Source of the DNA: Malacoraja senta
Lineage: Eukaryota
Direction of reading: 5' to 3'
NCBI GenBank assembly: GCA_038087875.1
Contig: CM075988.1
Coordinates: 4,960,001-5,024,000 of the forward strand
DNA length: 64,000 nucleotides
Every line of letters begins with the position of its first letter. The first letter of the stretch is position 1. Below the pieces are notes generated by a model, which saw only the letters and a program-made list of their open reading frames with translations, did not search any database and was not told the DNA's origin. This document shows positions 1 through 64,000 of this stretch, piece after piece. A program made the position numbers and the translations under genes.

Positions 1-1429
1 AGCTGGCAGTATGTCCAGAGAATATGGATAGGTGACGTTTTGAGTCAGGATCCTTCTTCAGATTGCATGTTCTCCACAGGTGCCATCTGACCCGATGAGT
101 TACTCCAGCACTTTGTGCCTTTTTTTGTAAACGAGCATCTGCAGATTTTTGTTTCTACACACAACTCAAACTGCAGCCACACTACAGGAGGTCCACGGAG
201 AAAGTGTTAAGTACTTGTGTTCATACATATGAACATGTAAATTAGGAGGATTGACACAAAATGCTGGAGTAACTCAGTGGGACAGGCAGCATCTCCGGAG
301 AGAAGGAATGGGTGACATTTCGGGTCGAGACCCTTCTTCAGACTGAGAGTCGGGGGGAGGGAGACACTTTTCGTTTTGCTGAAGTTTCCAGCATCTGCAG
401 TTCGTTGTGTGTCATAGCTTTTTCTGTTGATTGTCTTTACACTCTGCAGTTCAAAAAGTCCATGCCTGGTGAAAACACTTGGACAACAATAGCAACAGCC
501 TGCACTTATATAGCACATCCAATGTAGAAAGAACATCCTAACGCAAGTCAGTCTTGGGGTAACTGAGTGTTACATGACGACATACCTGGCCACGATCAAA
601 ATCACGGCCAAAGAGGTAGGTTTTAAATAAATGATCACAGTGAACAGTGAGCATTGAAGATAGACACAAAATGCTGGAGTAACTCAGCTGGACAGGCAGT
701 ATCGCTGGATAGGAGGAATGGGCGACGTTTCAGGTTGAGACCCTTCCCAAAATGTCATCTATTTCTTCTCTCCAGAGATGCTGTCTGGCCCGCTGAAATA
801 CTCCAGTATTTTGTGTCTGCAGTGTAAATCAGCCTCTGCAGTTCCCTCTACACAAACAGTGAACACTGTTGATAGAATGCTCCTCCTGCGGGATGTGGGA
901 TGTCAGGGAAGTGACTGCGTAGACCTGTGGGAATTGTGTACAGGTACAGCTCCTTAAGGACTGCGTTAGGGAACTGGAGAACCAGGTGAATGACCACTGG
1001 ACTATCTGGAAATTGAGAGCTTGCTGGACAGGATATGAGTTGGGCCAAAGTGCCTGTTCCCATGGTGTATGACTCTAAGACTTTGCAACTGTTTTTACCT
1101 CATAGTTCCCTTTCATCTTTCTCCTTCCCTTTAAGATTACTTTGTAATATTTGCCTGACTTGCTTTGCTGATTAATTTTATCTGCTCGCACTGTCCGTCA
1201 CCCTGTCGTAATCCTATGGCAGAGTGTCTACATTTCTTCCTCTCTCACCTCAGCGGACCCAGTCACCTGTTAAAACGGCAGAGGGAAAATCAATGTAATA
1301 TTGGGGGTTACTTGAATTTAATTTGTGACAGGATTAATGCAGAGTTGGTGTTGGTATCCACCCACCAACACTCCTGTCGAGGACTGTGGAGAATATTAAT
1401 AGGTGAATGGTAAAAGCAGCATCCATCCC

Positions 1430-1710
1430 CAACACACTCAAGTCACACTAGCTTTTCGTTTTCACCCTACAAACAGCGAACAATGTCCTGTTTCCTTTAT
1501 CATTGTTACTTTTTTGCATATCTTGTATTCATTGTTCTTAATCCATATTCTACATCATCATCGTCTACATCATCATCTATATCTCTTGTTTATCCCTTAT
1601 CCCTAACCAGTCTGAAGAAGGGTCTCGACCCGAAACGTCAGCCATTCCTTCTCTCCAGAGATGCTGCCTGTCCCGCTGAGTTACTCCAGCATTTTGTGTC
1701 CATCTTCGGC
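1430..1710 (+). mobile_element. Penelope-like terminal repeat (pLTR) copy with hammerhead motif at about 1609-1643
   Basis: ccagtCTGAAGAaGGGTctcgACCCGAAACGTCagcc followed by the conserved ...ctccagagatgctgcctgtcccgctgagttactccagcattttgtgtc block, which also follows the Penelope ORF at 49641-49740. Confidence 0.8.
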
Positions 1711-2142
1711 CCAACCCACGATTGCAGTTTTAATGAATTCATTTAAATATTCTGAGGTAAAACAGCTACAACATTGGAGAGTGCCACAAAATAAACTTAC
1801 TTGAAGCGAACATTAAACTGCGGAAGGAACAGTGAGTCGAGCAGCATCTGTTCGGTGACCCTTCTTCAGCCTGGAGTTTTGGGCTGACTTTGAAGTAGTT
1901 CTCTCCTACGGCATCTGTGGACGAAATAGATGGGTGACATTTTTGTTTGCAACCCTTCTTCAGACTCTGTAACAGTCACAGAGTCAAAGAGAGAGTCATA
2001 ATCCTTGGAAACAGGCTCTTTGGCCCAACTCATGTCCCGTCCAGGAAGCTCTCATTTTCCTGGATGGTCCTGAGGTCATCCAGCTGTTCGGTGGTGAAGG
2101 AATTGTTGGCGGTTTGAGTGGAAATCCTGCAATAGGTCAGTT

Positions 2143-2407
2143 CATAGGTCATAGGAGCAGAATTAGGCCATTCGGCCCATCGAGTATACTCCGCCATTCT
2201 ATCATGCCTGATCTACCTTTCCCTCTCAACCCCATTCTCCTGCCTTCTCCCCATTACCTTTGACACCCATATTAATCACGAACCTATCAATCTCCGCTAT
2301 TAACTCTCCCATTACTGGAGACATCATATCCACATTCACTCTATCCAGGCTTTTCATTATTTGATAAGGTCCCCCCTCATCTGTCTAAACTAGTAAATAC
2401 AGGCCAA
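2143..2407 (-). mobile_element. CR1-type LINE 3' end fragment
   Basis: Reverse complement resembles the 3' UTR of the CR1 at 3640-3757 (atgattgaatggcggag...gggccgaatggcctaattctgctcctatgacctatg). Confidence 0.75.
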
Positions 2408-3757
2408 GATGGGATAGCAGCACATTTGGAAAATGGTGAAATCATTGGACAAAGTCAGCATGGATTTATGAAAGGTAAATCATGTCTGACGAATCTTATA
2501 GAATTTTTCGAGGATGTAACTAGTAGAGTGGATAAGGGAGAACCAGTGGATGTGTTATATCTGGACTTTCAGAAGTCTTTCGACAAGGTCCCACATAAGA
2601 GATTAGTATACAAACTTAAAGCACACGGTATTGGGGGTTCAGTATTGATGTGGATAGAGAACTGGCTGGCAAACAGGAAGCAAAGAGTAGGAGTTAACGG
2701 GTCCTTTTCAGAATGGCAGGCAGTGACGAGTGGGGTACCGCAAGGCTCAGTGCTGGGACCCCAGCTATTTACAATATATATTAATGATTTGGACGAGGGA
2801 ATTGAATGCAACATCTCCAAGTTTGCGGATGACACGAAGCTGGGGGGCAGTGTTAGCTGTGAGGAGGGTGCTAGGAGACTGCAAGATGACTTGGATAGGC
2901 TGGGGGAATGGGCAAATGCATGGCAGATGCAGTATAATGTGGATAAATGTGAGGTTATCCACTTTGGTGGCAAAAACAGGAAAGTAGACTATTACCTGAA
3001 TGGTGGCCGATTAGGAAAAGGGGAGATGCAATGAGACCTGGGTGTCATGGTACACCAGTCATTGAAAGTAGGCATGCAGGTGCAGCAGGCAGTGAAGAAA
3101 GTGAATGGTATGTTAGCATTCATAGCAAAAGGATTTGAGTATAGGAGCAGGGAGGTTCTACCGCAGTTGTACAGGGTCTTGGTGAGGCCACACCTGGAGT
3201 ATTGCGTACAGTTTTGGTCTCCTAATCTGAGGAAGGACATTCTTGCCATCGAGGGAGTACAGAGAAGGTTCACCAGACTGATTCCTGGGATGTCAGGACT
3301 TTCATATGAAGAAAGACTGGATAGACTTGGCTTGTACTCGCTAGAATTTAGAAGATTGAGGGGGGATCTTATAGAAACTTACAAAATTCTTAAGGGGTTG
3401 GACAGGCTAGATGCAGGAAGATTTTTCCCGATGTTGGGGAAGTCCAGAACAAGGGGTCACAGTTTAAGGATAAAGGGGAAATCTTTTAGGACTGAGATGA
3501 GAAAAACATTTTTTACACAGAGAGTGGTGAATCTCTGGAATTCTCTGCCACAGAATGTAGTTGAGGCCAGTTCATTGGCTATATTTAAGAGGGAGTTAGA
3601 TGTGGCCCTTGTGGCTAAAGGGATCAGGGGATATGGAGAGAAGGCAGGGATGGGATACTGAGTTGGATGATCAGCCATGATCATATTGAATGGCGGTGCA
3701 GGTGCGAAGGACCGAATGGCCTACTCCTGCACCTATTTTCTATGTTTCTATGTTTCT
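2408..3757 (+). mobile_element. 5'-truncated CR1 (HER1-like) LINE; RT and C-terminus
   Basis: QHGFMKGKSCLTNL, LDFQKSFDKVPH, GVPQGSVLGP, FADDTK, RPHLEYCVQFW motifs; (tttctatg)n tail at 3736-3757. Confidence 0.95.
2426..3661 (+). pseudogene. CR1 ORF2 reverse transcriptase remnant with one in-frame stop (3032-3034)
   Basis: ORFs 2426-3034 and 3047-3661 are in the same frame, separated by a TGA (probably from CGA). Confidence 0.9.
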
Positions 3758-3951
3758 AAGTGCAGTCAAATGTGCAGAGAGGAAGATAGCGAGAGCATAA
3801 AAAGGAGATGGGGTGGTATTTAGTTTAGTTTCCATTTCTCTTTCCCCTGACTCTGGGTCTGAAGAAGGGTCTAGACCAGAATCGTCACCCATTCCTTCAT
3901 TCCAGAGATTCTGCCCGTCACCCTGAGTTGCTCGAGCAATTTATATTTATC

Positions 3952-4260
3952 TTTAGTTTAGTTTAGTTTAGAGATACAGCGCGGAAACAGACCCTTTGGC
4001 CCACCGAATTCGCGCCGACCCGTGATGCCCGCACACCAATACTATCCTACACACACTTGGTTCAATTGACAATTATACCAAGCCACTTAATCCACAAACC
4101 TGTACGTCTTTGGAGTGTGGGAGGAAACTGAAGATCTCAGAGAAAACCCACACAGGTCACGGGGAGAACGTACAAACCCTGTACAGATAGCGCCCGTGGT
4201 CAGGATCCAACCCGGGTCTCTGGCGCTTTAAGGCAGTGGCTCTACCGTTCCGCCCCATGG
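3952..4260 (-). mobile_element. tRNA-derived V-SINE (HE1-like)
   Basis: Reverse complement has B-box-like ggttggatcc, V-domain core and (taaac)n tail. Confidence 0.85.
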
Positions 4261-4999
4261 TATGACATAGGGGTTAAAGGGGAGAAATTGATGAAAGAAT
4301 GAGAAAATGGATGCAGGGGCCAGTCACCCAACAGTCCTTTCCCCCACATGCTATCCCTCTAGCAGATTATTTTTTGCTCCTGATTGTAGCAACCCATCTG
4401 CCAATTGAACCCTCCCAACTGTATCTGCCTATTGCTTACCAGGCTTTGTCCCGCTCCCAACATTTTTCCACGTTTCTCCCCCTCACCTCATTCAACTGAC
4501 CCAAAACGTTGCCTATCCATTCCTTCCAGAGATGGTGCTGACTAGCTGAGTGTGTTTTGCTCCAGATTCCAACATTTACAGCTCCTGGTGTACACAACTT
4601 GGGCAGTCTCCCATGTCTCTCCAAGCCTACTTTGGAGGGCTGGATAAAACACACAGTTGGGGTCTTAATTGCTCATCATTGTATTACTGTAACTCGCCTG
4701 GAGGCAGAGAACAAAAACTGCAATATTGGCTTATTATTATCACGTACTGACATGCAGTGAAAATGTTTGCTTTGCGTGCAATCCAGGCAAATCACACTGC
4801 AGCATAGACACAGAGTGCTGGAGTAACTCAGCAGGTCAGACGGCATCTCTGGAGAAAAAGAACAGGTGATGTTTTGGATCGGGTCTCTTCTTCTGTGAAA
4901 TTAGGGGGTGGGGGGGGGGGGAGAACTGGAAGCAGGAAAACAGGACCAAACAGGGCCAAAAATAAATGACCTCAGGCAGGGTGGTGCCCTGGTAGGCCC

Positions 5000-5525
5000 A
5001 TTGTGTAGGAAGGAACAGCAATTGCTGGTTTAAACCCAAGATAAACACAAAATGCTGGAGTAACTCAGCGGGACAGGCAGCATCTTTGGAGAGAAGGAAT
5101 GGGTGACGTTTCCGGTTGAACCCCTCTTCAGTCTGATGTCAGGGGAGAGGGAGATACATAGATAAGGAAGTGTAAGGTGTGAAACTAGGACAAAGGGAAT
5201 GGAGATCAAGGAAAACATAGAATAGATCATTGTCAGCTGGGAGAAGTTAACAACAACAAAGCAAACGGAGATAAAATGTAGTTGGAGACAGTAAGACTGG
5301 TCGGAGAACTGGGAAGGGTGTGGGGATAGTAGGTCCATTATTGGCGATGGAAGGTGTGATCTTGAGAGATACAATGTGGTGAACTGTGGAACTGCTGGAA
5401 CAACTAGGGTGAAGGAAAGGGGCTGGGGAAGGGAGGGCCAGAGGGATGGGGAGCGTTAGTAAAATGTAACTAAAATCAGAGAATTCAACGTTCATACCAC
5501 TGCATTGTGAGCTACCCAGCCGCTT
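5000..5525 (-). mobile_element. Penelope-like 3' end (ORF C-terminus GMNVEFS plus pLTR)
   Basis: Minus-strand MNVEFSDF matches the end of the Penelope ORF (GLNVEFTQF); degenerate hammerhead motif at about 5103-5133. Confidence 0.75.
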
Positions 5526-5728
5526 ACAAGCCTTCTGACAGTAGCACCTCTCCTTCTCCCTTGTCCAGTGTTCTACCTATTGTCACAAGCTTGAGTAACT
5601 AGAATAGAAATGGCTACTAACCCACCAATGTGAGAGCAACTAATTTGTGCAGAGGTTTCAATGGTACTATGTTATCACATGTACCTAGAAACAGTGAAAT
5701 TCTTTTGGATACAGTTCAGTAAAAATCT

Positions 5729-5783
5729 TGAATGAATGAATGAATGAATGAATGAATGAATGAATGAATGAATGAATGAATGA
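5729..5783. repeat. (TGAA)n microsatellite, probably the tail of a minus-strand LINE
   Basis: Tandem tgaa units followed by tactttatt (AATAAA on the minus strand). Confidence 0.9.
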
Positions 5784-5922
5784 TACTTTATTATCATGTG
5801 AAAGTCTTTGTTTTGCTACCATACACAAGTATGCAAAGAGTCACCACCTAAAGGGCACTGACAAAGTTACATGTGTTCAATGTAGTCCCAATGGTGCCTC
5901 TTTGTTCTCAGCGCACCCACCC

Positions 5923-6122
5923 NNNNNNNNNNNNNNNNNNNNNNNNNNNNNNNNNNNNNNNNNNNNNNNNNNNNNNNNNNNNNNNNNNNNNNNNNNNNNN
6001 NNNNNNNNNNNNNNNNNNNNNNNNNNNNNNNNNNNNNNNNNNNNNNNNNNNNNNNNNNNNNNNNNNNNNNNNNNNNNNNNNNNNNNNNNNNNNNNNNNNN
6101 NNNNNNNNNNNNNNNNNNNNNN
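5923..6122. other. Assembly gap (200 N)
   Basis: Run of N. Confidence 1.
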
Positions 6123-6439
6123 TCCTTGATCAGACTTTACTAGCTTTACATTGCACTAAAACATTATATCTTTATCATGTACAGTATGTATACACTGTAA
6201 ATGGCTCGATTGTAATCATGTTTTGTCTTTCTGCTGACTGGATAGCATGCAACAAAAGATTTTCACTGTACCTCAGTATGCGTGACAATAAACTAAACTA
6301 TACTAAAATACATTACATGGCTGCAGCTTTGAGCATCCAATGACCTATCCTATATTAATCACTTAAAATAACTCCTCATTAGAGCATTTTTACTTCCAGT
6401 AATAAAAAATTGATTCCTTAGAGAATAGCAGGTTCAAGG

Positions 6440-6965
6440 GTGATTGTCACAGTTACAGTTGTACAAGTTGTTTGTAGGGCCGAACTTGGCATATTGTATT
6501 CATTATGGCCACACTACTATAGTAAAGATGTCATTAAGTTGGAAAGAGCGCTGAGAAGATTTACAGGGATTTGGCCAAGATTCGAGAGCCTAAACTATTG
6601 CCGGGCTGAACGCTGATTGTATAGAGGTGTATACAATCATGAGGGGAATGGAAAAGGTGAATGCACAGATTATTTCTCCCAAGGTTGTGGAATGAACGAC
6701 TAGAAGGCATGGTTTAAGGTGAAAAGGGAAAGATTTAATAGCAACTTTTTATACAGATGGAGATGGGTATATGGAATAGGTTTCATGAGTAAATATTTGA
6801 GGCATGTAAATAACAATATATAAAAGATATTGGACAGGTACACGGATAGGAAACATTTAGGGAGATATGGGTCAAACGTGGGCAAATGGACCAGCATAGA
6901 TGGGCATCTGGGTCAACATGGATGAGCTGGGACCATATAGTGTCTGTTTCCATGGATTTGACTAT
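6440..6965 (+). mobile_element. Old degraded CR1 3' fragment
   Basis: Degenerate match to CR1 C-terminal coding and 3' UTR (ggtttaaggtgaaaagggaaagatttaatag). Confidence 0.65.
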
Positions 6966-7660
6966 GATTTTCTACTCTCCTTCACACTGCACTTTGATAT
7001 GGTCACAATCTTATTTAATTGAACGCCATTCCTTTGGTGATTTCCCTAACTTTGGTGATATTTCTAACTTCACTGCTCTGAGAGAGTTTTTAGTTAAGAG
7101 GTACAGTGCGGAAACAGGCCCTTCAGCCCACCGAGTCCGCACCGAGCAGCGATCCAAGCCCACTTACATTATCCTACACACTCTAGGGACATTTTTACAT
7201 TAATACAAGCCAATTAACCAATAAACCTGTACGTCTTTGGAGTGTGGAAGGAAACTGAAGCTCTCAGAGAAACCCCCTCAGGTCATGCGGAGAACACACA
7301 AACTCGGTATTGAACCCGGGTCTCTGGCGCTATAAGGCAGTAGCTCTACCACTATGCCACCGTGCTGCCCATTATTTAAAAAAAGGTTGGACAGACTTGG
7401 ATTGTTTTCTCTGGATTGCCAGAGGTTGGGGGGAAACCTGCTAGAAGTGTATAAAATTATGAGAGGCATAATAATGAGTGGACAGTCAGATTTTTTCCCC
7501 AGGATGGGAATAAACAAATATTAAAGGGCCTAGCTTTAATGTGAGAGGGGTTAAGCAGGATATGCAGGGCATGTTTTTTTGCACAGAGGGTGGTGAGTGC
7601 TTGGAACATGCTGCCAGGATTGGTGGTTGAAGCAGATACATTAGTGGCATTTAATATGCT

Positions 7661-7948
7661 TTTGTTTTGTTTAGTTTAGAGATACAGCGCGGAAACAGGC
7701 CAGCGATCCCCACACATTAACACTACCCTACACACACTAGGAACATTTTTTTTTAACACATACACCAAGCAAATTAACCTACATGCTGTATGTCTTTGGA
7801 GTGTGGGAAGATCTCGGAGAAAACTCACACGGTCACGGGGAGAGCGCACAAAATCTGTACAGACAGCACCCGTAGTCGGATTGAACCCGGGTTTCCGGCG
7901 CTGCAAACGCTGTAAGGCAGCAGCTCTACCGCTGCGGCACCGTGGCTG
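7661..7948 (-). mobile_element. V-SINE (HE1-like); another copy at about 7092-7370
   Basis: Reverse complement of the SINE consensus, with head and tail. Confidence 0.85.
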
Positions 7949-8288
7949 CACTGAAAGGCATATATACAGAGAATGGAAAGATATGGGCAATGTGCCTGAA
8001 GGGACATGGCATCACATGCAGCACAACATTGTGGGCCAAAGGGCCTGTTCTTGTGCTGTACTGTTCTATGTTCAATGTTTTATGTTCAAAACCGATCTCT
8101 GTTATTCCTGGAACTTGTTTAAAAGGACACTTTTAAAAAGAGCACTACTATTTAAAAAGGCACTATTATTGCCCTTTTCCTTGAAAGGGCTAAAATAAAT
8201 TTGCCTGTGCACATATTTGAAATGTCCCCCCTTTCCAACAGGAAGCACTATGTTTTTCTTGTGTACGTTCAGAAACCAAAGTCACCAA

Positions 8289-8603
8289 GGGCGGTCACGG
8301 CGGCGCAGTGGTAGAGTTGCTGCCTTTCAGCGAATGCAGCGCCGGAGATCCGGGTTCGATCCCAGCTACGGGTGCTGTCTGTACGGAGTTTGTTCGTTCT
8401 CCCGTGACCTGCGTGGGTTTTCTCCGAGATCTTCGGTTTCCTCCCACACTCCAAAGACGTACAGGTTTGTAGATTAATTGGCTTGGTAAATGTAAAATTG
8501 TCGCTAGTGGGCATAAGATAGTGTTAATGTGCGGGATCGCTGGTCGGTGCGGACCCGATGGGCCGAAGGGCCTGTTCCACGCTGTATCTCTAAACTAAAC
8601 TAA
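8289..8603 (+). mobile_element. Full-length V-SINE (HE1-like)
   Basis: A box cggcgcagtgg, B box ggttcgatcc, V-domain ggagtttg...ttctcccgtg...ggtttcctcccacactccaaaga, CR1-like tail gggccgaagggcctgtt, then (taaac)n. Confidence 0.9.
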
Positions 8604-9276
8604 CATAACTTTAAGGTTTATTACAGACCTTTGGAACTTCCTAACAAGTAGCCCTCAATTTCGCTCTCACTATTTGGACATTGTGATTGTGCTAGAAGAT
8701 AGCACAAAAAGCTGGAGAGATGGAATGGGTGATGTTTTGGGTTGAAACCTTATTCAGCGACTGTACTCCTTGTTACTCAACCCAAACAAATACACCTGTA
8801 GCTGGAGCTGTCCAGTTTATAGCCTGTCTATTTATAACGATCAATCAATGATATCACACCTTCGAAAACAATGTTTTCTCCCTTAGCCTTCCTGGTAACT
8901 AGACATATAAAGAACCCATTCTAATACTTGTGGTGCAGTTCTCTATTAATGTAACTGTGTTACAATCCTGTGGTATCTAGTGCTTGGGGCTATCACCTTG
9001 TTAGTTACACCTGTGCACATTAACACACATATGTTTTCTAGTCATTGTTGCTGGTTTTGTTAATCTGACACTGCAATTTTTTGGCATATGTCTCTTCACT
9101 GCCCAGATCTGATTTCATTGCTGATTCTTGATTGAATTTGCTGGTTCCCACTTCTCCAAGGCATTAATATAAAACCCTCCTGAACATTACCGAGTCGCCT
9201 CTCAGATTCAGGAGCACTCATTCTTTGGACGTTGATGTTCTTTCCCCCAAATCTAGACCCAAGACGTTGGAGGATA

Positions 9277-9510
9277 TGTGTAGGAAGGAGGAACTGCAGA
9301 TGCCGGTTTAAACCGAAGATGGACACAAAATGCTGGAGTAACTCAGCGGGACAGGCAGCATCTCTGGAGAGAAGGAATGGGTGATGTTTCGGGTTGCGAC
9401 CCTTCTTCAGACTGTCTGAAGAAGGGTCTTGAGCCGAAACATCATCTATTCATTTTCTCCAGAGATGCTGTCTGATCGCTGAGTTACTCCAGCTTTTTTG
9501 TGTCTATTTT
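9277..9510. mobile_element. Inverted pair of Penelope pLTR/hammerhead units
   Basis: Minus copy and plus copy joined at cttcttcagac-t-gtctgaagaag (9402-9424). Confidence 0.8.
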
Positions 9511-9938
9511 AAGTTGGAGACATCTTTGCAACTACACATGGAAAAGCATTCTCTTCTCTCCTTTTTTATACAATCATGAACAGATAGCATAAAGAGCATT
9601 TTTTAGATTAATACTCCAAGGATGTGATCTGAAAGTAGATACAAAATGCTGCGGGGAGTAACTCAGATTGTCATTAAGTGACGTTTCGGGTCGAGACCTT
9701 TCTTCAGATAGTGTTTCAGATGTGATCTGGAAACCTTTTCTCAGAATGTCATTAAGTCATAAGGTCATAAGAATAGGAGAAGAATTAGGCCATTTGGCTC
9801 ATTCAATCATGGCTGATCTACCTCTCCCTCTTGTTTATAAGTGATCCACAACAACACACACATGGTGAAATCAATCTTTATTCCATAGGCAAACAGGAAC
9901 ATTCAAACAGCCAGCTGCTCGCGTCTGGCTCTGCTGGC

Positions 9939-10354
<416 letters not shown>

Positions 10355-10824
10355 GTTTTTTTCAGCTCTGCAGTTGAGAAGGATTCAAACAGCTTTTCAA
10401 GGACGTTGTCGATGGGGAAGGAACAGAGGCAGAGGGGCTTCATGGTCTAACTTATTGTTGGATTGGTGAAACTTTTCTCTGCTCTAGGAATTCTCCACAA
10501 GTGCGGACATTCCGGAGATATTTTTCCATTGTGGAGGGTGCGGTTGTCGTTGGCGGGCTGCCAAGGTGGATGGTGTTAGAGGGAACGGAAAAAAGGCATT
10601 TTGCTCCGGCGGATGCCGGGTTTAATGTGAAGATGGTACTGTTGAGTCTGGAAAGAATGGGATAGAGCTTCCCAAAGCTGCTGTCGGCTGTGGACGTCTT
10701 TGGGGATTTTCTGGCTGTAGCTGGAGGCTTCAGAGTTCTGCTACTTGTTGACTGTGACTGTTTGCAGGAGTTAACGTGGAGCTGAGCTGCCGGGGCGATT
10801 GGAGCTGGTTGTGCCTCTGTCAGG

Positions 10825-13097
10825 ATGGCGATGGCTGGGGCGAGGCCGAAGAACCGGAGCTACGCAGGGGTGGCATCAGAGGCGGATGCGAGGACATTGG
10901 AGTATGAGCCTTATGTGAACTTGCATTGGGGCAGGTTTGGTATCTCGGTCCAAACTGGGCCCCAGATGTCTAGGGGTGCAATTACCAAGGCCGTGAATGA
11001 CCTTATTGGGGGGCGGGCTGTTGTCTCTTCCGAGCTTGTAAGAGGAAAGGTGAAGATGATTTTGAAGACCGAGGAGGGTGTGAAAATGGCGTTGGAGAGG
11101 GGGGATATCAGTGGGGGGATCCAATTACAGGTGGATCCGTGGTTATCGAGGGTGAGACCGGTTCTCCTGCGGAGTTGCCCCACATTTATTTCGGATGCTG
11201 CACTTATGCCACACCTGTCTACGATTGGGGAGGTGAGGTCTAAGTGCTTTAGGCTCAGGCACCTCGGGGGGGACCCGGAGGAAAGAGGGATCTTGAGTTT
11301 TAAGAGGAGGGTGTTCATGAAGGTGGGTGAGGGCGAAGGCGAGGAGGGGAGCTTTGAGGTGGATTGTCAGGGTCTCTATAGAACCGTGTATTGGAGTTGG
11401 GGGAAGGCACGGTGTCATGAGTGTGGAGCATATGGACATTTCCGTAACGAGTGTCTTTCTCGCAGGGGCATTGCTAGAAGTTCTAGCGTAGTGGCCAGGA
11501 TTGCAATGCTGGCCCATCCGGGGTGGTACATCATGACTCGGTGGCGCGGGGCGGCACTGCTGACCTGGCTAGGGCGGCTAGCTCTACCTCGGGGATCCGG
11601 GGCGGAAGTGATAGGCCATCTGGGTCTGAAAGTTCTGCCTTGGGGGCCCGGGTCGGGGAAGGCCTCAGGCCCCTGCGTCCTGAGACTGTGGAGGTGGTGG
11701 TGGATAATGGTGAGGGGGAGGGAGAGGGTGGAGAGGGGGAGGAAAAAGATGGGGGGGGGGAGTGGGAGGTGAAGAAGTCGAGGAAGAAGAAGGCAAAGGG
11801 CCATCCAGTGAGTAAAACGCAATCTGAGAACGGGGTGCGTGTCAGATCTAGTGAGGTCCAGAGTGTGCTTGGTGTGGCCCAGCAAGGCGATGAGGTCACT
11901 CAGACGGGGGGAGGGATGGTAAAGTGTGCGGGTGGTATAGTGGATGGGGGTAGTGAGGGGGTGGAAGACCCTTACTTTATGGAGGTCACCGTACCGCCGC
12001 ATGCTAGTGGGGTAAAAAGGACTAGGCCTGGCGAGGAAGAGGAAGGGCGTGAGGCGAAAGTTAGGGCAGGTGAGGGGGTTGATTCCGCTGGAGTTGTGTC
12101 CTCTGGGCGGGTGGCTGTCCCTTCATTTCAGGGGCCCTCTGAGGGAGTTATCTCATCGGGTGGTGAGGTGAGCTCCCCTGGGGATGTGTCCTCTGGGTCG
12201 GAGGAGGTCCCCTCGTTTCAGAGGCCTCTTGAGGGTGATGGAACGCCAGAGGATGGGGTATGTGCCCATGGTAGGGGGGCCCCTGAGATGGGGGATGAGC
12301 AGAGTCGGCCTGAGGGGGGTGGTTCGGGGGCTGTGGTGTTCCAGTCTATGCTGCACATCAGAGCCAGTGGTGGTAATGGGGGGTGTGCTGCATCGCCGGA
12401 TGAGGTGGAAGGGGAGAGGCTAAAAGAAAGAGGAGAGCCTCTGGGTATTGCTAGTGGTGGGGATGCTATAGGTGGTGTGGAGGTCGGGGATAGTTCGGGT
12501 GGTGAGTTCCCTTTAGGTTCAAGGGGTGGCAGTGTATCCCAGGTCCGGGGGGTGCCCAGTGTTTTTGTTTCCCCAGGTCAGGGAGTGGTGGGTGATGGTA
12601 GTGAGCAGGTGCCAAGCCAGTCAGGGGGATGCTTGTTGCAGTTGGAGGTTTCGGGGCCCTTACCTGGCAGTGATCCTGGGGGTGGTGGCTTGCTGGAGGA
12701 GCGGGAGGGTGAACAGGAAAGTTTGGGTAGTGGGGGTGGAGAGCTTTTGGAGAGCTCTGGGCGTTCAATTACTGAGGGAGACCTTGAACGTTGTGTTGTG
12801 GAGCCTGATGGTGCAGGTGCAAGTGCGTTGGCCGAGTGCCCAGGGTCCAAGGCCGAGTCTCTTGAATGTGAGATAGAGGTGGTTCGAGACTTTCTCAGAA
12901 CAAACCGCTCCGTAAGAACAAGATTGGAGGCTGCTAATAGGCGGTGGAAGGATCTGCCAGGATTGATTCCGATTCTCGAGGATATTCTTGGCAGCAGGGA
13001 GAGTGCTCTTACTGACTTAGAGGAGAGGCAGTTTGGGGACTTTTTGGTGTTCCTTAGAGAGAAATTTGTTGTGTCTACGGGGTGTGAAGGGGTTTAA
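10825..13097 (+). pseudogene. Tx1 ORF1 (gag-like nucleic-acid-binding protein), frameshifted near 11460-11523
   Basis: CHECGAYGHFRNEC = CX2CX4HX4C knuckle in the 10825 frame; continues in the 11523 frame as a G/E/S-rich region with KKSRKKK, ending next to ORF2. Confidence 0.8.
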
Positions 13098-16000
13098 TAT
13101 CGTGGGCCTTTACATTCACCGTTGTAACATTAAACTTAAATGGGAGTAGAGCGAGTTTTCGTAGATTTCAGCTTTTATCAGTCCTTAAAGAGGGGAGATT
13201 TGCAGTGTGTTTTCTGCAGGAGACGCACACAGTTGTTAGTGATGAACCTACCTGGAGACTGGAGTGGGAAGGGGGGGTTTACATGAGCCATCTCAGCTCG
13301 AATTCGAGTGGGGTGGCCTTTTTGTTGGCCCAGAATTTCCTGCCAACGATTTTAAAAGTGAATGAAGTTGTGCCTGGACGTTTGCTCCATATGGCAGTGA
13401 GCTTGGATGGCATACCGTTGCATTTCATTAACGTGTATGCCCCTAGCTCCGGCACGATGCAGGCCGGCCTAATTCAGGAGGTGACTGCTCTGTTGAGCAC
13501 TATTGATAGGGGAGAGTGTGTTTTCCTTGGTGGGGACTTTAATTGCACACTTGAGGCGCGAGATCGTTCTGGTACTCAGTGTGCCCCTGCTGTAGCGAAG
13601 AAGTTGAGAGGGATGATTGAATCCTTTGAGTTGGTTGATGCATGGAGGAACCTCCACCCGGATTCCAATGCTTTTTCGCGGAGGTATGAGGGTGGTGGTT
13701 CCCGTATTGACAGAATATATATTTCCCGAGCGTGTGTTGCCTGTGTCTCAGAGGCTTCAATGCGGGTGGTGCCATGTTCGGATCACTGTTTGGTGCGTGT
13801 GGAATTCAATCCGGCGCGCGCTAGGGCTGGGTCCGCGTACTGGCACTTTAATAACCGGTTGCTGGAGGATCGGTGTTTCCGGGAGTCATTCAGTAGGTTC
13901 TGGGGGAAGTGGAGAGAGGGGCGGAGGGGCTTCTCTTCCCTTAGGCAGTGGTGGGATGTAGGGAAAGCTCACATTCGTCTATTTTGCAAGGAGTATCCGT
14001 GGGGGTCGACCGGACGGAGGGACTCAGCGGTCGCGAGGCTTGAGAGGGAGATACGGGGTGCAGAGTCTCGCCTGGGTCGGGATGGTGAAGACTCCTGTGG
14101 ATGGGGAGAGTTTCAGGAGAAGAAGGAAGCCTTGAGGAATCTGCTGCTTGAGCGGTCCCGAGGTGCTTTCGTGAGGGCGCGGGTACAGATGATGCAAGAT
14201 CTGGACCGAGCTTCGCCTTTCTTTTTCTCTTTGGAGAAAGGGAGGGGAGCCTGCAAGCAGCTCGTAGAGCTGCTCGCAGATGATGGATCCTCAGTCACTG
14301 ATCCGGAGAGGATCAGTGAGGAGGTCAGGTCCTTTTATGGGTCCCTGTTCTCCGCAGGGGGATATAACGGGGAGGCTCAGCAGGACTTGTGGGAGGGTCT
14401 ACCGACTGTTGATAGGGAGGTGGCCGATCTTCTTGATGGCCCCTTATCTTTGGAGGAGTTGACTTGTGCATTGTTTCAGCTCAGGAAGGGTAAGTCACCC
14501 GGGATGGATGGGTTGACGGTGGAGTTTGTCAGAGCTTTCTGGGAGATCCTGGGGGGTGATTACATGTTGGTGCTGGGGGAGAGTCTGGCGGCCGGGGCGA
14601 TGCCCCTCTCGTGGCGTAGGGCAGTTGTTGTCTTGCTGCCTAAGAAGGGTGAACTCCGCTTGTTGAAGAACTGGAGGCCGGTATCTCTCCTATGTACAGA
14701 ATATAAATTATTTGCACGGGCAATGGCAAATCGCATGGGCCCTGTGCTGTCTCAAATGATTCATCCTGACCAGTCCTATACAGTCCCTGGCAGGTCCATT
14801 CAGGATAACATCCACCTGGTTAGGGACCTGATTCATCTAGTTCAGGGTACTGGTCAGTCAGCTGCTTTTCTGTCTCTTGATCAGGAGAAGGCTTTTGATA
14901 GGGTAGAGCATGATTACCTATTCGGGACGTTGCAAGCGTTTGGATTTGGACCGCATTTTGTGGCCCGGGTCCGGCTTCTGTACGCTGCAGCGGAGTGCCT
15001 GGTGAAGGTTAATGGTGCGTTGTTGGCTCCCTTTCAGTTTGGGAGGGGGGTCTGTCAGGGGTGCCCCATGTCGGGTCAGTTGTACTCGGTCTGTGTGGCG
15101 CCGTTCCTGTGTCTTCTTCGGAGGAGGTTGACAGGCCTGGCCCTACCTGGCCCGGGGGTGGAGGTGGTTCTTTCGGCGTATGCAGATGTATTTCTTATGT
15201 TCACTGATCCTGGTGACCTGCGGAGGATGCGTGACTGTCAGGAGATTTTCTCAGCTGCATCTTCTGCCAGGATTAACTGGAGTAAGTGTTCTGGTCTTTT
15301 AGTGGGTCAGTGGCAGGTGGATTCCCTGCCGGAGGAGATGGAAAGGTATGTGTGGAGCACAACCCATCTCCTCTATCTGGGGGTTTACCTGAGTCCCACT
15401 GAGGATGCTTGGCCGGCGAATTGGCTGGAGTTGGAGACGAAGGTGGTTGCCCGGCTGGGTCGCTGGTCGGGCTTGCTTGGAGTTCTTTCTTTCCGGGGGA
15501 GGGTGATGGTCATAAATCAGCTGGTGGCCTCCATGTTATGGTACCGGCTGGCTACTCTTGTCCCACCTTCCATATTTGTAAATGCTCTTCAGAAGAAGCT
15601 GGTAGATTTCTTCTGGGGAAATAGGAAGCACTGGGTCTCTGCAGCGGTCCTGAGTCTCCCGTTAGAGGAGGGCGGTCAGTCCTTGGTATGCGTGCGTACC
15701 CAGGTGGCGGCTCTCCGTCTCAGGACTCTGCGGAGGTATATGTATGTAGAGAATCCCCCCAGATGGCACGCTCTGGCCACGTATTTTTTTCGTCGTGGTC
15801 GTTGCCTAGGGGGGGTCTCGCGGCTCCCGGTGGCGGGCATCAGTAGACCCGCCCTAAGGGGTTTGCCTGTTTTCTATCGGGATGTGATCAGAGTGAGGAA
15901 TTTGGTTGTTTTCAGCCAGCGTGTTGTTCCACGAGGGGAGGGCGATGGTGCGGTTGCGGGAGTGGCCGGTCCTCGCCCAGTCATGGCGGGTGTCGAGGAG

Positions 16001-16750
16001 AGGCGAGCGCCTAGAGTGGTTCTGGCTGAGCTTTCAATTGCTCCGTCAGATCTGCTCATCGGGCCAAGGCTCCGGGATATATCTCGGGAACCGGCTCCAC
16101 ACAACCTGAGCCGCCTTTCTGAGATGATCCGCATACCGTTTCGTGATGCGAAGAGACGCACATTGTATAGGATGTTCCTGCACATTCTGCACCTCCTTGC
16201 CTTTGTTTCCCGTCCTGACACACCTTGGCGGACGGTGTTACCACCTGATGGTGGGGGGGGTCCCTGGTGGGGGTCCTTCCATAAGGGAGTTGTCCCCCTT
16301 TACATTGGGGACCTGGGGTGGAGACTGTTGCACGGAGCGGTGGTTTGTAATAAACTTTTGAGTCGGTTCACGGGTTCGTCTGCCGCGTGTATTTTCTGTG
16401 GCAAGGAAGAAACCGTGTTCCACTTATACATGGAGTGTGAGAGGTTACTGCCCCTGTATCAATATCTGAAGGGGTTGTTCCTTAAGTTCTGGTTGCATTT
16501 TAGTCCCACGATTCTAGTGTGTGGGCATAAGTTAGGGTGTGGGGAGAGCCAAGTGGGGGGTTGGGACCTCCCTGTCGGTTTGCTCCTGGGCCTGGTTAAG
16601 ATGGCCATTCGTGGGTCCAGGCAGCGGGCGGTCGATGGTGAGGCGAGAGTTGGCTGCCTGCCCCTCTTCCGGGCGTACGTCCGTGCACGGGTGTCCCTGG
16701 AGCGGGAATATGCGGTGTCCACGAGGACTCTGGAGGCCTTCCGTGGGTGA
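13088..16750 (+). pseudogene. Tx1 ORF2: APE endonuclease + reverse transcriptase + C-terminal CCHC; probably catalytically dead
   Basis: TLNLNG (13127-13144), FLQETH, NVYAP, GGDFN, SRIDRIY, SDH; KSPGMDG, WRPVSLL, LDQEKAFDRV, QGCPMSG, YAD-V (one Asp missing); CIFCGKEETVFHLYMEC. Confidence 0.92.
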
Positions 16751-17038
16751 TGGTCACCACGTGGGGTGGAGAGTATAATAAATCATGAATGTAATGTTGT
16801 AATGATGTGGTTTGATATAATGTATCTTTGATTATGTATTGATGTGATGTATCATTGAGTGTGTTGAATAAAGTTTTTGAAAAGTAAAAAAATAAATAAA
16901 AAAATAAAAAAAATAAAAAAAAGAGAGAGAGAGACAGTTGACTGTCCTTGTGTAGTACCGTAATACCATGTGAAGGGTGGCATGGACATAGGTGTGGTGA
17001 AGGTTATAAATGGCATGAATTAATAAGGTTAATCTACA

Positions 17039-17385
17039 CCTCCTAACCCTATTCTCCTATCTTCTCCCCATACGTCTGACACCTGCACTAATCAAGAATC
17101 TATCCATCTCTGCCTTAATATGGATATTTCACTGACTTGGCAAAGAATTCCACATATTCACCACCCTATGACTAAAGATTTTTTTCCTCATCTCCTTCCA
17201 TCCCAAGAACGTCCTTTAATCCTGAGGCTATGACCTCTAGTCCTAGACTCTGCCACTGGCGGAAACATCCTCTCCACATCCACTCTATCCAAGCTTTCAT
17301 TATTCTGTATGTTTCTATGAGGTCCCCCCTCTTTCTTAAAAACTTCAGCAAGTGCAGGCCCAGTGCCGACAAATGCTCATCACCG
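17039..17385 (-). mobile_element. CR1 3' fragment (continuation of 9752-9831)
   Basis: Minus-strand RGDLIETYRIMK and CR1 3' UTR. Confidence 0.8.
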
Positions 17386-17409
17386 GTTAGCCTAACTTAA
17401 TTTCTTTAG

Positions 17410-17832
17410 GACATAGGTTGTAGGTGAAAGGAAAAATATTTAACAGGAATTTGAGGGGTAACCTTTTCACACAAAGGGTGGTGGGTGTATGGAACAAGCT
17501 GCCAGAGGATGTTGTTGAGGTTGGGACTATCCCAATGTTTAAGAAACAGTTAGACAGTTAGATAGGTCTGAAGAAGGGTTTCGACCCGAAACGTTGCCTA
17601 TTTCCTTCGCTCCATAGATGCTGCCTCACCCGCTGGGTTTTTCCAGCATTTTTGTCTACCTTCGATTTTACAGCATCTGCAGTTCCTTATTAAACATAGA
17701 TAGGACAGGTTTGGAGGGATATGGACCAAACACAGGCAGGTGGGACTAGTGTAGCTGGGACATGTTAGCCGGTGTGGGCAAGCTGGGCCAAAGGGCCTGT
17801 TTCCACACTCTATCACTATGACTATCACTCTA
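17410..17832 (+). mobile_element. CR1 3' fragment interrupted by a pLTR/hammerhead unit (17567-17696, TSD tagatagg)
   Basis: CR1 C-terminal sequence resumes after a duplicated tagatagg (17559-17566, 17697-17704). Confidence 0.8.
17562..17601 (+). ncRNA. Candidate minimal type I hammerhead ribozyme
   Basis: ATAGGT-CTGAAGA-A-GGGT-TTCG-ACCC-GAAA-CG-TT-GCCTAT: 6-bp stem I, core boxes, 4-bp stem II with UUCG loop, palindromic ACGT stem III. Confidence 0.6.
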
Positions 17833-18104
17833 CTCATTCCTGGGATAATTCTCTCCTTTTATAACTTTGCCTGAAGGACCTCAACAGTTTTTAATACCTG
17901 AGTCTGTACTTTCACCATGGATCATGTTTCACTTCTGGCTCTTCCATTTCCCATGGCAGAGTGTTCTGAGTCCATTTAATAATGCCCTTTACACTGGCAC
18001 CAGGAAATCAACCTAACTCATGTAAGCATATCTGTTTCTGTCCTTAATTTTCCCAACGGTTAATGGATTTTTACCCATGTGTAATGTAATCTCTGGGGCT
18101 CTTA

Positions 18105-18990
18105 GTGTCATAGAGTCATAGAGTCATTCAGAGTGGAAACAGGCCCTTCGGCCCAACTTGCCCACACCGACAAATATGTCCCATCTACACGTCCCACCTA
18201 CCCAAGTTTGTCCCATATCCCTCTAAACATATCCTATTAATTTACCTGTCTAAATGTGTTTTAATCATTGTGCTAGTACCTGCTCCAACTACCTCCTCCG
18301 GCAGCTCATCCATACACACACCACCTTTGTGCAAACAAATTACCCCTCAAGTTCCGATTAAATCTTTCCCCCCTCACACCTAAACCTATGTTCTCTGGTT
18401 CTTGATTCCCCTACTCTGGGCCAGAGACTCTGTGCATTTACCCAATCTGTTCTTCTCATGATTTTGTACACCTCCATAAGAGCACTCCTCATGCTCCTGT
18501 GTTCCAAGGAATAGAGACCCAGCCCATTCAACCTCTCCCTATAGCCTAGGACCTTGAGTCCTGGCAACATCCTCATAAATATTCTCTGCGCCATTTTCAG
18601 TTTGACAGCATCTTTCCCATAACATGGTTGTCAAAACTGAACACAATACTCTAAATGTGGCCTCGCCATCATTTTATGTAATTGCAACATGACCTTCCAA
18701 CTTCTGTACTCAATACTCTGACTGATGAAGGCCCATGTACTGAAAGCATTTTTGACCACCTTATCTACCTGTGACACCACTTTCAAGGAGCCATGTACCT
18801 GCACTCCAAGATCCCTCTGCTCTACAACACTCCCCAGAGCCCCTACCATGCATTGTGTAGGTCCTGCCCACGATAGATTTTGAAAAATACAGCATGTCAC
18901 ATTTCTCTGCATTAAATTCCATCAACCATCCCTCAGCCCACCGACCCAACCGAACCAGATCCCATTGCAATTTTTGATAACCACCTTCAT
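18105..18990 (-). mobile_element. Degraded CR1 RT C-terminal fragment and 3' UTR
   Basis: WLMEFNAEKC, RPHLEYCVQF and GLYSLEHR motifs in shifting frames; (tgactcta)n tail. Confidence 0.9.
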
Positions 18991-19150
18991 TATCTATGAT
19001 ACCACCCGGTCTTGTCCCAGCTGGAGTTTAAAATTTAAAATAAAAAAATGGTGGACAATTGTCACTAACACTAACATTATATCTCACACTATCAATATTA
19101 TCCTTTGCATCAGTCTGGTGGTCATGTCGTTGTTGCAAGGGATTGCGTGT

Positions 19151-20195
19151 TTGTTTAGTTTGGTTTAAAGATACTGCATGGAAACAGGCCCTTTGGCCCA
19201 CCGAGCACGCACCGGCCCGCAAACCCCGTGCATGAGCTCTATCCTACACACTGGGGACAATTTACTATTTTCACCAAAGCCAATTAACCTACAAACCTGG
19301 ACATCTTTAAAGTGTGGGAGGAAACCCACGCAGGTCACAGGAAGAACGTACAAACTCCGTCCAGACGTTCACCCGTAGGATCGAACCCTGGTGTCTGGCT
19401 CTGTAAGGCAGCAACTCTACCGCTGTGCCACCCCTACAGGGATGACCTTTACCCTGAACATGGCTTCAACATGCTGCCCAGTTGCCCTCTTAAGTCAGCT
19501 CCTCCAGGATCACGGGCTGGTGCAGAATATCCCTCACTGTCATCTTAAACCTTCATGATAGTGGGCAAGGTCTGGGCGCTGTGTTGTCTGTGGACCTCCT
19601 CAGTTTAGTTTTGCGTTAGTTTAGTTTAGAGATACAGTGCGGAAACAGGCACTTCGTCCCACCGAGTCCGTATCGACCAGCGTTCCCCGCACATTAACAC
19701 TATCCTATCCACACAAGCGACAATTTTACATTTGTACTAAACCATTTAACCTACAAACCTGTAAGTCTTTGGAGGGTGGGTGGAAACCGAAGATCTCGCA
19801 GAAAACCCACACAGGTCCAGGTTCAGGAACAGCTTCTTCCCCACAGCCAATAGGCTATTAAACTCGGCTCGGACAAAACTCTGAACATTAATAGCAATAA
19901 TCTATTTATTTGCACTTTATCAGTTTAATTATTCATGTGTGTATATATTTATACAATGGTATATAACACACTGATCTGTTCAGTATTCGTGCCTACTATG
20001 TTCTGGTGTGCTAAAGCAAAGCAAGAATTTCATTGTCCTATCAGGGACACATGACAATAAAACTCTCTTGAATTCTTGAACTCTTGAACAGGTCATGGGG
20101 AGAACGTAGAAACTATGTATAGACAGCACCCATAGTCGTGTTTGAACCCAGGTCTCTGATGTTCAAAGGCAGTACCGTTACACCACCACGCCACC
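19151..20195 (-). mobile_element. Two V-SINE copies (19151-19433; 19601-20195), the second split by a Rex1-like 3' end (19818-20087, plus strand)
   Basis: SINE consensus on the minus strand; insert caggttcaggaacagcttcttccc...caataaa(ctcttgaa)n flanked by duplicated acaggtc. Confidence 0.8.
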
Positions 20196-20554
20196 CATGA
20201 TTATGGATCAGATCCAAACAGCTCACAGAGAAAATTTCATTGATCAACAGTGGGTTTTTCAAACAAATTGGTTTATGCAAATCCTTAACAGCATATACTG
20301 GGACACATTCTGAGAGCTCCCAAAGTGTTTCAACGACTCACAGCAATTACAGCCTTTTATAAGCTATGATAGAATGGTTAGATGTGGATTTTACATTTTT
20401 GAAATAAATCAGATGCAAATCACTAGACAGATGCAAATAAATCATCAGTGATTAATGTTTTTTGTCATCTTTCATCCTTTTTTATTCTCTGCCAGAGTTA
20501 CCTTTAACCTTCTGTTTCCTGATGTGTAGGAAATCATTCTCCCATTTATCTAGC

Positions 20555-21245
20555 AAATGGGCATCATAAAGTGACTTGTCTTATTTCACAATCAGTTTTA
20601 ATGCGCTGTTCATCCTTATCCTCCATTATACTGTGCAACAACTCAGTGATATTATTAACCCTAGTTAGACACAAAAAGCTGGAGTAACTCAGCGGGACAG
20701 GCAGCATCGCTGGAAAGAAGGAATGGGTGGCGTTTCGGGTTGAGACCCTTCTTCAGAATGGTGTTTGTCCCGCTGCCTATCCCGATGCTGCCTGTCCCAT
20801 TGAGTTACTCCAGCTTTTTGTGTCTATCTTCAGTTTAAACCAGCATCTGCAGTTCCTCCCTACATATTATTAACCGTAGCACCAGAGAGGCAATATACTG
20901 AGCTGGAATCACAATTGTAGAATGCCCTGCCTGCTCCTTTACCCATAGATTTCCCATTCATTCGTGTTCTCCTGTCTTGTGGCTTTGAGACATGCACAGC
21001 TTGGATTTTGACTGCACCTCTCAAGGGATGTCTTCGCACCTATTCTCAGAACTAATTACTGGGGCACCATTGTGATACAGCAGTAGAGCTGCTGCCTTAC
21101 AGCACCAAAGACCCAGGTTGAAGCCTGACTACGGGTGCTGTCATTGTGGAGTTTGTACGTTCTCCCCATCACCTGCGTGGGTTTTCTCCGGGAGCTCGGG
21201 TTGCCTCCCACACTCCAAAGACGTACAGCTACATCTGTACTCCAG
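20555..21245. repeat. Copy A of a local duplication (old CR1 ORF1 fragment plus SINE head)
   Basis: Colinear with 24789-25285, including the same SINE junction. Confidence 0.85.
20665..20863. mobile_element. 199-bp inverted pLTR/hammerhead insertion with 16-bp TSD
   Basis: atattattaaccctag (20649-20664) / atattattaaccgtag (20864-20879); absent from the paralogous site at 24930-24945. Confidence 0.9.
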
Positions 21246-21575
21246 CTAGCCATGCCTAAGCACCTCCTAAGTCTCTTTATTGCCTCTCCGAACATGGCCT
21301 TTAACTTACCTTCCCTATGTTGTTCACTTTTCCCATCATGCTTCTCCAGTATATAAACTCTTGTGTTAGACATATTATAAACATACTCTATTTTCTCCTA
21401 ATTGCCCAAATTCCCAATATCAACTTCCTCTTCATCTTCTGAAGCTGCAGCAGTTGAGCAGGACCTGCCGAACAGACAAAAATAGAGGGGGTTGTTCGGG
21501 GAGCCCTGGTAGGACTTGCTCTTCCACTTGCATCTTGCTGCCAGTTGTCTTTGCCTGTGGCAACTTGCAACGTGG

Positions 21576-21868
21576 TTTTGTTTAGTTTAGAGATGCAATG
21601 CGGAAACAGGCCCTTCGGCCCACTGAGTCCGCACCTACCAGCGATCGCCCTGTACACTAGGCACAATTTATAATTTATACCAAAGCCAATTAACCTACAA
21701 ACCTGAACGTCTATGGAATACGGGAGAAAACCGGAGCACCCGGAGAAAACCCACAAGGTCACAGGGAGAACGTACAATCTCGATGCAGACAGCACCTGTT
21801 GTCAAGATCGAACCCGGGTCTCCAACGCTGAAAGGCAGCAACTCTACCGCTGCGCCACTGGGCCGCCA
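21576..21868 (-). mobile_element. V-SINE
   Basis: Full SINE consensus on the minus strand. Confidence 0.85.
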
Positions 21869-22089
21869 TTCAATAAAGAAAAGAAGTGGAATAGCAAGAA
21901 TGGATCTGCAGGATGTTGCCCGGATTGGAGGATTTGGGGAGCGATTGAGTAGGTAGCGGTTCTAATCCCAGGAGTGATGAAGGCTGAGGGATGACTCAAT
22001 GGAAAAGAAAATGAGAAGCATCCATAGGGTGGATAATCAGAATTTTTTTTCCTGTTTTTAGTGTATCAAAACTAAACGGGAAGATACTG

Positions 22090-22545
22090 TTGACACAAAA
22101 TGCTGGAGTAACTCAGTGGGACAGGCAGCATCTCTGGAGAGAAGGAATAGGTGACGTTTCAGGTCAAGACCCTTCTTCAGATTGAGAATCGGGGGAGAGG
22201 GAGACACAGAGATATGGAAGTGTAAGTTGTGAAAACGAGATATCAAAGGGGACCAAGGTCAAGGAAAATGTAGAATAAATCTTTGTCAGCTGGGGAAGGT
22301 GACAATGAAGCATACAAAGATAAAATATAACTAGGAAGACAGTCAGACTGGTCGGAGAACTAGGATGGGATGGAGAGAGAGGGAAAGTAAGGTTTACTTA
22401 AAGTTAGAGAAGCTTGAAGAAGGGTCTCGACCCTTAACGTCACCCATTCCTTCTCTCCAGAGATGCTGCCTGTCCCGCTGAGTTACTCCAGCTTTTTGTG
22501 TCTATCTTTGGTTTAAACCAGCATCTGCAGTTCCTTCATACACAA
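22090..22545. mobile_element. Penelope pLTR (minus, 22090-22412) fused to an inverted short copy (plus, 22413-22545)
   Basis: Hammerhead-like motifs at about 22150-22182 (minus) and 22414-22445 (plus). Confidence 0.8.
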
Positions 22546-22689
22546 AACTGTAAGGAAATAGTTTTAGAGATGAAAGCGAGGAGATTTAAAGTATTTCGCG
22601 CAGAAAGTGGTCGATACTGGAACGCACTGCCTGTAGAGGTATTGGAATCAGATACAATTACTATGTTTAAGAGGCATTTGGATAAACAC

Positions 22690-23125
22690 AAGTTCATAAA
22701 TTCATAAGTTCTAGCAGCAGAATTAGGCCATTCGGCCCATCAAGTCTACTCCGCCATTCAATCACGGCTGATCTGTCTTTCCTTCTCAACCCCATTCTAC
22801 TACCTTCTCCCCATAACCCCTGACACTTTTACTAATCAAGAATCTGTCAATCTCCGCCTTCCAAAAGATCCATTAAAGGCCTCCACAGGCTTCTGTGGCA
22901 ATTAATTTCACAGATTCACCATCCTCTGACTAAAGAAATTCCTTCTCATCTCCTTTTATCCTGAGGCTCTGGCCTCTGGTCCCAGACTCTTCCACTAGTG
23001 GAAACATCCTCTCCACATTCACTCTATCCAGGCCTTTCACTATTTGGTACATTTCAATGAGGTCCCCCCCGTACCCTTCTAAACTCCAGCGAGTACAGGG
23101 CCAGAGCCATCAAAAGCTTATCATA
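22690..23125 (-). mobile_element. CR1 3' fragment
   Basis: CR1 C-terminal coding sequence and 3' UTR on the minus strand. Confidence 0.8.
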
Positions 23126-23171
23126 ACTAAGCAAGGCGTTGAAGGATATGGACCTAATGCGAGAAAATAGC

Positions 23172-23490
23172 TTAGTTCAGTTTAGTTTCGTTTAGTTCAG
23201 AGATACAGCGCGGAAACAGGCCCTTCGGCCCACTGAGTCCGCACCGACTAGCAATCCCTGCACACTATCCTACACATACATTAGGGACAATTTACACTTA
23301 TACCAAGCCAATTAACCTATAAGCCTTTACCTTGGAGTGTGGGAGAAAAACGAAGATCTCGGAGAAAACCCACGTGGTCAGGGGGAGAACGTGGAAACGT
23401 ACAGACAGTGCCCATCGTCAGATTTGAACCCGGTTCTCCGGTGCTGCAAGCGCTGTAAGGCAGCAACTCTCCGCTGAGCCATCGTGTCAC
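23172..23490 (-). mobile_element. V-SINE
   Basis: SINE consensus. Confidence 0.85.
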
Positions 23491-23844
23491 CGTATATCTA
23501 TAAAACGGATCAGAGTAGATGATCAAATAGGTCAGTGTGGACCTGGTGAGTTTAAGGACCCAGATCTGTGCTGTAGAACCATGACTCTAATTGCATCGGA
23601 GCAAGATACAGCAGGTTTTACAGACAGATCCAAACTAAGAGGGTCTAAGATAAGTAACGATGTAAACAATGGAAACACATTAAAGTCAATGAGTTGCAAG
23701 TCCAATTAACTGCGTATAAATGTGATGATGTGGCAGGAACTGAGGCCTAGCTACAGACGTGGCAGGAATGGGTTCTACATAATGGTGGCATTGATTATGG
23801 AGAGTATGTCAGTACTGGAGCAATGATATTCTGGAAAGATTAAG

Positions 23845-24322
23845 GATTTACGAGGATGTTGCCAGGACTAGAGGGTCTGAGCTATAGGGAGAGGTTGAGT
23901 AGGCTGGGACTCTATTCCTTGGAGTGCAGGAGGATGAGGGATGATCTTATAGATGTGTATAAAATCATGAGAGGAATAGATCGGGTAGATGCACAGAGTC
24001 TCTTGCCCAGAGTAGGTGAATCGAGGACCAGAGGACATAGGTATAAGGTGAAGGGGAAAAGATTTAATAGGAATCTGAAGATTAACTTTTTCACACAAAA
24101 GGTGGTGGGTGTATGGAACAAGCTGTCTGAGGAGGTATTTGAGGCAGGGTCTATCCCAACATTTAAGAAACTAACTGTTTCTTATGGATAGGGCAGGTTT
24201 GGAAGGATAGGGACCAAACGCGAGCAAGTGGGACTAGTGTAGCTGGGACATGTAGGCTGGTGTGGGCCGAATCACAGCTGTTTCCAAGCAAAGCTGTAAC
24301 ACTGTATGACTCTATGACTCTT
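23845..24322 (+). mobile_element. CR1 3' fragment, nested in an older CR1 endonuclease remnant (about 23670-24745)
   Basis: MLPGLEGLSYRERLSRLGLYSLE...RTRGH; flank translates KVNELQVQL...DVAGTEA, like the APE N-terminus. Confidence 0.8.
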
Positions 24323-24788
24323 TGACTGAATCTAACTTTTTAGAACAAAGGAATAATGGGGTGTGATTACACTACCAGGGCTATTCTAAAAGCTCCAAAT
24401 GGTGGGAAGGATGCCAAGGAACAAATTTGCAGGGACATTTTATAGATATGCAAAAGTCACAGAGCAGTGATAATAAGTATTCAAATATAGAGTGGGATAG
24501 GCTGCGCTAATGGTAGTCGGTGTACAAAGATAAACTGCCACAGTCCAATTATAGAGTGTGATAATGATTACATAATGGGCAAAGAGAGGGGAGGAATTTT
24601 GTTCATTCCGGAGAACATTGGTAAACAGCTTATATATCAGGCTGAATGAAGAAGGTTACATTCTGGGCTTGCTTCTGAAGAATGAGCTGGGGTAAAATGG
24701 TGGGTGAACATCTCGGAAACATTGACCACAATATTATAGGGGTTTGGAGACAAAGGAAACTGCAGATGGTGGTATCATGAGCAAAGAT

Positions 24789-25285
24789 AATGGGATTCAC
24801 AAAGTGACTTGTCTTATTTCACGATCAGTTTTAATGCCCTCGCCTTGTTTACAACATCCTACACTCCTGCCATTGCTACCTATGAGCTGCTCACCCTTAT
24901 CCTCCATTATACCGTGCAGCCACTCAGTGATATTATTAACCCTAGCACCAGAGAGGCAATGTACTGGCCTGGAATCACATCTGTAGAACGGCCTGCCTGC
25001 TCCTTTACCTATAGATTTCCCATACATTCATGTTCTCCTGTCCTGTGGCTTTGAGCTACACACAGTTTGGGTTTTGGCTGCACCTCCCAAGAGTAAATTC
25101 TCTCACCTATTGGTTCTCAGAACTAAATACTGGGGCAGCATGTTGATGCAGCGTTAGAGTTGCTGCCTTACAGCACCAAAGACGTAGGTTCGATCCTAAC
25201 TAGGGGTGATGTCGGTACAGATTTTGTACGTTCTCCCTGTGAGTTTGCTGGACGAACTCGGTGGGTCTGGTGGCATCTGTACTGC
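24789..25285. repeat. Copy B of the local duplication
   Basis: Minus-strand GKSIGKGAGRPF...CLSGARVNNITEWL resembles the CR1 ORF1 esterase N-terminal block; colinear with copy A. Confidence 0.85.
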
Positions 25286-26904
25286 GGCGTCAGTGTACCG
25301 CTCTAAATCACGTCAGTAGAACACTAAAATACTTGACAATGAACAATAAAGCATTCAGAGATTGAATGTTAAAATAGTAAAAGAAATACATCAAACCAAT
25401 GATTCTTGATCCCTCACTATGAAGATCCAGGGAGGCTGGGAGATGTAATGGGTGCGGGTGTGGGTGGGAGGGGGGTTCACTACTGACCAGTATCATAACA
25501 GGATGGCCCATAGATAAGGTGGCTACAGAAAAGATAAGATGCTGGGTGTTCCACCGAGACAGAATTCGTTGATTAATTAATTAATTAAATAATTGATTGA
25601 TTCATACCTCAAACCCTCTTCACACACTAGATGTGAAGATGACACAAAGTGCTGAAGTAACTCATCGGGTCAGGCAACATCCTTGGAGAACATGAGTAGG
25701 TGATGTTTCGGCTCAGGACCCTTCCTCAACCTGGTTGTGGTTTCCTCCCACATCCCAAAGACGTGTGGGTTAGAAGGTTAATTGACCTTTGTCAATTGTT
25801 CCTTGTGTGTAGGGAGTGGATGGGAAAGTGGAATAACACTGAACTAGAGTGATCAGGTGATCAATGGTCGATGTTCGGGACATATGACAATAAAACACTG
25901 TTGACTTTTGATCCTTGTTGTGGAATTGAGGGCTGAAGGGCCTGTTTCCATGCTGTATCTGCAAACTAAAACTAACTAAGCTAAACTCAATGTTAATATG
26001 ACAGGGTCTATTTGACGGCTATCCAAACTGGCCAGAACTGGGCTTCAGACAAAGTGAGAAGCGTCAGACTGCACATCAGAACTGACAGAATTCCTGGTTC
26101 AATTTTATTTGAATTATTCATTCCAAGTGTACCATCCTTTGCAACTCTTTCCTGAGTAGTAATATTTCACCAATAACTGGTATGAATATTTGAGTCAAAG
26201 GCAGTTGGAGAAGGCAAATATATAAAGGGCCATTAATCGACGTAAGTATCAGACAACTTCCAGCTCGAAAGCACTTAAATCAAATGATCTAAAATGAATT
26301 TTTAGAGCAACAAATTGCTCATTTTGTGACATTATTTACATTGACTCGCTCAAATCATTCAATCTATTTTAGCGCAAAAATGATTTAATTATCATGTTGA
26401 TTGAATTGCTCTAATGCAATTTGTGTGCATCTGCTTCAAAAACTTTCAAAGCCAACATCAAAAATACAAGGACTAGGAGGGAATTTGTGGCGAGGGCTCT
26501 GGGTTTATGCAGGCAGAAAATAAGATTGCGATGGATTAAAGCATCAACTGGCTGCACAGGGAGCACATCTTTGAAGACAGGAACAGACTGGGGCTTCAGG
26601 TGTTGGAGGTCAGGGTAACAAATGGTTTTGCCAAGTTTGAACATCACGAGTTGATGCTTCACCTCCACACCCCGAAGAAATTCCACGGCAGGAGTGGGAA
26701 GTCAAAAAATGATTACGCTAATTTCCTCTCAGCTGTGACTAAAAACATTTTCCAGATAAATGGAAAGTTTATTCAGGGGAAAATAATCCAAAGTGGACTG
26801 AAAAGTGCAGCAATGATCACTGAGTCTTAGGAGTGAATTGAAGAATAGAAGGCACCATAGCATCTTCTCCCGGAGAGTTTACCCCCACAATGCCCTCCCT
26901 CCTT

Positions 26905-27300
26905 GGGCGGCACGATGGCGCAGCGGTAGAGTTGCTGCCTTACAGCGCCGGAGACCCGGGTTCGATCCTCACTATGGGAGCTGTCTGTACGGAGTTTGTA
27001 TGTTCTCCCCGTGACCTGCGTGGGTTTTCTCCGAAATCTCCGGTTTCCTCCCACACCCAAAAACGTACAGGTTTGTAGGTAACTGGCTTGGTATGAGTAT
27101 AAAATTGTCCCTAGTACATGTAGGATAGTGTTAATATGCAGTGATGTGTAGGGGAGAATACGTGTTCGGCACGGACTAGAAGGGTCGAGATGGCCTGTTT
27201 CCGTGCTGTAATTGTTATATGGTTATATGATCGCTGGTTGACGCGGAGTCAGTGGGCCGAAGGGCCTGTTTCCACGCTGTATCTCTAAACTAAACTAAAC
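26905..27300 (+). mobile_element. Full-length V-SINE with a short CR1 3' tail inserted (about 27146-27228)
   Basis: A/B boxes, V-domain and tail; insert ends in ttatatggttatatg. Confidence 0.88.
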
Positions 27301-27303
27301 TTA

Positions 27304-27840
27304 TCGTATTTCCCGGCAATGAAGATGCACCCCCAGTAACTACCCGCCAACCACCACTTCCACCGGTTACACCTGCGCCGAAGGACACCATGGCTGGCGG
27401 GCAGACTGGCAGAAGGCTCGGAGGTGGCGGCCGGTTCCGATGTCTGGTCCTGGCAGATGCTCGCAGCCACCTGAGCTATTGAGTGAGTTGATGGCATGAT
27501 CCCGACCCCCTCCCCGCCACTTTACCCCTGGCGGCCCAGCCAAGTTTGCTACTTTGTGCCGACCCGGGCCAGACTCCCCACACACTGTGAAAGGAACTCT
27601 CCACTCCCCCCCCCCCCCCCCCCCCCAGCGGTGCTGTCCTTTCAAATCAGCTGCCAGCAATGAGGGATAGACTTGGCTATCCCTCAGTACAGCAACATCG
27701 TTCTTGATGTTGCCGTACTGAGGGAGAGACAAGTCTATCTTTCTTGGCTAACAATCTAACCTTCGGCCTCCATGACGCAGGTTAATTTTCGGGCCTTATT
27801 TTAGGGTTAAAAATAGCGTCTTCATTGCCGGGAAATACGG
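27304..27840. mobile_element. Non-autonomous Tc1/mariner-superfamily (Tc2/pogo-like) DNA transposon
   Basis: 25-bp TIRs (t/c)cgtatttcccggcaatgaaga(t/c)gc with TA on both sides (27302-27303, 27841-27842); no transposase. Confidence 0.85.
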
Positions 27841-29596
27841 TAACTGAATAGGATACAACAATTTGTGGAATTCAGCTGCAGCGGTTACATAATATAATGA
27901 AGGCTTTCTTTGCAGGAGAGATTTACTCTTACAATGTAATCTGAGAGGCCTTTTCTGTTGCTGCTTTACAATGCCATGCAATCCCACAATGGTTTTAGCA
28001 TATGTCAAAATAGTTTACAAAGAATGGCAAGTCAGAGAAGAAGATATTTTATCAAAAGATTTGTCAGGGGCATCACAGAAGGATGTAATAACCTAGGATA
28101 GACACAAAATGCTGGAGTAACTCAGCAGGACAGGCAGCATCTCTGAAGGGAAGGAATGGGTGACATTTTGGGTCGAGATCCTTCTTCAGACTAGAGCCAG
28201 GGGAAAGGGAAACGAGAGATATAAACGGTGATGTAGTAGATATAGAACAAATTAATTAAATATTTTCAAAAAACGGACAAAGGAAATAGGCCATTGTCAG
28301 CTGCTTGCTAGCAGAGAACGAGAAGTTGGTGTGACTTGGGTGGGGAAGGGATGCCTAATTTTGGTTGTGGTGCTGTTTTTGGTGTGGTATTGTGAATTGC
28401 CTTTTCTGCCCACTACTAAATGAGTGGCAGTTTCGTCCACCTCATCCCCAGCCCAGAACCCAGGTTGGTTCTGTGCCGATCATGAAACCCAGTTAAACTA
28501 ATCTCCTCTGCCTGCATTCATATCTCTCCATCCCCTTCATATCCTATCTAAAATCCTCTTAAATGCCACTATCACATCTTTCTCCACCACCAACCTTGAC
28601 AGTGTGTTTCAGCAACCCACCACTGCTCGAGTTTCTTTTAAATGTAATTTTTGTACTCGCCTCTACCACTTCCCTGGTAGCTCGTTCCACATACATAGCA
28701 GCCACTGTGAGTAAAAGTTGTCCCTCTAATCCCTTATAAATCTTCCCCCTTTCATCCTACTACTTGGCTTCCATTTACTGGGGAAGGCTTGGGAAAAGGC
28801 TTCACTCTGAAGAAGAATCTCGACTTGAAACATCACCTACATTTGAAGAAGGGTTTCTTCATCATCCATCATTTAAAAAATATTTGTACAGTGGTGGGAC
28901 TAGTCTAACTGGGACAAGTTGGCCGGTGTGGGCATGTTGGGCCGAATGGCCTGTTTCCACACTGTATCATTTTATGACTCTATGGTGGGTGCCTCGACGT
29001 GCACAAACGGAAGATCAAATAGTACAAGTTGTCCAACAACTTTAGGCTGTGCACGCCACATGAAAGAAGAAGAAGCTGCAGCTGGTAGACATTAGTTTAA
29101 CTGGGCATCATATTGGGCACAGATATTTCGAGCCATACAGTGTTCTGTACTGCTCAGTAATGGTTTAGTGAGGTATCGGTCTGGTGCAGGCAAATGGGAC
29201 TTGGGCCGAATTGCCTATTTCCATGTTGCATAGCTCAATGACTCTCTATCCATCTGAGTGTACAGGAATTTCCCAATGTAGCTCTGGTCCTCATATACGA
29301 GTTGGAAAGATTTTCCAAAGAGGACAAGAAATCCACCAGATATCTAAATACATTCAAGCGTCATGTTAATATTACGCCAAGGATATGGATAAGGAGACAC
29401 AGGAGATTCAATGGCTTTGTGCCGAAGGTCAAGGTCAGTCTGTACATTGAGTTTGGTGCAGCAACACAACCTTTTGGCCATTCGAGGAGAAGAACATTTG
29501 AAGTTCGAGATATCAAACTCAGCACGCACCAATTGCTCAAACAGTCAAGCAGTGGAGCTAATCCCTTGTGCCCTTCTGAAAGCTGAATTACCAACA

Positions 29597-29925
29597 TAGA
29601 CAATAGACAATAGACAATAGGTGCAGGAGTAGGACATTTGGCCCTTCGAGCCAGCACCGCCATTCAATGTGATCATGGCTGATCATCCCCAATCAGTACC
29701 CCGTTCCTGCCTTCTCCCCATATCCCCCGAGTCCGCTATCTTTAAGAGCCCTATCTAGCTCTCTCTTGAAAGTATCCAGAGAACCCGCCTCCACTGCCCT
29801 CTGAGGCAGAGAATTCCACAGACTCACAACTCTCTGTGAAAAAAAGTGTTTCCTCGTCTCCGTACTAAATGGCTTACCCCTTATTTTTAAACTGTGGCCC
29901 CTGGTTCTGGACTCCCCCAACATCG
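29597..29925 (-). mobile_element. CR1 3' fragment
   Basis: MLGESRTRGHSLKIRG...KAGTGY; (ctattgt)n tail. Confidence 0.9.
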
Positions 29926-30302
29926 GTCTTCGTGGACAACATCTCTGGCACTGAGGATCTAATTACACCGAGTTAGCTGTGATGGTAACAACCTACCCTT
30001 GAAAATAGCAAGACAGCGAATAAATATATCATGTTCTATAAACTATCACTAATACGAGGTAATCAGATGTTAACTAGTGCAACCGAGATGGTTCATAGTA
30101 GAAACAAGAAACTGCAGGCACAAGGTGCTGGAGTAACTCAGCGGGTCAGGCAGCATCTCTGGCGAAAAAGGATGGGTGACGTTTCAAGTCAGGAATTGAA
30201 GAAAGGTTCACTCCCGAAATGTCACCCATTCTTATATCTTCAGAGATGCTGCTTGACCTATTGAGTTACTCCAGCACTTTGTGTCTATCAAAAGTCCATA
30301 GT

Positions 30303-31296
30303 CGGTTGTTGCTGAGGGAGGGTTCTTCTCCGTGGATTGTCACCTTGTCGTGGTGGAGAAGCTTGTGCGGACCTGCGATCCTGAGAGTGATGCCATCTGG
30401 AGCTATGCTCCTGGTAGGGCCACCCATGGTGGTAAGGTCGAAGGGGAGGACTCTGACAAAGAGCAATCCAACCAAGACCTCAACGGTGGAACAGGCGGAG
30501 GACGAAGGCTGACCTTAGTGGAGCGCTCAATGGCTGGGAAGGCGGGTGAAGGCTGCAGCAGAAAAGGGTCTCCGGTCAGCTTGGACTCCATGCCACTTGA
30601 TCCTGACCCAGATCTGTCAAGGACCGTGGGGTGGCTGTCTGTGCACCAGTCTCCCCACGTTAAACAAAGTCACGCACAGGCATCCTCCACACAGCATCTT
30701 GGAGGGTTGAAGGATAAAACCAAATGCAAACCTCCACTGCCTTGTGGCCATTACCTTATTCAAGAAAGGTGAAGACTGGAACTGGCGGAATACGCGGAGG
30801 AGACCACCATTTGGCGGTCCAACGGGTTGGAAGGTGGACCCAGCAAAGTGTCGTGGAGCGCAATTAGGGCACAATGTTCACGCAGAACACTGGTGGCCAT
30901 CCACTGCATCCTGACCTATCGCATCTTGACTATGTCTTGCCACTGGGTCCAGATAGGCCGGGACGAGAGAGTGATTTGACGATTTGTGCATCTCTCCCTC
31001 ACTTTGTTCCAAGCCAAGCGCACGTCATGACTTCAGGACCCGTACCACCCAACTGGGCGAAGCTAGATCACCACCGGAGCGCGTGCAGCTGAGAAGAAGC
31101 ACACTGCAGAAGCTCAGAGGAAACGCGCCACACGCAAGGCTCGAGCCAATTCAACTTCTACTGCAGCGCCCACCCAACTGTGTCCCATATGCGGGCGAGC
31201 CTTCCGGGTTATCGGTCTCACCAGTCACCTCCGGACCCACAAACAAAAACACTGGTCATGGTCTTATTCGACAACGAAGGACGAACAACAACACAA
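30303..31296 (+). mobile_element. Internally deleted (bipartite) non-autonomous RTE-clade element
   Basis: RTE/Expander-like 5' UTR, C-terminal CPICGRAFRVIGLTSHLRTH zinc finger (about 31181-31240), (caa)n tail, TSD catagt (30297-30302, 31297-31302). Confidence 0.75.
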
Positions 31297-31304
31297 CATA
31301 GTTT

Positions 31305-31800
31305 GGGTTGTGCAAGGTGATTCAAGAGCTTGATAGTTGACAGCAAGAACCTGATGGTCATGGTCCTCAGACACCTGCACCTTCTACAAGATGGGAGCAA
31401 CAAGATGAGAGCATGTCTTTCGTGAATCTTTGATGGTGTTAACTGTCTCCTTGAGGTAGGAATTCTTGTAGCTCCCTTCAATGGTGGGGAGATCAGTATC
31501 CATGATGGACTGGGTAAGATTCACCACTTTCTGCAGCTTCCTTCATTGATGGTCATTTATGTTCCTAAACCAGGCTGTGATGCAACCAATCAGTATATTC
31601 GCTAGGGTGTACCTGTAAATGTTCCGGAGGAAGTGGAGGAATTGATGTACTTTCTTTATGATTGGTTCAATGTGTTGTGCCCAGGACAGATCTTCAAAGA
31701 TATCCATGCCCAGGGACTTGAAGCTGTTGACTCTCTCCACCACCGTGCTATCAATGAAAACAGGTTCCTGGATCCTCAGCTTTCCCTTCCTGAAGTGAAC
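31305..31800 (-). mobile_element. Degraded Rex1/Babar-like LINE fragment
   Basis: VERVNSFKSLG..IFEDLSW..H...IIKKVHQ.L.FLR; ILIGCITAWF. Confidence 0.7.
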
Positions 31801-32964
31801 ACTCAGGTCTGAAGAAGGGTCTCGACCCGAAACGACTCCCATTCCTTCTCTCCAGAGATGCTGCCTGTCCCGCTGAGTGTCACCATCATTTTGTGTCTAC
31901 CTTTGGTGTAAACCAACATCTGCAGTTCCGTCCTACACAACTGGATCTTGCTAACATTCTCGTTCTCTCATTCTCGAGATTGTTGCCCTGGCATTATTCA
32001 ATCAGATTATCGATCTCTCATGTACGCCGAATAGCTATAAGGAGACCTAGACCTCGAGAAACTGGGGTTTTTTTGGCAAGAAAATGAGAACGTTAACTTA
32101 TCTGATCAATTTGATTGAAGTAATGAATGGTATCAATACTGTAATACTGGCCTTTACAATTCATTTCAAGGGAATAAAGGGAAGGATTAGATGACATTTT
32201 CCCTTCCTTGGAGATTCCTGGTGCTGGCGGTGAGAACAGAATGTAAAATAACTTTTAAAACAGGTGAAGAAAAATATTTGAACGCAAACTTAAAGACTTG
32301 AGGTAATAAGACTGACTGATGGATCATATTGAAATCCAATATAGGCTCCATTGATCCAAAAGAAAAATGTTACGTTGTTCAAAGAAGTGAAAAAGGCCAA
32401 AATAACAACAGCTTTAAAATATCACAGTGTATGGGTCTTGCTACGGAACAGGAAAAACATACATAATTCATTCAGAGTATAAATGCATTAATCGCCACCC
32501 ATTATGTGGTGTCGATGTTTGTTTGAATTAAAAGCAAATAATTACCTTTTGTCATTTGCTGCTGGGGGAATAATATAGCAGAGATCAAAGGTGCTTGGCA
32601 AATATTTTGTAAATATTTTATGTGATTAGAATGGCGAGTTATATTGGCTGTGAGATCGCTTGCACTCTTGCCAACTGTAGGAAGATGCCCTGAGGCATAT
32701 AGTCCTGTTCCAGCCATTTCATTCACATTTCTGTATATTAAAATAATAGCTGTTATCGTGTGCCTCGATGATTCAGAATAACAAATTTAGCGATATTATC
32801 AAACGAGACATCTGTGCCATTACCACAACATTTCACCTCTACAATTAATCTCACCTCAAAACCTGTTGGTACTTTGAGTCCCTGGTTAAGGTGGCTGTGG
32901 CTTGTAAAACTAGGTGTCGTGAAAGACGTAGGTGTTTGCAATTCAGATCAGTCTGTCAAACCTA

Positions 32965-33590
32965 AATCGTACTGAAATGCTTCAGGGGAGTGTCCCGGGG
33001 AGCCGTGTGGGCCCGATCCACCTGCCGAACAACCATGCCACTGCTGACCAGAACGAAGGCCAGAACGCACCACGGTAGGCCTGACTCGACCCGGGGACTG
33101 CGGTGAAGCCGGGCGGCAAGGCCTGTCTGAGCCGAAGGAGCCTCAGCGGTGGCGGCAATGGGAGCCTCGGCGGCGGCAGTGGGAGGCTTGGCGGCGGCAG
33201 TGTGGGCCTCAGCGACAACGTGAGCCTCGGTGATGGTGGGGCCTCGCGATCGATGTGCGTGAGGCGGATGGGAAGACAATGGGGGGACCGCACGAAGAAC
33301 AATGGGGACACCGTGAGGGATGGTGGGAGAACAAAGGGGGACGCAGTGTGGGGAAGGGGAGGCACTCTAGATTAGAAACCTCTGCCCAGGGGAGAAGTCT
33401 GTGTTTGTTTGTTTGTTTGTTCCAGTAAAGGCACTGTGCATACTGCAGCCAGACGACAGTCGCTCGTCCCTTTCTTTTTCTTTTCACTTTTAATTTCATG
33501 TTTTTGTGTACCTTGTGTGTTGTGACTGTCGGCAGACCAATTTCCCTCCGGGGATGAATAACGTTTTATCGTATGGTATCGTATCGTAAC
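32965..33590 (+). mobile_element. GC-rich repeat segment ending in a LINE-type 3' tail
   Basis: GC-rich ggcggc iterations, then ccaatttccctccggggatgaataa and (tatcg)n tail; family uncertain. Confidence 0.45.
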
Positions 33591-33763
33591 CATCTCATGG
33601 AGGTTTACTCCATATCTACCTTGTATTGTACCTTGCCTGGCAGTGCTCAATGAAACAGATTGCGGGGAGATCTGGTCAGGATCTAACATGTGGAGTTACT
33701 GGTCTGCATGTTCAGTTTAGTTTAGAGATACAGTCTGATAATTTAAACTACACCTTATTTACT

Positions 33764-34913
33764 GGGCGGAACAGTGCCTTACAGTGCAAGAGACGCTGGT
33801 TCGATCCTGACTACAGGTGGTGTCTGTACGGAGTTTTATACCTTCTCCCCCTGATCTGCGTGGGTTTTGTCGGGTGCTCCGGTTTCCTCCCACATTCCAA
33901 AGACGTACAAGCTTGTAGGTTAATTGGATTGGTAAAAATTGTAAATTGTCCCTAGTACGTGTATGGGGATCACTGGTCGGTGTGGACTTGGTGGCCCACA
34001 GGGCCTGTTTCCATGCTGTATCTCTAAACTAAACTAAATTAAACTACTGGGCATGTGGTTTTTCCCACTGTTTTATCTCACTTTCTGGTTCCTGCACCCA
34101 CAAATCACAGGAGATATTAGTTTAGTTTAGTTTAGTTTTGAGATACAGCACAGAAACAGACACTTCGACCCACCAAGTCCACATGATGAGCGATCCCAGT
34201 ACACTCGCACTATCCTCCACATTGAGGACAGTTTTTACCAAAGCCAATTAACCTACAAACCTGCATGTCAATGGAGTATGGGAAGAAGCCGGAGTAACTG
34301 GGGAAAACACACGTGGTCATGGAAGAACTTACAAACTCCGTACAGACAGCACCCGTAGTCAGGATCGGATCCAGGTCTCTGGGGCCGCAATGCAGCAACT
34401 CTGCTGCTGCACCACCATGTGGGTAGCAGATGATACATTCTAGGGGAAGGTTTCTTTTCATTTGGAGCTCACGCAGTATCTGTAGTGGGTGTGTTTGATG
34501 GGACAGGTTAGAGAAATGTTTCTTCTGCATATGCACTGGGAATGTTTGAGCAACAATCTGTATGGAAAATAACAGAAGAATATCAGAAATGGGCTCAGCA
34601 GTGGACTTGCATTTGATTTATGCATTACAGCCCCTTCAGGGCCAGAGACCCGGGTTCGACCCCGACTACGGGTGCTGTCCGTATGGAGTTTGTACCTTCT
34701 CTGCGTGACCGCATGAGTTTTCTCCGTGATCTTCTGTTTTCTCCCACACTCCAAAGACGTACAGCTTTGCAGAATGATTGGCTTGGTATGGTTGTAAATT
34801 GTCCGCAGTGTGTGCAGGATAGTGCTAATGTGCGGGGATTACTGGTCGGTGCAGACTCAATGGGCCGAAGAGCCTGTTTCCGCGCTGTATCTTTAAAACT
34901 AAAAAAACTAAAA
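33764..34913. mobile_element. Cluster of three V-SINEs (33764-34045 +, 34117-34420 -, 34625-34913 +)
   Basis: SINE consensus. Confidence 0.85.
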
Positions 34914-35696
34914 AGCTTGGTGGTTTATGGAAAAAGTCTGATCATCCAGCAACGTAAATGACAAGAACATAGGTGTTTGATAAATGGAACAAGCTGATGG
35001 AGGTCATAAGGTCGTAAGGGATAGGAGTAGAATGAGGCCATTTGGTCCATCAATTCTACTCCGCAATTCGATCATGGCGGATCTATCTCTCCCTCCTAAC
35101 CCCAATCTCCTGCCTTCTCCCATAACCCTTGACACCTGTACTAATCAAGAGGATGTCCTTGAGGCAGGTACTATGAGCATTAGTCTGAAGAAGGGTCTGG
35201 ACCCGAAACGTCACCTATTCCTTCACTCCATAGATGCTGCCTCACCCGCTGAGTTTCTCCAGCATTTTTATCTACCTATGAGAAGAGAAGAACCTTTTTT
35301 GTTGGGCAGCATATGCATCAGCTTATCTTTCATTCATTTGTTCTGCTGTATATCTCTCTACATCACCGTCTATATCTCTCGTTTTCCTTTCCCCTGACTC
35401 TCGGTCTGAAGAAGGGTTTCGGCCCGAAAAATCACCTATACCTTTTCTCCAGAGATGTTGTCTGACCCGCTGAGCTACTCCAGTTTTTTGTGCCTATCCT
35501 CACTTTGATGGTCTGGATTTATGCATTACCACAGATACTGTTCACACTGTTAGCTTCATATGTACAAGGAATTTCAATGCACCCTGGTTCCATGACCATA
35601 AACTAATCTGACACCTCCAGACTTTTATCTTCAATCCTTTTTGTTTGCCTTCTGATTACGAAGAGCCTGATGTCATCCCTGGATAGACCATAGTGG

Positions 35697-36006
35697 TAGC
35701 CATGGTGGTGCAGCGGTAGAGCTGCTGCCTTACAGCGCTTGCAGCGCCAGAGACCCGGGTTCGATCCCGACTACAGGTGCTGCCTGTACGGAGTTTGTAC
35801 GTCCTTCCCGTGGCCGTGTGGATCTTATCCAAGATCTTCAGTTTCCTCCAACACTCCAAAGACGTATAGGTTAATTGGCTTGGGATAAAATGTCAATTGT
35901 CCCTAGTGTGCGTGGGATAGTGTTAATGTGCGGGGATCGCTGGTTGGAGCGGACACAGTGGGCCGAAGGGCCTGTTCCCGCGCTGTATCTCTAAACTAAA
36001 TTAAAC
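35697..36006 (+). mobile_element. Full-length V-SINE
   Basis: A/B boxes, V-domain, tail. Confidence 0.88.
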
Positions 36007-36676
36007 CCCTCCTCACTTTCCCATCCTCCACAAAAACCTTCCTTGCGGTCGAGAAAATATGAGCCCTATTCTCTACCATGCTCTGCAATGGAGTCTTCAC
36101 GAAGATGCATTCACAGCTACATGCCCATCGTTGTGGAAACATCATTGTGTTTTACCGATGGGAGACACCGATGTGAATGCTTTGTAAAATTCAATCTAGA
36201 TTCAACTGATGCTGACCCCACGAAGACTGATGCTGCTGACGAGCTCATAATCAACAGACCAGTGCATTTTTCACTGGCGGGATGGAATAATCATGTAAAT
36301 GATCAGGCTGAATAAGTTTTTACGTTAATTTGACATTGCAGTCACTGCACCCTTTTTTAACGCGACTATCCTATTTGCAGCACCAAACCCGTTTCAGAAA
36401 TGATGAAGAGACAGCAGAGGAGCCATTACATCGGTGATCACCATCAATCCCCGACAAATGAGAAGGAGGTAGTGGGAAGAAGGTTTGCAGAAAACATGCA
36501 TAATTTACTAGAATACTAATAATGCTGCACTCCAGTTAACCCAATATAAATAGAAAAATAGTCAGGCATGAGGAAGAAAGTGATAGGAATCCATGAACAA
36601 CTGCAGGAAAGATGTCATGGCCTTGGAAGCAGTCAATGAAGATGACATGGACAAGTAACATTGATGGGTTCAATTA

Positions 36677-37039
36677 AGGGCCTGTCCCACTTACGCGACC
36701 TTTACAGGTGACTGCCGGCACCCGGCATAGGTCGCCGAAATTTTCAACATGTTGAACATTCAGTGGCGACCAGAAAGACGCTACGACTCTTTGGAGACCT
36801 CTCACAACCACAGGAGACCTCTCATGACCATACAGGCGACCCCTGGCGACATGTCGTGGGTGACCTCTCACGACCATAGGAGACCTCTCACGACCATACA
36901 GCCTATGGTCGTGAGAGGTCTCCAAAGAGTCGTAGCGTCTTTCTGGTAGCCGCCGAATTTTCAACATGTTGAAAATTTCAGCGACCTATGACGTGTGCCG
37001 GCAGTCGCCTGTAAAGGTCGCGTAAGTGGGACAAGCCCT
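36677..37039. mobile_element. Palindromic MITE, PIF/Harbinger-like
   Basis: AGGGCCTGTCCCACTTACGCGACCTTTACAGG...CCTGTAAAGGTCGCGTAAGTGGGACAAGCCCT, inverted arms of about 130 bp, TTA TSD (36674-36676, 37040-37042). Confidence 0.88.
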
Positions 37040-37210
37040 TTACTTGCAGTTTCTCGAGACCCTGGTGTTGGTCTCCACAGAGCAAATGCTTTGGAGACAT
37101 TTAATAATACAGCGGAAAATCTGGAAATACTTTGATAAATAAGCAATTAAACAATATATATATATTTTTTGATTTTAGTCTTGTGTTATTATGTTATCTA
37201 CTGAATGAGT

Positions 37211-37675
37211 CTTTACGAGGATGTTGCCAGGACTTGAGGGCCTGAGCTATAGGGAGAGGTTGAGCAGGCTACGACTCTATTCCCTGTAGTGCAGGAGGAT
37301 GAGGAGTGATCTTACAGAGGTGTATAAAATCATGAGAGGACTTGATCGGGTAGATGCACAGAGATGGGGATTCCCAGAGTAGGGGATTCAAGAACCAGAG
37401 GACATAGGCTTAAGGTGAACGGAGACAAGATTTAATAGGAATCTGAGGGGCAATTTTATCACACAAAGGGTGGCGGGTGTCTGGAACGAGCTGCCAGAAG
37501 AGGTAGTTGAGGCAGGGACTATCACCATGTTTAAGAAACAATTAGACAGGTACATGGATAGAACAGTTTTAGAGAGATATGGGAAAATTGCAGGCAGGTG
37601 GGACTAGGGCAGATGGGACATGGGGCAAGTTGGGCCGAGTGCCTGTTTCCACACTGTATCACTCCATGACTATGA
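37211..37675 (+). mobile_element. CR1 3' fragment
   Basis: Same subfamily as 23845-24322. Confidence 0.85.
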
Positions 37676-38059
37676 ATACTCTGTTTACAGACCTGCTGCA
37701 AGTATGAATGCCATTGTTCCTCTTTGGTACACATGGCATCAAACTATCTTGGCTCTTGACTCTTCACTCTTCATTCCAATGGCACAATGACAACTAACCA
37801 GGAACCAGTAATCAAGCCTCATTAGCAAAATTTAAAGGTGGGAGAGAAAGTGTTGAAAGGGGATGTGCAGAGAAGGTATTTTTTAAGTGGTGAATGGCGG
37901 GTGCCTGGATTATGCTGTCAGGGGAAGTGGAGGAAACAGATATGATAGAGGCATTTGAATAAGCACTCGAGTATGCAGGGGATGGAGTGACATGAATCAA
38001 GTACAAGCAGAAGAGATTATTTTAATTTGCCACCTTGTTTGCCACAGACTTCTATTCTA

Positions 38060-38656
38060 TTGCACTATTGACTCATTTTACACCTCACGCTGCCTCGGCA
38101 AGGCCAGCAGCATAATCAAGGATGAGTCACACCCTGGCCACTCCCTCTCCTCCCCCCTCCCATCGGGCAAAAGGTACAGAAGTGTGAAAACGCACACCTC
38201 CAGATTCAGGGACAGTTTCTTCCCAGCTGTTATCAAGCAACTGAATCACCCTACCACAACTAGAGAGCAGTGCTGAACTACTACTTTGGAGACCCTCGGA
38301 CTTTCCTTTGTTTAAGAAAGAACTGCAGATGCTGGAAAAATCTAAGGTAGACAACAATGCTGGAGAAACTCAGTGGGTGAGGCGGCATCTATGGAGCAAA
38401 GGGTCGAGACCCTTGGGTCACCTATTCCTTCGCTCCATAGATTCTGCCTCACCCGCTGAGTTTCTCCAGCATTTTTGTCTACCTCGGACTATCCTTGATT
38501 AGACTTTGCTGGCTTTACCTTGCACGAAACTTATTCCCTTATCATGTATCTGTAAATGGATAGATAGTAATCATGGATTGTCTTTCTGCTGTCTGTTTAG
38601 CAATGCAACAGAAGCTTTTCGCCGTACCTCAGTACACGTGACAATAAACTAAACTA
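38060..38656 (+). mobile_element. Rex1/Babar-like LINE 3' end, interrupted by a pLTR inverted pair (about 38309-38481)
   Basis: TSRCLGKASSIIKDESHPGH...LPSGKRYRSVKTHTSRFRDSFFPAVI; tail gtgacaataaactaaact; duplicated cctcggact. Confidence 0.82.
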
Positions 38657-39504
38657 TCGTGGGCCAAAGGTCCTGTTTCTGAGCTCTGCTATTCTATGTT
38701 CTCTGATCTATTAAAGCTAAGAGTGAACAAGATGAAAAGTATTGAGCAGCAAATTCGTTCACTGCCTGAAAAGCTACTTAGGATAAGTTTAAATTCCAAA
38801 TGGGAATTGGATATACCCTTAAAAAGAAATGTATTCTAGGCTGTAAGGAGTGGGTTGTCCAACATTTTCAAAGAAATGACACACTCAAGAGGCTTAATAG
38901 CCTTGTTCTGTGTAGTGCATTTCAATGGTTCGAGGGATTTGTAAAATCATATTTTTAATATTTCTTTAACATAAACAGATTTGTCCTTTCATTTGCTTCT
39001 GTCAGGTATGGATCTATGACAAAATGACAGTGACAGCTCTTTTAATGTTAATTTTACACTTGCCTTTGCTTTTAAATTCCCTCACCCCAGTTCTGAGAAG
39101 GCTCTACAGTCTGGGCCACTTCAACTGCAATCTTTCCAGCACTGACTTCGTTTTTAATGTATTTATTGCTATAAACTGTCGCTCTCTCATCTTTTATCAC
39201 CACCTGCCTCTTCCTCGTTGCAAATTCTTTGTTTCACTTCAAAAATAATGTTGCGAGGAACCAAGTGTTGCTGTTGCTTAAATATATGCTCTTCACCACT
39301 AGTATCTGGATCCAATCCAGGCTTAGGGGCATCAACAAAGACATTAGTTGGGATGGATTTCGAAAAGTGCTGGCTAGTTAATCGTGGGCGAAGATGAAAA
39401 GTGTTCCTGTTGGCCCCATCAGCAATTGTACTCAAGGTGCAAGCTAGCTGCTGTGTGAAGCGATGTGACTCTGGAGAATGCATAGTCCTTGCCAGAAACT
39501 AAGA

Positions 39505-39700
39505 GCTCAGCTTGGCTCAGTCGTGATACATCCACCTGAGGCAGACGATTACTGGCTCAAATCCCAAATCAGGAATAATAATGCAGCCCTACACGAGAGC
39601 CCAGTTCTGACCATGTGCTGCTCTAGCAGATGGTCTGTCGCCTGGATAAGCTATTAACTGAGGTTCAATCTGCCAGTCCACATGCAGTAAAACTGCGTTG
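39505..39700 (+). mobile_element. Highly diverged tRNA-headed SINE, possibly DeuSINE/SacSINE-like
   Basis: tggctcagtcg A-box-like and ggctcaaatccc B-box-like motifs, then ...ggataagctattaactgagg resembling the Deu-domain; recognised from memory only. Confidence 0.4.
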
Positions 39701-39951
39701 TCACTTTCAAAAAGTTTTTCCTGTCATCCGATATCCACCATTCACCATTCTTCTTCAATTACAGCATCACTTACACAACCTATCTCAAAGTTTGTCAAAT
39801 GCAGACTAACACTCATACCCATCCAGTCCAGAAGAAGGGTCGTGACCCAGACAAAGTCTGTGTTTAGTTCAGTTTATAGTTTCGAAAAACACCGACCAGC
39901 GATCACCTGTTCACAATAGTTCTATATGACACAATTTACAAAAGCCTGCAT

Positions 39952-42562
39952 GTTTAGTTTAGTTTAGTTTAGTTTAGAGATACAGCACGGAAACAGGCCC
40001 TTCGGTCCACCGGGTCCGCGCCGACCAGCGATCCCCGCAAATTAACACTATCCTACACACACTGGGGATAATTTTTAGATTTCAAAATGTTTATGTTTTC
40101 CAAGCCAATTTACCTACATACCCCGTACGTCTTTGGAGTGTGGGAGGAAACCGAAGATCCCGGAGAAAACTCACGCAGGTCACGGGGAGAACGTACAAAC
40201 TCCGTACACCCATAGTCGGGATCGAACCCAGGTCTCCGGCACTGCAAGCACAGTAAGGAAGCAACTCTACCGCTGTGCCACCATTTAGTTTAGAGATACA
40301 GCATGGAAACAGGTCCTTCAGCCCAACAAATTTACACTGGCCAGCAATCACCCATTCATACTACTTTTATCCTGCACACTAGGGACAATTTACAGAAGCC
40401 GAATAACCTACAAACCTGCATGTTTAGTTTAGTATAGTTTAGTTCAGTTTAGTTCAGTTTAGTTTAGTTCAGTTTAGAGAAACAGCATGGAAATAGGCCC
40501 AAGATAGACTAAATAATCTGGAGTTAGATAGAGCTCTTAGGGCTAGCAGAATCAAGGGGTATGGGGAGAAGGCAGGAACGGGGTACTGATTGTGGATGAT
40601 CAGCCATGATCACATTGAATGGCGTTGCTGACTCGAAGGGCCGAATGGCCTACTCCTGCACCTATTGTCTATGTATCTATCTAATTCAGCGGGACAGGCA
40701 GTATCTCTGGAGAGAAGGAATGGGTGACATTTCGAGTTGAGACTCTTCTTCTGAAGAAGGGGTCTCGACCCGAATCGTCACCTATTCCTTCTCTCCAGAG
40801 ATGCTGCCGGTCCCGCTGAGTTACTCCTGCTTTTTGTGTCTCTCTTCGGTTTAAACCAGCATCTGCAGTTCCTTCTTACACATGGTATTGGCCCTTCAGT
40901 CCACTGAGTCTGCACCAACCAGCGATCTCCCATACAATTTACAGAAGCCAATTAACCTGCAAACCTGCGTGTCTTTGGAATGTGGGAGGAAACCAGAGCA
41001 CCTTGAGAAAACCCACATGTTTACAGGGAGAACATATAAACTCCACACAGACAGCACCCGCAGTCAGGATTGAACTCAGGACTCTGGCGCTGCAAGGCAG
41101 CAACTCTATCGCTGTGCCACTGTGCCACATCTTATGTGATGATCAGCTTCTTCCCAGCAACTATCAGGCTCTTAAACACTACACAACACTAACCACTAAT
41201 CAACTATGATCTTCCTTCAACTGTGTCTTTGGATATACTACGGAATTCAGTTTTGCACTGTTATAGCCTGATTATTATGGACTTATTTGCATTAGTAATT
41301 GTTGCAGCAAGAAAGAATTTCATTATTCCGTTGCTAACACATCATGCAATTAAACAGTCAACAAATTCAATCATCAAATTGGGGCAGAACAGTGGTGCAG
41401 CTGGTAGTGCGTGCTGCTGTCTCATTTCACAGTGCCAATAGACAATCGGTGCAGGAGTAGGCCATTCGGCCCTTCGAGCCAGTGTCATGGGTTTGATCCT
41501 GACCTCGTGTACTGTCCGTAAGGAGTTTGTAGGTTCTCCCTGTGACCGCATTGGTTTCCTTCGGTTTCCTCCCACATCCCAAAGATGTGCAGGTTTGTAG
41601 GTTAATTGGCCTCTGTATATTGCCCCGAGCGTGAAAGTGGGATAACATAGAACTTGTGTGTAGGACGGAACTGCAGATGCTGGTATAAACCGAAGACTGA
41701 CACAAAAAGCTGGAGTAACTCAGTGGGTCAGATAGCATCATTGGAGAAAATGAAGAGGTGATGATTGGGGTCGAGACCCTTCTTCAGATAAGTGTGAATG
41801 AGTGATTAATGGTCGGTGTGGACTTGGTGGGCTGAAGGGCATGTTTCCATTCTGTATCTCTAAAAATCCTAACACTCTTGACTCTCTTGTCTATTTCACC
41901 CTACAGATGCTGCTTGACATGTTGAGTTTCTCCAACAGATTGTTTGAAGCTCCAGATTCCAGCATCTGCAGTATATTGTGCAACCACTTATTTCCATCCA
42001 CACAGTATTGGTCAGTGCTGTCCATAGGTGACTTACTAGATGTGGATCGTCCTGGGCCAAAAGGGGGCGAACCGTGCTTCTTGTTCACTAACCCAGCTAA
42101 ATGGAGGCTCAAGGATGAGCAGATGCTGGAATCTTGGACAAAGCACAAAGCGTTGGAGGAACTCAACAGGTCAGGCAGCATCAATGGAGGGAATGGACAA
42201 GTGACATTTCAGTTCAGGACCCTTGTTCAGACTTTTCAGGACTTTTATGAAACATTTTCTGTCCATTTCCTCTGTAGATGAGAGTTACTGCCTCACAGCG
42301 CCAGAGACCCCAGTTCGATCCTGACTACGGGTGCTATCTATGCGGAGTATGTAAGTTCTCCCCGTGACATATGTGGATTTTCTCCGGGTTTCCTCCCTCA
42401 CTCCAAAGACGTACAGGTCTGTAGATTAATTGCCATTTGTAAAAATTGTAAATTGTCCCTAGTATGTAGGATAGTGCGAATATAAGTGCGACTGGTCGGC
42501 GCGGACTCGGTGGGCCGAATGGCCTGTTTCCCCGCCGTATCTCTAAATTAAACTAAACTAAT
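39952..42562. mobile_element. Dense nest of V-SINEs (39952-40282 -, 40885-41128 -, 41382-41863 +, 42281-42562 +) with pLTR and CR1-tail inserts
   Basis: Repeated SINE, pLTR and CR1 3' consensus blocks. Confidence 0.8.
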
Positions 42563-43337
42563 CCAAAGACTTGCAGGTAGGTTAATTTGCAATCATAAAA
42601 TGATGCTAGTTTCACCTAGTAGGTGGTAGCAGAGTCTTAGGGAATTGACGGACTTGCGTGAAAGAATAGGTCACATGGAATTAGGTAGGTCTAGCACTGT
42701 TTGAAGCCCCCAACAATATTTCTTACCCGTGTTGTTTCCTAAACTCTGCTCTAACAAATCTGACTTTTCCTAAATGAAAAGATTGCAGGTGCTCTAAAAA
42801 CAGAAACTGATAGAAAAACTATCAGATTAGGCAGCACCTGTGGAAAGAGAAAGGGAGTTCATGTTTCAGGTCAACACATTGATGCAGTGGTAGAGTTGCT
42901 GCCTTACAGCGCCAGAGACTGGGTTCATAAGTTCATAAATCCATAAGTGATAGGAGCAGAATTAGGCCATTCGGCCCATCAAGTCTACTCCGCTATTCAA
43001 TCCTGTCTGATTTATCTTCCCCTCTCAACGCCATTCTCCTGCCTTCTCCCCGTAACAATCAAGAATCCTGACTACAGCTGCTGTCTGCACAGAGTTTGTA
43101 CATTCTCCCCATGACCGCATGGGTTTTCTCCGGGTGCTCCAGTTTCCTCCCACACTCCAACGATGGCAGGTTTGTAGGTTAACTGGCTTCTGTAAATTGT
43201 CCCTAGTGTAACCATATAACCATATAACCATAACAGCACGGAAACAGGCTGTCTCGGCCCTTCAAGTTTTTTTTTTTAAAATTTTTTTTTTAATTTTTTT
43301 TTTTTTTTTTTTTTTAAATTAAAATAAATACTTCCCC

Positions 43338-46282
43338 CTAGTGCCATCTACCTGCACTCAGACCATAACCCTCCATTCCTTTCCCGTCCATATACCCATC
43401 CAATCTAGTTTTAAAGGATAACATCGAACCTGCCTCCACCGCTTCCACTGGAAGCTCATTCCACACAGCTACCACTCTCTGAGTAAAGAAGTTCCCCCTA
43501 ATGTTCCCCCTAAACTTCTGTCCCTTAATTCTCAAGTCATGTCCCCTTGTTTGAATCTTCCCTACTCTCAATGGGAAAAGCTTATCCACGTCCACTCTGT
43601 CTAACCCGCTCATAATTTTAAAGACCTCTATCAAGTCCCCTCTTAACCTTCTGCGCTCCAAAGAATAAAGACCTAACTTGTTCAACCTTTCTCTGTAACT
43701 TAGTTGCTGAAACCCAGGCAACATTCTAGTAAATCTCCTCTGTACTCTCTCTATTTTGTTGACATCCTTCCTATAATTAGGCGACCAAAATTGTACTCCA
43801 TACTCCAGAATTGGCCTCACCAATGCCTTGTACAATTTTAACATTACATCTCAACTTCTATATTCAATGCTCTGATTTATAAAGGCCAGCACACCAAAAG
43901 CTTTCTTTACCACCCTATCTACATGAGATTCCACCTTCAGGGAACTATGCACAGTTATTCCTAGATCCCTCTGTTCAACTGCATTCCTCAATTCGCTACC
44001 ATTTACCGTGTACGTCCTATTTTGATTTGTCCTGCCGAGATGTAGCACCTCACATTTGTCAGCATTAAACTCCATCTGCCATCTTTCAGCCCACTCTTCC
44101 AAATGGCCTAAATCTCTCTGTAGACTTTGAAAATCTACTTCATTATCCACAACACCACCTATCTTAGTATCATCTGCATACTTACTAATCCAATTTTCCA
44201 CACCTTCATCCAGATCATTGATGTACATGACAAACAACAGTGGACCCAACACAGACCCCTGAGACACCCCACTAGTCACCGGCCTCCAACCTGACAAACA
44301 GCCATCCACCATTACTCTCTGGCATCTCCCATTCAGCCACTGTTGAATCCATCTTGCTACTCCACCATTAATACCCAACAATTGAATCTTCTTAACCAAC
44401 CTTCCATGAGGAACCTTGTCAAAGGCCTTACTGAAGTCCATATAAACAACATCCACTGCTTTACCCTCATCAATTTCCCTAGTAACATCTTCGAAAAATT
44501 CAAGAAGATTAGTCAAGCATGACCTTCCAGGCACAAATCCATGTTGACTGTTCCTAATCAGACCCTGCTTATCCAGATGCTTATATATATTATCTTTAAG
44601 TATCCTTTCCATTAATTTGCCCACCACTGACGTCAAATTAACAGGTCTATAATTGCTAGGTTTACTCTTCGAATCCTTTTTAAACAACGGAACAACATGC
44701 GCAGTACGCCAATCCTCCGGCACTATTCCCGTTTCTAATGACATTTGAAATATTTCTGTCATAGCCCCTGCTATTTCTACACTAACTTCCCTCAATGTCC
44801 TAGGGAATATCCTGTCAGGACCTGGAGACTTATCCGTTTCATATTTTTCAAAAGTGTCCGCACCTCCTCTTCTTTGAATCTCACAGTTTCCATTGCTACT
44901 CTGCTCGTTTCCCTTACCTCACATAATTCCATGTCCTTCTCCTTCGTGAATACCGAAGAAAAGAAATTGTTCAATATCTCCCCCATCTCTTTTGGCTCTG
45001 CAGATAGCTGTCCACTCTGACTCTCTAATGGACCGATTTTATTCCTTGTTATCCTTTTGCTATTAATATAGCTGTAGAAACCCTTTGGATTTACTTTCAC
45101 CTTACTTGCCAAAGCAACCTCATATCTTCTTTTAGCTTTTCTAATTTCTTTCTTAATATTCTTTTTACATTCTTTATACTCCTCAAGCACCTCATTTACT
45201 CCATGCTGCCTATAATTATTGTAGATCTCTCTCTTTTTCCGAACCAAGTGTCCAATTTCCCTTGAAAACCATGGCTCTTTCCATTTTTTACTATTTCCTT
45301 TCAACCGAACAGGGACATAAAGATTCTGTACTCTTAAAATTTCACCCTTAAATGTCCTCCATTTTTCTTCTACATCCTTCCCATAAAACAACATGTCCCA
45401 ATTCACTCCTTTTAAATCCTTTTGCATCTCCTCGAAGTTAGCCTTTCTCCAAACAAAAATCTCAACCCCAGGTCCAGTTCTGACCCTCTCCATAATTATA
45501 TTGAAACTAATGGTATTGTGATCACTGGACCCGAAGTGCTCCCCGACGCATACCTCCGCCACCTGCCCTGTCTCATTTCCTAACAGGAGGTCCAGCACTG
45601 CCCCTTCTCTAGTAGGTACCTCTATGTATTGCTGCAAAAAACTATCTTGCACACATTTTACAAACTCCAAACCATCCAGCCCTTTTACAGAATGTGTTTC
45701 CCAGTCTATGTGTTGAAAATTGAAATCTCCCACAATCACTACCTTGTGCTTACTACTAATATCTGCTATCTCCTTACATATTTGCTCTTCCAATTCTCGC
45801 TCCCCATTTGGCGGTCTATAATACACCCCTATAAGTGTTGCTACACCTTTCCCATTTCTCAGTTCCACCCAAATAGCCTCCCTAGACGAGCCCTCTAATC
45901 TATCCTGCCAAAGCACTGCTGTAATATCTTCCTTGACAAGCAATGCAACACCCCCACCTCTTGCCCCTCCAATTCTATCACCCCTGAAGCAACGAAATCC
46001 TGGAATATTTATTTGCCAATCACAGCCCTCCTGCAACCATGTTTCACTGATCGCCACAACATCATACTTCCAGGTGTCAATCCAGGCTCTAAGCTCATCC
46101 ACCTTTCTTACAATGCTCCTAGCATTAAAATATACACATTTAAGAAACCCACCACCACTTATTCTCTGTTTATTATCTTTTTCTTCTTTCTCCCCTACAT
46201 TTTGGGTCCGAGTGCTTCCCTTCTCTGCCTCCTGCCTCCCACATTTTCCACTAGCTTTCTCTATTTGAGTCCCTCCCCCCAA
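43338..46282 (-). pseudogene. CR1 ORF2 (APE endonuclease + RT) with a frameshift near 44837 and a stop at 43851
   Basis: YFNARSI, ISETWL, YYRPP, GDFN, LDLLL, SDH; NYRPVNLTS, QHGF, MDFSKAFDKVPH, QGSVLGP, YADDTK. Confidence 0.95.
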
Positions 46283-46287
46283 CCGTT

Positions 46288-46580
46288 CTAGTTTAAAGTC
46301 TCCCCAGTAGCCTTTGCAAATCTCCCCTCCAGGATATTGGTCCCCCTCGGGTTCAAGTGCAACCCGTCCTTTCTGTACAGGTCACTCCTTCCCCAAAAGA
46401 AATCCCAATGATCCAGAAATTTGAATCCCTGCCCGCTGCACCAGTTCCTCAGCCACGCATTTATCCTCCACCTCACTCCATTCCTACTCTCACCGTCACG
46501 TGGCACAGGTAGTAATCCTGAGATTGTTACCTTTGTAGACCTTCTCCTTAACTCTCCTCCCAACTCCCTAAATTCTCCTT
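46288..46580 (-). pseudogene. CR1 ORF1 C-terminal SGNH/esterase-like domain fragment
   Basis: VTISGLLPVPR...NAWLRNWC..GFKFLDHW...DGLHLN (DxxH block). Confidence 0.85.
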
Positions 46581-46764
46581 TCTTCTCTTTTTCTGTGTGT
46601 AGGATAGAACTTGTGTACGGGTGGACGTGGACTCGGTGGGCCGAAGGGCCTGTTTCCGCGCTGCATCTCTAAACTACACTAAGAACATGAAATCCATCCT
46701 CCAAGTTGCCTCTAACCATCAATTTCTTGACTGTTCCTCCTGTTTTACAATTAGTCTATCTCTG

Positions 46765-47005
46765 CTTCCTTTTCTTGCGAATGAAATGTAAATAAACCAA
46801 AGGAATAGTTAGATCTCAACCGGGTGTTGAGCAGTCAGGTTGTTGTCTCTGCGTCAATGTCTGCCAGGTCTTGAGCTCCATTTGGTGGGTGGTAGAGCGG
46901 GCACCCAGAGATGACATGGTTGGCTGTCCGTTGTTCTGCTCCGCATTCACAGGCTGGGCTCTTCTCTTCCGAAACTCAACCACATTAGATGAATTCTGAA
47001 ACGTA
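46765..47005 (-). mobile_element. Vingi/Ingi-like (I group) LINE 3' end
   Basis: Minus-strand frame reads SPACECGAEQRTANHVISGCPLYHPPNG...*LLN (CCHC motif), then cattcgcaagaa tail. Confidence 0.65.
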
Positions 47006-47459
47006 ATCATTTTGGAATCATGTCTCCCTAATGCTACCAGATAAAATATAAGCAGTCGATTGTGGCTGCTCCAGCATTCAATGAGATTCTGGCTGATCTT
47101 TTCCCTCAGTGCCAGTTTCTGCACTCACTCTAATGCTCCTGATCTCTTTTAACATCAACAAGTCGAATAAATCTGGTCTTGAATTTACTCATTTATATCT
47201 GTTGGCTTGTTCATTATCTTCAGTTCTGCTTTCTTTCGATTTATTTTCTCTGTTTAGCCCTTAATTTGAGGTTTAATTGAAGACAGGATGCCTTGTCCTT
47301 TACTGTCACACTTGAACCATCGTTGCCCATTCACTACCCAGCAATAACACCTTGCCTTATCTCTTTAATGTTCTAAATATCCTCTTACCAACATCCCATC
47401 TCACATTAACATGGTTATTTAACTTAAAGTTGTCGACAAACCTAGCTAATAAAAGCAGA

Positions 47460-47815
47460 ACATTCTAAAGGACGAAAGAATGGGGATCTGGAAATTAAAA
47501 GTTATCGAAATGTTGAAGAGCATGTGAGATGTCTTGGATGTAGATTGGAAAGGACTGGACAAGTGCTGGGGTGGGGACACACTCATGATGGAGTCAAGGT
47601 TTCTGGAGGTGAGATCGGTGGTGCAGAAACAAGTAGGAACCATGGTTCTACCAGGGCAGTCGTGGTTGTGGATTTCGGGAAGGAGATAAAAATGGGCAAC
47701 GATAAGGTTGGAGGTTATGAAGGAGAGACTATCAGAGGTGATGCGATCGTTGATGTTCTGGGAGACGTTGGCCTGATGTTCGTCTGGGGGGGGGTCATGG
47801 TCAAAGGTTAGGTCT
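47460..47815 (-). mobile_element. Degraded Penelope RT N-terminal fragment
   Basis: FYLLPEIHNHDCPGRTMV resembles the PLE FYLLPKIHK..PGRPIV motif. Confidence 0.75.
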
Positions 47816-47854
47816 ACTGAAGTCTGAACAAGGGTCTCGACCCGAAACATCACG

Positions 47855-48095
47855 TGTGGCGCCATCTTGTGATCACGCGACTTGTCTCTCGAACCTTCGA
47901 TGGTCGGGCTCGAACTCTCACCTGGACCGGGCGTGATCTGGGCCGACCAATCACGCGGTCAGGGGGCGCGGGCCGTTAGGCAGTTCGAATTCAAAAGATT
48001 TGGCAGTTGGAGTTGAACGTGTTTGCGCGTGTGAGCGACAGGGCTGTCTTGTTTAATTATTAAACAGAGTGTTTACCAACGTGTGGACCTCTACA
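47855..48095 (+). mobile_element. CpG-rich 241-bp insert, possible solo LTR
   Basis: TG...CA ends, CCAAT, GCCATCTT (YY1-like), ATTAAA near the 3' end; splits a pLTR unit; no clean TSD. Confidence 0.45.
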
Positions 48096-48119
48096 TCCTA
48101 TTCCTTTTCTCCAGTGACG

Positions 48120-49528
48120 CTTCTCTCCGCGCATTCCACTCTCTAGGCCCTCACCCCCTCATCTTCACCATGGACGTCCAGTCACTGTACACCTCCATCC
48201 CCCACCAGGATGGTCTCAAAGCCCTCCGTTTTTTCCTCGACCGTAGAAGCAATCTATACCCGGCCACTGACACCCTCCTCCGCCTAGCGGAGCTGGTACT
48301 TACACTTAATAACTTTTCATTTGACTCCTCCCATTTCCTCCAAATACAAGGCGTAGCTATGGGCACACGCATGGGCCCCAGCTACGCCTGCCTCTTTGTC
48401 GGGTACGTAGAACAATCCTTGTTCAATGCGTACCAGGGCCCCATCCCCGACCTCTACCTCCGCTACATCGATGATTGTTTTGGTGCCACATCCTGCACCC
48501 ACACACAACTGACTGACTTCATCCGCTTCACCACCAACTTCCATCCGGCACTCAAATACACCTGGACCATTTCCGACACTTTCCTACCATTCCTTGACCT
48601 CACTATCTCCATCGCAGGTGATAGACTCCTTACCGACATCCACTACAAACCTACCGACTCCCATGGCTATCTGGACTACACTTCTTCCCACCCTGCTTCC
48701 TGTAAGGACTCCATCCCCCACTCCCAATTCCTCCGTCTACGCCGCATCTGCTCCCAGGATGAGGCGTTCCACACCAGGGCATCTGAAATGTCCTCATTCT
48801 TCAGGGAACGGGGGTTCCCCTCCTCCACCATAGATGAGGCTCGCACCAGGGTCTCTGCCATACCCCGCAACACTGCTCTCTCTCCCCATCCCCCCACTCA
48901 CAACAAAGGCAGAGTCCCCCTAGTCCTCACCTTTCACCCCACCAGCCGTCACATACAACAAGTGATCCTCCGTCAGTTTCGCCACCTCCAACGTGACCCC
49001 ACCACTCGCCACATCTTCCCATCTCCCCCTATGTCTGCCTTCCGCAAAGACCGCTCCCTCCGTAACTCCCTTGTCAATTCTTCCCTTCCCTCCCGCTCCA
49101 CCCCTTCCCCGGGCACTTTCCCTTGCAACCGCAAGAGATGCAACACTTGTCCCTTCACTTCCCCCCTCCACTCCATTCAAGGACCCAAGCAGTCGTTCCA
49201 GGTGCGACAGAGGTTCACCTGCATCTCCTCCAACCTCATCTATTGCATTCGCTGCTCTAGATGCCAGCTGATCTACATCGGTGAGACCAAGCGGAGGCTT
49301 GGCGATCGTTTCGCCGAACACCTCCGGTCGGTCCGCAATAACCAACCTGAACTCCCGGTGGCTCAGCACTTCAACTCCCCCTCCCATTCCGTATCTGACC
49401 TCTCTGTCCTGGGTCTCCTCCATGGCCACAGCGAGCAACACCGTAAATTGGAGGAAATGCACCTCATATTCCGCTTGGGCAGTCTACATCCTGGTGGCCT
49501 GAACGTTGAATTCACCCAATTCTGCTAG
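48120..49528 (+). CDS. Penelope-like element ORF, 5'-truncated: reverse transcriptase + GIY-YIG endonuclease
   Basis: TMDVQSLYTSIP, GVAMGT, YLRYIDD, LPFLDL, YKPT; CNRKRCNTC linker; NLIYCIRC...IYIGETKR.L..RF.EH; no internal stops. Confidence 0.93.
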
Positions 49529-49740
49529 CCCTGGCTGTCCCCTCCCCTTCATCAGCCATCTGGTTGTCTCCTCCCCTCCCCCAGCCCTCGGGCTCCTCCT
49601 CCGCCTTTTCCTTTTTTCCTTTCTTCTCCCCACCCCCTATCAGTCTGAAGAAGGGTTTCGGCCCGAAACGTTACCTATTTCCTTCGCTCCATAGATGCTG
49701 CTGCACCCGCTGAGTTTCTCCAGCATTTTTGTGTACCTAC
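49529..49740 (+). mobile_element. Penelope 3' UTR/pLTR with hammerhead motif (49642-49676)
   Basis: agtCTGAAGAaGGGTttcgGCCCGAAACGTTacc directly downstream of the ORF. Confidence 0.85.
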
Positions 49741-50930
49741 GCTTCCTGACCCGCTGAGTGACTCCAGGTTGTTGTAGGCCTATCTTTGGCAGATATGAAC
49801 AGGTGTCTGAGAGTCGGCACCTGATCTCATCACGCAAGAGTTATTTGAATTGGACATTGGTTCTTTCTTGGTTGATGTGAAACCTCTCTCAGTAGAAGAC
49901 CCTTTCCTCATCCTGAGGAGCCAGTGTCTCTTAGAACATGGAACAATACATCACAGGAACAGGCCCTCGGGCCCACAAAGTCCTTGCCGAACATAATGCC
50001 ACGTTAAATTAATCTCATCTGTGTGCGCATGATCCATATCTCTGCGTTCCCTGTGTATCCATCTAAAACGTTCTCAAATACCACTATCATATCTGCCTTC
50101 ACCACCACCCCTGGCCACATGTTCAAGGCACCCACCACATTTTATTGAAAAGCCTTGTCCCGCATATCTCTTTTAAACATAAAAAACATAGAAAATGGGT
50201 GCGGACGTAGGCCATTCGGCCCTTTGAGCCATTCCATATGATCATGGCTGATCATCCAAAATCAGTACCCCATCTTTCTCCATTTAATGATTTAAAATCG
50301 ATTTCCCCTGCACCAATTTTGAGATATGCATTCAGCTCTCTGATCTTATTGTCTCTGCTAATTTGAATGTGGCTCAGTTAGTAATTGAGAGATTAGTACT
50401 TTTGTACTGTATTAAATCAGGTTAGATTCGAGCTGCACATATTCTTCCAGCAGAACCTTTGTCTTCGTCCTCTCTGTGGCATTTCTTCCCACGTGGACCG
50501 TGACAACTGTATCATATCCCTCCCATTCCAAGTTCTCCCCAGCCCCAAAGAGATATCCTTAGCCATCACTGGGAAGGCAGTGCTGGAATAACTCAGCAAG
50601 TTAGGCAGCATCTCAGGAGAACATGGATAGGTTACATTTCAGGTCCCAACCCAAACATCATATACCTATGTTTTCCAGAGATGCTGCCTGATCTGCCGAG
50701 TTACTCCAGCACTTTGTGTCCTTTTGTGTCCACCAGCATCTACAGTCTCTTGTTTCTACTGGGAAAGCAAAGCAACCTTCAAGACTTTGCTTGTGCTAAG
50801 AACAGTATCTATTTCCGCCACTACACTGTCCCCTATCACCATTACATTCCTTGCACTTGCCCAGTTTGAATGGCTCTCTGTAACACTGTGCCGGGTCCAT
50901 TTGCTTCTCCCTGCTCTCTGCCATCTCTCA

Positions 50931-51270
50931 AGATAGACACAAAATGCTGGAGTAACTCAATGGGTCCGGCAGAATCTCTGGAGAAAAGAAATAGGTGACA
51001 TTTCAGGTCAAGACCCTTCTTCGGACTGAGAGTCAGGGGAAAGGGAAAATAGGGGGTGTGAATGAGTCCAGAACAAATCAGAACCGGCACTGATGGCCAA
51101 GGAGCCCACAATGGTCCATTGTTGGCTTTGGAGGAGGTGATAATGAAGGGATACAAACATCGAAACTAGCAGGCCAACTAGGGTGGGGGACGGATGGAGA
51201 GAGAGGGGATGCAAGGGTTACTTAAAATTAGAGAAATTAATATTCATACCACTGGGTTGTCAGCTGCCCA
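50931..51270 (-). mobile_element. Penelope 3' end/pLTR; similar copies at about 28098-28350, 52480-53070 and 59980-60345
   Basis: ORF-end block (caacccagtggtatgaat) plus pLTR. Confidence 0.75.
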
Positions 51271-51654
51271 CTCATCCTCATGGGCTATAGAAATATCAGA
51301 ATATAACATATAACAGAAATATCTTGTTCCTGTTGGAAAGACTGAGGGTCCTTCATGTCTGGGTCTCATTCCTATCCCAGTCATCGTCACCTCTTCCTGT
51401 CTCCGACTTGTTTGACCAACGCTACAGGATTGAATGTGTGTGACAGTCTCTTGGTACAAAGTGTCCACAAAACTCAAGCCACCCACCCCCAGATACATCA
51501 GTGACTTAACCTCAGACTCCTGCTCATCAACACTAAGGCGCAGATTGACAGATTGTTGATTAGTATGGGTGTCGGGGATTTTGGGGAGAAAGCAGGAGAA
51601 TGGGGTTGAGAAGGAAAGATAGATCAGCCATGATAGAATGGCAGAGTAGACTTG

Positions 51655-51984
51655 GGGTTACTGACCATCCCGCGGTCCAGGTATAAGCTCAGGGGCGACC
51701 GTGCTTTTGCGGTTGCAGCACCTAGACTGTGGAACAGCATCCCTCTTCTCATCAGAACTGCCCCATCCATTGACTCCTTTAAGTCTAGACTAGTCCATCG
51801 ACTATTTTAAGTCTAGACTTAAAACTTATTTCTACTCACAAGCGTTTCTTGAGGTCCTCTGAGAGGGGGCTGCATGTATGTATTTATGTATGTATTGTTA
51901 GTACCTACACTGATGTAAAGCACTTTGGTCAACGAGAGTTGTTTTTAAATGTGCTATAGAAATAAAATTGACTTGACTTGACTT
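51655..51984 (+). mobile_element. L2-clade LINE 3' end inserted in a CR1 3' UTR
   Basis: LLTIPRSRYKLRGDRAFAVAAPRLWNSIP...FKSRLKTYF; aataaa followed by (ttgac)n; junction repeat gacttg. Confidence 0.8.
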
Positions 51985-52044
51985 GATGGGCCGAATGGCC
52001 TAATTCTGCTCCTGGAACTCATGAACCTAAGAACTTATGACCTC

Positions 52045-52465
52045 TGAGCACAAGTTCCCGAAGAAGCAGGCACTGCTGATGTGGTGGTGGCCCATCGTAG
52101 ATGATGATGTCTTGTGGGATGGAGTGTGGCTCACGGGTTTGACGCGCGAGGGGGAGTGGGGGGCGTGAAGGCCGCTGTGGGGGGGTTTAGGGCTGCAGCC
52201 TTCCTCCCATCTTTGGCACTAACGAGTCGACTTCGGCGATTGTCTTAGAAACTGTTGACTGCCTTCCTAGTGGTTGTACGGCAGCCAGTCCTGACACTGG
52301 CACGGGTTTCCAGTTCTTTTGGGGCTGGGCCTGCGTGCTGGAGGTGGTCCTTGATACAGTCTTTGAACCGTTGCTTTGGACGTCCTTTGTTCCTTTGACC
52401 CTGTGACAGAACTCCGTACAGGAGTTGACGAGAGAAGCAGGATTGAACCATCTGGATCACATGGC
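52045..52465 (-). mobile_element. RTE-clade LINE 3' fragment
   Basis: RQLLYGVLSQGQRNKGRPKQRFKDCIK. Confidence 0.8.
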
Positions 52466-53634
52466 CTGTCCATCGAAGAAAGACACAAAAAGCTGGAGTA
52501 ACTCAGCGGGACAGGCGGCATTTCTGGACAGAAGGAATGGGTGACGTTTCTGGATAGAAGGAATGGGTGAAGTTTCCGGTCGAGACTGACTAGTTAGGGA
52601 TAAGGGAAACGAGAGATATAGACGATGAAATAGAGAGACAAAGACCAATGAATGAAAGATATGCAAAAAAAGTAATGATGATAGAGGAAACAGGCCATTG
52701 TTACTGTTTGTTGGGTGAAAGCTGGAAGCTGGTGCGACTTGGGTGGGGGAGGGCTTCATGTTCGTTTTCTAGGTCTGCACAAAACCTGAGAGTCTTTAAT
52801 TTGATGCTTTACTCAATGCTGGCAGCAAGGCAACTCCAAATGGCTGCCCACAGACCGTGTACAGACAGGATAAACTATATACAAAACATCTCACTTTGTC
52901 CTGTGCAGCACCACCTGCTGCACGGGAGGAGCAACGGGTACTCCCACCCCACACAGTCCACCAAACATCACAGAGGGATGGAGAGAGAGAGGGAATGCTG
53001 GGGTTACTTGCAGTTAGAGAAATCAATATTCATACCACTGGGCTGTTAGCTGCCCAAGCGAAATACGAAATATGTCCATCGAAGCTAGGTCTTTAAGATC
53101 ATTGCTTCGACGCTTCTGATATCGTCACCTTGAATCATGGTGGTATCCATCAACTCCCACACATTCCAACTGCACCATGTGTTTTGACTTGCCAGACCTG
53201 CCTTACTTTAATCTTATCATTAACTTAGTTTATTTAATTCTTTAAACATAAAGCAACACTATTGCCCTTACCTCACTTTAGGTCATTATATTACCGAAGA
53301 CCCCTCCTCGATATTCATACCCTGTAGAGACTGTGCCTTGAATGGAGCCAGTGAATACTATTCCCGCACATCATACATTCTGAATCAAATCACTTGTTTA
53401 CAAGATGTACTGCAGCTGCATACCTAACTACCTGGAAGGCAGCATAGCTTGAGGTTTGCTAATTTAAACTTCTAGTTTACAAACTACTGACAAAAACAAG
53501 GCCAAGAGCTGAGAGTTAAACTAAGCAAAACGTTTAAAATCAATTCACATTTTGGTTCACTAAAGCCCACACTCAGTGGAAACTGCGCGCTGTGCTAAAA
53601 CACACTGCAAATTTAAATGTATTTAATTATTTCA

Positions 53635-53730
53635 ATTCAGCAGCTGTTACGGTGGGATTCGAACACATTTCCCTGGATCAATGGTCCTGAACTGTGTTTG
53701 TTGGGCCTGAACCTTAACCACTGCTCTGCT
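53635..53730 (-). mobile_element. Old tRNA-derived SINE head
   Basis: Minus strand gcagagcagtggttaagg...gttcgaatcccacc with an over-long spacer. Confidence 0.5.
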
Positions 53731-54227
53731 GCACACATACATAAATAAATACCAGCATTGAGATAACTCAGCTCATCGACCACAATTACATGAGGTCCCA
53801 TCATACTCATTCACACTCAGAGACTTCTTCATTATTTACCATCAGGTTCAAGGATGAACGTGGATTTAAATCCTCCAATTGATGTTTCTTAAATTAAAGA
53901 CTTAATTTTCTAAAGCTGCTCCATTGGAGAAGGCATGCATCACTTGGCTCCAAGCATCTGTTACGGTGCCCTGAGGTTCCTAGTTCTGGCACAACCAGGA
54001 GTCTTGACCCGAAACATCACCGTTCCTTCTCTCCAGAGATGCTACCTATCGCGCTGAGTTACTCCAGCATTTTGTGTCTATCTTCGGTGTAAACCAGCAT
54101 CTGCGGTTCCTTCCTCCTTAGGAGTGAGGTTTGCTGTGATGTTGACATCTTAGCGCCAAGAGCAGGGAGGCCAGTTCATCAATGTTTGTATTGGGAATCT
54201 CCACCCTACAGTAGATGCGTCAGCTTT

Positions 54228-54521
54228 AGGGCCGGTCCAACTTACGCAATTTTTTTCGGCGGCTAGCCGGCACCTGTCGTAGCCGCAGCAGGTCGCCGAA
54301 AATGTTCAACATGTTGAAAACCCAGCGGCGACCAGAAAATGGTACGACTCTTTGGGCGACTACTCACGACCATACAGGCGTCACGTGTCGACATGGTGAG
54401 GTATGTATGGTCGTGAATAGTCGCCCAAAGTGCCGTACCTTTTTCTGGTCGGCGCTGGATTTCCAACATGTTGAAAATGTTCAGCCACCTGCTGCGACTA
54501 TGACGGGTGCTGGCAAGCCCT
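54228..54521. mobile_element. Second palindromic Harbinger-like MITE (related subfamily, right arm deleted)
   Basis: agggccggtccaacttacgc...ggtcgccgaaa.tgttcaacatgttgaa...gaccagaaa shared with 36677-37039; internal inverted arms. Confidence 0.8.
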
Positions 54522-54524
54522 TCA

Positions 54525-54885
54525 GTCCCTCTTCTCCCCTCTCCCATCAGGCAAGATGTACAGTAGTGTGAAAACACATGCCTCCAGATTCAGGGTCAGT
54601 TTATTTCCAGCTGTTATCAGGCAATTGACCCCATCGTATCACCAACTGGAAAGCAGTCCTGACCAACCACCTACCACATTGGAGACCCACGGATTACCTT
54701 TGCTGGGACATTACTGGACTTTATCTTGCACCAAGCATTATTCCCTTTATCCTGCATCTGTGCATTGTGGACAGCGTGATTGTAATCATGTATTGTCTTT
54801 CCGCTGACAGGAGAGCACGCAGTAGAAAAGCTTTTCACTGTACCTCGGAACACGTGACAATAATAAACTGAACTAAACTAAATTA
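54525..54885 (+). mobile_element. Rex1-like 3' end
   Basis: SVKTHASRFRVSLFPAVIRQL and the same tail as 38060-38656. Confidence 0.8.
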
Positions 54886-54892
54886 AACAAAA

Positions 54893-55210
54893 GGGCGGCA
54901 CGGTGGCGCAGCGGTAGAGTTGTTGCCTTACAGCACTTGCAGCACCAGAGACTTGGGTTCGATCCTGACTACGGGTGCTGTCTGTATGGAGTTTGTATGT
55001 TCTCCCCGTGACCGCGTGGGTTTTCTCGGAGATCTCTGGTTTCCACCCACACTCCAAAGACATACAGGTAGGTAGGTTAATTGGCTTGGTGTATGTGTAA
55101 ATTGTCCCTCGTGTGTGTAGGATAGTGTTAATGTGCGGGGACCGCTGGTCAGTGCGGACTCGGTGGGCCGAAGGGCCTGTTTCCACGCTGTATCTCTAAA
55201 CTAAACTAAA
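54893..55210 (+). mobile_element. Full-length V-SINE
   Basis: gggcggcacggtggcgcagcggtagag, ggttcgatcc, V-domain, (taaac)n. Confidence 0.92.
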
Positions 55211-56308
55211 TTATTCATGAAAGATGGGTGGTATGGTTCAGGTCAAGCATGCTGGAGTTTCCACTCTCAGCCAACACTGACTAAGTGCTAGCAATGCATC
55301 TCAGAGGGCAGCAAATCAATGGCACAGCAAACCGAACCTTTGGCATGTGGGCAAAGACAGCTGAAGTACTGAAAACTTTTCCAATTTACACCCGACATCA
55401 TCTGAAAGCAGGGCAATGGTTTCCTGGAAAATAGTCACAACACGCTGGAGGAGCTCAGCGGGTCAGGTAGCATCACTAGAGAACATAGAAAGGTGACCTT
55501 CCGGGTCGGGACCCTTCATCAGATTGAACGTGGGGGGAAGGGGCAAAGAAAGCTGGAAGACATCCCCCCCCACCATCAGTCTGAAGAATAGTCTCAACCC
55601 CAAACGTCACCTACTCATGTTCTCCAGAGATGGCTACCTGGACCACTGAGTTACTCCAGCACTTTGCATCCTTTTTTGGTAAACAGGCGGCTGCAGTTCC
55701 CTGTTTCAACAGTTTTCTGAAGTCTATTGGGGACAACAATGCGACTCCTCCAGTAGCCCTAAACTACCCATGTTACCCATGATCACCATGAGAGCTCCCT
55801 TCTGGCCCCCGTGAGCCGCTGGCATGGCGGTGGTTTAAAGAATCTGAAGGATGAATTCATTATTTTAAGTCCTTGCCACAAATTCTCACCCACCCATTGA
55901 CTCCATTAGTTTTTTTGCAATAAAATGTCTGAAACGCTACCTAACTATGGCCCTTACACCACCCCCTATATCATAAGGTCATAAGTAATAGGAGCAGAAT
56001 TAGGCCATTTGGCCCATCAAGTCTGCTCCACCATTCAATCATGGCTGATCTATCTCTCCCTGCTAACCCCATTCTCCTGCCTTCTCCCCATAACACCTGA
56101 CACCCGTATTAATTAAGAATCTATCTATCTCTGTTTTAAAAATATCCATTGACTTGGCCTCCACAGCCATATCTACACAATGGGCAAGCGATCCATCCAA
56201 CACACGCAACGTAACTGACCCACACTGGCCCACACTGACCCACTATCAGTTCATGTACTTGTTCCATTCATTGATACATTGCTGGCACATATAATAATTA
56301 AACACTCA

Positions 56309-56586
56309 GGGTGGCACGGTGGCGCAGCGGTAGAGTTGCTGCCTTACAGCGCTTACAGCGCCAGAGACCCGGGTTCAATCCCGACTGCAGGTGCTGTCTG
56401 TACGGAGTTCGTACGTTCTCCCCATGACCGCGTGTGTTTTCTCCGAGATCTTCGGTTTCCTCCCACACTCCAAAGATGTACAGGTTTGTAGGTGAATTGC
56501 CTTGGTATAAATTGTAAAATGGTCAGTGCGGACTGGGTGGGCCGAAGAGCCTGTTTCCGAGCTGTATCTCTAAACTAAACTAAACT
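56309..56586 (+). mobile_element. V-SINE
   Basis: SINE consensus with an internal deletion. Confidence 0.88.
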
Positions 56587-57868
56587 ATTGACCCTCTCTA
56601 CATCTGTAATATCTTCCAGACCCATCATCTTCTGAAACCCCTTATTAAATAAGGAGCATTCCCTTATTTAATAAGCTCTGGATTGCTCTCTCCAAACCTA
56701 GACACCGTGTTGAATGAAATACATTATTGTCACAAGTGATAAGGCACAGTGAAATTCTTCGCTTGCATCCCCAGGGTATGCAAATAGTCGAGACATATGG
56801 CATGGACAAAGTTACTAAGTGCCTACTCCAGATCCTCCTTTGTTCTTCCCCCTCCCATATGTTATGTCCTTTACCTTTATTTCTATTGATGTGCTTCTTT
56901 GACCAACTTTTGACCCAGGGTGCCACGGTGCTGCAGTGGTAGAGTTATTGCCTTACAGTGCCATAAACCTGGGTTAATTCTTGACTACGGGTGCGGCTTG
57001 TGTCGAGTTTGCACGTTCTCCCTGTGACCTGCACCGTCATGCTCTGGCTTATTAATAATAACTAATAACTTGTTGCATCTAATTAACTTACAGACAGCAC
57101 CCGTAGTCGGAATCGAACTCGGGTCTCTGGCTCGGTAAGGCAGCAACTCTACCGCTGCGCCACCGTGCCTCACTATTGATTGGGGAGAAGACAGAGAGGA
57201 GAGATACATGGGAAAAAAATACACAAAGTTCTGGAGTACCTCAACGGGTCAGGCATCTTCTGTGGAGAACATGGATAGGTGACGTTTCGGGTTAGGAGCT
57301 TTCTTCATACATACACATAGAAGAAGTTGGCTGATTGCAGTCTTCCATAGATGTCTTTGCCATACAATCATCAAAGGATTTGAGGAAATATTTGATTGAA
57401 GCCCAATACTTTTTATCTGTGTGGTCTGTGACCATGGTAGGTTTTCTCTGAAATAAGTGTCTGTCTCTCTGGATCTCCAGAGAGACAGTTATGACATCCA
57501 TTACATCTTGTCCATGGATACCGACATGTAACAAAAAAATGAAAAGTAGAGATGTAATGGATAGTTCAAAATCTTCACAGATAAAATAAAAACTACCCTA
57601 TTTTCTGCTGGCCAAGACAAATTTCAGTTGAATGTTAATGTATGCAGTTTAACAATTTGCAAATTAAGCTCGAGTCCTTTGATTTCTGAGCTGGAATGTG
57701 AGATTGGTGGGAGGCGACATGATCAGCCCATGAGTGATAACTTCAAAAGCATAGTCGCTGCGATCTGAAACAATGGCGCTGGTGTAAAGCAACTTGGAGA
57801 TTCCTTATGTGTTTAATGTGGTGGCGAGTGTGAAAGGTATCGTGTGGAAACGTATCATCCACAACCAC

Positions 57869-58190
57869 GGGCAGCATGGTGGCGCAGCAGTAGAGTTGCT
57901 GCCTTACAGCGCGTGCAGCGTCGGTGACCTGGGTTCGCTCCCGACAACGGGTGCTGTCTGTATGGAGTTTGTACGTTCTCCCTGTACCTCTCCCTCGGTT
58001 TTCTCCGAGATCTTTAGTTTCCTCCCACACTCCAAAGACGTACAGGTTTGTAGGTTAGTTGGCTTGGTGTAAGTATAAATTGTCCCTAGTGTGCATAGGA
58101 TAGTGTTAATGTGCGGGGATCGCTGGTCGGCGCGGACTCGATGGGCCGAAGGGCCTGTTTCCGTGCTGTATCTCTAAACTAAACTAAACT
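57869..58190 (+). mobile_element. Full-length V-SINE
   Basis: SINE consensus. Confidence 0.9.
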
Positions 58191-58964
58191 GGCATTTCAT
58201 TGTAAAGGTCCACAAAATTCTGGCTCATCCCAATCTCCTGTGTATCGTCAGTCTCTGTGATTGACTCTATCTCCAGGTGGAGTATTGTACTCCACCTATT
58301 TTGTTACGGATTCAGGGCCTGTTTCCTCGACCAAACTAAACTAAAAACTAAATAGGATTCAATCTCCTCCACTCCACCTCCTACTGTATCATATCGCCAT
58401 GAGCCAGGGCTGCCATCTTTAGTCTGAAGGAGGGTCTTGACCCAAAACATCACCCATTCCTTCTGTCCAGACATTCTGCCTGTCCCGTTGAGTGACTCAA
58501 GCATTTTGTGTCTATCTTGTTCGTTACGTCTCAGTGGCTCTCTAATAATATTTTCAATACAAGTAAATTTAACAATTTGGTTCAAATGTTTCTTTTTCTT
58601 TTTTTTATGAAGTTGAACTTTCCACAAACCTCATCGTCCTTTCCCCCGTGGTTTGATCAGCGTTAAACAGTATACACATCGAGTATAGGAAGGAACTACA
58701 GATGCTTGTTTACACTGACGGGTAGACTCAAAATGCAGGAGTAACTCAGCGGGACAGGCGGCATCTCTGGAAAAAAAGAATAGGTGATGTAATGGGTTGA
58801 GACCCTTCTTCAGACAGAAGAGTCTCGATGATGCTGGCCTACTCCCGCACCTATTATCTATTGTCTATTTTCTATTGAAATGTTACCTATTCCTTTGCTC
58901 CAGAGGTGCAGTATAAGCATTGAACTGTGATGTTGTATTTTATTAAGAAGATCCTTTAGGACTT

Positions 58965-59340
58965 TAGTACTGCATAGTGAAAGGCTTGGATAGAGTGGAT
59001 GTGGAGAGGATGTTTCGACTAGTGGGAGAGTCTAGGACTAGAGTTCATAGCCTCAGAATTAAAGGACATTCCTTTAGGAAGGAGATGAGGTGCAATTCTT
59101 TAGTCAGAGGTTGGTGAATCTGTGGAATTCTTTCCACAGAAGGCTGTAGAGGCCAAATCTATGGATATTTCTAAGGCAGCGATAGATAGATTCTTGATTA
59201 GTATGGGTGTCAGGAGTTATGGGGAGAAGGCAGGAGAATGTGGCTGGGAGGGAGAGATAGATCGAGCATGATTGAATGGCGGAACAGTTGATGGGTCGAA
59301 TGGCCTAATTCTGCTCCTATCAATTATGACCTTATGACCT
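58965..59340 (+). mobile_element. CR1 3' fragment
   Basis: CR1 C-terminal coding and (ttatgacc)n tail. Confidence 0.85.
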
Positions 59341-60351
59341 GTGATACTATGTCTTGCGGCATTATCTCTTTTGCAGCATGTGAATATTTCAAGTGTCTTG
59401 TAACAGATAACACTTCACCCGTTATCAAAATGAAGATTGAACGAACTGTTGGAGCAGGGACACAAGGAAAAAAATCAGATTATTGAAAGAAAATAGAGAC
59501 CCGTCTCCCTTGACAGCTTTCTGCAGGGTGCAGATCTTCATTCACAGTCAGCGGGGTCTATGGAGCTGAATCTTAAGGCTTTGATTGTAGCTTAAGAAGA
59601 TAACCTTCGCCAGATAGGACAGATTGATATCAGCAGCAAACTGCAAGCTGTGTCATGCTTTCCTGATCAACCCACTTTAGAAAACTAACCCTGTGTTACA
59701 GAGTGTTTGACTCAGTAATCCCACTTGGCTGTGCATCTTTGCTGCTGTTTTAATTTTTGTATGTAATTTTTTTGTTCATGGAAATCAGAGGAAAACTGAA
59801 GACGTTCTGAGCTCTCCACAATTCCCACAACCTTTTATTCCTTGAACAGTAAAGAACTTGTATTGACTGAAGAAGTAGCCCCGGGTTTCTGAGAGGACAG
59901 GTCCTGTATGCCACATTGTATTTAAGGTTTTTATTTCTTCATGTACGTTCCATAAATTTATAGTTAATATGGGGCAATGCTTACAACCCAGCGGTGTGAA
60001 TATTGATTTCTCTAACTTCAAGTAACCCTTGCATCCCCTCTCTCTTCATCCCTCCCCCACCCAAGTCATACAAGCTCCAAATTTGCCTTGTTGAGTCTCA
60101 TTGTCGGATAACAACAGCTATCATCGTTACTTTTTTGCATATATTTCATTCATTTGTTCTGTATCTCTCTACATCACCGTCTATATCTCTCGTTTCCCTT
60201 TCCCCTGACTCTCAGACTGAAGAAGGGCTCGGCCTGTAACGTCACCTATTCCTTTTCTCCACAGATGCTGCCTGACCAGCTGAGTTACTCCAGCATTTTG
60301 TGACTATCTTCAGTTTAAGCCAGCATCTGCAGCACCTTCCTACATATTTAC

Positions 60352-61200
60352 AATTTAGACGAAGGAATTAAATGTAACATCTCCAAGTTATTTAGACAAA
60401 GGAATTAAATGTAACATCTCCAAGTTTGCAGATAACTCAAAGCTGGGTGGCAGTGTGAGCTGTGAGGTGGATGCTATGAGGCTGCTGGGTGACTTGGGTA
60501 GATTGAGTGAGTGGGCAGATGCATGGCAGATGCAGAATAATGTGGATAAATGTGAGGTTATCCACTTTGGTGGAAAGAACAAGAAGGCATATTATTATCT
60601 GAATGGTGTCAGATTAGGAAAAGGGAAAGCGTAACGAGACCTGGGTGTGTTTGTACATCAGTCACTGAAATAAGCATGCAGGTACAGCAGGTAGTGAAGA
60701 AAGCAAATGGCATGTTGGCCTTCATAGCGGGAGGATTTGAGTTTAGGAGTAAGGAGGTCCTACTGTAGTTGTACAGGGTCCTGGTAAGACCTCTTCTGGA
60801 GTATTGTGTGCAGTTTTGGTCTCCTAAATTGAGGAAGGACATTCTTGCTCTTGAGGGAGTGCAGCGTAGGTTCACCAGGTTAATTCTTGGGATGGCGGGA
60901 CTGACAAATGATGAAAGAATGGATCGACTGGGTTTATATTTACTGGAATTTAGAAGGATGAGAGGCTATCTTATAGAAACATATAACATTCTTAATGGAT
61001 TGGGCAGGCTAGATGCAGGAACAATGTTCCCAATGTTGGGGGAGCCAAGAACCAGGGGTCACAGTTTAGGAATAAGGGGTAGGCAGTTTAGGACTGAGAT
61101 GAGGACATTTTTTTTCACGCAGAGAAGTGTGAATCTGTGGAATTCTCTGCCCCAGAAGGCAGTGGAGGCCAATTCACTGGATATTTTCAAGAGAGAGAAA
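60352..61200 (+). mobile_element. Degraded CR1 RT fragment with a short tandem duplication at its 5' end
   Basis: Close paralogue of 2790-3600 with several stops; atttagac.aaggaattaaatgtaacatctccaagtt occurs twice (60352-60427). Confidence 0.9.
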
Positions 61201-61605
61201 TAGCTTACGTAGGTAGGTCTGTAGTCAATAGTCAGCCACGCCAGCTAAGCATGGCCAATTACCTTTCCTGGAGGTCACTTTTGTGGCGTCACCTCTGGAG
61301 GCAAATAATTGATCAAAATAGCGGGTTGGAACCCTACATCAGGACTCAGAAAGTGGCAGGGTGTTAATTAGTTTAAAGAGGTACGAGAGAGCTGTATGAT
61401 AGGGGCTGGTAGGTGATAGGTAGAACCAGGTGGGAAGGAGTCAGATAAGAAGATGGACGCAGATGAGGCAGGGGGAGAGTAGGATGGAGATGTGAAATTA
61501 GTTAAGGGAGGGATGCTGGGCAGATGCGACCAGATTGAAGTGGGGGAAAGTAAGGACAGGCAGAGGAAGAAGAAACCTGGTGGATGGATACCTGGGCGAT
61601 GGGCG

Positions 61606-61924
61606 TTTTTTAGTTTTGGAGATACAGTGGGGAAACAGCCCCTTCGACCCATCGATTCCACATGGACCAGTGATTCCCGAACATTAACACTACCCTACAC
61701 ACACTAAGGACAATTTTTTTACATTTATACCAAGCCAATTAACCCACAAACCTATACGTCTTTGGAGTGTGGCAGGAAGCCGACATTCTCAGAGAAAACG
61801 CATGCAGGTCATGGGGAGAATGTACAAACTCCAAGATAGCACCCGTAGCCAGGATCGAACCCGGGTCCCTGGAGCTGTAAGCGCTGTAAGGCAGCAACTC
61901 TACTGCTGCACCACCGTGCCACCC
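61606..61924 (-). mobile_element. V-SINE
   Basis: SINE consensus. Confidence 0.85.
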
Positions 61925-62421
61925 TTGGTAGTGAGGGCGATAAATCTAGGTAGTTGTGTGGGACTGGGGAATGCAAAGATGAACAGAGGGAGAGAGAGCC
62001 TCAGAGGGCAGGTAGGTGTTGGACAGGGACACAAGGGTTGTAGATGACCTGAACCTTTAATGATTTATGCTCTTTAGGTTTTGGACTTGTCAGCAGACAG
62101 GCAAGATTGCAAAGTCCCCCATATATTTGGGCATCAATGACAATCTTGTCGAGGCAGGAGGTCACCAATGAGGAACAGCAGAATATATGGTTTGAATCCT
62201 ATGCTAATGACAGAGAAGTGAATCTCTGAAGCACAGGAGAAAACCACAAGTTACATAACATGTCATGGTGTTTGAAACATTTCTCTTGGATTTACCTGGC
62301 CACAGAGACCACATCAGTAGTTCCTCTCACTGGTGTACAGTCACGCCTTTAATTCAGTAAATCTTCTCCCGACGGGGAAACAGTCCATCCGAGTGTATTT
62401 AGGCAAGGGATTCCCAGCAGT

Positions 62422-62770
62422 AGACACAAAATGCTGGAGTAACTCAGCGGGTCAGGCAGCACCTCTGGAGAGAAGGAATGAGTGACGTTTCGGGTCGAGA
62501 CCCTTCTTCAGATTCACAGCAGTGGTGTGAAAAGAGATGACTAGATAACTCCCAAGGTCTGATGTGTTGGAAGCAACTGCAGATGCTGGTTTAAACTGAA
62601 GATATACACAATAAGGTGGAGTAACTCAGCGAGTCAGACAGCATATCTGGAGAGAAGGAAGAGGTGATGTTTCGGGTCAAGAAGTCTGAAGAAAGGCATG
62701 GAACTTCATCTATTCCTTTTCTCCAGAGATGTTGTATGACCCGCTGAATTATTTCAGCTTTTTGTGTCTA
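62422..62770. mobile_element. Two pLTR/hammerhead insertions: 62422-62510 (minus) and 62562-62770 (inverted pair)
   Basis: TSDs gattc(c/a)cagcagt (62409-62421, 62511-62523) and tcccaaggtctg (62550-62561, 62771-62782). Confidence 0.85.
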
Positions 62771-63049
62771 TCCCAAGGTCTGGCCATTTTGATGAGCTGA
62801 CTAAATGAGTATTTCCTCAGGTCAGCTTACATTTCTTCTTGTTTTTAGATATTAATCCAGGGTCTGTGGAAAATGTGGGCCAAAGCATATTCCCCAGCCT
62901 AGAACCTAAGGGTGACATCTTGATCAGGGACCTTATTGTTTTTCATCACCTTGAGATGGGGAGTGAAGGTCTAATTGACCATGTGTTGTTGGAATGGATT
63001 GAGATATTTTATCCAATATCATTGCTTCCGGTTTGGAATCCCAAATGAA

Positions 63050-63460
63050 GAGCTCTTTCTATCAGGCTATGAATTCCTTGGAGCGCAGGAAGATGGGGGT
63101 GTACAAAATGATGAGGGGAATGGATTAGACAAATGCACATCATCTTTTGCCCAGAGCAGGGGAATCACAAACTAGGGGACATAGGTTTAAGGTGAGGGGG
63201 GAAAGATTTAATAGGAAGCTGAGAGGTAACTTTTTTACACAAAGGGTGGTGGGTATATGGAACGATCTGGCAGAGGAGGAGGTAGTTGAGGCAGGTACTA
63301 TCTCAACGTTTAAGAAATATTTAGACAGGTACATGGATAGGTTGTTTAGAGGGATATAGGCCAAAGGCAGGCAGGTGGGACTAGTATAGATGGGGGATGT
63401 TGGTCGGTGGGCAAATTGGGCCGAAGGGCCTGTTTCCAGGCTGTATGACTCTATGAATGA
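63050..63460 (+). mobile_element. CR1 3' fragment
   Basis: PRAGESQTRGHRFKVRGERF...; tail gggccgaagggcctgtttcc shared with the SINE. Confidence 0.88.
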
Positions 63461-64000
63461 CTCATTGTAATTTAGAGGCCGATACCATGCTGGGATAACA
63501 GTGGGCTTTGACTGAGGACAGCTTGCTATTTGCAGAAAGGAGTGAATGTGAAGCTGGTGGTTGGGCTGGATGCGAGCCATCCATTTGAATAAGATACACC
63601 ATGGACACAGGCCCTTCAGCCCACCAAGTCAGCACTGACCGTCAACCTCCCATCAACCATGATAGAAATCTAACATTGATTCCCATTTCATTCTTCCCAG
63701 ATTCTACTTCTCATGCACACAATTGAGCCAATTTACACCCATTTAATCTGCCACAACGTTCTTGAGATTCTTGATTCGTACATGTGGCAGGGGTTACGGA
63801 GAGAAGGCAGGAGAAGGCAGGGGTTGAGTGGGAAAGATAGATCAGCCATGATTGAATGGAGGAGTAGACTTGATGGGCCGAATGGATCAATTCTGCTCCT
63901 ATCAAGAATGAACTTCTGAACTTTGAGATGTGGGAGGAAAACAGAGAGCCTTGGGAAAACCCACGTGGTGACAGGGAGAAAGTGCAAACATGAGAATCAA

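Follow-up and report, generated by a model that had tools for sequence, protein, structure and literature searches.

The closest described relatives of the repeat analysed here are the minimal hammerhead ribozymes (min-HHRs) of Penelope-like elements (PLEs). As described in PMC4209133, these consist of a U-rich flank followed by CUGANGA-H, a helix II closed by G10.1-C11.1, GAAA, a C-G palindrome and UH; they are located in the pseudo-LTR (pLTR) of the element, thousands of solo copies have been published there, and pairs on opposite strands are found close together. The repeat present in the window, i.e., the whole 64-kb stretch of Malacoraja senta DNA that was analysed, is like them in all these points. 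Its helix II of 4 bp and helix I of 2 bp are at the short end of the range (2–6 bp for helix I). Its density within the window is about one per 1.1 kb, compared with 4,000–9,000 motifs per genome in the coelacanth and Xenopus, although the latter figures come from a strict descriptor and are not like for like (PMC4209133). Two of the three supplementary files of PMC4209133 were searched for sharks, skates, Callorhinchus and Leucoraja without an entry being found, and in the literature searched (subscription papers, Repbase and Dfam lying outside its scope) we found no description of the hammerhead of this chondrichthyan family.

At the level of the protein the likeness is to the EN+ PLEs of the Neptune clade, in which RT, a CX2-5CxxC linker and GIY-YIG follow each other in this order (PMC8557442). 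The insertions are also like those described for EN+ PLEs, with heavy 5' truncation, an inverted 5' copy, a 30–40-nt tail on one end and target-site duplications (TSDs) of 7–12 bp (PMC3846280, PMC8557442); unlike in the described Neptune PLEs, truncation is extreme here and concentrated at the ribozyme. With PAc, the Poseidon element of Anolis carolinensis, the repeat shares two 3' ends that are one tail-length apart and lie about 65–105 nt past the cut site, apparently also the use of uncleaved RNA as template, and the lack of RNA-seq ends at the cut site; however, PAc belongs to a different clade, Poseidon, and its ORF is reported to start inside the ribozyme (PMC11167929). Non-LTR retrozymes are likewise short, non-coding, pLTR-related units with a type I hammerhead (10.64898/2026.07.22.740005, PMC7229834), but their definition calls for at least two consecutive units in tandem, every one of them with a complete hammerhead (10.64898/2026.07.22.740005), whereas here we found dispersed solo copies and head-to-head pairs, and no intact tandem. 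The role of the hammerhead in PLEs is described as open and their replication as poorly understood (PMC8557442, PMC11167929). The kind of element found here, Penelope-like with a minimal hammerhead, has already been described, and the fresher point is the large number of copies that begin at the first bases of the motif.

The abundance of this short repeat, already pointed out in a first-pass annotation of the sequence, was clear in the 64-kb window, where the motif pattern gave 24 matches at ≤3 mismatches (0 in 100 shuffles) and 34 at ≤6 mismatches (0.1 expected). All nine positions named in that annotation carry the motif. The unit is not, however, the 35 nt proposed there; it extends for about 93 nt from C3, with an optional tail of about 40 nt. 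We number the repeat from C3 as position 0, so that the predicted cleaved template would begin at +28. A profile built from 23 copies (BLAST was also used to find the longer unit) matched 56 segments between positions 5 and 62785, 27 on the plus and 29 on the minus strand, which confirms the presence on both strands; together they make up 9.9% of the window (6328 bases). Copies resemble each other from the CTGAAGA box to about +90, and the resemblance goes on for some 40 nt more in 18 of the 45 copies reaching that region, with 11 profile matches left out as too short to score. The family has two 3' ends about 40 nt apart, the first of them at +93. No match to the repeat was found in the viral contigs searched. 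The idea that the repeat might code for an N-terminus was discarded, since its 43-aa open frame matched just two unnamed proteins among three candidates and a 1-nt indel separates the subfamilies. We consider it probable that the repeat is the 3' end (pLTR) of several related autonomous Penelope-like subfamilies, likely of the Neptune clade, of which very short, 5'-truncated insertions remain, starting at the minimal hammerhead motif or close to it and now mostly decayed.

Other mobile elements share the window with the repeat. Between 10786 and 16750 (plus strand) there is an apparently near-intact LINE, presumably of L1/Tx1 type, in which upstream frames with a CxxC-H-C knuckle are followed by an open frame of 1220 codons that encodes endonuclease, RT and zf-RVT domains. 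A long LINE copy whose endonuclease and RT lie in consecutive frames is found at 43338–46668 (minus), and shorter fragments at 2276–3661 (plus) and 60769–61203 (minus); we take these three to be of CR1 type. An assembly gap of 200 N is located at about 5920–6120, and a long GA-rich simple repeat at about 9870–10400.

The copy that first drew attention, at 49642–49676, reads AGT-CTGAAGA-A-GGGT-TTCG-GCCC-GAAA-CG-TT-ACCT. We place it near the 3' end of a single 1615-bp insertion (48124–49738) nested in an older stub, because an identical 7-bp duplication, ACGCTTC, is found on the plus strand to the left (48117–48123) and to the right (49739–49745) and the two flanking sequences, taken together without the insertion, align to a further copy, 1612, of the repeat (score 84, against a shuffle maximum of 44 in 500). 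The insertion starts with a Penelope-like ORF (48124–49528, plus strand) containing an RT core, a CX4CX2C linker (CNRKRCNTC) and a GIY-YIG endonuclease, identified by its homologues, by weak Pfam matches (RVT_1 and GIY-YIG, both below the curated cut-offs) and by the linker. It covers residues ~338–801 of an 803-aa relative and is therefore 5'-truncated. There were 679 homologues at E≤1e-20, the best named ones coming from whale shark, stingray, bamboo shark and zebra shark with 64–68% identity, which points to a cartilaginous fish as the likely host, and a CX2-5CxxC linker was located within the last 200 residues in 117 of the 120 homologues listed. A linker of the CX4CX2C type is a sign of Neptune or Nematis, not of Poseidon (PMC8557442), and the parent element is likely of Neptune type, as judged from this linker motif, which Nematis shares. 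Downstream of the ORF comes the 3' UTR or pLTR (49529–49643, plus), with a pyrimidine tract (pyrimidine fraction 0.92 at -30..-5) that ends in CAG, a candidate splice acceptor. The minimal type I hammerhead motif itself, recognised by sequence, consensus fit and covariation in related families, occupies 49643–49674 (plus) and is made up of CUGAAGA, a bulged A, a 4-bp helix II with a UUCG loop, GAAA and the ACGU palindrome. As had been noted before, it lies directly 3' of the RT/GIY-YIG ORF, 117 nt past the last base of the stop codon (49528). Helix I is formed here by 2 bp (G49643 and T49644 with A49673 and C49674), and the consensus predicts a cut after 49672. The conserved stretch of about 65 nt after the motif (49675–49738, plus) ends at the first family 3' end, +93, and the tail is absent.

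The Penelope origin and the minimal type I hammerhead that had been proposed for this repeat are both upheld by an exact fit to the published min-HHR consensus, including the loop-less ACGU helix III, the extra A after A9 and the predicted cut after GUC/GUU (PMC4209133). Copy 49645 has every element of the core, i.e., CUGANGA, the bulged H, a helix II closed by G10.1-C11.1, GAAA, a palindromic loop-less helix III and UH, and it sits in a pLTR beside a PLE ORF. The 2-bp helix I (GU/AC) of the family was missing from the first-pass annotation and shows no covariation within the window. The comparison with Rfam suggested there turned out negative: over the window there was no match at the gathering score, and around the flagged locus a search at E≤10 gave four unrelated chance matches with no hammerhead among them.

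Independent evidence was obtained from metagenome contigs, which we scanned with a degenerate core and which provided at least 121 loci. Among the 121 listed, 21 hit a PLE ORF, and at 15 listed loci the motif is located downstream of the ORF end and on the same strand, 76–136 nt away in 13 and 580–690 nt in two (loci L001 and L002 are one contig). The related set (128 matches listed, 122 of them with enough flank) forms 24 single-linkage families, some being splits of one family. The helix I positions were not constrained by the search pattern, whereas helix II pairs 1–3 were fixed by it and hence are uninformative. Pair 1 of helix I is kept in 24 of the 24 families, pair 2 in 22, pair 3 in 17 and pair 4 in just nine, with changes on both sides of the helix. 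In 29 aligned rows 41 cells were changed on both sides, a value as high as this appearing in 0 of 500 shuffles (relatedness inflates the counts), and the covariation score was 0.42, compared with at most 0.12 for slid controls. Because helix I covaries across related families, we take the hammerhead fold to be under selection in this motif class. Covariation had been looked for in both stems, and it is present for helix I in the 24 related families, while stem II has no compensatory change at the family level in the window; the GGGT/GCCC wobble reported for stem II does occur, but in just two of 43 rows, most of the variation being CpG decay. One of the contigs (L001, 1060–3609) carries, in a different host, the same architecture: its 5'-truncated PLE ORF has an inverted motif at the 5' end and is followed, after 136 nt, by a motif in direct orientation. 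In addition, the read-through C-terminus of a named zebra shark protein (P0005), SLMKGLRPKRQ, is what the motif with CUGAUGA would encode; this protein suggests that the ORF–motif arrangement is common to elasmobranchs.

Most of the copies have decayed. Of the 37 rows that span the core, six are intact (one with G.U at 10.1) and 31 fail through decay, and an intact core together with at least 2 bp of helix I was found in three copies, 17568, 35185 and 49645. Of the nine copies that had been listed as examples, four (31809, 35406, 20756 and 341) have a damaged core. The CpG positions of the motif, including the catalytic G12 and the CG of helix III, are 70% conserved, against 77% for downstream CpG. 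At non-CpG positions the conservation of stem II (0.91) and of GAAA/U16.1 (0.93) resembles that of the downstream columns (0.87–0.915); the value for the CUGAAGA box is above them (0.963), which may be due to clipping of the local alignments at their 5' edge or to selection. None of the six same-strand neighbours within 250 bp in the 64-kb window has two intact motifs. The dispersed copies are likely passive. A cutting of host pre-mRNA or a formation of circles, as had been envisaged, finds no support in the small number of intact cores and of copies that also keep at least 2 bp of helix I, in the absence of an intact tandem pair from the window, in the 27:29 strand ratio or in a predicted monomer fold that is not a hammerhead.

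Several copies illustrate the range of conditions. A short solo copy of the same subfamily as the flagged one (17567–17683, plus strand) starts at -1 and has a tail and an 8-bp TSD: TAGATAGG. At 17560–17603 (plus) the letters of its target site happen to lengthen helix I to 8 bp (G.U pairs included) and the core is intact; copy 17568 is the best natural candidate for a cleavage assay. Another short solo copy (62420–62511, minus) has an intact core, a TSD and no tail, and starts at about C3. A longer stub that belongs to another subfamily (59954–60348, plus) contains the ORF's C-terminus, the UTR, a decayed motif and a tail. At 47474–47853 an older frameshifted PLE RT fragment (minus) overlaps a motif on the plus strand that is cut short at about +32.

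For the RNA evidence five of 24 runs were used, and summed contig depths serve as a rough ratio and not as copy numbers. In about 6% of one polyA run, X24, from another organism and with most reads <95% alike, there was no place where many molecules begin or end, a weak test of cleavage. The repeat unit was covered about 10 times as deeply as the ORF, and both mate directions contributed about equally, a pattern that fits passive read-through. Over the ORF, at 48900–49500, first mates of X24 were ~1.5–3 times more often on the plus than on the minus strand, and in the motif unit the two strands were about even; if this is a library of the usual strandedness, the ORF-derived RNA would be mainly antisense. 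Back-jump joints of roughly unit length appear in relatives' data, in contigs of runs X1 and X4 and in X24 reads, and may reflect genomic tandems or circular RNA.

All the hallmarks of an EN+ PLE insertion, i.e., 5' truncation, an inverted 5' copy, an optional tail and a TSD, are present among the copies. The 26 neighbour pairs within 250 bp comprise 13 head-to-head, seven tail-to-tail and six tandem pairs. Ten of the head-to-head pairs were tested, and four had a flanking repeat of 9–12 bp, against five of 90 mismatched pairings; the tail was found on one arm alone in about 8–9 of the ten. An example with the tail on one arm and a 12-bp TSD is located at 20661–20863 (both strands): ATATTATTAACC. 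In another head-to-head pair the junction (38399–38414) coincides with the very centre of the palindrome of helix II. For solo copies the excess of TSDs of at least 7 bp was weak (three of 15, against 6.7% of 210 null pairings), and the TSDs of three of them place the starts at about -1, 0 and -7. Of the 33 copies that include C3, 19 lose homology within about 7 nt of it and 14 carry upstream UTR (one of the latter, 31809, was assigned by eye). Another 19 profile matches start between +1 and +51, 15 of them between +1 and +20, and many of these are partners in palindromic pairs. None of the 56 profile matches has its start in the stretch from +21 to +34, around the position expected for a cleaved template (+28). 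Because the starts cluster at the motif and none lies at +21 to +34, we infer that the templates were uncut and that the ribozyme is where synthesis came to an end or doubled back. This fixed starting point is the one lead here with mechanistic value.

Is the motif still a ribozyme, and are its many copies an element in their own right? It is quite unlikely that the likeness to a hammerhead is vestigial or coincidental, the motif being a conserved cis-signal for RT/EN without cleavage in this lineage. The negative Rfam search would agree with such a signal, and so would the folding predictions, in which none of seven stretches folds as a hammerhead monomer (stability against shuffles z -1.2 to 0.6) and the modelled hammerhead dimer lies 8–27 kcal/mol above the co-fold minimum; transposition of PAc in vitro is also reported not to need cleavage (PMC11167929). 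Nevertheless, the exact consensus fit (PMC4209133) and a helix I covariation that no shuffle reached, far above the slid controls, speak for a hammerhead, and that of PAc cleaves with protein and shows C3/G8 rescue (PMC11167929). The RNA motif with which the repeat begins, reduced to its minimum, is likely self-cutting. As to the copies, the first-pass annotation saw in them a distinct non-autonomous ribozyme-bearing retroelement, a view that finds no support here; they are best explained as 5'-truncated ends of several autonomous Neptune-type subfamilies, short copies being interleaved with those linked to an ORF or UTR. ORF ends are found upstream of five more copies (60217, 51024, 22180, ~52570 and 5131), with at least three different UTRs; a single clade of short copies was rejected (p-AU 4e-5, 27 vs 15 rows), label changes between short and long copies on the tree were 13, against 12.5 when shuffled, and copy 49645 groups with four short copies (support 95/95). 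The tree, from 42 of the 56 profile matches (rows <65 letters and one badly decayed row were left out, and CpG columns removed), is poorly resolved, with 82 columns and 26 of 39 branches unresolved. Solo pLTRs can be re-mobilised in trans (PMC3846280), which would leave the same interleaving of short and long copies and counts against truncation as the best explanation; the sharp 5' start (19 of 33), unlike random truncation, does the same. A self-amplifying SINE- or retrozyme-like element, with solo or tandem ~94-nt units that would be transcribed, might be cut and made circular, and would rely on the Neptune RT for their copying in trans, is nonetheless unlikely. It would suit that sharp start, the action of pLTRs in trans (PMC3846280), the ratio of about nine stubs per ORF end (56 matches vs six ORF ends), the joints from 49729–49732 back to 49641–49648 in contigs of X1 and X4 and, in 265 reads of X24, from 60303 back to 60238, and the report of tandem retrozymes derived from pLTRs in one chondrichthyan (10.64898/2026.07.22.740005). 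However, the short copies form no separate clade, none of the six tandem neighbours has two intact motifs, there is no start at +28 and no permuted copy in the alignment, the joints could be genomic tandems, and cleavage was reported in just one of nine Xenopus dimers (10.64898/2026.07.22.740005).

We put forward, tentatively, that the first base of the motif is a programmed boundary of Neptune replication, with the folded or protein-bound hammerhead acting as a roadblock that makes the RT halt or turn round, or, in these fishes, with a splice acceptor fused to helix I that sets the edge of the template and switches the ribozyme on. It is very unlikely that the 5' edge is specifically a 3' splice site (a pyrimidine tract and CAG before U) at which splicing completes helix I with sequence from a short first exon, sets the ends of many cDNAs and switches the ribozyme. 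In the 13 long copies the pyrimidine fraction at -30..-5 is 0.58–0.92 and eight keep AG at -3/-2, the unspliced helix I has just 2 bp, the TSD of copy 17568 ends exactly at -2, and the spliced 75-nt intron of D. virilis Penelope ends at the 5' end of helix I (PMC2377424), all of which speak for an acceptor. Yet AG within -6..-1 was found in none of the 24 related families, no GT..AG joint into the site was seen among 15 of 84 and 15 of 160 joints listed, the short copies lack a common upstream exon, and a U-rich 5' flank with a 2-bp helix I already occurs in published min-HHRs (PMC4209133).

For the copies as truncated ends of autonomous elements, we propose a mechanism modelled on what is described for PAc of the anole (PMC11167929). 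After a nick made in the target by the GIY-YIG domain, the RT would begin within an uncleaved RNA, at either of two positions some 65 and 105 nt beyond the cut site. In most cases it would halt or turn round on meeting the ribozyme, which would leave solo stubs and palindromic pairs. Cleavage by the ribozyme would be no more than weak, in dimeric form or with assistance from protein, and would take place in the tandem transcript of the autonomous element.

As a ribozyme discovery this has little weight, since the motif, its location and many solo copies have been in print since 2014 (PMC4209133). Its value lies elsewhere: a stub every kilobase or so amounts to a very large natural record of the RT, with its two starting sites and, at the ribozyme, its stops and fold-backs, on templates that appear uncut. 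Much of this DNA may consist of PLE remnants that are under-annotated. If the programmed boundary is true, it would explain how one element seeded about one tenth of this DNA with ribozyme stubs, and it would give the PLE hammerhead a role besides cutting.
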